Source of the DNA: Patellaria atrata CBS 101060
Taxonomy: Eukaryota
Direction of reading: 5' to 3'
DNA length: 64,000 bases
Assembly: GCA_010093705.1 (NCBI GenBank)
Contig: MU006099.1
Location: 310,001 to 374,000 of the forward strand
The number at the start of each line of letters is the position of its first letter. Position 1 is the first letter of the stretch. Under the pieces are notes generated by a model that worked only from the letters and a program-made list of their open reading frames with translations, ran no database searches and had not been told where the DNA came from. The position numbers were made by a program, and so were the translations under genes. This document shows positions 1-64,000 of the stretch, piece by piece.

Positions 1-2612
1 ACTAACAAAGCTCAAAGTGCTTACGAAATAACCCATATTCACAAAAAGGAACCGCCTCCAAAAGAAATCCTGGAAGACCTAACTGCAAAAGGAGGCGACC
101 TCTTGAATCGTACTGTAGAAAACTATTTCCCAAGAATGAATAGGGAAACGGAAAATTTGATAAATGGGAAAGATGCATATGATTCGGATACCGAGCAGAA
201 AACTCCCGGAAATGATAAAATGGATATCGACGAGCCTACTAGTGCTGGGAGGATGACTCGAGGTTAGTGCTGATTGTTCTTTGGCCTTTGAAGCTACTCT
301 GTGGTCAACTATCTGGGTACTAACGGGTATTTGTCAGCTCTTCGACATGCACCACCCCAGCGAGTGCTCTTCCAACCTGATGTGTCTTCATCAAGGCAGG
401 GGAGACAATCAACTACGGGGGTAAACTCTCCCGCACCCACTTCAGTGAACGGAATATATAGCGGTAGTGGCACGTCAATGACTACTATTGCAAATTATGA
501 ACCTAGACAACAGGTTCCCTCGGCGGTAAAGCCAGTCGTCACTCCTGGCAACAATCTTAATTATTACAAAGATAAAGCGAGTAGAATGTTAGCTGCTAAG
601 CGCTTAGGAAGACCTATTGCTCCAAGAGGAATGATGCTTCCAGGCAGTATGTAAACCACTACCCTTCTACAAAAGTTACCAACTGATTTTATGTAGCTGG
701 TTTCACTGGGCCGAACATTTACATTCGCGCTCAGCTGGCATTGCAATCCAGTATAGTAGAAGAGCAGGCATATGCTCTACACCATTTGGTTAAAATATCT
801 CACGAAAGAGGTGATAAATACAGGTTCGATGGATTCCCCGGTCTTGCCGAAGCTCTAATAGATAAAGGTTTGCAAGTTGCATCTTTATTCTGGGACATAA
901 AATTACGGATCTCGTACGATGATGTTGAAAACCATGAGGAGCCACATGTCCTCAACGGTGTCCAAGGTACAAGAAATCTACTCCAGAATATCCAAAATTT
1001 TCCACTTCGAGACACGTACGACGACATCCAGACTGAAGAATTTGCAGCCGAGATGGGCAGAATCAACGAAGCAGGACTCGTTCTCCGTAATATGGTGATG
1101 ATGGAAGAAAATGCACAGTATCTATCTAGGTTACCAGTCATACGGGACTTCATAACGGTGGCATTAAACTTACCCCCCCGAACAGCTACAATCGAGCTAA
1201 AACATCAGGCGTTGGAAATTGCGGAGCAATTAACTAAATACTTTGTGTTGGGTGCAACCGACCCATTATACCAGTCTCTTTTAAATCAACTGTACTGCGA
1301 TGATCGAGGTGCTATAATCACAGCCCTACGAGCCTTGGGTCGCATATCGATGAACCTGGAGGTCAACAACCGCCTTGAGAATGTACCAGACAAATTACTC
1401 CAGCGAATACACGATTGGCTACTTATTGATGATGAAGAATTACGAAACGGATGCCTTGATTTCCTATATCAATTTACCGCTAGCGTAGATAATGTCGAGC
1501 TCCTGCTGCGCAGTGTACATATTGATAGTTTAATCAATCAGCTCGTTCGACTATTACTACATAATGCTCCAACAACGGAGACGAAAGAGCGGTCGCGGGC
1601 AGTCACGAAAGGCGGACCATCACCGGAAACGGCACCGAAGCTCTCAATAGCAATCATTGAGCAATTCCTCGAATACAGTGAGCCAGAGCGCAGCCAGCAA
1701 TGGTAAATTACCCCAATCCCTAAAATGTGACAACCCTCTCATTTTCATATTAGGTTACGCACGTGCTTCGAAGACGATCCATCCGGGGAAATAACCCAAA
1801 TAGCCCTCTGGCAAGCCTACAACGACTGCTTCAAACACGCGCTCGAAACCCGCCCTAACATATCCCCCCTCATGCCCGCCAAGGACTTCATTACCAATGT
1901 CAGTACCACCTTCCCCGGCGCCACCGCCCAGGTCCTCAACACTGGCACGACACACAAATATACGATCCGCGGGATCCGCCCGCGCGCCATTCCCGTCGAC
2001 CTCCGCGGCCGCCCCTACATCCGTTGCGACTGGCACGTCGAGCCCCTGACCGGTCGTGCCTGCGGCGAGTTCGCGAAATCTCCCGCCGAGATGTGGGATC
2101 ATATCGTACTAGCGCATCTGCAGATACCACGGAACGAGCACGGCCGCTTCGATCCGAGCGCCCCCGGACCGCCCGATAGGCGCTATACCTGCAACTGGGG
2201 CGGTTGTGGCCGTTTCAGTGCCCTGGGCGAGGAATCACCACACCACGTTGCCGCCCACATAAAGACGCATCTGCCTGATAGCACTCCGTTGGCGGCGCAT
2301 CGTCTGAAACATAACCGCACCGCATCACCCACGACGGATCTCAGAAATCCGTACGGCTTGAATAATGCGAAGGTGTGGATGAATACGCAGACCGACGAGC
2401 GTAATGACGCTGCGGGATTACCTCTCGCGAGTGTGCTCGTCCTACGTAATATTGCGCGTCAGATGGCTAAGTTGGAGAGCGAGGATGGTGGATGGGTTGC
2501 AAGGACCTTTGGCACGGTCAAGGAGCAGTTGTACTTTGTTATGGCCCATAACTTGAGCTTGAGAGAGTATATCACTAGCTTGACCAGGGCGATTGCGGCG
2601 GCTGGTGGGTGA
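1..2612 (+). CDS. RSC9: RSC chromatin remodelling complex subunit Rsc9 (5' partial, multi-exon)
   Basis: Spliced translation contains AYEITHIHKKEPPPKEILED, GPNIYIRAQLALQS..YALHHLVKISHERGDK, a winged-helix-like IALWQAYNDCF..AKDFITNVSTTF segment, and a C-terminal DERNDAAGLPLASVLVLRNIAR. Introns at about 263-335, 650-697 and 1703-1753. Confidence 0.88.
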
Positions 2613-2906
2613 GTAATATGTGGTGAGAAAGATCAAAGGCATGGTTGGGCGTTTGTGGGTCGTAGTTTTATCCTGTAGGGACATTATTTAAAATACAGCG
2701 AGGGCGCTGTATTTAGAGGCGTCTGTTCGTTGGCTATAGTAGGTGCTTCTCGGTCATTGTATGCTTGTTATACGCAAAATGTCGTATCTTCAAACTTACT
2801 TTGTTTAGCTTCCAATCTACACGTAAGTTGGAGACCTTAGCGTATCACAATCATAGAGTAATGCAGAAATTCCCTAGGGAAAGGAGAAGATAGCATTATA
2901 AACAAA

Positions 2907-4457
2907 TTAAGCAATATCCCTCAAACTCTCTCCCTCCGATCTCGTCTTATGGATCCCCAAATCGCTCATCTCGCTCGACTGTCTTCTTTCCGTTTCAAGA
3001 ATCCTCTCTCTGCTCTCTGCTCTATCTATACTCGCGGTCGCATTACTTTTAGCATATGTTTCTGTCCCAACATGTCCCAGTCCGTGGGCTCTTTGAGGCC
3101 GAGCCTGGCGCCGCATTCGAACCGAATTGTACGGGCTACGCGCGCTCCGTCCACGACCCGTCAAGCCGCTCACCAATTTCTTGAAGAGCGGGTTCAGAGA
3201 GGGAAGCGAGGCAGTTACGATCCCCAGGCAGACCTCTACTTGTGAGCGAAGGGGTACCATCGCCCATTTCCTATTTGTCCGAGGTACGCGATTAGTCCAT
3301 TGGACGTGGTTTTGGAAGGAGAAGGTGAAGTCAAAAAATGGGAAGGGGAAGGGAAGGTGTACCAATTTATATCCTGACGCTCCCACGGTTCATTATGCTT
3401 TGGATTCGAGCGGACGATTTCGCCGAGGCGGACGAGACCTGCGACGACTGGTATTATACCGACAGCGAAGACAAAGAAAAGAGCCGCTAAGTTTGGTAAT
3501 CAGCAAGGGTTCCTGATGGGGTGTTCAAGATATGGGCGAGTCTGACCTTTCTGCTTAGGGGGAATCTGAAGCTCGTAGACGATACGGATAGGAAAGATAA
3601 GAAGAATAATGTCGGTTACTGCATTTGTGGATGCCTGGATGGTGTGAAATGTTGCAACGTCTATGCAGCAATGGAGTTCTTTCTCGATATCCCAAGCGGC
3701 CATGATTGGGGCACATTGGAAGATTTCGACCTATCATCGCGTTTAGCTGATTGACTTCTACTCATTTACTGAAGGTTCTTTCCTACAAGAATCGAAGAAA
3801 TAGCATGTGCAGTCATGACCACTGTCAAAGCTATTGTTACCCGGCAGTATATGCCGGTTCCTAGAGGGGTACGCATTCTGCTCGCGACTCTCCAATACAG
3901 AGCAAGAATGCTCATCTTTACCGCCCTTTGAAGAGTATTAGAATATCAATATTGACTTGAAGTGAGAATAATGCGCACCATAAGGTAAAGAAATAGGCCA
4001 GCATAAACATCCATCTATACTACTCAAAAGAGGTCAGTACATTGTGTGACACGAGTCAGAAGGATAGACCCACAAAAAGAGTATCGTTCACGTCGGGAAC
4101 GCTAAGATCAGAGACATGTTTACCCCATCCGTGTTGAATGAGTATTAGGATCAGAGCGGTCTGAAAAGCTGCAATGATCTAATGGTCTCAGATATGAGTG
4201 CTTCCAGACATATATCCCCCGAACTCACAATAGCGACAAATATCATCAAGTCATCAAGTCCGAATTTAGAGACAATAAAATGTCTCGTATATAGTCTATC
4301 AATCGTTAGGCAAGTTTAAGACAATTCTTTCCACTAGCAAAGAAAGAAAACAGAATACTCACCTAAGCAGAACGAATAGTGCCGCAAGAACATAAAGAAT
4401 GATAGATGACCGGTGGATTAGAGAACCTTTATTCTCACCAGACCCACCAGACGACAT
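2907..4457 (-). CDS. PTH11-like / rhodopsin-domain fungal integral membrane protein (multi-exon)
   Basis: Spliced exons read ILYVLAALFVLLR, KFGLDDLMI, AVKMSILALYWR, IFQCAPIMAAWD, NAVTDIILLIFPI, LVRL, EVCLGIVTASLPSLNPLF, which is the PTH11-type 7TM motif series. ATG at 4457. Confidence 0.8.
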
Positions 4458-5317
4458 GACTCCAGGTCGAGTCGGGCTTTTGGCACATCATGGAAAATTG
4501 TGGTCCTAGTTGACCTTTTGAAATCCCCAGAAACCGGGAAGGAACCGCCTTGGATTCAACTTCAATGCAGAACACAGCAAGCCATCACATCATCCCGTTG
4601 TTGCGACCTGCACAAACATGAGGTGCATCACTTACGGACGCTTGGGGATTGGCTCATTTTTGAGAAGGATTCTCAAAGTCTTCTCAGGTCAACCCACCTC
4701 GGGAATTGCAGGACAGCTTAAAAGCTATTATTAACGGATAACCTACAAATCGCCACAGAGGAATATAAGTCCCTCTGTTGGTATCATGGGGTCTGGGGTA
4801 GAATTTGCTTGACGAAGCCGGTGAATTCAACTTGATGAAAAGGAAAAAGAGGAAATTTCTATACAGATGCAGTGGATTGCAGGACTAAATTTACTGTGGG
4901 CGGCCTCGCCGATGTCCCGAAAGTACGGTTTGACCATGGCGTAAGATTCAGTGGTGCGTCCGGGCCGATTGCTTATAGCTACGAAAGGTGTACAGCTGCC
5001 CTAAATATTTCAAAGAGATTGATATCCGCTCTGTAACTCACCTACCGAATGTTTGATCCCCCTCATTTTGGGCTTCGGCTACATAATGACGGTAATCATT
5101 CCTCGGTGTTACTCCAACTGGACCAGGATACCTTCCAACGAGTAGGGCTGAATATTCTGTAACGGTTCCGAGAATCACCTACTATGTATAGTACATGAGT
5201 GAGATCGCTGGGATAATCTTTCGTTTAGCAATTTATGTTCAGCGGAGTATTCCAAATACCATATCGGCAGACACCAAAAGCCGTCAGAAAACTTCCTATA
5301 GAAAACCAGTCCTGATA

Positions 5318-6343
5318 TTAACATGCTTTTTTCTCCATTTCGACAGCTTGAGAAATGAAATCCTTCACTGTCTGGCGGAAAGTCCTGTATGTAATACCCA
5401 ATGCGTTTGCAGCAGTTTCGCCATCAAGATCATGGTTGTCATCGATCTGTTGTCTTTCATCGGACTTCGCAACTCTGTCCTTTCCCCACTCAAACTCTTC
5501 AGCAACAATATCCGTTACCAATTGGTAAGAGAACTTCTCGGGGGATGCGACTGTAAACCGCGTATTACCAACATCGTGCTTTAACATAGCCTCTACATGG
5601 GCGCATGCAAGATCTCGGACATCAACCCAGAACGGGACTCTTGCAACAGGCAATTGTTCGCCGCTCGCTGTTTTCCATAACATCGCGTTTGATTCATTAA
5701 GCACGTGGAGAGACTCAACTGGATGTGCGACCGGCCCGAATGTCATAGGCGGACACAATGTTACAATGTCAAAGGACGGTTTCCGCTCCTTGATGAACTT
5801 CCAGGCTTTGAGCTCCGCAAATTTTTTCGAACCTCTATAAGCAACGACTGCGGAGGTCTTCTCGTTAACTGATTCCTCGTAGGACAACGGATTCCAGTCT
5901 GTCGCCGTATACTTGTACCTTGGTGACGATTTCTTGCCAATATCAAGTACAGCAGCAAACGACGAAGTTATTACTACTCGTTTAACCTTAGGATTTGAAA
6001 GTGATGCCTCAAGGATTGAAGTGACACCAGCAATCGCTGGAAGGACTAGTTCCTTCTCGTTATCCAGTATATCGTATGTAAATGGACTAGCGACGTGTAT
6101 CACTCCATCTATGTCCTTAACAACGTTTTCAAGGGATGCAGCTTCAGAAAAATCCTTAATCTGGACAATATCAAGCCGGGAGGAGTATGAAGACCGTGCC
6201 TGTCGTAAGAATTCGCCCTTCTTTGGACTACGTGTTGTTGCACGAACTTTGAATCCTCTTGCTAGTAGCTCATCAACAACGTGAGCGCCAATGAACCCGG
6301 TAGCGCCTGTAACAAGATAGTACGGTCTCTCTGACGAGTCCAT
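5318..6343 (-). CDS. NAD(P)-dependent epimerase/dehydratase family ketoreductase (GRE2/aldehyde reductase II-like)
   Basis: 341-aa intronless ORF with TGATGFIG, HVASP, TSSFAA and the YRGSK (YxxSK) catalytic motif. Confidence 0.9.
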   Translation of the reverse strand: MDSSERPYYLVTGATGFIGAHVVDELLARGFKVRATTRSPKKGEFLRQARSSYSSRLDIVQIKDFSEAASLENVVKDIDGVIHVASPFTYDILDNEKELVLPAIAGVTSILEASLSNPKVKRVVITSSFAAVLDIGKKSSPRYKYTATDWNPLSYEESVNEKTSAVVAYRGSKKFAELKAWKFIKERKPSFDIVTLCPPMTFGPVAHPVESLHVLNESNAMLWKTASGEQLPVARVPFWVDVRDLACAHVEAMLKHDVGNTRFTVASPEKFSYQLVTDIVAEEFEWGKDRVAKSDERQQIDDNHDLDGETAANALGITYRTFRQTVKDFISQAVEMEKKAC

Positions 6344-6638
6344 GCTTGTATTTCAAATCGATTCGAAACAATAGAGGTAACTTAGGAAGGTTGATTGTGG
6401 AGTTCCTCAAACTAGTTCTAGGGTGCTCGGTTAAAATTTCTTTCTTTAGCGGCACCGGCAAATCCCTGGATTATATACCTTAATAGTAGTTTACATGTTT
6501 TCAATCAATTGAACACCAAAGATGGATCCATACTTCTAGGTCAAATGGACGAGCTGGGTATCTCTAAGGACACGGAGCATATGGAGCAAGCACATATTTC
6601 CCAATCAGAGGAACCTCCAGAGAGTAATAGATGTTTGT

Positions 6639-8217
6639 CTACTCTTGCTCAAGCCCTTTACCCTCGTCCTCAAAATCGCTGATATCGTACTCATCCGGGT
6701 ATCTCTCAAGGATACCTTTTAGCTCATTTATCTGTACATTCGCCTCCTCAGTAATATTCTCGTATACCCCTTCAAACATTGTACGCAATCTTGGCTTTTT
6801 CCCCTTTTCTGCCTTTGAAAACGCCTTCAGTACTTCTTTCCGTATGTTGCTTCTTGCTTCATTTTCTTTCTGGTCATCCCATGCCCCTCTCCCCTCTAGC
6901 CACTTTCTTAGACGTGTAATCGGGTTATCCCTCCGTTTCCAATCCTCTACCTCCACTTTTGCGCGATATGCAAAACTGTCATCGCTGGTGCTGTGATGGG
7001 AAACACGATAACTCATACACTCGACCAGGATCGGTTTCCCGCCATCTTGCAGGGCCATTTTCCTCGCTTCCTTGGTTGCTTCTCGTACGGCGAAGATATC
7101 ATTGCCGTCGACCCTAATAGTGTCGATGCCGTATCCAACGCCTCTGCTAGCAATCCCATCCCCACGGTATTGTTCGAGGCTAGGAGTGCTGATGGCGTAA
7201 CCATTGTTACGACATATGAACACTACTGGACAGGAGCGAGTTGCGGCGAGGTTGAGTCCAGCGTGAAAGTCCCCCTCAGACGCTGCACCTTCACCAAAAT
7301 AACATGCTACAACGCGGGCTGGAAGAGTCGGATCACTCAGAGCTTGCATTTTAAGAGCGTATGCGGCGCCCGAGGCGTGAGGTATTTGGGTAGCAAGGGG
7401 CGAAGATATGGTGTGCTAAAATTCAAGGTTCTTTTAGTAAAAACAGTCCATTGAACAGCAGCACAAGACTCACGATATTAAGCTTTCGGCTACCATAATG
7501 AACAGGCATATTCCGCCCGAGGCCATGGTCTTTACTATTTGCGAACAGCTGATTCATGAACTCATCCAGTGTATATCCACGCTGTTGGAAAACGCCTGCT
7601 TCACGATACTGGGCAAAGATTACATCCTCTGGTTCTAGTGCACACGCTGAGCCTACTGCTATACCTTCTTCACCCGCAGAAACCTATAGACCTATGAGTA
7701 TACGCTCCCAGACCAAAATTATACAGAGAGAATCACCATGTAAAAACTTAACCTACCCTGCCTTTGGGCATCGAACATGATCAAATCCATAATGCTGACT
7801 AGAGAAAGTCAGACCATGTCATTTTGAGCTCTGAGTCGTCATACCCGTCAACATATCTTTGTACCACTTCAACGCTTCCCCATTTGTAACGTCCGACGGC
7901 TCTCTATCTTTATCCACAACAACTCCATCTTGATTTAGTATACGGTATGTGGGGATTCCGGGTTGCGTGGAGGGCCGTTCGAAGCGCAAATCGGTAGTGA
8001 ATTTGCTGTTCACAGCACCGGGAAAATGAACACTATTTTCTATTAGCTCGCTTCATACCTTAACCCAAAGTGCCTACCGGTCTGATCCAGGTCGTTGTGA
8101 CACTGAGCTATAGCGTACAGTGCTCCTCGAAGGATGCTTTGCTTTACAGTCAATGGCCACTGTTCTCGGTCCGAAGAAACTCCTAGCAATTCTGGGAGCT
8201 CCATATTTTAAAGTCAT
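6639..8217 (-). CDS. 2-oxoisovalerate (branched-chain keto acid) dehydrogenase E1 alpha subunit, mitochondrial
   Basis: Contains AQRQGR, YMVSAGEEG, QYREAG, GRNMPVHYG, FGEGAASEGDFHA..CRNNGYAISTP and RVSHHSTSDDS. First exon from ATG 8217 looks like a mitochondrial presequence; several introns. Confidence 0.93.
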
Positions 8218-8468
8218 AATTCTGTCTTATCATTTCTCTTTCGAAAACTGATTCTGAAGAAATGAAGTCTCACTTCAGACTACTCTCCTGGTTCTCACGG
8301 TTGTCGGACTTAGCTCTCGGTTATCATCGGCTTTTCGCGATAGAGCAACTCTAACAGGGGACGGCTTATCACGCTAACACGAATTTGGTATTAAGCTTTT
8401 TGCCTTACTGTACCTTACTTCTACAACGGTAGAATAAATTGATATTATACCATCAAAGATTGATAAAT

Positions 8469-9488
8469 ATGAGCAATTCGATACCCAGATCTCTATTGCG
8501 TCAAAAGCCCCGAGGTGGAGCGCATATAGTCCCAAGAAGACAACCATACCGATGCTTCTCCTGCACGCTTAAAGCATCGCAAGAGCAGGACCAGAGACAG
8601 TTCCAGGGTCGAAATGGGGAGAGGACCACGCATTTTGGATTCGAGACGATAGCAGAGTCGATGAAAGAGTCAAAAGGTATGTATATATGCCAGGATGAAC
8701 ATCGATAGTAGCTTACATGGAATTCAGTTGGTGCCGTATTCTCCTCTGTTGCATCGTCCTATGACACTATGAACGATCTCATGTCCCTGGGCATCCATCG
8801 GCTATGGAAGGACCACTTTGTGCGCTCATTAAATCCAGGGACAAACCCTCTAATCTCCTCTACGTCTGGTAGCGCGGATGGCTGGAACATCCTTGATATC
8901 GCCGGCGGTACAGGCGACATTGCGTTCCGCATGCTCGACCACGCCTCAAATATACATCATGATTACGCAACCCGAGTGACGGTTGCAGATATAAACCCAG
9001 ATATGCTATCGGAAGGACGGAAACGCGCTTTGGACACCCCGTATGCTAATAGCGATCGCCTCAGTTTCATCGAAGCCAATGCTGAAGAATTACATATGGT
9101 ACCAGATAATACCGTGGATCTGTATACAGTTGCGTTCGGGATTCGCAACTTTACAGACAAACGTACTGCTCTACAAGAAGCATTTAGAGTCCTTAAACCG
9201 GGGGGTGTGTTTGCATGCTTAGAATTCAGCTCGGTCAACAACCCAATTTTCAATGCAGTTTACAAGCGTTGGAGTTTTAGCGCGATCCCAATGATTGGCC
9301 AGTTAGTAGCAGGTGATAGGGCGAGCTATCAGTATCTTGTAGAGAGCATTGAGAAGTTCCCATCGCAGGAAAAGTGGAAACTAATGATTAAGGAAGTCGG
9401 CTTCATAGTACCCGGAAAGGGTTGGGAGGACCTGACTGGCGGGATTGCTGCAATACACAAAGGGGTAAAACCTGTGAGCAAGGGATAG
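8469..9488 (+). CDS. COQ5: Ubiquinone biosynthesis C-methyltransferase Coq5 (UbiE family)
   Basis: THFGFETI..K|VGAVFSSVASSYDTMNDLMSLGIHRLWKD, LDIAGGTGDIA, AFGIRN, YQYLVESI. One intron at about 8678-8727. Confidence 0.95.
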
Positions 9489-9576
9489 TAAGATCTTAGT
9501 ATTAGAGAAGGAGCCTATGAATCCTATTGATCGATATGTGTGAATTGACTATTTGATAATGTGTTTGTCTCTAAAC

Positions 9577-10443
9577 CTAAAGAATTGGCTCTGGTTGAGC
9601 TTCCGCGTCATCAGAGTCGCCGCATACACTGCATGCACCCGGTTTCACATCTGCACCAATCTCAACATCCTTCACATAGATCAGAATGGCCCGAACATCC
9701 TGGACAAGGAGCTCGCGAGCATAGCGGAGCTCTTCTGAAAGCTGGGGCTCATCCCCATTCCACCTGTCGGTCACCTGGTACCGCATCAGACGCTGGGCGT
9801 ACGCCAGATAGTCTGGCGTTGCTTGTGCCAGCCGTACCAGACAGCGTAGGAGCGGCTCCACCCATTGGGTTACTGGAATAGGGGCTTCGTCGGGTTCGTG
9901 TACGGTAAGTCGGTGGCCTCCTTCGATCCTACGGGGTTGGAGGTCGGGGGTTACGCAGTGCTCCAAAAAATTTCCCCAGTACGCAGCTGCGTGCAGTATA
10001 CTGTGGCGCTTGCGCTACTGGTTCACACTCCCACCACTGACACCGGCGCGTACGACCGCTCCTTCCTGATAATTGTATGTTAGTACAGTCCGGTACACAC
10101 AGGGGGCGAGCTCAGGGGGGCCAGATGGAAAGGCTATGCATATTCTGCCAGAAAGAGATTGTACGTATGGAGACCCACTGAGCTTCCAGCTCACCCCATC
10201 TATCCTGCGCGATCTGTTCCAGATCACGGAACGTCGCGTCGGGCGAGATATGGCCGCAGGATCGGACGGCAAGAGCTGACTGTACGGGGACAGTCTGTGG
10301 TGGTGTTGAGGGAGGAGGTGGGCCAGCCGCACTCCATCCTCTTGTTGACTTGGGCGAAGAGGAAGAGATAAGGAGGAGAAAGGGAAGGCAGAGCCGGACT
10401 CTGTACCATCGTTGAGGGGCCGGAAAGGTAGGTTGAATTCCAT
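9577..10443 (-). pseudogene. Orphan coding sequence (about 288 codons) interrupted by a single in-frame TAG
   Basis: ORFs 10015-10443 and 9577-9966 share a frame. The join reads NQ*RKRHSILHAAAYWGNFLEHC with one stop at 10015-10017. Sequence is GC-rich and coding-like. Confidence 0.55.
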
Positions 10444-10642
10444 GGTGATGTGAGTGGTGCGTGTACAACTGTGTACAAGGGTTTGAAGGAAGAAAGTTGT
10501 ACAAGGTTTGAAGGTTGGGGGAGAAGGGGATTATATAGGGAGCTTCACTTTGGGAAGGCTCGCTTGAGTGAAAGTGAGACTGTCAATGGCCTCTGGTACA
10601 ATAGGGGACTGATAATGAAGTCAATACAGACAATAGCAAAGG

Positions 10643-11030
10643 GAACAATAATCTCTGATATTAAGTGAACACTTCGCATTAGGTGAATGAATTAGCGAAC
10701 AATAATTCTCAATAAGCAAAGGCTATCCATTATATGAATGAAATAGAGTATAATAATCTTCAGTTTAAGTAAAGACTTCACATTATATACATGAACTAGA
10801 GAACAATAGTCTTTAGTAAGACGTTAACACGTCAAATTGTAATGATAAACTAGAGAACAATTATCTTCAATAGTAAGTAAAGACTTCACATTACATGAAC
10901 GAACTAGAGAACAACAGTCTCTAATGAGAAGTAAATACCTTTTATTGTAATAATGAACTATGGGATAACAGTCTGTGACAATAGGTGAAAACTACACAAT
11001 GAATGAATAGAATAGAGATCAATAGGGGCT
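10643..11030. repeat. Degenerate 54-bp tandem repeat (about 7 units) with 108-bp higher-order structure
   Basis: A GAACAAT-like motif starts at 10643, 10697, 10748, 10801, 10855, 10909, 10963 and 11017. AACTAGAGAACAA occurs three times and AAGTAAAGACTTCACATTA twice. Confidence 0.8.
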
Positions 11031-11092
11031 ATTGTCACAACCTATTAAAGAAGGTATATATAGATGAGAGTGTACCAATTCACTATCTACCC

Positions 11093-14000
11093 TCAGACTC
11101 TATTATCCTCAATAGTGCCAAAACTTCCGAACTTGAGCAGAAAAGCAATAAGAATAACCGGTACCACGCTGACAATCTCCCCTAGTCCCGCATATGCAGG
11201 AGGAATCCTAAACTTCACTAAAGCCCCAGCAGCAGCTAAAACAGCAATGAGGTTGTATGTTGCGGCCCATGCAAAGTTACCATAGATCCTAAAGACTGCC
11301 GCTTTCGACAGGTCCAAAAGTACCAATACGCTGGCGAGATGGGGTTTCATGAAGACCACATCTGCAGCTGAAGATGCGACATCTGTATGCCCTTCATTCA
11401 TGTGGCAACCGACATCTGCCTGCGCTAGAGCAATAGAGTCATTCGTTCCATCGCCCACAAAGATAACAACACCATTGTTCTTTTGAATAGTCTGAATGTA
11501 TGCACGCTTATCAGCTGGTGATGCACGTGACTTTGTAAGGTGTGCTGGAAGTCCTAGTTGTCTGGCAACATCCTGTACCGCACCGTCGTCGTCACCACTG
11601 ATCATAGATACGACCATACTTCTCTTGTGCAGAGCCTGAACAATAGATTTAGCGTCTGGTCGAAGAGTATTCTTGAGCCCATAAACCGCACATAACTGGT
11701 TATCTAGCATAACACAGAAGACGGTGCGATTATCCGCAAGTGATGTGCGTACTATTGGATCGAGGTCAAGACCCAGCCAGCGAGAGTTTCCAGCACGGAT
11801 TGTGAGATCACCGAGGTGGCCTTCAACACCCTGTCCAGGTATAGCTGTAATGCGATCCACGGTGGAATTAGCCACTTTTTGATCCCTGAGATGTTTGGCG
11901 ATAGCTATCGAAACAGGATGATTGATGTTCTCCAGGAGGCCCAGGATAGCTGATTTTGTGCGTATAGCAGCTCCTTCGGGATATTCTTCAGATACCACTG
12001 TAATGATACTGTCTGTGAGCGTGCCGGTCTTATCAAACACAACATGAGTGATATTCCGTGCGGTCTCGATAGACTGTGTTACTTTAAGGATAACGCCATG
12101 TTTAGCTGCTACGCCTGTTGCAATGACCACCACCATTGGAACCGCAAGGCCAATTGCACAGGGACAGGAAACAATGAGAGTGGCAATAGCATAAGTCAGG
12201 GCTCTTACTGCCGCGTCTCCGGTCCCTTTATCCTGTGCAAACCTGCCCACAAGTGTCCAGATAATGAAGACGATGATAGTGACCGAGACAATTACTGGGA
12301 CGAAATACCCGGCGACTTTATTTGCGATTGCTTCAGACTTCGGTTTCGTTAATTCTGCGTCATCTACCATGGCAGCGATTGTAGCGATAGTATTCTCCCA
12401 AGGCAATTTAGTAAGGCCAACATCTAGAGTACCAGACCTGTTGATCGATCCAGCAATGACTTGGGAGCTGATGCCTTTCGCTATCAAAGCTGATTCACCC
12501 GTGACCATAGATTCGTCGACCTCCGATTCTCCGTAGATAACATTCCCGTCTGTTACAATTCTCGTATCTGGAGGAATGCGAAAAACGTCTCCATACTGTA
12601 GAAGGCGAGAATCAATCTCCTCGACAGTAGAACGATCTCTAGATAACACAAGAGCGGTTGTGGGTTGTAGTGATCTGATTGAGACGGACTCCGTAGCCCG
12701 CTGGCGTGCAAATTCGCTCATAAAGCGACCCAGAAGTATCAAGGTGACCAATAATGTGCTTGTTTCGAAAAAGGTTCCAGTCGAGAGGGGTTCCTTAAGA
12801 ACGTAATAGACGAATGCTACTATAGAGAACGTGTATGCTGCTGTCGTGCTTAAAACAATAAGCATATCAACCTCGATGACCTTGGAATGAACAAGGCTCT
12901 TGAATGCGCTAGGATAGAATATCCAAACAACCAAAGCTTGTATAATCGTTGCAAGTCCTAAAGAAGCCGACTCATATGCCATTTCGTAATCTTTAGGAAG
13001 AGGAGCCCATGCCAAAACCAAGACTGGAACTGTCAAAATGGCAGAAACCAGGAACAAAAGGCCTTCTTTTCTAACCTGGCGCCGACCAGCAGTAATGGAC
13101 GGATGAGGAGGTAAAGGAGCGAGCGTTATCGCGTCATCAAACCCACCGCGAACCAGATCTCTGACACCAATGTCTAATGCGTCGTAGTGGACACGAACGG
13201 TGCACTTATCAATAGGCTGCAGATGTGTAACGCCAGGGGGCAAATCCTTATGACAGAATTCACAGGGATTATCGACTAGAATATCGAATGTTTGACCATG
13301 CGATGGGTCAATCTTCTCATAGTAAAAGGCGGTCTTTTTCCCTAGCTTCGTTATGAGCTCATCCAATGGGAGAAGGCTGACATCTAGATCAAATTCCACT
13401 CTTGCTAGGACTAGACTGCTCTTCATATTGGCTAACCCCTTGATAGTTGACATCGCATTGAGCAACTGTTTCTCGCACCCACTACAGGTCATGCCTTGGA
13501 CGCTGAGTATTATATGCTCCACCTGTGCAGGACCTCTTTCAGGATCTTCGGCATCAGATCGAGCAACTAGAGTATCTTCTTTATTAGTAGAACTATCATT
13601 GTCGTGAGAGGGGACTTCGCCCTGCGTACAACATTTGTCAGTAACATTCGCACAAGTATCTTTGGCACAACAACTAATACTACTGCTGGAATTGCTCTGA
13701 ACTGATGCGGCGCGTGTCACTCCATGCCTATTCCCGGTGAATGGAGAAATCTTTGTGTCCTGGAGCAGCTGGTAGAATCGGCTACCGGTAACTGTGTGAT
13801 GATGATGATGGCTTCGCTTCGGGTTGCCTTGAGACATAGTACTGCAGGTGCTGGGTGAGCGAGATTGACTCCTAATTGATGTAAATGACTTGCTTGTTCG
13901 CCGAAGAAGCTCTGTGGATCCTCGTGGCAGACTTGAACAACACGTCTCAAGCCCGTGAGCAAGAAGCGCTCTGCAAAGACAACCGAAAGCGTCTAGTGAT

Positions 14001-14759
14001 GATTGGTATTGGGATCTGATAGTAGAAATGTGGAAGTCACAAGGAACATATGAGGACGTGTGGGGTGGTTGAGGATATTCTGGTGCGGTAGAGGATGTTG
14101 GAGTGGACTCTGCAAGATGGTTAACCTATACAGAATTCGGTCAATATGCCGAACAGGACGCACTTGCCTAAGTTCTCCGTAACTCCAGTCCACGTCCTGC
14201 TGCCGCAGGCGTTGCGACATTCTCTTAGCGCAACCTTATCGAGGCAAGTATCTTCGGCGGACAATTAGTGAGTATTCCCTCAAATCTACACATGGGTATG
14301 CGTTGGTGGTTAGCTACACTTACCATCGCAGCAACCGGAGCCGTTCACGTTTTTATGTCTTTCGTCTTCTTGACAACATCCGTCGTTAATCGGCGTGGAC
14401 CTTATCTGCTTCCCTTTGGAGTTACAGCAACTCGTGCGAGATTTCTCATCAATGGTCGGCTGGTATCTTGGGTCACTCTGGCTACAACAGCGTGACATAC
14501 ACGAGGAATTGTTCTGCTCTTGCTGTTTTCCACCATCTTGACCGCATATTTTGGACATTGGATTGGTCATGATTTTACTAGAACAGGATGGGGAGGTAAC
14601 GCAAGATCCGCCATCGCGGTCTTTATCTGTCTCTTCAGATGTAGCACCGTACCGCCTTGGGCGTTCCGAGAGAGACGAGCAGTTACCCGTTTGTGGATCG
14701 CAACAGGACACGGAGCTACTGAGGCCTTTACAAGCGTTCGCTTGACTAATATCTGCCAT
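11093..14759 (-). CDS. P1B-type heavy-metal transporting ATPase (Pca1-like) with Cys-rich N-terminus
   Basis: GMTCSGCE HMA motif, TGES, CPC in TM6, DKTGT, HP, GDGTND. Two upstream exons (ATG 14759, MADISQANAC..CCD; TCLDKVALREC) splice into an in-frame extension containing GCLCRALLAHGLETCC. Confidence 0.9.
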
Positions 14760-15609
14760 GTTAGGTAGTATGAATATCTTTTCACAGTGTGAGCTCAGTA
14801 AGGACCGGTAGATTATGAAACTTGTATGATTGAAAAGATAGATTAAAGTTCCCAATTGACAGCGATATTGAACGGTTCTGCTAACGAAAAGAGAAGGAAG
14901 AAGATAAGGAACAAAATATAAAGCTTTCTTATGATTAGTGGAACGCGGGGGTGGTGCATCAGTTTTGAAGATGTCGCATCACTGCGTCGAAGTGTCTTCT
15001 CTGAATCTGAGCGATTATGCTGGCATCAATATAGTTCTAGGTAGCTGGCATATTTACACATCCTCTCGAGGATGTCAGATACTGAGTCTAATGCACATGA
15101 ATCTTGCGTTGGCCGTGAACAAGGTGTATGTAGCATTATTAGTTGAATAGTTACTGTATGGTGAGTCCAGCGCATCATGTCGGACTTGTACACGTAGAAC
15201 TAGAAGAGCGCTACTGTGGTCGGATGCAACCTTAATACCCGTTACAGCCGTTTCCCAAGACGAGGTGTGTAATCGGTTTCTCGCGAAAAGGCTCATCGGC
15301 CCGATCTACGGCGTCCAAGAGCCCCCTCGGCCGAACAGCCATTATTTCTAACTTCGGTGCAAACCGCCTCAACGTCATTTTGATCATCTATAACTCAAGT
15401 TGGCTTAATATCCACGATCTCAAGCGACCATCACCCTCTGTTTCGTTGATGCTAGACCATGCTACTGTCTACTATACCTCTAATTCCTCGCCTCCAATCG
15501 GTCAGAGCAATCTCTACGTCTCATTCTGTCGCACCAGTGGTGCAAACTAGACATCTCGCTATCTGGGCCGCCACACAAACAAACATACCATTCGTAATGA
15601 TCATTTGCG

Positions 15610-18575
15610 ATGGCACGTAGACATCTTCGAACGGAACAGCTGTCATTGGGTCGGAATACAAGGGGCCGGACGAGGAGGGGGAAAGATGATTCCGCTTCGG
15701 ATGATGAAGATGGGTTGCCATGCGTATATAAAGAGATGCTCACAGATGTAAAACCCTCTGAGAATGATCTAGACGAGTTACGACCATTGAAGAGACGCCG
15801 TATTGTCGATTTAAATTCATCTTCTATGAGGAGGGCACCAGCATCAGCGACTCAACACACCCTACATTATCCCGACAACCAACAACAAGAAACGCATAGC
15901 GTAGATTCTGACACTGCAAAACCACAAATGATTATCGATAGTGATGAGTCGGAGGAAAGTGAATTTGAGTGGGAAGATGTCGGATTGGGGAAAACGTTGG
16001 AGGATGACAAGGAAGTGGACATTGATCCAAACACGAGCGGGGCTCCTCTGTCCATTGTTCTCGGGGAACGCTCCCAAAATGCGGGAAAAACACCTCGGCG
16101 AATTAGAAGACGAGTTGTCACTTCCGTAGAGAAAAAAATGAGACTTGATATCCACAAGATTCACATCCTTTGCTTACTCAGCCATGTGCATATTCGCAAT
16201 GACTGGTGCAACGACGTGCAAGTCCAGGTGAGCACCGGTTTACGGTTTGGTCTACATGTTCTGACAACGCCATAAGGGAATTGTCAAGCAGTTATTACCA
16301 CCGAATGTCAAAACTTTCCTGAAGCCCAACCCGAGGTTCTCGCAGTCTGAAGCATCACAGTCTTTTTTAAATGGTCTTCAGAGAGTAACAAAGTTATGGA
16401 AGGAAAATTTTCAGGTCACCGCATTGGGTATCACTAAACCTACCTGGGCTGAGACTGAAGGAGATCTTAAAAATGTAATGGTCAGCGATATCTCAGTTGT
16501 ATCCATCCTCTAACGGTGATAGTTCAAACTTCCCAACGATCATGATCCCCCATTAGATCGATCAGATTTCCGCGATGCTGCCACCACTCTTCGAGGCTCA
16601 CAAGATGTTGGTGCGCAGTTATTCTGCGCCCTGCTTCGTTCCGTTGGCCTTGAGACGCGCCTAGTTTGTTCCTTACAGTCTCTGACGTTTAGAGTTGCAC
16701 AGGCTTCATCTTTAGATGATAGGTATAAGAAACCAACCATCTTCGTAGGTGACGGAAGTGATACCCAGGTACAACCCTTGGCGGCTAGCACATTACCTAC
16801 ACGAGACGTTGAATCACAGGATCCAGCATCATCTTCTAAGTTGCAGTCGGAACCTCTCAGGAGGATCCAAAGAATTGGGCAACGACGTATCGTAAAAAGC
16901 AGTAACCCAGTGAAACACTCGAAAATCGAAAAGCCACGGTCGCAGACAAGACGGACATTTAACCCTCGGTACCCGGTCTATTGGGTCGAGGCATTCAATG
17001 AAGCACGCCAGAAATGGGTTTGTGCAGACCCGCTCGCAACTGGTACTGTCGGAAAACCTACCGACCTGGAACCTCCTTTGAATAGCTTGGAATGTAGCAT
17101 GAGCTATGTGGTAGCATTTGAAGATGACGGTGTCCTTCGTGATGTGACACGTAGATATGCGAAGGCTTATAATGCGAAGACTCGAAAAACCAGAGTTGAG
17201 TCTACAGCTCACGGCCAGAGATGGTGGAAACGAGCGGTTAAGCGCTACAGAAAGCACATAATCCTTGTAGGGACCTTTTGTGAACTTTCAAGAAGTGAAC
17301 TGACCCCAAAAATAGGACCGAGACCAGGTCGAAGATGCAGAGCTAGCACAAAGAGAGGCGGCCGAAAGCATGCCGCGCAATGTACAAGACTACAAAGACC
17401 ATCCATACTATGTGCTGGAGCGACATCTTAAGCACAATGAAGTTATCCATCCCAAACGTGAGGTCGGAAAGGTAAATACGGGTACTTCTAACGTGAACAA
17501 ACTTGAACCTATTTATCGAAGAAACGATGTCCATGTAGTACGAAGCGCGGATAAATGGTACCGATTTGGGCGAGAAGTCAAAGCAGGTGAACAACCTCTT
17601 GGACACTCGAAACCCCGCAATGGAAAATTGCAGATCATCGCTGGCGCAGACGATGAAGATGAAAATGATACTGGAAATGCGTTATATGCAGGATTCCAAA
17701 CAGAACTATACGTTCCGCCCCCAATAGTTCACGGAAAAGTCCCGAGAAATGTTTATGGTAATCTCGACGTCTACGTCCCTTCAATGATTCCACGAGGTGG
17801 TGTCCATATCCAAGCCTCAAATGCGGCCAAAGCGGCCCGACTGATCGGTGTAGACTATGCAGATGCTGTAACAGGGTTTTCATTCAAGGGGCGTCAAGGC
17901 ACTGCCATAATCCAGGGAATCGTGGTGGCTGCTGAGTATAAACTGGCAGTTGAAGCTGTAATTGATGGATTTTCGAGTGCTGAACAAGAGCAGCAGGACC
18001 TACGAAAGACGTCGGAAGCATTAAGACTCTGGAGACGTTTTATGCTCGGTTTAAGGATTCTTGAACGGGTTAGTGGCTATATAGAAGAGGGAGAAGAGGG
18101 AAATGTTCAGGACCAGCTCGACAAGACCAAAGAAGAGGAAGCATATGGATCAGGAGGATTTTTTGCATCTAATGAGCCAGTACCGCAATCTACTACGCAT
18201 ACAGTCCAGTCACCATGGGATTTCTTCGGCTCGACCCTTCCATCTGGTATCGCAAACAATTTGGTGGGGAAACCACATGAACTGAAAGATATTGTTCAGA
18301 CTCGTCGAGCGAGGACAGGTAAAGAATGTGAAAATGAAATTCCCGTTTCCCTCAACGAAGAATCGTATTTTGGAGGCGGGTTTATTCCTGAGGAAAATAG
18401 TTATGCGGAGAGGACAACAGAGGCCACTTCCGCTATTTTAGATCCTCCTGATAATGAAACGCTTAACCCTTCCGAGGATCAGGAAGATAGCGAACTGGAG
18501 CGAGGCTCGCTGCTCTCTCACGATCCAGAAGACGAAGATGCGGAACCGGATTGGTTATTGGATAGTAGTAGTTGA
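15610..18575 (+). CDS. RAD4: Nucleotide excision repair protein Rad4/XPC
   Basis: IHKIHILCLLSHVHIRNDWCND, GSQDVGAQLFCALLRSVG, YWVEAF, DVTRRY, YKDHPYYVLERHL, VPRNVYGNLDVY, ADAVTGFSF. Three introns. Confidence 0.95.
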
Positions 18576-20405
18576 ATTCAGCTAATTTATATTGTTATAC
18601 CAGCCTCCTGTACATACATGACCGGCGTCGCATAACTTTTCATGGCCTAGAATATCCTATAACCCCAATATTATACTTCAAGGCCTACGTAATTCTTGTA
18701 CGGAGTTTATAATTCTGCACTTATGTACCCGCAGATGATTGTATGGTTGCGGAAATGAGGGAAAGGGAGTTACTATATGAATACTCCTCCCTACCTTTCT
18801 ATTCTCTTGCGGAACTGGCATGCCGTGTTGTGCAAAAAGTGAAATACCAAGAACATAAGGTTTCAGATTTAACCTTGGATGATACACGGCAGACCCGGTA
18901 TCGAGGAACTTGTACATCTACTGGTATAGAACTCTTTCTATCATCTGGCATTTAGAGAATGATAACTTTGGCCGCCCAAAGTCGTCACATTATTGATAGC
19001 AACCGCCTTGTACTACTTAATAGTAGTTTTGTATGGACGATGCAAGATTCTATCGAACATTAGAATAAGTATTTACATACTAAAATAATTTGATCAAAAA
19101 ATAAGAAGTATGATAATAGTAAAGAGATATTCTTATTCAGATATCAAAATAAGAAACGAACCAATAAGCCCAAAAGAATATTCGCCAGTTGACTAGAACG
19201 GTCCTTGCCACTTGGACGCGCCGTTCTTCCTTGTTGCAAAGTTCTACCCAACTCTTAGTTTATATAGCTGAAGTCTAAAGTACCATATAAGTTCTGTTTA
19301 TAAACGGGTTGATCCTTTACTGATAGAATTCCTTTTCCTTTTGAATCAATATATTTATTCGATTCTTGTTTATCGTCCGATGCTTTCCCTTTAAGAGGGT
19401 CTATAGGACTATAGACTAAATTGTACTTCGAAAAAACCTACGTACATATAGTAGGAGAAAAACAATTGTACTAATAATCTACATACATCCTCTCCTATCC
19501 TACTTGACCTCCTCTGGTCCAATATGGCGAACTTTGTCCTATCCTTTGTTATATCCAAACATTTTATGCTTGTGTTCTCTTGAGGTGTCCCTCTCAATCC
19601 ACAGGCAGCCCTCTGTTTGTGGATAACACGCATCCAACCTAACCGGCTCTGTCCCTGGCGATTCCGGCTCATCTAGAGGCTGATCTGGCTAGTCATCAAC
19701 GTGATCGTGATATTATATTAGTAACGTAGCTTAGACAAGGTCGCAAACGGGCGAAGCGCCTACGGGCAGTATACTACATATACTTTCCCCTCGCTATTAC
19801 CATTAACGTTCGTTTCAAATGAAAGGCGCTCCGCTATACTCCAAAGAGTATTTGGTCGAACACGTGCTGTGATCTTGACTGGCCTTCACCTCCACCCCTT
19901 CCCCTTACTTGTGTGTGTGTCTATGTCCCATCCGTCTTGTCTACTCAAGACGCATACGTACGAGTGTTGTTCGCAGGTGGTATATATCTTGTATGACGAG
20001 CTCTGACGGCGCTAGCGAGTACGGATGCGGTACGGTGGGGAGCATCGTCGTGTTGTTTCGTTTAGAGGAGGAAAGGTATCGCTTTTTTCTGGTTCGGATT
20101 CGTGATACGTGTATTAGCTCCTCGTACGAGCCGTGACTATAGCGTTCTTATTATCGTCATGCTCACCTACGCTCTGTTAAAAACATTTTCCACCCGCTAG
20201 TAAACGGTTTTCAGCAACATAACCACGATATAATATATGCGCTGTGTAGCCGTATAAAGACCTCTGCGTTGGCTGTAAAGGGTCTATAACGCGATCTAGA
20301 TTGACCAGAATTTGATAGTTATATTTAATCAATTTATACTAATTATATTTTATACTTATATTCTATGTCCTTTATTTAGAAAGTAAATAAGATTATAATT
20401 AAGGG

Positions 20406-20582
20406 AAAAAAAAAGAATAACCCGGAGATGAGAATTGAACCAGGCACTGAAAAATTTAAAAAAAAAAAAAAAAAAGAAAAAGAACTTAAGGAAGAGTCCC
20501 CTACGCTTCGTAGGCGCTATCCCGGCTTATTATTATTCGATTGTAGTTCTTTTTATCTATATAAACCTTTACTTTCGCAAGC
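20406..20582. repeat. Copy 1 of an approximately 180-bp direct repeat with GC hairpin core
   Basis: Aligns with 20925-21103. Identical 31-bp core GGAAGAGTCCCCTACGCTTCGTAGGCGCTAT at 20490-20520. Confidence 0.85.
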
Positions 20583-20924
20583 TTATCACGAACCAACGCT
20601 AGGTCGATGGTAGGGTTGGATTAGAGTTATCACGAACACGATCACCAGGGCATGAACACCAGGGTACGAGCACTAGGGGAGGCACGAGTAGGAGAAAGAG
20701 ACAGGGAGTAGGCAGGCCGCTGGAGGCCCTAGTAGTAGCAGGTGCTACTACTTGTATCATATATATTAGAAACCCCCAGCGCCAGTACCGTAGATAGAAG
20801 AGTACACAATAGCATACTATCATGACTTCGACCACAAGTGCGCACTAGTGACGTCGAGTCCATGACAAGTGTGGAGATGTTACCACGGAACGTATTATGG
20901 GAAATTAGAGTAAAAGAAGAAACG

Positions 20925-21103
20925 AAAAAAAAAAGAAAATAAGCCGGACATAAGAATTGAACCAGATACTAAAAAATTAAAAAATGAAATAAAAGGCATA
21001 ACAGCTTAGGGAAGAGTCCCCTACGCTTCGTAGGCGCTATTCCAGCTTATTATTACTTTTATCGAAGATTTTTTAACTATATATACTTTTACTTTCGTGA
21101 ACT
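20925..21103. repeat. Copy 2 of an approximately 180-bp direct repeat with GC hairpin core
   Basis: Same 31-bp core at 21010-21040 (520-bp offset). Shares AGAATTGAACCAG and TTTACTTTCG flanks with copy 1. Confidence 0.85.
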
Positions 21104-21662
21104 CAATTTTCTATTTTCTAAGTACGCACGAACTCCTTGTCCTATTGGATCCAAATTCGCGCCTTAGTATCTCACACTTCAATTCGTAACATTTATTATT
21201 TGAGACATTCAGAGACGTATTTCTATTGATATAATAATTCTTCCTTGAGAAATTCAGGAAGGTTCAGGCTAACACTGACTGAGAAGGGAGAACTGAAGAA
21301 ATTCAAGATGAAAACAAATTCTAACCATTTTTTGTACCTCCACCTGTGAGCGTCTGGTCGGTGAATCCTCGACTCACTTCAGTAACACGAACACCGGACT
21401 GATTCTTCCCGCAACACCTTTACTAGCATAAGATTCTACTTAAGACATCTACGTTACTACACACTGTCACACCTTATAGTTAAACATCCTTGGGGTTATA
21501 CCTCCGTACAGAATCCCCGCGAGCTCAATGTAACTTGAATCGCACGGGCTAAGGTAGGTATACAATCTTAACATCAAGTATGCTCTCCTATTTTCATCCG
21601 ATGTGAGTGTAATTTGACTTTGTCTTGGCATATGCAGGGCAGTCGTAGCGAGTCTAGTTCTA

Positions 21663-23835
21663 AGGGTCTTGTTCAGGTCGTGCACGGTTTCAGACCATGC
21701 ACAGTCGCCCCATCAAAAATCGCACCCCATAGAGTGATTTTGAAAATGATGCAACACGCTCCATATTTGATATATCTATACTAAATTTTATGATGTTGTA
21801 AACAAGAAGCTGCACTTTCCGTCTATCTATATGTTAGGGCTCTAAAATCTCTGTGGCAGTCGTGATTGTCGTCGAGGCCGACCAGTCGTGGGATTGACCG
21901 TTTCTACCTCTACTACCTCAATAATATTATCTAAGAGTTCTATAGCTGGTAGTATGACAATCTGCTTCTTCTACTTCGGTTGTTGAGGGGGTCTAGGTGT
22001 TTTTTGAACCTTTTGTTCAGCTTGTTTGGCTTCTACAGTAATTTGTTGCTGAGCGTTTTTTACCTCCGCTACCCTCTCCCTCTCCTCCTTATCTTTTTGT
22101 CGTTGAAACTTGCGGTCTTTAGCTTGTTCTTCTTTCTCCTCTCTACGTAGCTGTTGCTGAAGCTTATTATTTACTTTACGAGCTTCTTCTGCAGCTTCAT
22201 CCTCCTCCTCTTGCCGTAGGAAATCGCGCGCTTGGGTGATTTTTTGAGGGCTCCAAAACACCGCACCACCATTCTTTGTGCTAATTACTCGTTGTAAAAG
22301 AGACTTCTGCCGTTTACGTTGCCTCTTCTCGCCCTCAAGAGCATTAATTAAACCGAAGTTCTGTTGTTGGAGGATAGTATTAGAGGTAGAGAGGAATTGA
22401 AACTTCGCTTTCAGCTCTTCGACGACAGGGTGCATTACATCAGCAACAACGGTCTCTAGTTTCTTCTCTATGCGTTTCCAATCTTTCTCCGATAACACTG
22501 ATTTAGCTGATTCACTTGAGCTTGGTCTACCGCCTATTTGACGAACTGGTTGCCTCTCCGGCTTTGCTAATCCTTGTAGCACTTCACTCGGATTATATGG
22601 AGAGATACCTGTTTTTTTAAAGCTCCCAGGGATGTTTTTCTCTGTAAAAGCCTTCTGGTAAGCGGGTCAGAATAGCTCAAAAAAGTTCCGTTTTGCAATA
22701 TTCGATATGCCCTGTGATCGGCTCAAAAAGTCGTCGAGATTTTGACTGTAATACGTGGCGAGAGGAGAGAACAAGGAGACGTCGAGGGGCTGCAATCTGT
22801 GCGTAGAGTGAGGAGGATAGTTGGCTAATATGATCTTATCGCTTATACAATACTCCAAAAAAGGCATATTGATATGGGAGCCATGGCCATCGACGATAAG
22901 AAGCCTCCAAGCTCGACCAGCTTTGGTTTTGGTAGAACGGTCAAAAACGGTCTCCAACCACCTCAATCCGAGCTCGTCATTAGTCCATCCTGTCGGTGAA
23001 GCAGTAAAAAAATACCCCTGGTCTTCCGGTCCATAGCCCTCTAACCATCTATCTTGTATCGCTCCTGATACCGATGGGTAGATGATCCCAGGAGGGATAG
23101 CTGTTCCATCTGCACAGATAGTAGCTAGGACCGTAATCCACTCCCGATTCCCGTCCTGTGCGATTCCCTTAACCCTTCCACTTTCAAAGGCAGCTTTGCT
23201 GTAAATCCTACGTGACTTTTTAAGCATACCTATAAGGAAGCCCTTTTCATCCATATTGTACGTATTTTCTGGTAGGGCACTGAACTTGTCGAGCTTACGC
23301 CCAAGGAGTTCGAAATAGAGCTTGTAAAACGGTCCCTGATCGACCTTATGACGGGCTAAATCAATAGGACTGAGATAACCAGATTTGAGCTGATCTCCAT
23401 AGCGCCGATACCACCTCGTAACCCAGCTATTTCCAGGTCTTTTTCCAACGATATGACTGGCTAGATTTCGTACAGTTGCAGGCGTAGGAGGGGAAAGCAC
23501 GATCAGTCAATCGATTGATATATTTAATAGGTGTTTTTGACTGCGCCTCGGTCATCAATTTGAAGTTTTCGATTGCTACCTCGCGGGAAACAGTGACATT
23601 ACGAAAACGCCGCGACAACGTCGTGCGGTCACAATTATACTCTTTTGCAGTTTGGGTTATATTAGGGATATCTTGAAGCTTTAGACTCTCAAGCGCGGCC
23701 TCAATTGGAGTCATATTGGTGGTGGTGGAGTAAACAGTAGTCCTAATTATTCTCCGGATACGTGTATTTTGACAACTGAATTTTGGTTGGCGACCGTGCA
23801 CGCTCTGAAACCGTGTACGGCCTGAACAAGACCAT
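21663..23835 (-). mobile_element. Fot1/pogo (Tc1-mariner superfamily) DNA transposon, full length, inactivated
   Basis: 47-bp TIRs at 21663-21709 and 23789-23835 (41/47 match by hand alignment). TA target-site duplication at 21661-21662 and 23836-23837. Encloses a DDE transposase. Confidence 0.93.
21842..23714 (-). pseudogene. Pogo-type DDE_1 transposase pseudogene
   Basis: HTH N-terminus (MTPIEAALESL..DRTTLSRRF), NMDEKGF, GWTND, LLIVDGHGSH, PPHSTHRLQPLDV and C-terminal RLPQRF. Frameshift near 23500, in-frame TGA at 22667 and TAG at 21971. Confidence 0.9.
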
Positions 23836-24380
23836 TATCCCCAAGGGTTCAATTCTGACTTCATCCCTCAGTTGACGGACATGGATTGAGAGCGAGGATA
23901 AGGTACTCTTTAACCAGGAATTCTGGAGAAAAGGATCGTCGCAGTCAAGGCTACAAGCTTCCTGATCCTGGCCTAACGCCTTCGAACTAAGATAGATATC
24001 TGGTGTATATACACCCTCCCCGTCATAGACGCATCATTTTGTTTATCAGCATGGTTATAATACAAGTACTTCTCTCCTACAAATAAAGACCGGTTAGTAT
24101 TCCACTGGGAAAAAAATGGATGACTTGAAAAGGAAGGGTAACAAAGAATCTATGAGTAGATATAGGGGGAAGGAGACGGATCATAGTCCTTTGCCCTCTT
24201 AACTGAGCGATTTATCTATTCTTTATCTGTGGCTATTATTCTCCTGGGAAAAAAAAGGTATACTTGTAGGATGTATGAGCTATAAGTATCGCTACTACGC
24301 CATCCGTTCTATGTCAAGAAATCAAATCTATCAAAATATTCTACAGGACCCAAGACAGCAAGAAGCCACCCATCAGCGTT

Positions 24381-24764
24381 ATGAAGTGGATCACTTCTCT
24401 TGTCCTAATCCCCCTCCTGGGGTCAACAGCCGCGATCCCGATCAATCTAGAAGTGAGTGCCAACAGTAAAGCAGACTTCGGTTCGGTATGGTTCGATACC
24501 GATAAACTCTTCCTTTGTGCTGGCACCAATTACGCTGATTGCATGTACTACAAGGTCACAGCTGGGAAGTCCTTTGCGTTCGGGGAAGTTCCCACTCCTC
24601 GCTATTCCGTGAAGTCACCCGCAGGATATTCCTGCAAAGCATACGATACTACGACCTGCAAAACAGGGCGGGAGGCAACAATGCCCCCTAGTGGCAGCCC
24701 GGATCTTAGAGTCGTCCCATATTGGATTTATAACATAAAGGCATTCAAATATACCGTTCCCTGA
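24381..24764 (+). CDS. Small secreted cysteine-containing protein, putative beta/gamma-crystallin-like effector
   Basis: 127 aa with signal peptide MKWITSLVLIPLLGSTAA, 4 Cys, and the pattern LCAGTNYADC...GYSCKAYDTTTC...GSPDL....W..NIKAFK. Confidence 0.7.
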   Translation: MKWITSLVLIPLLGSTAAIPINLEVSANSKADFGSVWFDTDKLFLCAGTNYADCMYYKVTAGKSFAFGEVPTPRYSVKSPAGYSCKAYDTTTCKTGREATMPPSGSPDLRVVPYWIYNIKAFKYTVP

Positions 24765-25290
24765 GGCATTGGTGAGTAATTTATATATTATAATATCAGT
24801 CTGATTTCAATTTGAGAAAATATCATATGCATCCTTTCATTCATGTGAGTGCAAATCAGTGCGGGACAGGGATTCACAGAAGTTGATGAGTGGTAGATTT
24901 GGGGTATTCATACCTGACTGTTAAACCTGAGTCTCTCTCGGATGTTGGTGTACAGGCATTTTGGCCAAAAGACCGTGTCCATTATGAGATCAACCGAGAT
25001 TGTCTGACCATGTGCACGAACCGTTTTCGTCGGTTACTGTACATCGGACGTACGTAAAACGGTAGACTGTTAAATTTGTCTCCGTACAATATTCTACTAG
25101 CCGATACCTCCTAAAGCAGATATCTTCAGGAATTTGGGCATACAACAAGTAGAGTAAACCCTTGGCAAGAGGAACATAGTGATTATGAGAGAATTATCGA
25201 AAGCTCAGTGATATTTTCAGAATAATTGCTTTACCACCTCATACTTAAAGTAATATTTCAATGTACCCGGATTTGACGACAAATGGGTTT

Positions 25291-28200
25291 CTAATAGACT
25301 TCCAAAACATATCTCCCATCATCCTTCAACTGTTCGATTGCCCTCCTGCTATCCATCTTCTTCCCTGCACTCTTCGCCTCGAGCTCTAATGCCTCCTGTA
25401 ACACTTCCGTCACGTCTGGAACTGGCCACGTAGGGCCGCACAGATAGAAGCTGCCTTCCTCCTTCAGATAAGCTTGACGAATCTCGTCCATCGTTTGTCT
25501 CATTCTATCCTGAATGTAAATTTTCTGCGGCTGGTCTCTGCTGAAAGCGCGACCTAGGAGAGTGATTATGCCAGCATCTTGATACGCTTCCCATTCCTCG
25601 CCGTACAGATATTCTTCGCGTTGATGGCGGGAGCCCATGTAGAGTAGTACGGCGCCAATCTTCTCTCCGCGCTGTTTCTGGAGAGCACGCTCTTGGACGA
25701 AGGCGCGGAAGGGTGCCAGACCTGTACCAAGACCAGCCATGATAATTGGGGCAGTAGCCTTAGGGGGAAGTTTCATGACTGACGGTTTGACGGAGACCGT
25801 AACGGAGGTGCCCACGGGCAAGCTATTAAGGTAACGGGTAGCTTGACCAAAGCGATCGCGGCCCTTGGAGTCAACCCAGTTGACTGTGACGATGAGAAGG
25901 GAGACTGAGTTAGGCGTGACCCTTTGAGAAGATGCGATGGAGTATTCACGTCTCTTCATAGGGGACACTATGCGGACAATATCGTGAAAGGAGGGATGGG
26001 CGGAAGAAAACTCGAGTAAAACGTCCGCGAAGGTGATAGTATCCACTTCAGCGCGACGTTTGAATTCGGTCGCGCCATCTGCGCTGCAGAGAGTCAAGAG
26101 ATCTTGTTTCTCCTTGGGATCACTTGCAAACTCTGCTAGTGCTTCGTAGAAGCGTTTAGGCGGTCTTCCAAAGATATCCACGTTCTGCAGAAGTGCTTGG
26201 TAAACGGTGCGGTTCTCAAGAATGCCGGGGTCTTCTCGAGTCGGTACTTCGACAATCTCATCGGGATTGAGACCATACCACTTGATGAACTCTTCAATTT
26301 CGGTTCTGTCGTTCTCTGCATGAATGCCAAGCGCTTCGCCAATGGCGTATGTTAGACCCGAGTCACCAAGGTCAAACTCAATGTGGAAGATATTCCGATC
26401 ATATGTGAGTGGAGTAAGACGGCGATGTTCCTTGACATGGGCTACAAATGTTTTGATACCAAGATCTGGTCTAAGCGATGTTTCAGTACCATAAGCTTCC
26501 TTGAACGCAATTCCTTTGGCAGCAATGACCCAATTCTTGAGTAGAGTCGGTGGCTCGGACTCCATTTTATCAAATGGAGAAAAGCTGTTGATATGGATAT
26601 CCGTCGGTAGAACAGTTGTTTCACCTTCGCCATCAACGGCTGCCCAGGACTCTAGAGTAGTGACGTGGCGCAAAGTTTGGTCTAATTCACCAACTAGACT
26701 GTTGAGGGAGTCCTTGCTGACGTTGGTGGTAGCAATTTTATCCAACGCGGTACTGAGCAGATCGGCCCTTGCAATTTTAAGGAAACAAAGTTGAGCCAAA
26801 GAATTTCCAAGCATCTCATCTTCAGCCACTTTGGATGACGCGGAAGGATCCAAAAGGAATAATTGGATTTCCTGCGACAACAACGCTTTTCTCACACTTG
26901 GTGGCAGTTTTTTCTCTAAATCCTCATCCTTAACTCCAGGAAGTCGAACTATGAGTGAGCTTCTGAACTTCAAAATCTTAAGGATATCGAATTCTCCAAA
27001 GAGCTTTTGTTCACCAACAAATGTTACATCTGCTTGTTCAACTGGATAGGGAGCTTCAATGGACTTACTAGACGTCCGAATATCCGTCCGAATGATACCA
27101 CCTTGAACGAGGTTATCATGGCCTGAACGAAGGGAGACATTCGTTGCCGACATCCCCGCTAGGATTTGGCCAAGTATAAAAGGTGCTTGGATGGATTGTT
27201 CATTGTCCAGATCCCAGAACGTATATTGCTTAATTGTGGGATCCAAGATTTCAGAACATGAACATGATTCTGCTGTTGCAGTGATCTTGGAAATCACTTC
27301 GCTAATGTTGCTTGGAGTCCATACTTGCTCACGAGCGTACTTCAGATCGAGAATAGAAGAGATACCCGCTAAGCTAGGAGCAAAATTCACGGCCGCAAGG
27401 ACGTCGCTGTATAATCGAGAATGCTGGGTATCGTCCACCACCGTTACATTATCGAGCACTTGTCCTAAAACGCCGATTGTCTTTACTGATTTCGGCAGGA
27501 CCGCTAGAAATTCTTCTTCGACGAAGGGGCGGTATAGACGAACATTAACCACACCCACTTTTTGGTCCTTCTTCGCAAGATAGGAAATAACCTGCGCTGA
27601 GATGGTTGCCTCAACGCTACCAAATACAACAAGTACGGATTCAGCGTTGGTATGCCCATGATACTCAAAAGCTTTGTAATCAGTACCAAGTTCGTCATTG
27701 AAAACTTGCAGGAGGCGAATAACGCGACCTTCCTGATCCGAACCTTTGTTATCTGAACCGGATAACTGCTTCAGGATCGTGTTATAGTTGTTGCTCAAGC
27801 CTGATTGATCTAAGACATCCACAACCCTTGTTGTTTCTCTTCCTACGTGAACTCCATCGAAGATATGAATTGTGGGAAGAATGCTCGCCACGAGCGTGGA
27901 TAGGAGGGATATGTGCTGGGCTTCGTAGATGGACGCGCTTGAGATTAATCCAAGACCTAGATCATCTGCAATAGAGAAGGCGGAAACATAATCTGTGACT
28001 AAGCCTGACGATGAAGCAGGTGAATAGTCCACTGCGGCAATGTGCGTTACGAGGGGATTAGACACGGCGTAAAGGAGAGATAGCTGATCAAGAGCACCTC
28101 GGAGGTAGTGTAAGCTCGAAGAGGATGCAACAATAGCTTGAGGGATATGCCTCTTTTTGACATCAAAATCCTCAGAAAAGATATATCCTAACGCAATTGA

Positions 28201-28515
28201 ACCAGCTCCTGCGCGCGTCTCCAAAGATGAGACCCCAGTGCTGTACCCAAAAGCATTCTTTTCACTCCCTGACCTCCATTTCGTTAACGAAGCGTCTAAA
28301 CCAAAAGTTTCCGGGGAATATGCGAAGACTTTATCAGATAACGTGTATGCGACTTGTTGGACAAGTGTCTGTGCCGTAAGATAGGTTGGTCCTCCAATTG
28401 AAGATAGAGGGAGTTCTTGTCCGAAAGGTAGGCTAGAGGCCGTTTGAGAAATCAAAGGTTCTTGCTTCGGTTGCTGTCCAGCGGAACCCCCAGATTGATG
28501 TTGCTGCGAATGCAT
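25291..28515 (-). CDS. MET10: Sulfite reductase [NADPH] flavoprotein (alpha) subunit
   Basis: 1074-aa intronless ORF. PFOR-like N-terminal domains followed by an FNR module with RREYSIASS, GLGTGLAPFRAF, AFSRDQ, YIQD, YLCGP and terminal LEVY. Confidence 0.95.
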   Translation of the reverse strand: MHSQQHQSGGSAGQQPKQEPLISQTASSLPFGQELPLSSIGGPTYLTAQTLVQQVAYTLSDKVFAYSPETFGLDASLTKWRSGSEKNAFGYSTGVSSLETRAGAGSIALGYIFSEDFDVKKRHIPQAIVASSSSLHYLRGALDQLSLLYAVSNPLVTHIAAVDYSPASSSGLVTDYVSAFSIADDLGLGLISSASIYEAQHISLLSTLVASILPTIHIFDGVHVGRETTRVVDVLDQSGLSNNYNTILKQLSGSDNKGSDQEGRVIRLLQVFNDELGTDYKAFEYHGHTNAESVLVVFGSVEATISAQVISYLAKKDQKVGVVNVRLYRPFVEEEFLAVLPKSVKTIGVLGQVLDNVTVVDDTQHSRLYSDVLAAVNFAPSLAGISSILDLKYAREQVWTPSNISEVISKITATAESCSCSEILDPTIKQYTFWDLDNEQSIQAPFILGQILAGMSATNVSLRSGHDNLVQGGIIRTDIRTSSKSIEAPYPVEQADVTFVGEQKLFGEFDILKILKFRSSLIVRLPGVKDEDLEKKLPPSVRKALLSQEIQLFLLDPSASSKVAEDEMLGNSLAQLCFLKIARADLLSTALDKIATTNVSKDSLNSLVGELDQTLRHVTTLESWAAVDGEGETTVLPTDIHINSFSPFDKMESEPPTLLKNWVIAAKGIAFKEAYGTETSLRPDLGIKTFVAHVKEHRRLTPLTYDRNIFHIEFDLGDSGLTYAIGEALGIHAENDRTEIEEFIKWYGLNPDEIVEVPTREDPGILENRTVYQALLQNVDIFGRPPKRFYEALAEFASDPKEKQDLLTLCSADGATEFKRRAEVDTITFADVLLEFSSAHPSFHDIVRIVSPMKRREYSIASSQRVTPNSVSLLIVTVNWVDSKGRDRFGQATRYLNSLPVGTSVTVSVKPSVMKLPPKATAPIIMAGLGTGLAPFRAFVQERALQKQRGEKIGAVLLYMGSRHQREEYLYGEEWEAYQDAGIITLLGRAFSRDQPQKIYIQDRMRQTMDEIRQAYLKEEGSFYLCGPTWPVPDVTEVLQEALELEAKSAGKKMDSRRAIEQLKDDGRYVLEVY

Positions 28516-29075
28516 CTTCCTTCAGAGAAAGGTGATACCACGGTTCCCAGGATCAGACGACTAAGGTTGGTACCCAGAAGATGATGCGCAAAATGAAGCA
28601 GTCTCACGACTTGGGAGTGTTGTAGAGGAAGTAAGTTGTTGAGGCAGCAGAAAAAAAAAGTTACCCTACCTGACAGATAAAAAGCTGTCTTCGGGAAAGA
28701 ATGCGGCGAAGGTGGGTGAGATCCAGACAAGGGCTCTGAGCAATCAGAATGAATCAATTGGCCCCGGAAGAGGGAAGGGAGATGTGTAAAAGCTGTCATT
28801 ATTCTAATTATGTACAAGTGCTACTGTATGTGGGAAGTCTACGACTCTTCGCGTCCCAAAAAGTAATCTAGACGATCACGCAATTTGAAGTCAAAAGGTC
28901 CCACTGCGACCCTTTCGGCAATAGGTTTCTCCGTAGTCCCCGTACCCCACCGTAGCCCAGTTCCCCATAACCTTACAGAATACAACACCCACTGCTATCT
29001 CGTCCTTTTATACACTCCAGACGAAAAAGGACTCTCTCACCCGCATATTGTCTCCCTAATCTTGATTGTAAATTG

Positions 29076-31040
29076 CTATGGCTTTGAGAGATTGAAAATG
29101 CGCGTATGCGGTTTCTTCGACGCTGGCGGGCTTTTACCCCCATCACTGCTTTGACGAGCACGGGTCATGAAGCTGATATAGTTCATGTTCATATCCACCA
29201 CCTTACCGTCTTCTACTGCAATTTCGCCTTTGGAGCAAATAGAAATGATTCACCTGGATTTAGATCCACCATTTCTTCCCATACGTTCTTGATGTCCTCA
29301 TCAGATAGCTTGGATAGCCGGGAAATGGCACCCAGATGTGATCGGAATATGTTGAACCAGTCTGGTGACGCAATCCTATGAATCAAAGCAATATTACAGA
29401 GCTCGAGTAGTTTGGTCGAAATCGTGAGTTCCTAGGCTGCTACGATAATACGAGTGGCTACGTGCCTTTGCTCCCGCACTAATGTCAAAAGGTCGTTTGT
29501 AAACCGCTCTGCGGAAGGCTCCGCGAGTATGAACTACGGGATAATCAATATAAGCCGCCTTGAATCGGAGGAAACCCTACCTTGTGCGCTTCATCTAGTG
29601 CGACTACAATATCTTTTCTCTCGGCTACCGATGGTTCATGTTTGACAAACATGGCTAAAGAGATGTCAAATAAATCGTATGCGGTCGCTGGATCGACGAA
29701 AGGATCCGTAGGATTGACATGACTAATTCCCTTGGATTTCCCGACAAGTTACTCGCCTTCAGTCCGAACATTGACGTATCGATGAAGGCCTCGAGGAGGG
29801 GAGGGAAAACCTCTGCAACAGATGCATCTTCTGGCTCTCATTCAGCCCTGCATCTTTCACCGGTTTCTTGAAATCGTTCCAGTTAATCCCGTAACTTCCT
29901 GGTTCTTGTGCAGCGATGCCCATTTTCCGAAGCATATTATCGCGTATCTATTTCAAAGTTATTACATATATGAGCTGGTCAAGTTCACGAAAAAGCTACG
30001 GATTACCTACTGATGCGTATAACGGCTGATGACCGTCACTGGAATGAAATCCCATGAATTGTTTGATTCGGCCTCCATCCAACTGGCTCTGGCTGAATTT
30101 CAGTTTCTCTATTGTTACGGAACCCGAACCCGGTAATTTTGAGTATCTCTCTCGCATAGCTAAGAGATTCCTTTCGCTCGCAAAAACTTTGATTTTAATA
30201 CTCAATGAGCAGAGATGCGCTACCTTGCAAATGGAACCGGACGAGTTCATGTCGTAATAGAAGACTATTCCACACAGAGGGTTTGGCAAATTGATCACCT
30301 CACTGTGGGTGTACAGATAATTCTCTAGCATACAAGCAAGTGCATAACTCTTGCCACTACCTTGCAGCCCACAAATGAAAGCCGACCATGGAGTATCTGT
30401 ATTCAGGAACACCGCTTCCGGGTTATCATAATCGCCAGGTAAAAGACGCTTTGACGTCTTAGGAGCTTCGTAACCAAGCAGACCGTATTGCTTATAGCCT
30501 GTAAAATTTTGACTATTGCTGGGTTTCGTTACCTGTGCACTACTAGGAGTAGGAGCGAAAGGAGGTTTTGGTGCGGCATTACTGAAGACTGCTGGCGGTG
30601 GTTTGGAGGGCTTAGGGCCAAAATAATAAATGAACGGTGGAGGCTGTTGTGTCTCACCCCCGGGTGTCTGGCGTTTCGATCTCAGAGGCTGATTCCTCGC
30701 TGGTTATAGAATTACTGGTGTTGCTTGCAGAATATTCCGGAACCTTGTATCCTCTCGAACGTGGACGCTTGACCGAATTGTTACTTTCCTGAACGCTTTT
30801 TCGAGGCCGGTTACTTCGTCGATCCATCTTCTCGTCAAGGTTTTCGGCCGAAGATCGTCTTCAATCTTTTCCAAAACAGTGTACGAGAAAATAGGGCAAT
30901 TGCTGATTGCCGCCACGTGGTCCGCAGAATAAATGGCATACCAAAATACTCTCGCCTCACCAAAATCAATACCTCCTAGAAAAGTCACCAAGTTTAACGC
31001 AAAATATCTCCACCAGAAAAATGTAGGAAAAATGTAATTC
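29076..31040 (-). pseudogene. HerA/FtsK-like P-loop ATPase pseudogene with extra N-terminal domain
   Basis: PWSAFICGLQGSGKS (Walker A), TDPFVD, VVALDEAHK (Walker B), REQRHVATRIIVAA*E, IHRIASPDW and SDGGKS. Stops at 30704 and 29432; frameshifts at about 29800, 29720 and 29220. Introns at the same positions as the gene at 56137. Confidence 0.85.
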
Positions 31041-32987
31041 TGTAATAAAATTTGTATCAGAGTATAGAGCGAAAGATGCTCTAAGTATATAAATGATTTT
31101 TAATTTAAAAAGAGTTGTTATATCTATTGTTATAACTCGTTTAAGTGGACGGATTTTAGGTGTGCCATTTAATCTGCCGATCACGTGGCCGCCTGTTTCA
31201 CTTCTACTCCTTGTGTTACTTCCATTCTACATTCCGTTGGCCAAGAACCTTCTACAAGCCGCTCTACTCGATTTGGTGGAATATATGATGTCCTAACAGA
31301 GCGGAGTTTCAAGCTGTGCGTATGAACAACTTACCAAATCAGCTCGGGATGTATACTATTAAAACAAGAGGTATTCTAGTGAGGAACTTTATGCGGAAGA
31401 CTAGTAAACTGCAATATTATTACAGATCGTTTGGATGATCAGAATTATCAAAACAAATATCCTGGGGCCGCAATGTGATCAATTAGGACGAAGGACTAGC
31501 TTTATGGAGCGAGATGATTGAGCATTTGACCAGCAGCAATTGAAGAATAGTTTATTATGGTAGTCGTAACGAGAATGGTGTTGTTGAATGTGGCAGAAAA
31601 AGCTATCATAGAACTAATGCTCTTTTAGGAATAGTATCGATCTCTTACGCCAATCATACCACACCGCTCCCCCCTTTTTCAACCTCGTCAATGGCCTCTG
31701 CGATCTGTAACACAACCCCATTTCTCTATGGAAATTCCCTATCAATGAACCGAGTCTTCAAAAGATATGTTTTTACCAATTATGATGCCATTCGACTTGT
31801 CCAAGTATTTACAATGAGGAAATGCTCTGTATATTGTATGGAATTCGCTTATTCTCGAGCTTCCTCCAGTCCCATCTGTAAGAGAAAGTATGTACGGAGA
31901 ACTCTAGACGTACGGACAACTTCGCCGTACAGACAGTAGAGCTGATCAATGCCGGGATTTAATGACATCCCATCGGTTATTCAAATCGTAGAGCGGTAAA
32001 AGAATGCTAATCATAGCAGGTGAGGAGATCACGGAAGCATTTCACTTCTGCGGCAATAAATTTGCTAGATTGGGGTTCTTTGACTGATAGATTGCAAACT
32101 TATCAGCTCCTACGTAAGAAGTAAATGGGAAAAGTAAATAATAGAATGGTAATATTTATTCTCCTAGGTATAGTTGAACCTGGTTTATATCTTTTTAGAG
32201 AGGACCTATGAAGGGTCGTGAGGTCCTCCTTATTGTATACCTTAGGCTGAAAAGCTGATAATCATTCTCTTCCTTTCATTAGTGCTATGTTTTCATTGGT
32301 TATTTTCACCCATTCTCACTCTTTCGATGTATCTCGCGTTCGGCACTGGAATCAATAAAAATATGAATTGACTATTTCCTACGATCCCGTATAACTGTCT
32401 AGGGTAGTTTGTACTGCTTAAGATATCCAGAATACTAACTCTATAGTAAAGAAAAGGAAAGAAACAAGTTGGAGTAGAGAAGACGAAGGAGAAGATAAAC
32501 CACCTGTAGCTGATGCAGGCCCACCCTTGCCGCACTGTCTGAGGGGTCCATAAGTTGATCTTGGCTACCGCAACGGAAGACGGGAAATCCTTTAGTAGAG
32601 TCCAGTGATTACATAAAAATAGAGAAAAGAGCAAATAATTAAAAGGAGAAAATCGACAAAGGTGGGAATCGAACTAAGTTCGACGTGCAAAAGGACAAAA
32701 ATGACGGCCCAGGAAGGCAGGCTATCACTTCGACGCCTACTTTATGCCAGACCGATACATTCAATCTCCGGCTTTGTATATATACAATTCGAGTGTATTT
32801 TCTTTCAGGAAAAGCAAAGGAATGAAAATTAGAGCGATAAAAAATCACTACGCCATCAACAAGACCCCTTTTATGCAGCCACGGTTCCCATCCGAGGATC
32901 TTTCAGCACATGTTTCCGCTGGACACCCCATCAGATCAGTCCTCTCAACAGCTCCGTAGACATAAAGCTCTTCACAAGCAGACATGT

Positions 32988-34083
32988 CTACTTCATCGAT
33001 GCTGTGGTATCCTCGTTCTTTATGGTCACCATGATACTACCCTCTTCCGCTACGTCTTCTAGGACCGCTTCGAATATGGATTTGATGGTGCGGTTCTTCT
33101 GATACAGCTTCTCCCACTTCCATTTCCTGGGAAACGGACTCCAATCTAAATCAACATCAACCCTTCTCTGTAGCCTTCTCTGCAAGCTGAAGAAATAATA
33201 ACATAGCACACCCGCATCATCCGTATCGAAAACCTGCTTCTCGATCCAGTCGCCATCACACATAATCCTATCCTTAATATCCCTTATCTCCTGCCTCAAC
33301 CGTATCTCCGGTTTCCAGAACTCATACAACCGGTACAACCGTCGCTGAACTGCATCGAAACTCTTCCTACCTAGGACGGTGCTCTCCACATCCGGTGAAG
33401 TGACCGGCCATATCGACCCCTTGAGGGCCCGACCAAACTCCCCCTCCGGCCCCAATTCCCGCTGCCTGCGGAAGAAGTCCCGAAAATGTACTGGCGGTGA
33501 CTCACCAGCTTTCTCGAAGAACCACTCGGGGATCTGCAAACACCTTTCCCGCGACCTCACCCTCCATACCCTGAGCAACACATCCAACAGCTCCCGGGGC
33601 GCAGGCACACTCGAGACCTTCCATCTCCACATCCCTCTCCACCCCTTTAGCGCATGTTCTCAAATAATCCGCGAAGTTCTTCAACGCTCCCGACGACTTG
33701 TTGCGGGAAGGGACTACCCACATGCAAGCCGTCCTCAACATACCCCCTAACTCCCGTACCAACCTCAACCCGGCTTCCACCCTTTCATACCTCAGGAACA
33801 CACTCACGACTATCGCAGCCGCTTGCTCCAAGTCAACCCTCCGCCTCCCCCTGATACATCCCTTCAGTTCCGCTTTCGAGACATCCGCTTTGCACGCCTT
33901 CAGATTGGGCGCATAGGGTGCGAGGTTGCCCTTGTAGCTTGACGATATGAAAGACAAGGGGTAAGAGCCGAATAAGTATTAGACTGCAATCGAGACGATG
34001 TCGGGGGAAGGTTTATGGTCCTCATAATCGGAAAAGTTGCTTATGCGGGGGAGGAAGTATCGGAGGAAACTTACGGGAACCAT
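32988..34083 (-). pseudogene. Hypothetical protein pseudogene
   Basis: The frame from ATG 34083 has a TAA at 33979-33981, continues as ORF 33502-33957, then shifts frame at a G-run near 33640 into ORF 32988-33632. Confidence 0.55.
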
Positions 34084-34737
34084 GGAATTGAAGAGGGGAG
34101 AAGGAGAGAGAGGGGAGCGCCATTGTAGAGGACTCTCCCAGCACGGGTTTGCATTGCGTAGGGAGTTCGGTTGGCATTGTGATGGATGGCTTAGGCCGAC
34201 ACTAGATCATGGGTTGCTGTGGGTGATGGGGCGTTCAAGTGTAGAAGGTAAGTCCATTCTTATATTTCTATAGAGCTACAGGTCATTGTGAGTTTTGACT
34301 GTACTACCTTTTACTGCGGCTACATGGATACTGACTCTCAGATACCGTCGCCCTGTTGACTCATCGGCTGTGCCTCTTTCTAAGGTTGCACAAGTAATTC
34401 GAAGTCGACAGAGATGATGTGCGTCGCTCTGTCATACAAGTATCAAAATTTGTAGAATTGAAAAAACAGTTATATGACGTATTATTTAGCGTCATGAGGA
34501 ATTCCCATGATGAAAACCCCAGGAAGTTGGAAAGTCGTGCCGAGAACCGCCCCTATTGGCCAGAAATGAAAAATATCACTTCCCCAACCAAGAGCATACC
34601 GCAGACATGTAAAGGATGCCAGTGATATTACCACCTCGATCGGTCCCTTTTACTACAAATCGACACCTCTTGACATGATGCACCGACAACCTATATCCCT
34701 CAACCCCCTACTTACCCTCTTCCTTCCCCTTCCCCTC

Positions 34738-35472
34738 TCACTCCGTCCTACCCAACCTCAAGATCTCCGCATGGTCCACAACCCACACACCCCTCTCCCT
34801 CTTCCCCGCCACACACTCCAACCCCGCCACGACCGCCGCCCTCCCCACGACCCTCGCCTCAACGGCCCAAAAATCCCTCAACCCTCCATACACGCAGCCC
34901 ATAGCGCCCGCAAGCCACTGAAACGGCAACTCAGCCCACCTCCCAGTCTCCCTGCGTCCCATCAACAACCCCGGCCTCAGTATCACTGTATACTCGAACC
35001 CTAGCTCCTTGACCCTATCCTCGAGCTCCCCTTTCATGCTGAAATACCCATTCATGGCCCCGCTGTTCGCGAGCCCCGTCGAGACGAGCACGTACGTCGA
35101 GACGCCGGCATCCTTGGCGGCGCGAGCGAGCGCGAGGTTGAGCTCGAGGTCTGTTTTGCGTTGGTTTTCGAGGGAGCCAGCTGCGGTGCGGGTCGTGCCG
35201 AGGGCGGAGAGGAAGAGGTGGGGCTGTGGGGAGCGGGGAAAGAGGGAGGGCCAGGTGGTCGGGTCGGTGGAGGTGAGAGGTTGCAGTTTTGAGGAGGATG
35301 GGTCGAGGGGTCGGCGGGAGTAGGCGGAGACGGCGGTGATGGAGGTATGGGAGAGGAGGGTGCTGAGGATGTGGGAGCCCTGGGAAAGGTTAGTGGGATT
35401 GAGGAAGGATGGGGGTTTGATAGGAGGCCTTACAACGAGGCCTGTACTGCCAACAACTACGGCAGACGTCAT
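34738..35472 (-). CDS. FMP52: Fmp52-like NAD(P)-binding protein (HTATIP2 family)
   Basis: GSTGLV|GSHIL after removing a 54-nt intron (35380-35433). Also SALGTTRTAAGS, DLELNLALARAAK, MKGELE, ILRPGLLMG. Confidence 0.88.
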   Translation of the reverse strand: MTSAVVVGSTGLVVRPPIKPPSFLNPTNLSQGSHILSTLLSHTSITAVSAYSRRPLDPSSSKLQPLTSTDPTTWPSLFPRSPQPHLFLSALGTTRTAAGSLENQRKTDLELNLALARAAKDAGVSTYVLVSTGLANSGAMNGYFSMKGELEDRVKELGFEYTVILRPGLLMGRRETGRWAELPFQWLAGAMGCVYGGLRDFWAVEARVVGRAAVVAGLECVAGKRERGVWVVDHAEILRLGRTE

Positions 35473-36160
35473 GCTTATAGGATCGGGGGCCTAAGGCAAC
35501 GAGATAGCTAATGGGAAAGCTTTTATGTCTTGATACTTCTGGGCTATAGTTTGTTGAAAATATCCCAAAGACTGCAAATAATCGTCAAGTAACAACCTAA
35601 TAGCAAAAAAATTTAAATGCACCAGAGTTTGAGGTAGAAGAGGAGTTTCTGCCGGATTAGGCAAGTCCCGCATCCCGAGAGGACATCGAAACACCTTATT
35701 CCGACGTCAACCTTTCTATATTAGTGTATATCACTAAGCATGGAGTATTGGTAAAAAAAAAAAAAAAAGTCAATCAGGGTGAAATTCACATTACAGACAC
35801 ACGCACGCGGATTCAAAGCGATGATAAGCAAAGTCATAGTATGGAATGTTAGGGATACGGAGCACACTATTTCATATTCGCAATTGATAAGTCATGTATA
35901 TATCCAGAGATAAAAAAGAACCAACGGAGGTAAATTCCGCTTCTCAAAGGCATGTTTCCGTTGAATGAGCCTGATAACGCCATGCTCAATGTCCTGCAAT
36001 TCCCAGAAGAAGAAGAAGAATTTTATGTAACGGTATCTTGTGATCTCAGCAATTTGTAACACCAAATTCTAGGTATATAGACGAAAGAGAAAGGTCCCAG
36101 GCCGACATGATGGAGAGGTGATAGACACTTTGCACATCGTCCTAAATTCGACGAGGATGC

Positions 36161-37585
36161 TTACACCGTCTCAACGTAGTTGCTACTATCCGTTAGTTTC
36201 AAATTTGGGGGTCAATTTAGAGATTACTGACCTTGGAAAGATCCCTTCTCTATCACCAATTCTTCCCGTCCACCAATCCGTCTCATTATCAGTTCTCTTT
36301 AGGATAGTAATTATCTCGCCCTTCTTGAAGCCTAAGTCGCCAGGTTGATCTGGGTCGAATGTGAATTTAGCAATCGCTTGGTCCGGTCCCAATGACGCCT
36401 TCTTTGCACCAAAAACAGGTTTGGGTGCTGTCGGTCGACTGGGTTTAGGTTTGTCACTATAAGAATAATCGTCGTCAAATCTAGAGGACGCTGTGTTTGA
36501 CCTCGTTCTTCGCTCTAGACTATCAAATGTCTCATTTGGATTTGCACGGGTGCTGAAAGACCGGTTGATACCGCCTGTATTGGATGGAGTGCGGTCGTAG
36601 ACATCATCTGCCCATGTGCTCGCTCTCGATGGTTTATCACGGTATTGATAATCGTCGTCCCCTGCATGAGAGCCGGTTCTGTCTGTTCGCACGCCCTCGC
36701 CGTATGCTGAGCCACTTCGTCCCTGCCAGACAACATTGTCATGAGAGTCGTCATAGACAGGAATATCGTTGTACATCCCATCTGTGCCAGCCATGCCGTT
36801 GGGGACTCCAGCAAAAACGCGAGAATTGAGAACTCTCATCAGAGGTTCAGCTGCGGGCGGGACTGGAACTTGACCTTCCAGTAGTGCCCGTGCAGTGACT
36901 CGTCTGTTGTATAGCTTCTCGTTTGCGTCCCTGCGCTCAACTAGAATACTGCCTTCCAGTGAGACACCCGCGAATAGGCCTTTTGTCTTGGAATATGCAA
37001 ATATGCCCGACACGCTCTTCAAACTAGCCGCACCGGCAGCTTCCGCGTTCCGTCCCACGGGTCCTGCTGCAATTGAAACATTGCCACCTAGTGTAATCGA
37101 TCCCACTTGTGCGAATGTCTTGACTGCCTGAGCGTCATTGAGGATGAAGACAAAATCCGTAAGCTCAAAACCTATTTGGCCACCAAATCCACCACCAACT
37201 GTTCCGATGGCGGAGGGAGCTGACCACGAACCATCGGAGAGACGAGCAACAACGACACCGGAACCGAATCGTGCAGAGCCTAGGAAACCGGCCTTGAAGA
37301 CAGTAATGATTGCTAGACCCTAGGTGTGGATGAGTGATTGTCCTTACTAGATTGTTGCAAGGTGTGTATATCGTACCTTTGCTCTAGCAAGAACCTGGGG
37401 AGGAATGATTTTATCAGGACCGAAAGCCTGTCTCGGATCAACAAATGAAGCCAATATCTTGCCCGTCTTCCTGCATTCACCTGTACGATGAAGAAGAAAT
37501 TAGCTAGCGTCATAGTGGGGGTTGATGCATGGTCAGACTCACTTCGCATGGAAGCCGGGAGAGGGTTGTTGATTCCTAGAGGCAT
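36161..37585 (-). CDS. YSC84: Ysc84/Lsb3 SYLF + SH3 domain protein
   Basis: MPLGINNPLP, KAGFLGSARFGSGVVVARL, GGQIGFELTDFVFILN, SKTKGLFAGVSLEG and a C-terminal SH3 (DLGFKKGE..WWTG..GIFP|SNYV). Three introns. Confidence 0.92.
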
Positions 37586-38539
37586 CGTGAAGCTGTGAAA
37601 GTGTGTTTGTTAGAGATAGTAATGGAATAGGTAGCAATGTCACTCAGGAAAGAATATGAAGATAGTATAATAAAGTACCATTCCCTATGGATCGGCGGAT
37701 TGAGTCAGCAGGAAGCTTTCCGTTCCCCGTCAGACCGGCGTATGGCGGGGTGGCTAAGGGCAGTGAACTCAACATGGTGACGACGACTGACTTATGACCA
37801 CTGTGGCGCAACGTTTTAAATACTCAGTCTGAAGTGAAGTGGCGAATATCATCACATGGTACATTTGTATGAGTATGTCGTTTAGCCTTTTGGGCGCAGT
37901 TGTTACAGTTGTAGTAAGAATTCATATACATGGCTATCTAAAAATCTCGGGATATTTTGCTGTTATGAGGGTTTGCACTGCTTGTACGACCGGGCCAATA
38001 ACAATCTGATTCCATTTTAACCCATCTGATGCCAAATTGTACGGTGGTAGGTTTGTCAAAGGCTAATAAGGCACCGTAGCGGCCATTCTCGTCCGAAATA
38101 AGTTCCCATCTGGTGGAGTTAGGCCTTGCTGATGCAGCAGTGAGATCCTCCACAAACCCGCCATCATTACATGGGAAAGCTGTGTATTTCGAAAGGTCGT
38201 CTAAAAGGCATTCCTAGCTTTCACGAGCTCAATTCCTGAAGACGACGCTTGGTGTGCTTTTCAGCTTAAAAGTGATAGCTACGCGATGCAGCATCAACAG
38301 TCAAAAACGTCAACCCGAAATCCCCAGATTATGTCAGCGGGCATGAGCCGACGCCGAGACCTTGACATCAGCCTTCAGGAACCGCCTTTCAACATATCAA
38401 GACCACAACCTATCCTCTCACGACTCTCGCCACCACCTAAACCTTTCACCTCGAAGATACTCATAAAGCCTTTATCCAATCTAAGCGTCAATATACCTCC
38501 CATCCCTAAACGTCTTTAAAACCCCCTCCAGCCGCCACG

Positions 38540-38899
38540 ATGTCAGAAGCCTACGAGCGTGAAAGGTAACTCCACCCTCCTCCATACCTACAAATTAAGT
38601 CCCCTAACCCTACCCCTCCCCCCCACAGACAAAACAACTCCCGCCTTGATGAGCTGGCGTCCAAAGTCTCCGCCCTGCGCGGGGTTACAGTCGACATCTA
38701 CGACAACGCACGGGACCAGGACGTAATCGATAACAGCACCGACCTCTTCTACAACATGTCTTCATCCTTGAAAGGGAGCGCATCGCGCATAACCCGGATG
38801 GCGCGGAGCGGCGACAAAGTCGCGGTGTTCAAGCTTGCCGCTATCATAAGTGGTGTTGTTGTGCTTTTGTGGTTGATTTGGGGATGGATTGCTGGTTAG
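38540..38899 (+). CDS. SFT1: Golgi Qc-SNARE, Sft1/Bet1 family
   Basis: Missing from the ORF track. Spliced over an intron at about 38566-38628 it reads MSEAYERERQNNSRLDELASKVSALRGVTVDIYDNARDQ..SASRITRMARSG followed by a C-terminal TM helix. Confidence 0.85.
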
Positions 38900-39342
38900 A
38901 GCAATATGCCAGTGCTTTGGGGATATACGAAAGTGCAAGAGAGACATAGAGATGGAAAGAATGGAGGGCAGGGTTAGAGTGACTGTTCTACGAGCGTTTG
39001 GGAAAGCTGTAGTATTTCTGCAATTCGCACGGTAAGGAAGAGGACAGGAATAGTCTGTAGTCTAAGCGAGGGGACGGAAACCAGACGGAGGTGTGCGCTG
39101 TACACTACACACATCCTTTTGTATTGATATGGGACTTTAGTCACATTCCAGGCGTTTGGATACAAGCATAGCAGCACAAGGACACGGCGTCAGGTGGTCT
39201 CACGAGGAGTCCTCTCAATTTTGAACATTTTAGATATCTATATGCAAATCATACCCATCAATCAATCGTGAGTCTCATAAGCCAATACCTACTCCAGTAG
39301 TACATGACTCCGTAAACCCTCATTAACATCTACATGCTCGAC

Positions 39343-41349
39343 TCACTGCCAAACATTCGAAAACAGATCATCGCCACCGAACCCTCCGGTCGGTTTCGGC
39401 AGTTGCTGGCTCTGAGTTTGACCCTGTAAATGACTTTGTTGCAACTTTGGGCTTTGCATGCTCGGCGCGCTACTCCAACCCCCAAAATCATCGTCTGCGG
39501 TGATCGTAGGTGCGGCCGTGGTGTTCGTACTACTGCCCCAGCCACCGAAATCATTAGATAACGAAGTTGTAGCTGGAGTCTTAACGGCCGCTGGAGACTT
39601 CATCGCCGTTGATGTCGTAACTGTGGACGTGCTGTCACTCCAGGCATTGCTTGATCCCCAGGGGTCCATATTGGAGAAACCAGAGTAATTTGGTACTGTG
39701 GAGGTAGGGGGAGGGCTGACTTGGGATGATACAGACGTTGTTGTAGGGCTGGAGAGATGGAATGCTGAATTCATTGTGGTGGGGGACTTGAATGCGGGTT
39801 CTGTAGGTTTTGATGGAGCTGATAGGTCAAAGAGATCGTTCATGCCACTGCTGGTTGTTGCGGCTGATTTGGGTAGGACGGTCGATTGCGGAGAAGTTAG
39901 GGAAGCAAAATCACCAAAACCGCTAGACGAGCCGAAATTTGATTGGTTATGCGCGGCTGATTGTGGAGCCGGTGGAATCTTTGGTGCCGGATCGAAAAAC
40001 CCTCCACCACTGCCGAACGTGGACACAGTGCTCGATTTCGGCTGTGAGGGTGGAGAACGAGGACTCACTAAACTAGCGAAAGGGGACGGTTTGGTTTGTT
40101 GTTGTGCTGGAGAAGATGTAAGGTCCAAGCCCCCAAATGCATCATTCATGGTTGCAAAGGCTGATTTAGGTTGCTGCGGCTCCGGAGATTGCAAAGCACT
40201 AAACGATCCACTATGAGAGTGTTGCACAGCCGACGCAGATTTGGGTGCAGACGCATAGAGAGATAGAATACTCTGTTTGAGGTCTGGTCTCGACGCCGTA
40301 GACGTGTTTGTTGTGAGGGTATTTGATGTAGTGTTGGGCCGCGCCGAAGTCCCGGATGGTGGCCCTCCGAAGAAATCGAGGCCCAGTAAAGAGTCGGCTG
40401 GCTTTGTCTGTTTTGGAGGTGCCACTTCAGATTTCAAGGGAGGGGGTTGACTTAAGGAAGGGCCTGTGGTGTTTGGGCGCTGTGGAGCTGGTAATGGATC
40501 GTCACCAAATAAATCTATGTTCGGTGCCTTCGTGGAAGGAGCGGGGATAGGTCGACTTGTCGAGGCGGAAGCTCTCTGGGAGGTTGATCTCTCTAGTTTA
40601 GCCTTCTCTTGAACAACATTCAAGGGCTGATAAGAAATATATTAGCAAAAGTTCGAAGCACAGGTGGTCCAACCTACAACATCATCGTCCCCTTCAGCAT
40701 CTAGAGTAGCAGGATCGGGCATTGGGCCGTCCATAACCCAGCGTTTAGAGTCATACTTTGTCCTTATAAAGTTTTCGATCTTCCTATTACAGATATTTAG
40801 CTGAAAAGCACTGAGTACATGCAGGGGCACGCGACTTACGCTTCTGCAGGAACGTGGCCCGGCGCAAGTTTCGCTTCCCAATATCTAGGACAATCAGTAC
40901 CTATTCCCGAGATCTTTGAAGTATAGAACTCAAACTGACTTATTTGCTCTTGAATTACCCCACCGTAGCATACTTTGTAGTTGTTCATCCGTCCATGAAT
41001 CCAGATCTACTGATTTGACCCGACTAATGTGTGTACCCATTCCTCGATGTATGCCCGAACACCTTTAGTATATTAGTGTGTTGTTCGTATGTCTCCAATA
41101 AAGGGAACAAGATCGTGAGCACATACCTTATACATACGAATATACCCAAATTCCAACTGGCCCATCGTGGATCTGTGATCACGAAGTAAGAAGTCGCCCT
41201 CTGGTGAAGTATACAGGTTCCTTGGTCAACTTACGCTTGTTACGCTTGCAGTCGGCGCAGCTCTTGTTACTCTCTAACTTGACAAGTGTTTTGAGGGTCT
41301 GTTGGTTTTGTGCAGCGCGATCGGCTGCTGGATTTGGACGTCTCGACAT
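39343..41349 (-). CDS. AGE2: ArfGAP domain protein (Age2/SMAP-like)
   Basis: [58 protein letters not shown], then a low-complexity tail ending DDLFSNVWQ. Several introns. Confidence 0.88.
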
Positions 41350-42953
41350 GGTAGTCAACGGGGTTGGGAAGTGTACAAAGGGGAGTGTACGGAGAGATTT
41401 GGATAGGAGGTACTAAATTAAAAAGATGGGTACCTTGTACTCCAGGAGGTTCGTAGTTAAAATGGTGAGAAAGAAGTTTCAATTGTCATGTATGTACACC
41501 TCAGGGCACCTTCCAGATATTGAGGGTGCAGCCACACAATGAACGTTTATGTTGTGGCTTGGCATACGCTTCCGCCACCTCCTCAAGAACGGGCACCTTA
41601 AGCTGAAAGAACCTTCAGTGGAGATCCCTAATCGACGTCTATAACTGGACAAGAAAGAACTTTCGGAGGAGACTATTCCTCTACCTAAAATGTCTTGGCT
41701 TCTCTTTCTTGTTGATAGTAGTGATCGTGTTCGTCCCTTTATCTAATACTCTAAAGCCCAAAACGGTTCCTTGGGGCTTCCAACCAAAGTGCTAGGCAAG
41801 GTAAGGTAAATATAATAAGACTATTGATATTGAAAAGTCATCAGAGTATAATCTTCGACCTTATTATGCATCTATCTAGCGGAGTCACTTGAATTATAAA
41901 GGAGGCTTTCGCCCTGTGAGGTAATAAGAGTCCTTTTTATGGCATGGCTCTACTCTTCTCAGCGGAATTGCTAGCAATTCTACCTTAATACTATCCAACT
42001 ACCAGGTTCCAAGCATCTCGTAAGTTCTTCAATGGCCAGCAAAGCAGAATCGCGATGGTTCTTAGAAGTATGGTGCTATGGTTTCGTACAAAATGGCTCT
42101 GCAAGCTCTCTACTACTTTTTGCTATGCAACTCCTCGTAGGGTCGCATCGCGAGATTACTACCTCTTGAAAGTGACACCGTTACTAGTCTTTACGTCATA
42201 AGAATAACTCTTTGTACATATTCCCTACACTGAGCGGTATTTGGTGGGAAATAAGTTAGAACAAGAGCGTCTTGGCATAACGGAGCGTTGCAGGAGTGCG
42301 GCTGCGGAAGTAAAGCAATGTAGGCGGCAGGAATTAATGAAAAGAGTGGGAGGTCTTGGAAAAGTATGTCAGAACATGAGAGTCTTCGCGTAGAGAAGCG
42401 CATCAGAAGTGCGGTTGAGGAAATCACCCAACATAGAGGGTTCATCAGGATATGCCCGACGAAAAAAATCGAGAAATTGAGCAAATATAAGAAGTCCAGG
42501 GAAGAAATGATGTCCAGGAAAGAGAAGTAGTCGGGGAAAGAAAAGAAGGAGGTTGGACCAGGAAGACGAACGAATATTTGACTTGAATAGTCTCGAATAC
42601 GAGTTGAAGAGAAGTCAATGAGTTGATAGAATCTCACTATTCTTACCACTGAAGCGACTCTTACACCCCTTAGGCGATAGGTTTGCGTAGCATGTTTTCT
42701 CCCTGGAAGTGAGGACGGCTGTGCAAACCTTGCATGTCTTGATGGTAGAATCGCTAAAATCGACAAGATCTGAGAAGTTGGCATATTACGAAAGGATAAA
42801 ACAATTTCGGATACTTACAATAGATTTCTTAAACTTTTCCACCGACCAAATACGGTGAGTTAGCAAATTAGAGGATGTCTACGGCCATTCGTAATCCTGT
42901 CCCGCCTGTAACGCCTTACACCATGCTGATAATGTGACAAAATTGACTCTGAA

Positions 42954-43908
42954 CTACCACCTGCTATAGCCTCCTCCTCTCCCTCTGAATCCACCCCTTC
43001 CATACCCTCCTCCACCTCTATAACCTCCTCTGCCATAACCACCACGATCCCCTAAACCATCATGATCACCTCTCGGGCCAGTGGGACCTCCGAATTCACC
43101 GCTCTCCTGTCTAGATTGTGGCGGTTTGCCTTTGAGCTCTTTCTGTAGCGTCTCATACGTTTTCCGCATTTGCGCATAGCCTAGATGCATCTTGCCATAG
43201 AAGTGGTCCGCGAGCCGTCGATCATTATCCAAGCGGGAGAGGTAGGCTCCGCACACATCGCAAACCTGTAACTTTTGATGTCCCGACGGACCTGAGGTAT
43301 CTGAGAGAGCTTTGAGTTCGCGCTCGCGGTCCTCCTTCTGGGATTTGGCTTGCTTGAGTTTAAAGAAGTCGGCGTATGCGATGTTGACTGAACCTATGGT
43401 GGCTAAGGTCTCGATTTCAAGAACCTGTGTTTGTATTGAGGCGGTGAGGTCTGCAATTTGCTTTAGTAGCGAATTCGTCTGCTGTATCTCCTCTGGTGTC
43501 TTCTCTAGCCGTCTCTGTGCGCTGTCAATCCTCCTGTTGCACTCATCCACATACTTTTGCATATCGCGTAGGTAGTCGTATTCGAAAGCCCAGCGCTTCT
43601 TTTGATCCACGTCTGCGGTTTCATATTCGTTCTTGAGAGCTTCATTATGGACCTTAGAGCAAGGGCCAATATCTTGCTTGGTATTTGTGAAGAGATCGTG
43701 TGGACAAGTGCCCACGAGATAACTGCGGCAAACCTTTGGATCCGTAATAGATAATTGAGGGGCTCGGGTTCCTGGGCCGGACATGAGTTGTTCGCCCATC
43801 AGCTGCTCTGCATTCTATTAGCAATCAATGATCAGGTATTGATGCGACACGGGCGCAAGCAACTGAGGAATTAGATGTACCTAACAGCTTCCTCTGTTCT
43901 GCCGCCAT
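42954..43908 (-). CDS. LUC7: U1 snRNP component Luc7
   Basis: MAAEQRKLL|EQLMG, VCRSYLVGTCPHDLFTNTK, LQVCDVCGAYLSRLDNDRRLADHFYGKMH and an RGG tail. Confidence 0.95.
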
Positions 43909-44112
43909 GATGATCTAACTATTTCCAAAGTCCAATCTATGAAAGATGCTAGATAGATGTTGTTGACAAGGTTGAGATGGAAGGCAGAAGATTTGAAGAA
44001 AGTTCGCGCGGCGGGATCGCGTCGACGTTTGACGACCTCCACATGTCTTCACTAAAAGCTGTGGGATTGTAGGCTTCGAACAGATCACTGCAGCTCGGGC
44101 TGAAAAGCTGTC

Positions 44113-46044
44113 ATGCTGTCCAAAGTACTTTCAATCTTTCTTTCAATTTTCTTCTACTTTACTTGCATAGCATTAGGATCTGATTACCACGAACGTCTTC
44201 TCCTCCGACCACTCCCCCAATCCGCCCTCCTCGCCTCCTTCAACTTCCGCAGCAACACCTCTGCCACTTCGTTTGAACAGCAACACTTCAGATACTTCCC
44301 TCGCTCTTTAGGACAAATATTACAGCATGCAGGTACCAAAGAATTACACCTAAGGTTCAGTCTAGGGAGGTGGGATGCAGAAAATTGGGGCGCAAGACCG
44401 TGGGATGGTGCAAGAGAAGGGGGAACAGGCGTAGAACTTTGGGCATGGGTGGAAGCCGAATCAAATGAGGAAGCTAATTCGAGATGGCTTACTCTCACGA
44501 ACGCATTGTCGGGCTTGTTCTGCGCTTCTCTAAACTTCATTGATGCTACGAAGACCATACGGCCGGTTATGACTTTTCAACCTGAGGGACACCATCCCAA
44601 CTCTACGACCGATAACCTACATCTACTCCATGGGACGTTACCGCATGAAGTTGTGTGCACGGAGAATCTTACTCCGTTTCTGAAGTTGTTGCCTTGTAAG
44701 GGGAAGGCTGGAATTTCGAGTCTGCTAGATGGGCACAAGCTGTTCGATGCGTCGTGGCAGAGCATGGCCATTGACGTGAGACCACTATGTGAAGTGGATG
44801 GATCTGGATGTATTCTAGAGATAGAGCAAACTGTCGACATGGTTCTTGATATTGACAGGTCAAAGAGACCGAGGGGTTAGTGTTACCATGCCGAACTGCC
44901 ATCATGTTACTAAACCATCATAGACAACCCAATTCCGCGCCCCATCAAGCCGACAGATCTTGAATGTGATGCCTCCAAACCGTACCATGCACACGACTCA
45001 TGCTATCCTCTAGACAAAAAAGCAGAAGTAGCTTGGAACCTCAAAGACGTCTTCGGCCGACCCATCAAAGGATCATGCCCTATCACGGCAGATCGCGGCC
45101 CCGACTCCGAAACCGTCTGCATCAACGTAGCCCCCGAGCGCGAGGTACAAATCCAGACATCCGGTGGCTGGACCGAAAGTAAATCAGAAGACGGCTTTGT
45201 ACGATGCTACAGAATCTTCGGTACACTCCCCCTTTACCCCTATTCAACAACATACCCATTAACAACCCCTCCAGGCGACAGCGACTTCGACCTCAACTTC
45301 CCCTCGCAGCTCGTAGACAAAACCGTCCCTCTCGCCCAACCCCGGCTCTACGCCGCACGCTCCATTAACGGCTACGGCCAGGAACGCGGCAGCGTCCAAG
45401 CTGTAATCACAAACCCATCCCCGGTCGACACCATCGACCTCATCTACCTCGAATCGCTCCCCTGGTTCATGAAACCATACATCCACACCCTCAAAGCCGC
45501 GATCCTCCCCTCCACCAACTCCACCCCCACCCCCCCAATAAAAGAAACATACTACCGCCCATCCCTCGACCGCCACCGCGGCACCCACCTCGAGCTCCTC
45601 CTCACCGTTCCCCCCGTCAGCAAAGTAATACTAACCTACGACTTCGAAAAGGCCATTCTACGCTACACGGAATACCCGCCCGACGCGAACCGCGGCTTCG
45701 ACGTCGCGCCCGCCGTCATCCGTCTCCTCTCCCCCCGTGCACCCCGGTTCCCGCATTCGACCCCTGAAGCCTTGAAGAGGGGGACCTACCTCCGCACCAC
45801 GTCCCTCCTCCTCCCCCTTCCTACCCCGGACTTCAGCATGCCGTACAACGTCATCATCCTCACGAGCACCGTCATGGCGCTCGGCTTCGGCAGCATCTTC
45901 AACCCGCTCGTGAGGCGGTTCGTCGGGGTCGAGGAGGTCGGGGCTGCGGGGTTGGCGGGCGCGGTTAGGTTGAGGGGGTTCTTGAGGGGAAGGGTTGAGA
46001 GGCTTAGGGCGAGGTTTGGGGGGAAGGGTGGGAAGGGCGAGTGA
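44113..46044 (+). CDS. GPI16: GPI transamidase component Gpi16 (PIG-T)
   Basis: Signal peptide, LSGLFCASLNF, EVVCTENLTPFLKLLPC, EYPPDANRGF, LPTPDFSMPYNVI. Two introns. Confidence 0.95.
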
Positions 46045-46462
46045 GTTGTGCGATGGTGTGGGGAGGATTGTGGAGTTAGTATAGTATATTACAGTATGAG
46101 AACAGAGATATATATGCTTGGCTTAGTACTGATATGGGCTATTTGAGTGTATTCTGCGCTTGTCTCCTGCCCGTTCCTTCCCGTCGTCGCGGTTGGACAT
46201 TCATCGTATGGTGTACCGTTGCTGTAAGCGCATGTATGTCTAACATGGCTCCTGTGGGCATCCTACGTTTACGCAGTTGAGGTGGTTATCTTAGTCCCGA
46301 CGGGTTATTTGATATAGACTAGTCAATTGGAATGGTGTGGTCGATCTGTATAGTATAGTCGTTAAGATGGTTAGGTCGTGAGAGAGTGTATAAGCATTCG
46401 GTTCGACTGGTCGTTCGGCATAGCAAAGTTCTTCAGCACAGATGAGTTAATCGCGGAATTTG

Positions 46463-46624
46463 GTAAGATTCTATAATGTGATCATATTATGCGGATTGGT
46501 AATTTTGTATAGTCTAGTTATTTTATCCTACCCAGTCATTTTATACTATCTAGTTATTTTATACTGTCTGGTCATTTTATACTGTCTAGTCATTTTGTAC
46601 TGTCTGGTCATTTTGTACTGTACA
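46463..46624. repeat. 18-bp minisatellite (about 9 units, consensus GTCATTTTRTACTGTCTR)
   Basis: Visible tandem units that degrade toward the left end. Confidence 0.85.
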
Positions 46625-46752
46625 GTTATATCATTCTATATGAATTGACCGTTCCGTATAATCTGATGTTTAATACAGATATTCTATGCTTGTGCGGTGG
46701 AGTCAGAGATGTACTGTACGGCAAGATGTTCGACTATATTGCTCTTGATAGT

Positions 46753-47178
46753 TGTAATACCCAACAACTCACCTATTGAACGATAATTCCGCCTGGAGGT
46801 ACCTACACAGCAGTAAATGCGTACATACAAGCCCCTTTTTTCTTACAGGCCATTCCAGGAGAAGATTTACGGACCGCACCTTTCTCAAGGCTCCCACAAG
46901 CACATCAATTACTTCTCCCGGACGTACAGTACGTGCGGCTCAAGAACTCCAAGCCTTCGATAGGCATAAGAGGACGTCCAAGAAGTATAGGATAGCTAAC
47001 TTAGTACCACAGTCATGGGACAGAGGAAGAAGGAATAGTCCCCAGCTTCGAGCTATAAGGGGGAACCGGAACACATTTCGGGGATGAATGGGAAGCTCTC
47101 GGGCAGGAACAGTGAATTCGAAAGATCGAGCTAGTTCTAGTTCTACTCAAAGAACACCTTACCATGGGTAGGGTGACA
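46753..47178 (+). mobile_element. Possible solo LTR
   Basis: TGTAA...GTGACA ends and an internal TATAAGGGGG. No matching target-site duplication found. Confidence 0.3.
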
Positions 47179-47195
47179 ATCAGCTCTCCCGTGCC

Positions 47196-47367
47196 GGAGC
47201 ATCAGGAGCATCAGGAACATCAGGAGCATCAGGAGCATCAGGAGCAGTGTAGTTGATAGTCAGGAGAGGGACATGAACGAAGATACTTATCTCGTACCAA
47301 TAACGGAGGTACCGGTATGACAGCAGGAGCTCTATCTCTCTCTCTCCCTCTCTCTTTCTCTCTCTCT
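47196..47367. repeat. 9-bp tandem repeat (GGAGCATCA, about 5 copies) and CT microsatellite
   Basis: Direct inspection of 47196-47246 and 47330-47367. Confidence 0.8.
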
Positions 47368-48176
47368 GCAAGTGAGATCTCGAACCATATTCCTTTTCCT
47401 GCAGGACTGCTGTTGGGTTTCTGACAGTACGTGCACGGTACAGTACAGTAGGAAGATCGCCTTTTCTCCGTACAGATGGCTCTGCGATCAATGTATAGTG
47501 TTGGTTTTATGGATTAGGGAAGTTCCCCCACACTCCGACTCCAGATGCCCCGCCGGGAACGATAGCCAAATCGGGGAATGCAATGCCGAGGAATTGACGG
47601 TGGAATTGATTTGAGCTGCTGCTGCTGTACTGTCAATGAGATGCTGTACCATCAATGAGATGCTGCTGCTGTGCCTCTCTCCGTCTTGCTGGAGTTTTTG
47701 GGTTTGATACGGTTGTGGATGCTGGATTGAGAGGGAACGCATTCGAGATTTGGAATTGGTGTTTCATCGATTGAGTTCAAGGCCAGCAACCAGAAAATGC
47801 ATGCTCACAGCTCATCACTCAGCAGAATGGGACAGTAGATTATTGGTGATTTGGAGGTATCTCGCACCTCGCGTCTTGTAGAAAATAATTCCCGAAGTGT
47901 GCATGTCTTAACCAATCAGCGGAGGTGTAATTAAAGGCCGAATTGAAGCTTATCCCTTATCCGAAAAGCGACAACGAAACACCTCAACAATCACTGTCAA
48001 CCTTCCATATCGCTTTGCCGATAATAACACCAACAACCGACCACCACCTCACCACCTCTCCAACATCCACGTACTCAAACAAACCCGCTTACTCTCGGAG
48101 CCGTACCCCTTCCATTCTTACCCTCGCTTCCTTCCCACCAAAGCTCTCCTCACACCCACACAAGAAGCCCATCACA

Positions 48177-48916
48177 ATGTCCAAGGAGCTCAGTTACTCA
48201 GACGTCTCCGAGCACAGCTCGAAGAAGGATTTATACGTCGTGATCCACGACAAGGTCTACAATGCGACGAGCTTCGTAGACGAGCATCCGTACGTGTCCA
48301 ACACCTCCATCCCTAATCTCCCTCATACCCCCTCTCCCGGCCCCCTTCCAAAAAAGAAAAAAAAAAAAAAAGGAAAAGAAAAGCCCCTGTGCGAACCTCG
48401 GTTCACACTCCACCCCGCAAACGCAGCCAACCCGACTGACATACCCATCCCTACAGCGGCGGCGAAGAAGTCCTCCTCGACGTAGGCGGCCAAGACGCAA
48501 CCGAAGCCTTCGAAGACGTCGGCCACAGCGACGAGGCGCGCGAGATCCTCGACGGCCTGCTCGTTGGCACCCTCAAGCGCGGTGTACATTCCCCCCTTCT
48601 GTTCCATCCACCCCGCTCCCCCCTACCTGCCGTCAGCTCCGCCATGCACATTCCACTCCCAACACCCCATACACCCCTGCATACCACCCCATCCACGTGC
48701 AGCTTATGTGGAAGTGATCAAGTGCTGACTATCCAACAGCCCGGCGACCCAAAGCCAAAGACCCAATCGTACCCCCCCTCACACTCCAATTCTTCGCAAG
48801 GAGATGCCGCCGGCTTTGGCATCGGTCTCTATGCTATCATCCTCGTGGGCGGCGCGCTGGCGTTCGGAGCGTATAAGTACCTGCAGGCGAACCAGGAGGG
48901 ACAGGTGAAGGTCTAA
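48177..48916 (+). CDS. CYB5: Cytochrome b5
   Basis: [67 protein letters not shown] followed by a C-terminal TM anchor. Two introns. Confidence 0.95.
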
Positions 48917-49755
48917 GTCTCTTCCGCGCTAACGGTATATTGGTGCATGAGTATATTCGATCTGGGATTTAGCAGGTTTGGTAATGCGACGATGGGACAG
49001 GGGCGGTGGTTGAGAGGAGGGAGGATCGGAGGTGAGGTGGTTGGGTCGTTGAAGGAGTGGAAAGGGTGAGGGTGTAAGGTAATGAGTTGGACTGGGAGCA
49101 TAGATGCCCTCGCGCCAGCTACTTCGTCTTGCCGTACAGATATTTGTGGCGTATTCGTTTGATCTCAATCGCACTCCTCCGTCATATCTCCTCACCATTC
49201 AATACTATGCCCTCTCATAGCACGGCTTCTGGGACACATGTGCATACTTTCCCAAATCAGTCTCCCCATCCTCGATCGTCTCACTCAGCACGTAACCTCA
49301 CTCACGATCGGGCTCAATTCGATTCAATCCAATGCAGTTTCACGGGTGCACGTCACCAAACACAAATCAGAAAAACCCATCCAACTCGAAAAACACAAAA
49401 ATGTAGATAAAGCAAACTATCCAACCTACAGCGAAGAGCGAAAAGTTTCCCAAATGAATACTGTGTGTGTCAAAAACGCCGGTCTATATGGGATGATATA
49501 CTGCAAATAGATGTCCAGCAAAAAGTTTCGCTTTCCCGACTTTCCACAAAAAACACCCGGAAAGACTTCCAACGGCAACAACTGATGAGCTCACAACCAC
49601 CGCAACTTCCCACCATCCACATCCGTGACCCACAACGACAAAAAGCGACACTGCAGATACACAAAAACGAAAGTAGCTAACCCCCTCCCCCTACCCCATC
49701 ACCCACGAAGAGACCCCCATTTTAGAAACGAAAGAGAAAAGAGAAAGAGAGACGC

Positions 49756-50583
49756 TTAAAACTCGCCCAAGAAGCCGCAGAAGTCCTTACCGGGCTGTTT
49801 CTCGTTAGCGGTGGGGTGTTCCATGCTGAGGCTCTGATCGCCCTTCTCGGCGATGATCCATGTGAAGGGAACCTCCTTCATGCCCTGCTGACCACCCTCC
49901 GGTTCAGCGATGACTTCGCGGTCGCGGATGGTGAGGCCGGCCTTCTCGACGGCGGTGGCGGTGGCGTCGCCGCCGAGCGAGGACCAGTACATCCAGCCGC
50001 CCTCGTTGTTGGCCTCCTTCATCCACTGCTCATCGACGGCGATCTCGACGGGCATGTTGGCGACGTTGACGAGGAGCCACCCGCCCGGCCGCAGCCAGGA
50101 GGAGATGCGGGAGATCATCTCGCGCTGCTCGTTGCTGGGGAGGTGGTTGAGGGAGTAGAGGCAGACGACGGCGTTGAAGGACTCGGGCGGGAAGTTGAGG
50201 GAGAACATGTCGCCCTCGACGACGTTGACGCGGTCGACGGCGTCGTTGGGGAGGTTCATGGCGAGGAGTTCGAGCTGTGCGGTTGAGATGTCGTTGGCGG
50301 TTACGCCGAGGCAGCCGTACGAGGCGAGGTATTGGGTTGCTGGGACGCCGGCGCCGGCGCCGAGCTCGAGCACTTGGAATTTGCCCCGGCCGTTGATCTT
50401 CTTGTTGCCCTCGGAGCACTCGACGTCGAGGCGCTCGAGGAGGTCGAACATGTAGCGGAGGCGTAGTCGCTTGGAGGCGTCGGTGGTCCACTTGAGATAC
50501 TCATTGGCGAAGCGGGTGTAGGATTCCGCAACGCGGGACTTGATGGTGGAGGATGTGAGAGACATTGTGGTCGTCGTAGACAT
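49756..50583 (-). CDS. Class I SAM-dependent methyltransferase
   Basis: VLELGAGAG motif I, NDIS, EGDM, SLNHLP, WLRPGGWLL. Probable start MSTTTT at 50583 (AAACATG context), where coding-like GC3 begins. Confidence 0.85.
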   Translation of the reverse strand: MSTTTTMSLTSSTIKSRVAESYTRFANEYLKWTTDASKRLRLRYMFDLLERLDVECSEGNKKINGRGKFQVLELGAGAGVPATQYLASYGCLGVTANDISTAQLELLAMNLPNDAVDRVNVVEGDMFSLNFPPESFNAVVCLYSLNHLPSNEQREMISRISSWLRPGGWLLVNVANMPVEIAVDEQWMKEANNEGGWMYWSSLGGDATATAVEKAGLTIRDREVIAEPEGGQQGMKEVPFTWIIAEKGDQSLSMEHPTANEKQPGKDFCGFLGEF

Positions 50584-52562
50584 GTTTGACTTTTTGTTGG
50601 CTGTAGGAAAGAGAGCGGATGCGGGGTATTGACGGCGGCGGTGGTGGATGAGAGAAAGAGATGAGGAAGAGGAAATTATATATGAAACTCTGTTACGGAA
50701 AGATTGGAAACGAAGTAATTTCTGACTGGAGCTTGATTGGTTTTGAAGAGAGAATCTTGGGAATTTGAGACGTGAGCAAATTTGCTGGAGAGCAATGGAA
50801 GACGAGAGACGATGAAAGTAGAGAAGATGTGTACAGTATAGAGTCCGTAGGATCAATGGTAAGGCGCGAGGTCTATCACTATATAAGCAGTAAGAGTGAG
50901 AGGGTACAGCACCTGGGGTGGTTATGAGCGTAACACACAGACGGACCCATTCCTCCAACAAGATTGTACTAGGCTGCCCCATTTTATCGTTACACCGAAA
51001 TGGACAAAAACCATCATCTCTTGCGGACGACTGGGACTTGGATGCTCTGGTGCACCGTCCACCATCTGCTCGACTGTACCTGGACATGCCATGCGGGAAG
51101 CGAAGACGAGATAGACAACAATCGACAGAGGAGAAGTAACCAACCTTACCTTCTGCCTGATCCCAGGCACAGCTTGCTGCATTCGGGAATGGGGCAAAAC
51201 AAGTCCCAGCAGTGTTTGTGAGAGTAATAGGCAGATGAGTATGGGCACTGAGCAGAAAGAAGACGCAATGCGCTGCACGAACGCATATGAGGTCCGCGGG
51301 AAACGATGCTGCCCAGAAGCATCGCCCATGCCTTCAATCAACCACTTAGAAGTGAGAATTCGATGTCTGCACCGAATGTCTTAGTCCTATCGAAGCTATA
51401 ACGCAGTCAGCCACCAACACGCACGTTATACTGCTGCCATGGGAAGGCTTGGTGGTCCTGATGGGTGGTGGAGAGAGAAGGGGAAGATGGAAGATGGAGG
51501 AGGATGTTCTGCATGCTGTACGATTCCCACGGAAACAAATCAGAACATCAATCACCCAATCTGACACTAGAGCACCAGATCCCAGCGACTTCCAGCTACA
51601 AAAGTCCGTCTCGGCGCCCGTTCACCATCTGTTTCAATGATTGGACAATGATACAACGGCATGGTGAGAACCTTAAGGATGATAGCCGTGAAGAGTTGAT
51701 GGTTTGATATCAATTGGTCTAAAAGTACGAACGCGGGATTAGGCGAGCGGCAAGGCGGGGGTAAGATTCCGATGTCTTGGTCGAGGGCAACGAGGAAGGC
51801 GCCGTGCACGCCCGAGGCTACCTTAAATTCATTGGCGGCACTGTTCGGCAGGGGTTGCGGAGGCTTTGGTACGGGCTCGGCAAGCCATCCAGATGTTAGA
51901 CTCAAATTCAGAATTCTATCCTTGGGACAAGGCTTGGAAATCACTTTTGGGTAAGTTAACTGTCAATTGTATGTACAAAGTAACAGCTGTGACACTGGGA
52001 TGGAACGGGTCTTGGGGGTTCGGCTTACCCGATTCGGCATGGTCGGCATGCAAGCGGACTTTCCCAACGGTGTTTTTTTGGTCCTGCATCTCCATACCGT
52101 ACCTTCCATATTGTTTTGTAGGGCTGGGGAGGAAGGAGTGATCGGAGGCCTTGAGTGGTTCATCTTGACTGGCCTCACCAATCGCACGTGGCTCTCAACT
52201 AGGTACTATTTCTGGACCTTGCATGTAGCGCTTACCCTAATTGACCGAAGGAGGGTTGGAAGAGAGGACGGGCGGGATGTTGGGTCTTACATCTCGGCTA
52301 GGTTATATCATTTTGGGACGCGGTACTGTGCTATAACTGACTACCATATATCAATCTAACGCACATGTCAAGCTGATGGAAGACCGAAGGGGTGGAGGTT
52401 GGTAGAACTATGAGCGGAGCATCGACTTGACCTCGCATGTACTATCCTGTTTTCGATCTTCTAACTTTACCCGCAGCCTGCAATTAAAAGCTGAAACTTG
52501 TCTGAGATTTACCGACCAGACATTGATACATATCTCCTGCTTTCCGATCCGTGACATTCCTG

Positions 52563-53712
52563 TCAGTAGAAATTGCCAGTCACCTTTCTTGTCAGGTGTT
52601 CACCATATACCACCCTCTTGTATTTTGCCTCTCCACCTGTCAGCTGAACGCATTTGCTCAGCGGTTTGACCTCTGCGTTCCAGTCAGGTTCAAAGAAAAA
52701 AGGAACGCTGACACGATAGCCATCCCCGCGATGGATGACACGATGGACGGTGCTCTTCCACAGCCCATTAGTCCACGTCTCCATCATGTCCCCAATGTTG
52801 ACAACAAATGCTCCAGGAACCGGATCTGCATATATCCAGTCACCAGTCTTGGAGAGCACATGTAAAGCGTTCGGTGTGGGATCAGCAAGAAGCAGCGTAA
52901 CACAGCCATAATCTGAAAGAATACTAATTAGCGAGAAGAACACTTGTTCACGACAACAAAGCGAGTTCAATGCATAATTGATCGAGTGAGGCAGATTAAG
53001 AGTTGAACCAATATTACATACCTGTATGCTCTCCACAGCTGATCTCTCCGCCCCCACTTTCTGCAGTTCTCAGCCCCGGATATCCGATCATACGCAGCAC
53101 CCACCAACTTTTCCTAGTCTTCTTAACAAACTCATCCCGCTCATAATCTTCCAGCTCCAGTGCCTCTCCCATGGCTTTGACGACGGCTGTTCCAACCTCG
53201 ATGACTTGGTCGAGATAAGCATTCGTAACCTCTTTCAGCTCCGGCGGCTGATCTGGCCACAAGTTCCGTCCATGCAAAAACTCGTATGGCGGGCCGTCCC
53301 TAGACTTCCCCTTTGCCCCAACATTCTGCTCCTCGTTAGATTCGCGGAAGAAGTCGATCGCCTCGTGCCAGTCCCTATGGCCCTTGGTGACATTTTCGCG
53401 CAACAGCTGGTAGCCACGAGCCCCATCACCTAACCCATCACCAGCATCGCGACGTTTGATCTTCTGCTTTTCTTCTTCAGGTGTATTCAGGAAGAAGCGG
53501 CGAGCAACGGAGAGAATTGAGCTTGTTACGGATTCTGGGACCCCATGTCCTATGAGAAAGAAAAAACCGACGTCCCTGCAAGCAGCTGCGATTGCAGACT
53601 TGCAGGCATCAATGTCAGAACGGGTGGGCGAAGATGAAAGGTAAGGAGAAATATCAATTGTAGGTAGGTTCACTGGGAAACTGTAAGTTGAGACCTGTGA
53701 TGAGGTTGACAT
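52563..53712 (-). CDS. 2-oxoglutarate/Fe(II)-dependent dioxygenase (IPNS-like)
   Basis: LPTIDISPY, ACRDVGFFFLIGHG, HT|D split by an intron (about 52914-53021), VVNIGDM, STVHRV, RVSVPFF. Confidence 0.92.
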
Positions 53713-54113
53713 GATGAGGGGTAAGGTGAGTCTATCAGATTGGCGGGGACGGGATGGGACATTTCAACGTCGCCAGTAGGTGGGGTAAGCTATGAACTCA
53801 ATCCTGAGTCTTGAGAACAATAAAGTGAGGGTAGCAGTCTCCTGAAAATTTGAGACGAAGAATAGAAGATAGCGTGGTCAATCGTAGATACGGTTCTAGA
53901 ACTACGGATTGTGTAAATATGAGAAGAGAAGACTATTAACTTAATAGACTATGTGAATTTAGATGAGGATTTCGTAGAATACGAGTCCATGCAAATAAAG
54001 GACGGAAGGACAATTGTGAGGTTACAAACACATATATGTACGTGATGTTACTGCAAAGTAACGTCTACGCAAAATACGCTGCCTCATCAACGTGCCCAAT
54101 CGGGTAACTACCT

Positions 54114-55071
54114 CTACTCAACGGCCATCCTGACTTTCAGCAAGTCCTGCTTCACGATAGTATCTTTCTTCTTGAGCAGTTCATCCATATCCCATTGAGA
54201 ATTAACATACCTACCTGCTAGCCACTCCCGTCTCTCCTTTGATAACCAAACTAAAGTATGAGCGGGTAATTCAGGGGTATCAGTAAGAGCTTGATGGTAC
54301 TGCGTGGGAAGCGATATCCCCATACCAGTGGCGACCCCACCTGGATGTATGGAATATGCTAAGATACCCTGATCGCCATAATCGCACATCACAAACTCCA
54401 TCAGACGAAGCTGGGCTAACTTGGCGATCTCGTACGAGTGAGCTCCAGATTGGAGCAAATGTGCTCCGAGGCTTGAAAGCGTGATAATCGTCTTTTCACC
54501 CTCTGACTTTTCCAGCAACAATGGGATCAAAGCTCGGGTGACAAGGTAGGTCCCCTTCAGATTGATCTCCAAGCCTCCCCACCAGATATCCGGATCGCTG
54601 TCCGCAAGCTTGATCCATGGTTCCAGGATCCCTGCATTGTTGATCAAGATGTCGAGACCACCCCAAGCTTCGTCCACCTGTTTCGCCGCCGCTTCAACGC
54701 CGCTATGGCTTGTAACATCCACAGCCGAGACCAAGACCTCCGGAAGCGGTTTCCCTAAACTGACGGCCGCAGCCTCAACCTCAGCCTTCGTCTCCTGCAG
54801 ACTTGAGAGGGAGCGGGCCCAGATGGCAATTCTGGAGGCTCCGGCTTGAGCGAAACTACGGGCCGTAACGCGTCCGATCCCTTTCGAGGCACCCGTTATC
54901 AGAACGCTTTTGCCGGCTAGATTTGCGCTTTTGGGGTCAATGAGAGAATAGGTATCGCGGTGAACGATGGCTACAAAGTCTGTGCCTACAAATCCAGTTT
55001 TAGCATAGATTACAAAACAAAAGATCGGACGTACCATTTGCATTGAGCTTCTTCGTTGGATCTGTAGACAT
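54114..55071 (-). CDS. Short-chain dehydrogenase/reductase
   Basis: TGASKGIG, NNAG, YEIAK (YxxxK), HPG, DTPEL, WLAGRYV. Short first exon from ATG 55071. Confidence 0.9.
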
Positions 55072-56136
55072 AGCGGACAATTTTGAAGTAGAATTGCCTG
55101 ATAAAACTTACCTTGACCTCGAAAGGGGCAAATGAAGCTTTAGATGAGGAAACCCCATCCTTGAAACAAGCCGATTCAAAACATTTGGTCGTGACGGAAA
55201 ATGGCTCCCGATACATACGCGCGGATGGAGGGAAAGTCAAAACCATGAAACGCGCAGCTGGTCCAATTCGAGAGTTGTCTCCATAGAAACTCCTCAACGA
55301 GATTATACACAGTCGTCAAGTCCATTATCGCTCTGATTCTCATAATCAAGATATGATGGCTCGCTTGTGACGTTCTTGTTGGAGTACTGTATGGGTTCTG
55401 GTCATTTTAGAGCTAATGGACTGGTGGGATCTTCGGCTAGCTGACTAAGCTGAGCCCATCTTCATCAGCACCTTCCCCTACCGTCAACGAGAAAGTCTCA
55501 CCCATGACGCTCTTAGTAAAGCTTTGAAAGTCGACCAGATATATATCCTTCCTTTCCAGCACGTCCGCTTTATTATATGCTTATATGGATAAGGGAAAAC
55601 TCCCTTCTCCGTATGAATCAAGATATTGTAGAAAGAAGTCGCACCGGAGAGAACACCGTTATGACACGGCAAACGCACAGCGATAATGGTGGACTACAGC
55701 AAAGTGAGTCATGATTTGCTTTGACATGCGAGAAATGAGTATCTTATTACTCATTTGCAATGGAATGGTGGCTCAAGGCTTACTTTTTGCTGTTCTTTGG
55801 CGTGAATAGAGTCGTTACTCGACAGAACAAGCTCTTTTGCGTCTGATATCCTTTCGTTTCCACCTGATTGTTCCTGTAATATTGTTTGTATTTCAGTCAA
55901 TAACAGTTAATGTCTCCTTTGATTTTTTCTTCAATGAGGGAGCGGCAAATATTCAAGTGATTGAACGCTTAGAATCTCAATTTGAATGAACTTCAAACCA
56001 TCCACAGCAAACAAGGTCTACTACTACTTAATCAGAGTTTTGGCATGGTGGGAATTCTCTAAGCAATTATTGCATACTTTAGAATTTACACCACCAGCAC
56101 AAGAATCATCACAACCTTCATCAAACCATTAATACC

Positions 56137-57767
56137 ATGTCGCTTAGTAGTAGCGAAGAACTCGGTCGTTATCGAGCATTTCTTAAACAAGGAGCCAAAA
56201 TTATGAGCACGTCAGCTGCTGAAGATCTGGCAACAAGCTCCCTTTTTACGTGGGATATCAAGGAGTACGCAGCGAGGAAATACGCCAAGAACGTACTGGA
56301 ACAATACAGCGTTCTAGGATACGATTCTGAGTGTGCAGAGAATGGGGACGACAACGAGCAATTAGATCCTATATTCATCAATACCAATGCGCCCTGGTCC
56401 GCATTTATTTGTGGATCTCAAGGTAGCGGAAAGAGTTACAGCATGTCCTGCATGCTGGAAAGTTTCTTTTCAGATAGTCCAGACATAGGAAATCTACGAA
56501 AACCACTAACCGGTATCGTCTTCCACTATGATACCAACTCTAGAGGTGGAGTATGCGAAGCTGCGTACCTGTGTACGAGAAAAGGTACTAATGTTAGAGT
56601 GCTCTGTTCACCAAGCAATATTCACTCCTTGAGGGAAACATATACAAAAAAATTTCCCGACGCAAAAAACAAATTGAGGGTTGAAGAATTGAAATTTCAC
56701 GCGTCTCATTTGAACGTGGAGCGAATCAAGATGTTGATGGCTTTGAATGATACGGATGGAGAAGTACCCTTATATATGGAAGTAAGTTGTCTTCATACTC
56801 TATATTACAGCTAGTTACTAATATTAGTGAAGGTATTCACCCGTATCCTCAGAGAACTTGCAATAGCGTTTCCGGGTCGTACTGGTGTAAACTATATAGA
56901 GTTCAAGAAAAGAGTTCAACAAGAAGGTTTTGCAAGATCTCAGACCGGTCCAATGAACTTGCGTATGGACCTCCTTGAAAGCTTTATGGATTTGGGTTCT
57001 GAAGACAAGTGGGAGATTTCAGCCTTTCAGAACACCAAACCGAAAAGGAAGTTCGAAGGTGGACCTAAGAGCACATACTTCCAGCAGAGAACGGAAGACA
57101 AATTTGCCGAACAAAAAGGTCCCGCCCTTGATATTTTCAAGTCAGAACCCGGAGAAGTGATCATAGTTGACCTTACAGATCCGTGTATCGATAAATCCAG
57201 CGCCTGCATACTATTTGATATCTGTCTTGGCCTCTTTTGTGAATATAATCCGGGAGGAGAAACGGTTGTTGCACTCGATGAAGCCCACAAGGTGAGTATC
57301 CCTTCACTTGTTATTTTACAGCGTTGAACTTACTAATGTGCCCACAGTTTATGAATAGCTCATCCGCAGCCAAAAACTTTACGGAAAGTTTGATCAAGGT
57401 CATACGCTTGCAACGGCATCTTGGGTCACGAATCATCATTGCAACTCAAGAACCTAGCATATCATCAGACCTGATTGCTTTATGCTCAATGACAATTGTA
57501 CACCGTTTTAAGTCTCCTGAGTGGTTCGAGTATTTGCGGAAGGTTGTAGGGGATCTGTCACAGCTCACAGAGCAAGACAGGAATAACATTTTCAGGCAGA
57601 TCACTCGTTTGCGTACGGGTGAGTCACTTGTTTTCTCAAATGACTCCTTTATCCGCCTGAACAATGGGATTCCCGAAAGACTTGGGACCGATCATTTCAG
57701 AATGCAGACCCGGATGCGTCTCACGGAAGATGGTGGCGGAAGCGTATTAGCTATCAAATCTGAGTAA
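56137..57767 (+). CDS. HerA/FtsK-like P-loop ATPase, intact (about 507 aa)
   Basis: Exons 56137-56781, 56833-57291 and 57348-57767 splice in frame. Walker A GSQGSGKS, Walker B VVALDEAHK, RLQRHLGSRIIIATQEP, IVHRFKSPEW. Confidence 0.85.
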
Positions 57768-58451
57768 TGTTCACTCAAATCTCTTAAAATTTGTATGATG
57801 TTGTTATATGCTTGGAGGCTTTACTTTGTACCTTCTTCTAAGGCGGTGTGTTGAGCTCTATGAAACTGTACAATTTCCAGAATCAGAGATGTGCAAGAAT
57901 TATGCGTTGTCCCTACGAGTCAGTCCCCGTTTGCAGCCGTACGCCAAAGAGCATTTGCGTATACTTTTGTATACCGCCTTCAGTCTCTTCCCCCTGAATG
58001 ACCATTTGGTCCTCCCTATCCAGCCGTAGTGGCGAAGTTCACCATCACCCAATTCAGTCACGCCCTTTGCCAACAAGCAGTACGGAATCACAAGGGCACT
58101 CACAGTACTGCATCCCCTACTAAAATCCCATATTGTCGGATTTGCTATTGTGTTGCTGACGTTCACCGCGTACTGAAAGTTTCAAATCGTCAGTTTTCGC
58201 TATTGCACCGCAAACCTTCACCCCCGTACTAAAGATCTCCATTGTCGAATCTTTCTATTGCCACCTTCCCTTCAGCGCACGTGTACAAGACCTATTGTCA
58301 GACCACCATTTGTACCACAGGGCATAAAACCCTCTCTCCCTCCTTCCATTCCCATTCCCTCCTCTTTCCTCCAACATCACATCCCTTCCAAACCTCATCC
58401 TCACAAATCTCAACCTCAAACTTGATACCTTAAATCCCATACACAGTAAAA

Positions 58452-59024
58452 ATGGAGCATACCCTCCCAGGCTCCCCAAAGCCCCTCCCCAGCAAGCTTC
58501 CCGGTCCGCCACTGCGGCCACATCTGCCCGGACGACACCACCATCGAGGAGCTCCGTACGATCTACGACGCCCGCCACGCCCAATCATACCAGATCCCTG
58601 ATACCGTAAGTTCCGTCCCCGTACCTGTTCCGCCCGTACTAACCGACCGCTGTAGGAGGCGTACAGTACAGGCCGGATGCTGAGGCGCGCGCAGTATCCT
58701 GCGAAGATCGAGGCGTTCTGGGGTCGCACTGTCGAGCAGGTGATCCCGTACGAGATCCAGTCAGGTCTCTCGGAGGATGAGTATAACAGTGAGCGCGAAC
58801 GGTTGCCGCCACTCCGGGGGCACACGGACATTTTGGCAGGGTTGGCTACCCTCTCTGCACTCACGCCAATGCGGGGGGAGTACGTGGCGGAGACGTTAGC
58901 CGCCATTGTACGGTCGAGACATGCGGGTACGAGTACGGGTGTGTCGGAAGTCGTGGTCGAGAGGCTTCAACTGTGGCATTATGACGTACGGGTTATGATA
59001 TCTACGATTCGAGAAAGGCGATGA
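58452..59024 (+). pseudogene. Small orphan gene with probable frameshift in exon 1
   Basis: Frame SFPVRHCGHICPDDTTIEELRTIYDARHAQSYQIPDT splices (GTAAG 58606..TAG 58655) into EAYSTGRMLRRAQYP... The nearby ATG (58452) is out of frame. Confidence 0.4.
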
Positions 59025-59102
59025 GGTTGTGCCCATGAAGGAGTGTTCTTGCTCGATTTGTGGTGATTGATTGGGTTTCCGCGTTCATGTATATAGTACT
59101 CA

Positions 59103-61040
59103 TTATGCCTGCGGGCCACCTTCCCTCATCAATCTATCATGACCCTTCCACAAAATGTCCACCTCCACTCCGTCATCTTTCCTTCTCCAGCCATACGCAA
59201 CCTCCACCCCTTCTAATTCCATACTCTCCCTAATGTCCTTCGCGCATTTGCTATCGTTCTCACGCGGCAATTTCTCTACAATGGGCAGCAACAACCTCGA
59301 AATCGAAAGATAACTATCATCCCTAATGAGGTCTATATCTGCGAGCACCAGCAGCGCAATGAGGGCGGATCCCTGTATACCAACGATGACGCCCATGATG
59401 ATCCAGATGCGTGTCCAGTAGACCCTCACCTCGCTCGCCTGGCGAGGCACGTTGTGCTGATTCTTGAGCTCGAGACGGGGTCCATGGTCGTCGGACGCGG
59501 CGATGGCCCCGATGGAGAACCGCGAGATGAGATCCGCCATCTGCCACGTCGTGATGGTCGTGTTGGGGTTGAAGCGCGAACCGACGTGGTAGAGGACGGC
59601 TGTGTAGTCGAAGTCTCCGGCTGGCTGGAAGCCGTTGAAAGAGATGGCTCCGGCGCCCAGACGGGCTACTGTGTTGTTCATGTAGATCTGGCCTCGGGTG
59701 CTGTTCGTGATGCCGGAGAAGTCACTGAGAGTCGGGTTTATGTCTTTGACCTCCTCGATTGTGCTGTTGCATTGGAGGAGAGTATGCTTCGGGATGATCG
59801 TGTCGTTGAATGTTGCGGCTTGGTAAACTGTCATATTCGCGCAGCGTGGACCACATGAGGAATCATCGTCGCTTTCCCACAACGTACCCATATACGTGAC
59901 ACTTCCTCCGCTCCAAGTGTTGTTTGGTAAAGCCCAATATTGGACAGTTTCGAAATTATCGGTCTACTAATGTTTAGGATTTCCTCTAATATAGATTATT
60001 GATGTGGGGCTTTTACTTACACTATACTCTACGCAGGCATACGTGCGATTGAGAAAATAACACCATACCAGGTCCCTTGTTGGAAGTTCAGCGCAGCTAG
60101 CCGTCGTCCTTACCTCCCGGTTAGACACACGACGTAGTTCGTGGAATGGTTCATCAGGACTGGAGTCTAAGAATGTGTATGCCCAGAAATCGCTGCCATT
60201 ATATACATTCCTGGTAAGTACGCCGTTACTGAAGTTCGTGCCATACTCGGTCTCGTTATAGTTTTGGGACTCGACACCATAGTCATGCGCTGCTGCTGCT
60301 TGTGTACCGACTTCTTGGGAAGGGAGAACGATTGCTCGATCCATGGTCCATCTTGAGAAGTCAGCTACACTAAGGGTTCCGTCGTCATACGATGTATAGC
60401 GGGAAGATGGTTCTGACGCCCAGGTCAAGGATAAAGATGCAACCAAAACTTGTGTACCGAAAGCAAACAGAATCCAAATAATGGATAATCCACAAATCTT
60501 AGCTGATGGTTGAGCGCCCAAATGACCCCACCGCGGCCAAGGCCACGACTTGAATATTAATTCTGTGAGCTTAGTGAGGCTTGAACTTGACAGAATGAGG
60601 TCGAATGTATCCAGATTGTACCATCCACGGCTCAAAAAAGTCCATCGAAGTAAGGAAGCATAATTCTTTAGGGATGAAGCCAAGTTGAGACCGAGGCCAA
60701 GGGTAAGTCCAGTGGTTACACCACCGAACAACCTGTTATCTGTTCTGGACAATCCAAGTTGAGATTTCCATGCCGTTGCGGTCTTAATCGCGAGAATGAT
60801 ACCGATGCATTGAATGAGTGTCAATAGAAATTGACCGATCGTTTTCATAAAGAACGTCACACGAGCTTTGTCTTTTAGGTAACTCCTCTGAGATTTTCTA
60901 TGTACAATTTGAGCGGACTCTAGCATTGGCGAATTCTCCGACTCTCTCTTTTCGGACGCATTGGATGTAGCATTTTTGATCGATGGCCGGGTTCGTGACC
61001 GAGATCTAGAGTCATGGACATCTCTTCCACGTCCTGACAT
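59103..61040 (-). CDS. Uncharacterised fungal membrane glycoprotein (several N-terminal TMs, lumenal N-glycosylated domain, C-terminal TM)
   Basis: Two long exons joined in frame by an intron (about 59964-60020). Hydrophobic segments and multiple NxS/T sequons. Confidence 0.75.
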
Positions 61041-63788
61041 TTTCTTGACTTGACGGACAGGGAAGAATTAAAAAGATATGGTAGTATCTGCACTATCAGA
61101 TGCCAACTATGATGAAGAAAATAGGCAAAGGCGAGGAGAAACGCTGCAAAATACACGCCCGACAAACTACATATACATATAAGAGAATGGACGGTAAGAA
61201 GGTTCAAACAGACACCTACCTTTTTGGCCCCCAAAGGATTCATGAAGGGGGTTATACTTTACAGCACCCACCAATCATCGCGACTTAGATTCTCAGATTT
61301 AAATGGGAGAATACAGGGTCGTGAGGGCGCAGCCCCCATCATGTAGAGGACGAGAGTTACCTGGGAGATCAGGCCCCCAGCCGATCAAAACGGGTGGTAT
61401 CTCGCAGTGAGTGTTGCAGAGCGTTTTGCTGGTGATGATTATTCAGCAAATAATGAATGCTTACGGCCGTATGTTTCTTTAGGGAATGAGAAATGACATG
61501 CAGCTAAATGCAAAACAGTTCGACACAGTGCCCGCTACTCTTTGTTGCCTACGATCACTCATGGAGTCAAAATTCCGATCCTCGTGCTTCCCTGGGCGTA
61601 AGTTTGGGGGCCATTTTCGCGTTTTCTTCTCATGATATCTTATAGTGAGGGATTTTTCCCCTTGAAAGTTTGACTAAAGGAACATCGTGAGGAGATAAAC
61701 GCTTAAAGCTAGTAAGAATGGGTTACTGATGCGAGAGTTACCTTTTTTGAGGGCATAATGTGAAATTTCCGTGGAATTTCAAGTTGGTTCTCACAACATG
61801 ACGTAGGTTAGTTAGTCTACGGCGCCCAGCCAAGAGCTCCGGTGAACGATGCGGTCGGGTATGGTGGAGTGTTTACCCGTTTACCGGGGCAAATCGTGCC
61901 GAATCGCTCCGATTATCAACCAACCACTTGGTTCAGAGATGAAGGTCGATATGGCTGTTAGTGAAATATATAAGCATAGAAGGACCGGTATTCTTGACAG
62001 GTGCAAGACATATTATCGTCAAACAAACTGTGTTAAAACGTATTCATTACTTGCTAAGCCTCACCTGCACCAGCGAAAAGCTAGCGAGGGGCGAAAAAGA
62101 CAGATAAAGAAAGCCCCCAAACTCCAGCAATCGACGCCTCCCGATGCGTCTATTAATAGACTGGATATAGGAAAATTATTTTCCTTGGTCCCTGAAACCT
62201 ACTGAGACTTAAAAGGTCGCTCGATGTCGTCGCCGTTGATTTCAGCCTTGTGAATATTATTCAGTGCGGCAGAGCGCTGCTCTATTGAGCCTAAGGGATG
62301 CACCCCACAAGAGTAAAACCGTAACTCCATAGCCAAATCTGAAGCATTCGTTAGCAATCAGAACTTGCATTCGAGACCAGATACTAACTTACCTCATTAA
62401 GAATACTAAATGGTGCCAACTTTCCCGTTGAGGTAAGCCTTTGCTAATAACGGCCACCCCAGGAAGAGAGTAATGCATGGGACGAACCTATTACCATCCT
62501 GATTAGCTATAGTTCTTCTAAAAGAATAGAAAGAAGTAGGTGTTTACTCACATAGTTGCCGATCTGCCCAAATGATTTGCCACATCTCTGGTCCTGAAAC
62601 TGTGGATAGGGGTTGTGGTCGGGTATCTCCCGTACGGATGCGGTTCCTTCAAGTACATGCGAGCGGAGCGGAAGAATGCACGAACTGGTGTTGGGGAAGG
62701 CATTTTTTGTTTTGATTACAATGTAACCGGATTGAGTAGCTGATTGGGTTGTAGAGGAGAGATGTAACAGCGAGTATGTTACAAAGAGAGGAGATTGATG
62801 TAGAGTATAGACTGATGGTTGAGAGGAGAGTTGCAAGTGCTGTTACAGATGTACTTATCTGAAGCTGCTGATTGGATGCTTTGAGATGCTGTGAAAAGGA
62901 GTACCTACTGCAATGTGCGACTTTCGTCTTATATACAAACCGCAGCAGTTTTGATAATGGCTCCTGAATAGGGTTATGGTGAAACGAAGACATCTCCGCT
63001 ATTGATCGTCGCGAAAGGGCCCGAACATCTCAGCCCAATTATCAGGAGATGTATAGACATGACCAGCGGGAGAAATCATGGTAAAGTAGAAATTTACGAG
63101 CATGGTGTGAGATGTTGTTGAAACTCTGACGGAGCGAAAGCGTGGGAAGAGCGTGGTGTGATACAAAAAGCAGAAAAGGTCCGTGCGCACGATCGGGACC
63201 GGTCTAGCGTAAAACAGGCGGACCTCCCTAACTTTTTTCATACAAAGTATAGCATCCGCTCACTCCACCAAAAACTTCTAGAATGTCAAAAGTATGATTG
63301 CACTTCAGGTTGTCATTCAGTACTGTAGCCTGGAAGTACGTGCTATACGCGAGCAACAGATAGCACTCACTACTCCATAGTTCGAACAATCAGACTTCTT
63401 TTACAATCTACTGGACAAAGTAGCATTACTCCTTTTATCATCTCTTTAATGTCATTCCTGACTTATTTGCGACAACTGGCAAGAAGGCGTTTTCCAATGC
63501 GATGTACGATTACCGTATTATATAGTACAACTGTCAAATCCCATAGAAGTCGATTGTGGAGTACACTTTTGTAACAAATACAAAAACCCTAAAATGCCTA
63601 CAAAGGCTCAAAATAGCAACGAAACAAAAAATCCCCTTTCTTGTCTTCCCCATTGTTAAAGTTACTATTTTCATACTTGATCTTTATGTCGCTTCTAAGG
63701 TACACATCGCAATATCATGAGCTGTATAAGATATAGGACCACCCGTTCGAAGCTACCTAAGACAGATCAGAAAACTCCACCTCAAAGA

Positions 63789-63977
63789 TTAACGATACTC
63801 CACCTCAGCAACAATGCGGTCCATTATCTCAATCTCCCTTATCTCCCTCCTCAGCTTGGTATTAGCGATGCCGTCAGACCTCCAATCCAGGGTTAACAGC
63901 AAAGCGGAGTTTGGCTCAAGATGGAACGATGCAGACAAATTCTGGCTCTGCGAAAGTAGAAACTTTGACAACTGCGT
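63789..63977 (-). CDS. Possible last exon of a gene extending beyond the window
   Basis: About 60 open codons following TAG acceptor-like sites. No family recognised. Confidence 0.25.
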   Translation of the reverse strand, partial: TQLSKFLLSQSQNLSASFHLEPNSALLLTLDWRSDGIANTKLRREIREIEIMDRIVAEVEYR

Positions 63978-64000
63978 CTACTATAACTTCAACGACAGCG

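Follow-up and report, generated by a model that had tools for sequence, protein, structure and literature searches.

Organization of the locus

The window, i.e., the whole 64,000-nucleotide stretch of Patellaria atrata CBS 101060 DNA that was analyzed, carries an intact ATPase gene and a damaged copy of it. The intact gene lies on the plus strand, begins with an ATG at position 56137 and consists of three exons that encode 507 amino acids without the stop codon. The features of the two copies are as follows:

56137..56781, plus strand: exon 1, aa 1-215, with an N-terminal helical extension, a pre-Walker hairpin and Walker A
56413..56436, plus strand: Walker A motif GSQGSGKS, aa 93-100
56782..56832, plus strand: intron 1, 51 nt, in frame, with a stop codon inside, donor GTAAGT
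56833..57291, plus strand: exon 2, aa 216-368, with a helical insert, a low-confidence loop and Walker B
57277..57288, plus strand: Walker B motif DEAH, aa 364-367
57292..57347, plus strand: intron 2, 56 nt, donor GTGAGT
57348..57767, plus strand: exon 3, aa 369-507 plus the stop codon
57405..57419, plus strand: putative arginine-finger motif RLQRH, aa 388-392, its role suggested by the superfamily outline in PMC10853773
57441..57455, plus strand: sensor-1 glutamine motif ATQEP, aa 400-404
57696..57743, plus strand: C-terminal clade-6 signature hxhxxRxRhsxDsGx[ST], aa 485-500
29130..30544, minus strand: pseudogenised paralogue, tblastn span 30544-29130, 37% amino acid identity

Fifteen open splice combinations can be listed for the locus, and the one chosen uses the GTAAGT and GTGAGT donors. 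Its 507-aa product is identical, letter for letter, to residues 25-531 of the public protein M501DRAFT_171180 of the same strain (P0004 below); the database model has 24 extra N-terminal residues that come from an upstream exon. The GC content is 0.43 in the gene vs 0.47 across the window. Among 328 homologues of at least 440 aa, Walker A is retained in 325, DEAH in 316, and RLQRH and ATQEP in 305 each, which means that selection maintains an active ATPase in the family; such retention also rules out chance occurrence of the four motifs. No other domain was found in the protein either by Pfam or in the structural model.

The second copy has both introns at positions common to the intact gene. 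An in-frame stop codon interrupts its sensor motif, the reading frame changes twice outside the introns, and no DNA similarity between the two copies is left. Judging by these features, the second copy is a pseudogene that stems from an old duplication. The earlier note on this DNA had described a three-exon gene for a stand-alone ATPase of about 507 aa with Walker A, DEAH, RxQRHxG and ATQEP motifs and a decaying paralogue nearby, and this description holds up against the public model, the homologues and the damage seen in the second copy.

Genomic context of the window

The same note had placed the gene among orphans in an accessory region of the genome, which is not what we find. Pfam matches at E 0.01 or better were obtained for 22 of the 58 window ORFs scanned, and the labels include pyruvate dehydrogenase E1, UbiE/COQ5 methyltransferase, copper P-type ATPase, Rad4, a sulfite reductase-type oxidoreductase (flavoprotein), Ysc84, Luc7 and Gpi16. 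Gene names that go further than the Pfam labels (COQ5, MET10-like, SSK1/RRG-1 and Mx-like) are tentative. Upstream of the intact gene lie a divergently oriented SDR gene and a gene for a 2OG-Fe(II) dioxygenase. Downstream is a large gene that is assigned, with a score of 0.96, to widespread Ascomycota clusters, 16-21% of whose members carry DUF3176. Two small genes, one downstream at 58452-59024 and the other secreted-looking, have no Pfam match. The window is thus made up mostly of core genes and is no accessory island.

A broken DDE_1 transposase is present at about 22.0-23.8 kb of the window. No terminal or target-site repeats were found around either copy, the flank examined for the intact gene being 53000-60000, and neither the paralogue nor the intact gene bears a RIP signature. 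Among the ORFs scanned, no transposase or recombinase adjoins the intact gene. The locus thereby differs from a Starship or a TIR transposon, whose boundary recombinase or transposase and terminal repeats were not found at 53000-60000. Nuclease, kinase, methylase and Mad7/DndG neighbours are likewise absent among the ORFs scanned at the window locus, and so are the dynamin and other conflict-type neighbours that are seen in other lineages. When 317 flank ORFs were compared with 6286 ORFs from 81 loci of the family, only an SDR-SDR match of 24.5% and a marginal 29-residue match were obtained.

Predicted fold

The structure was predicted by AlphaFold2 on an alignment of 85 sequences and searched by Foldseek and VIA-align. 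The P0004 model (pLDDT 86, pTM 0.85) has a predicted fold of the HerA/FtsK type, in agreement with the HerA/FtsK/VirB4 assignment made in the earlier note from motifs and with profile matches. HerA-type motors top the structural list: the closest structure is Sulfolobus HerA 4d2i (Z 24.7, rmsd 3.7, 323 residues aligned), followed by Sir2-HerA 8wiv (Z 23.3), the DndH C-domain 7es4 (Z 22.9) and VirB4 4ag6 (Z 22.6), with TrwB (Z about 17) and FtsK (Z about 16) lower. The best 50 structural matches listed all belong to the HerA/FtsK/VirB4/TrwB superfamily. The top match, an archaeal repair HerA, is within about 2 Z units of the defence HerAs. A viral structure library gave distant HerA/A32-type matches only, at 8-15% identity, and a two-copy complex prediction (controls not folded, alignment not used) scored 0.00.

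The model shares its fold with the repair HerA of HerA-NurA (4d2i, 9x1m and 7f6d; Z 20-25, 12-19% identity), whose HAS barrel and NurA neighbour are absent from the fungal locus. Alignments with HerA chains begin at model residue 61 vs residue 111-145 of HerA, past the HAS barrel; no HAS barrel was matched by Pfam, and the modelled N-terminus is helical instead, with helix 27-57, a strand and helix 63-72 (pLDDT 51-95). The HerA proteins of Sir2-HerA (Nezha), HerA-DUF4297 and TdpAB also have this fold (Z 18-23). Their profile matches are weak and confined to the surroundings of Walker B (27 bits vs the family cut-off of 850), and the fungal gene has no Sir2 or DUF4297 partner. A helical insert, residues 218-305 of P0004, splits the P-loop domain in two and comprises modelled helices 218-225, 236-251, 260-269 and 274-289, plus 294-305.

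A published eukaryotic family without a Pfam model

An exon 1 query retrieved 986 relatives among 3150 candidates, and the family profile retrieved 3609 clusters at 50% identity, 1314 of them at E 1e-30. Members occur in Ascomycota and Basidiomycota; a more distant query adds chytrids, Mucoromycota, stramenopiles and Spongospora, and one relative is on a contig of a viral collection that carries giant-virus-like genes. The family is already described: one paragraph in the computational work of Rakesh, Aravind and Krishnan (2024, PMC10853773) presents it as clade 6 of the HerA/FtsK domains. According to that paragraph, clade-6 domains are "widespread in fungi" and present in other eukaryotes, have a four-helix insert and the C-terminal element hxhxxRxRhsxDsGx[ST], which is kept also in the cognate DndH, and lack nuclease linkage; their function is given as unknown, and mobility ("novel genomic elements") is suggested. 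The same source describes most members as having a winged-helix-derived N-terminal extension and one or two C-terminal winged-helix domains, and characterizes the superfamily by a glutamine sensor-1 after strand 4 with an arginine finger just upstream.

The P. atrata protein resembles this description in most respects. ATQEP (400-404) and RLQRH (388-392) correspond to the sensor-1 glutamine and the arginine finger, and in the model at least four helices separate the Walker A and Walker B halves, as described for clade 6. The C-terminal signature is matched exactly at aa 485-500, and the strict motif is present in 169 of the 215 homologues that reach the C-terminus. The absence of nuclease fusion or linkage and the spread over Ascomycota, Basidiomycota, chytrids and stramenopiles are also shared with the family as that paragraph presents it: no nuclease is fused or linked to the gene, and one PD-(D/E)XK neighbour was seen among 26 loci scanned. 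By these sequence features, the gene belongs to the eukaryotic clade-6 HerA-like family. It differs from the published outline in having no C-terminal winged helix, as the protein ends 7 residues past the signature, and in showing no sign of mobility at the window locus. The short end is common, since 133 of the 169 motif-bearing homologues end within 15 residues of the signature and tails longer than 60 aa were found in 27 of 306 sampled motif-bearing members, in a sample that is mostly Ascomycota. C-terminal winged helices are not a strict defining feature of the clade-6 family. A scan of 66 long homologues for fused effectors gave isolated matches only (FAD-binding, zf-MYND and C2H2). An OST-HTH or winged-helix reading of the basidiomycete tails, made by eye, found no Pfam support and was dropped.

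The family is not represented by any Pfam model. The only cut-off that P0004 clears is that of Zot (PF05707), and narrowly, with a 65-residue match around Walker B at 21.5 bits vs a cut-off of 20.3; this accounts for the database labels "Zot" and "AAA+". The match covers the generic ATPase core, while the membrane and toxin parts of Zot are absent from the fungal protein; the label "Zona occludens toxin N-terminal domain" is annotation spill-over and does not denote a toxin. No functional or later work on the family was found in open-licence main texts, and the earlier statement that no function is known stands within that literature. NCU01896, MGG_02890, CHGG_06647, THITE_2111371, PFICI_01650 and M501DRAFT_171180 appear in no main text searched, and MGG_02890 is absent from the searched supplements of PMC8551967.

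Kinship to Mad8 of the MADS system

Among defence-system profiles, the PADLOC model for mad8 gives the best match (E 5e-18) and recognizes 83 of 85 family members; the best HerA model reaches 9e-10. A tblastn search of 72,556 plasmid records gave 6 matches, 5 of them annotated, and each of the five corresponds to the last 300-400 residues of a protein of 1728-1858 aa that is preceded by a gene for a large kinase and a 520-560-aa gene. PADLOC calls mad8 at five of five of these plasmid loci and mad7 upstream in three of three tested. In the reverse direction, the family profile scores 107-159 bits on the five Mad8-type proteins over the whole domain and covers the tail in four of them, the fifth ending early beside an IS element; it scores 32-52 bits on three archaeal HerA-like proteins and 30 on PDB HerA. 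The nearest prokaryotic relatives found are thus the C-terminal ATPase domains of Mad8, ahead of Sir2-HerA or repair HerA.

The fungal protein and Mad8 are about 25% identical over residues 103-528 and have in common QYxxLG, Walker A, PLxGxxFHY, DEAHK, RxxRH, SQ/TQxP and the C-terminal RxRxTxxGG. They differ greatly in architecture. Mad8, about 1800 aa long, has some 1400 aa of additional domains and is encoded in an operon with a kinase and Mad7/DndG, whereas the fungal protein is a 507-aa bare motor; its gene is interrupted by two introns, and no kinase, methylase or nuclease gene is linked to it. In an IQ-TREE phylogeny of 46 rows (34 eukaryotic, 1 from the viral contig, 8 Mad8-type and 3 archaeal), the eukaryotic, viral-contig and Mad8-type rows are joined at 100/99 against the archaeal rows, and the eukaryotic group by itself has weak support (50/87). 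Given this support and the meeting of long branches, the clade-6 eukaryotic family is likely sister to the Mad8/DndH-type motor domain. Grouping with clade-6 DndH-type domains was obtained with the eight Mad8-type rows as a stand-in; the equation of Mad8 with clade-6 DndH is suggested by the common tail and the operon. The link of the eukaryotic family to clade-6 DndH is already stated in the clade-6 paragraph of PMC10853773; no paper naming the Mad8 link was found in the literature searched.

Relatives outside eukaryotes were also sought. The phage collection gave no tblastn match, and an archaeal phylum sample gave weak partial matches in 2 of 301 genomes. One sequence on a 4.5-kb contig of a bacterial MAG, at 39% identity, looked like a stand-alone homologue from bacteria, but the contig was judged to be fungal and misbinned because the upstream WD40-peptidase neighbour of the sequence is common to fungal loci and the sequence nests among fungal rows. 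In 400 other genomes of the phylum to which the MAG was assigned there were 2 matches only, both in long frames (1848 and 1965 aa).

Inheritance and neighbours across fungi

Breaks in the ORF recur at both intron positions in 12 locus groups each, and the family tree branches in the order Agaricomycetes, Pezizomycetes, Orbiliomycetes and then Sordariomycetes with Dothideomycetes. In Sordariales, the gene adjoins a response-regulator gene and a CCD97 gene; the Neurospora orthologue is NCU01896, and the adjacent-numbered NCU01895 is annotated as a response regulator. The intron positions, the taxonomic branch order and the fixed place in Sordariales indicate that the gene behaves mostly as an inherited low-copy gene, and its history in Dikarya is one of largely vertical inheritance with sporadic duplication. 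Other lineages have other fixed neighbours (GST/SUR7, DFP and WD40-peptidase). No partner gene recurs across the family, and most neighbours are housekeeping or metabolic genes that are syntenic within lineages.

The best 120 matches of one query in Sordariomycetes are mostly one per species by eye, at 53-88% identity. A near one-per-species gene at 55-80% identity is unlike the fast-evolving fungal non-self genes, which counts against defence. The family comes close to a single-copy, syntenic and universally conserved housekeeping gene, which the earlier note had named as speaking against its reading: in Sordariomycetes it looks near one-per-species and syntenic. It is not universally single-copy, however, as there are two copies in the window and duplicated blocks in other lineages.

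Fungal genomes have about 10-20 dynamin-like genes each. Five of 49 locus groups, which lie on different branches, have a dynamin-like GTPase gene within 0.5-5.5 kb of the family gene, and three orientations occur among them; at the above number of dynamin genes per genome, this is more than chance would give in 405 kb of flank. Two of the five have a DNA block in common and so do not count as independent, and the same excess would arise if both genes resided in accessory compartments. An OTT_1508 deaminase is near the gene in 2 locus groups. Single cases of HET, fungal kinase, PD-(D/E)XK nuclease, SF1 helicase and DUF3723 with DDE neighbours were observed, and ankyrin was also seen. In one locus group, copies that are 93-98% identical at the DNA level are located on mosaic blocks with different right flanks, alongside DUF3723, DDE transposase, dynamin and deaminase genes, and one copy has stop-codon damage. 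DUF3723 has been named as common Starship cargo. The more plausible view of the duplicated blocks is that larger elements carry them as cargo.

Expression of the Neurospora orthologue

Vegetative expression of NCU01896 is low (FPKM 0.7-1.2). On staurosporine, it changes from FPKM 0.67 to 1.23 in the wild type (1.8-fold, not statistically tested) and from 1.19 to 4.37 in the czt-1 mutant (3.7-fold, q 3.5e-4; PMC4065252 supplement). The PMC4203796 supplement lists orthologues in three Neurospora species and shows NCU01896 to be flat over eight stages of sexual development (1.0-1.65-fold), which speaks against a meiosis-specific role. The five-species orthologue tables in PMC5509106 list the neighbour of NCU01896 but not NCU01896 itself, which is also missing from 4 searched supplementary files of the Neurospora virology paper PMC7648066; the family label, searched for as a label and not as a gene id, is absent from 5 supplements of a Podospora non-self paper. 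Two sequencing runs of P. atrata gave contigs without splice joints, which are DNA-like.

Possible roles of the fungal motor

We tentatively favor, at a little under an even chance, a motor for nucleic acids that has no nuclease of its own and relies on a partner whose gene lies elsewhere; surveillance of foreign DNA is a plausible task for it. Such a protein, by analogy with its superfamily, would form an ATP-driven ring in which the arginine finger acts on the neighbouring subunit and the nucleic acid is threaded through a pore lined by the helical insert. The C-terminal RxR..DGG element, judging from the tail shared with Mad8, might either contribute to the motor action itself or serve as the place where the partner docks. 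The clade-6 paragraph of PMC10853773 suggests docking of a eukaryotic factor; since the terminal tail is conserved in Mad8 and in the fungal proteins and their partners are wholly different, the tail may instead be intrinsic to the motor. A domesticated and weakly expressed surveillance motor could then engage foreign or extrachromosomal DNA and hand it over to a cellular effector, and it would be dispensable enough for duplication, loss and uptake by accessory blocks. The kinship to Mad8 is the best new argument for a defence role: according to bioRxiv 2023.03.30.534895, the anti-phage activity of MADS has been shown by experiment and deletion of mad8 weakens phage defence, and Mad6-Mad7-Mad8 are described there and in PMC13662399 as a DndFGH-like restriction module. 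The conflict-type neighbours in some lineages, the duplication and loss seen in the window, and the low vegetative expression of NCU01896 with its rise on staurosporine in the czt-1 mutant also count in favor of this reading; the lack of a recurrent partner gene and of NCU01896 in the searched virology supplements counts against it. At the window locus, no partner gene or operon-like system supporting defence was found.

It is also conceivable, with the chances clearly against it, that the protein is a domesticated HerA-type translocase that aids a host nuclease or repair complex and has no defence role, e.g., in end resection, at stalled forks, on extrachromosomal circles or on organelle DNA. 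Its near one-per-species occurrence, the synteny in Sordariales beside the response-regulator and CCD97 genes, the flat expression of NCU01896 (1.0-1.65-fold over the eight sexual stages), the core genes of the window and the archaeal repair HerA as top structure (though defence HerAs come within about 2 Z units of it) all fit a housekeeping motor. Yet the protein has no HAS barrel and its sequence kinship is with Mad8 instead of repair HerA, while the low expression, the pseudogenised and duplicated copies and the lack of NCU01896 in five-species orthologue tables that list its neighbour are not what such a motor leads one to expect. A bolder version of the defence reading, which we consider somewhat less probable than a housekeeping role, is that of an ancestral-immunity module. 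In this view, a MADS/DndFGH motor freed of its nuclease has persisted for more than 500 million years in fungi, as well as in chytrids, algae and certain giant viruses. It would sense and drive foreign nucleic acid, with its conserved tail bringing in an effector of the host, and in some lineages it would be paired with Mx-like dynamin GTPases.

The substrate of the motor may not be DNA at all. An RNP remodeller or a VirB4-like ATPase that handles proteins, possibly acting with dynamin-like GTPases, would agree with the VirB4 score near that of HerA (Z 22.6), with a protein devoid of DNA-binding and nuclease domains, with basidiomycete tails whose resemblance to winged-helix/OST-HTH is by eye only and lacks Pfam support, and with dynamin neighbours in varied orientations. 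We regard an RNA- or protein-acting motor as improbable, for the closest prokaryotic relatives sit in a DNA-restriction module, the protein has no membrane anchor and no secretion partner, and the tails occur in only 27 of 306 motif-bearing members. Least probable of these readings is a selfish ATPase that moves or segregates its own DNA with the help of a cellular factor. The 93-98% identical copies on mosaic blocks beside DUF3723, DDE transposase, dynamin and deaminase genes, the relative on the viral-collection contig with giant-virus-like genes and the two copies within 27 kb in the window would be in line with it, but neither copy has terminal or target-site repeats or a RIP signature, no transposase or recombinase adjoins the intact gene and the window copies have no DNA similarity to each other. 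With the conserved introns, the synteny and the species-like tree, a mobile-element motor is already a weak explanation for the window locus.

Concluding remarks

The locus itself is ordinary, being one more member of a published family with thousands of clusters, and it is the family that matters more: a widespread eukaryotic HerA-type motor that has no Pfam model and is mislabelled as AAA+ or Zot. What our analysis adds is that the nearest prokaryotic relatives of the family, among those found, are the C-terminal ATPase domains of Mad8. If the fungal motor is a repair motor, it would be, to our knowledge, the first translocase of the HerA type with a part in the DNA metabolism of eukaryotes. 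If it acts against foreign nucleic acid, it would constitute a new link between bacterial and fungal immunity. NCU01896 provides the orthologue in a model organism in which a role in defence or in repair can be tested.

Surroundings of the two ATPase copies

The following features accompany the intact ATPase gene (56137-57767, +) and the pseudogene of the same family (29130-30544, -):

21974-23834 (-): DDE_1 (pogo-like) transposase, interrupted by a stop, ~5 kb from the pseudogene
24279-24761 (+): small secreted-looking cysteine-containing gene
30909-31192: MITE-like stretch of 284 bp, close to the pseudogene on its 5' side
58452-59024 (+): small gene of two exons, containing a CGHxC-like motif, immediately 3' of the intact ATPase gene
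59103-61067 (-): gene for a membrane protein whose group, according to Atlas clusters, is widespread in Ascomycota
63865-63993 (+): small secreted-looking cysteine-containing gene

The two small cysteine-containing genes are paralogues (46% over 43 aa), each located 4-6 kb from one ATPase copy, and this pairing is a possible hint of an ancient segmental duplication. Neither they nor the two-exon gene matched anything in Pfam scans, and in the Atlas clusters matching the membrane protein DUF3176 is annotated on 16-21% of members. The MITE-like stretch (GC 0.36) has 38-nt inverted arms that are 84% complementary; it is present in one copy only within the window, and no clear target-site duplication was found at it.

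Homologues in other lineages

Lineage-specific C-terminal domains are present in P0237, P0254, P0257 and P0262 (Agaricomycetes), in P0114, P0128 and P0138, and in P0119, P0177, P0180, P0183 and P0190. A Pfam search of these domains gave no match; those of basidiomycetes are winged-helix-like (by eye only), one group of these homologues has a CxxC-bearing domain and another a helical one.

The family member at L081 (G001:C255), found inside a bacterial MAG, was rejected as a bacterial homologue: the contig is of fungal type and was probably misbinned. In two Bacteroidota MADS-like operons (L086, L087), a PP2C phosphatase gene directly follows mad8, the large motor-domain gene.

A partial family member (L083:3-935) is carried by a 47.7-kb contig from a viral collection, where its neighbours, encoding a Ydc2/A22-type resolvase, Clp protease, BspA LRR and CRAL/TRIO proteins, are a giant-virus-like set. 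Its nearest relatives include chytrid and stramenopile proteins, and viruses are absent from the hosts listed for the family in section 22 of PMC10853773.

Dynamin-like GTPase genes lie 0.5-5.5 kb from the ATPase gene in 5 of 49 locus groups (L013, L023, L039, L042/L043, L069, L078), with two of them, one on either side, at L042. At L009, L011, L012, L013 and L023, near-identical ATPase copies reside on mosaic duplicated blocks that also carry DUF3723, DDE, deaminase and ankyrin genes; these copies may be cargo carried by a large mobile element.
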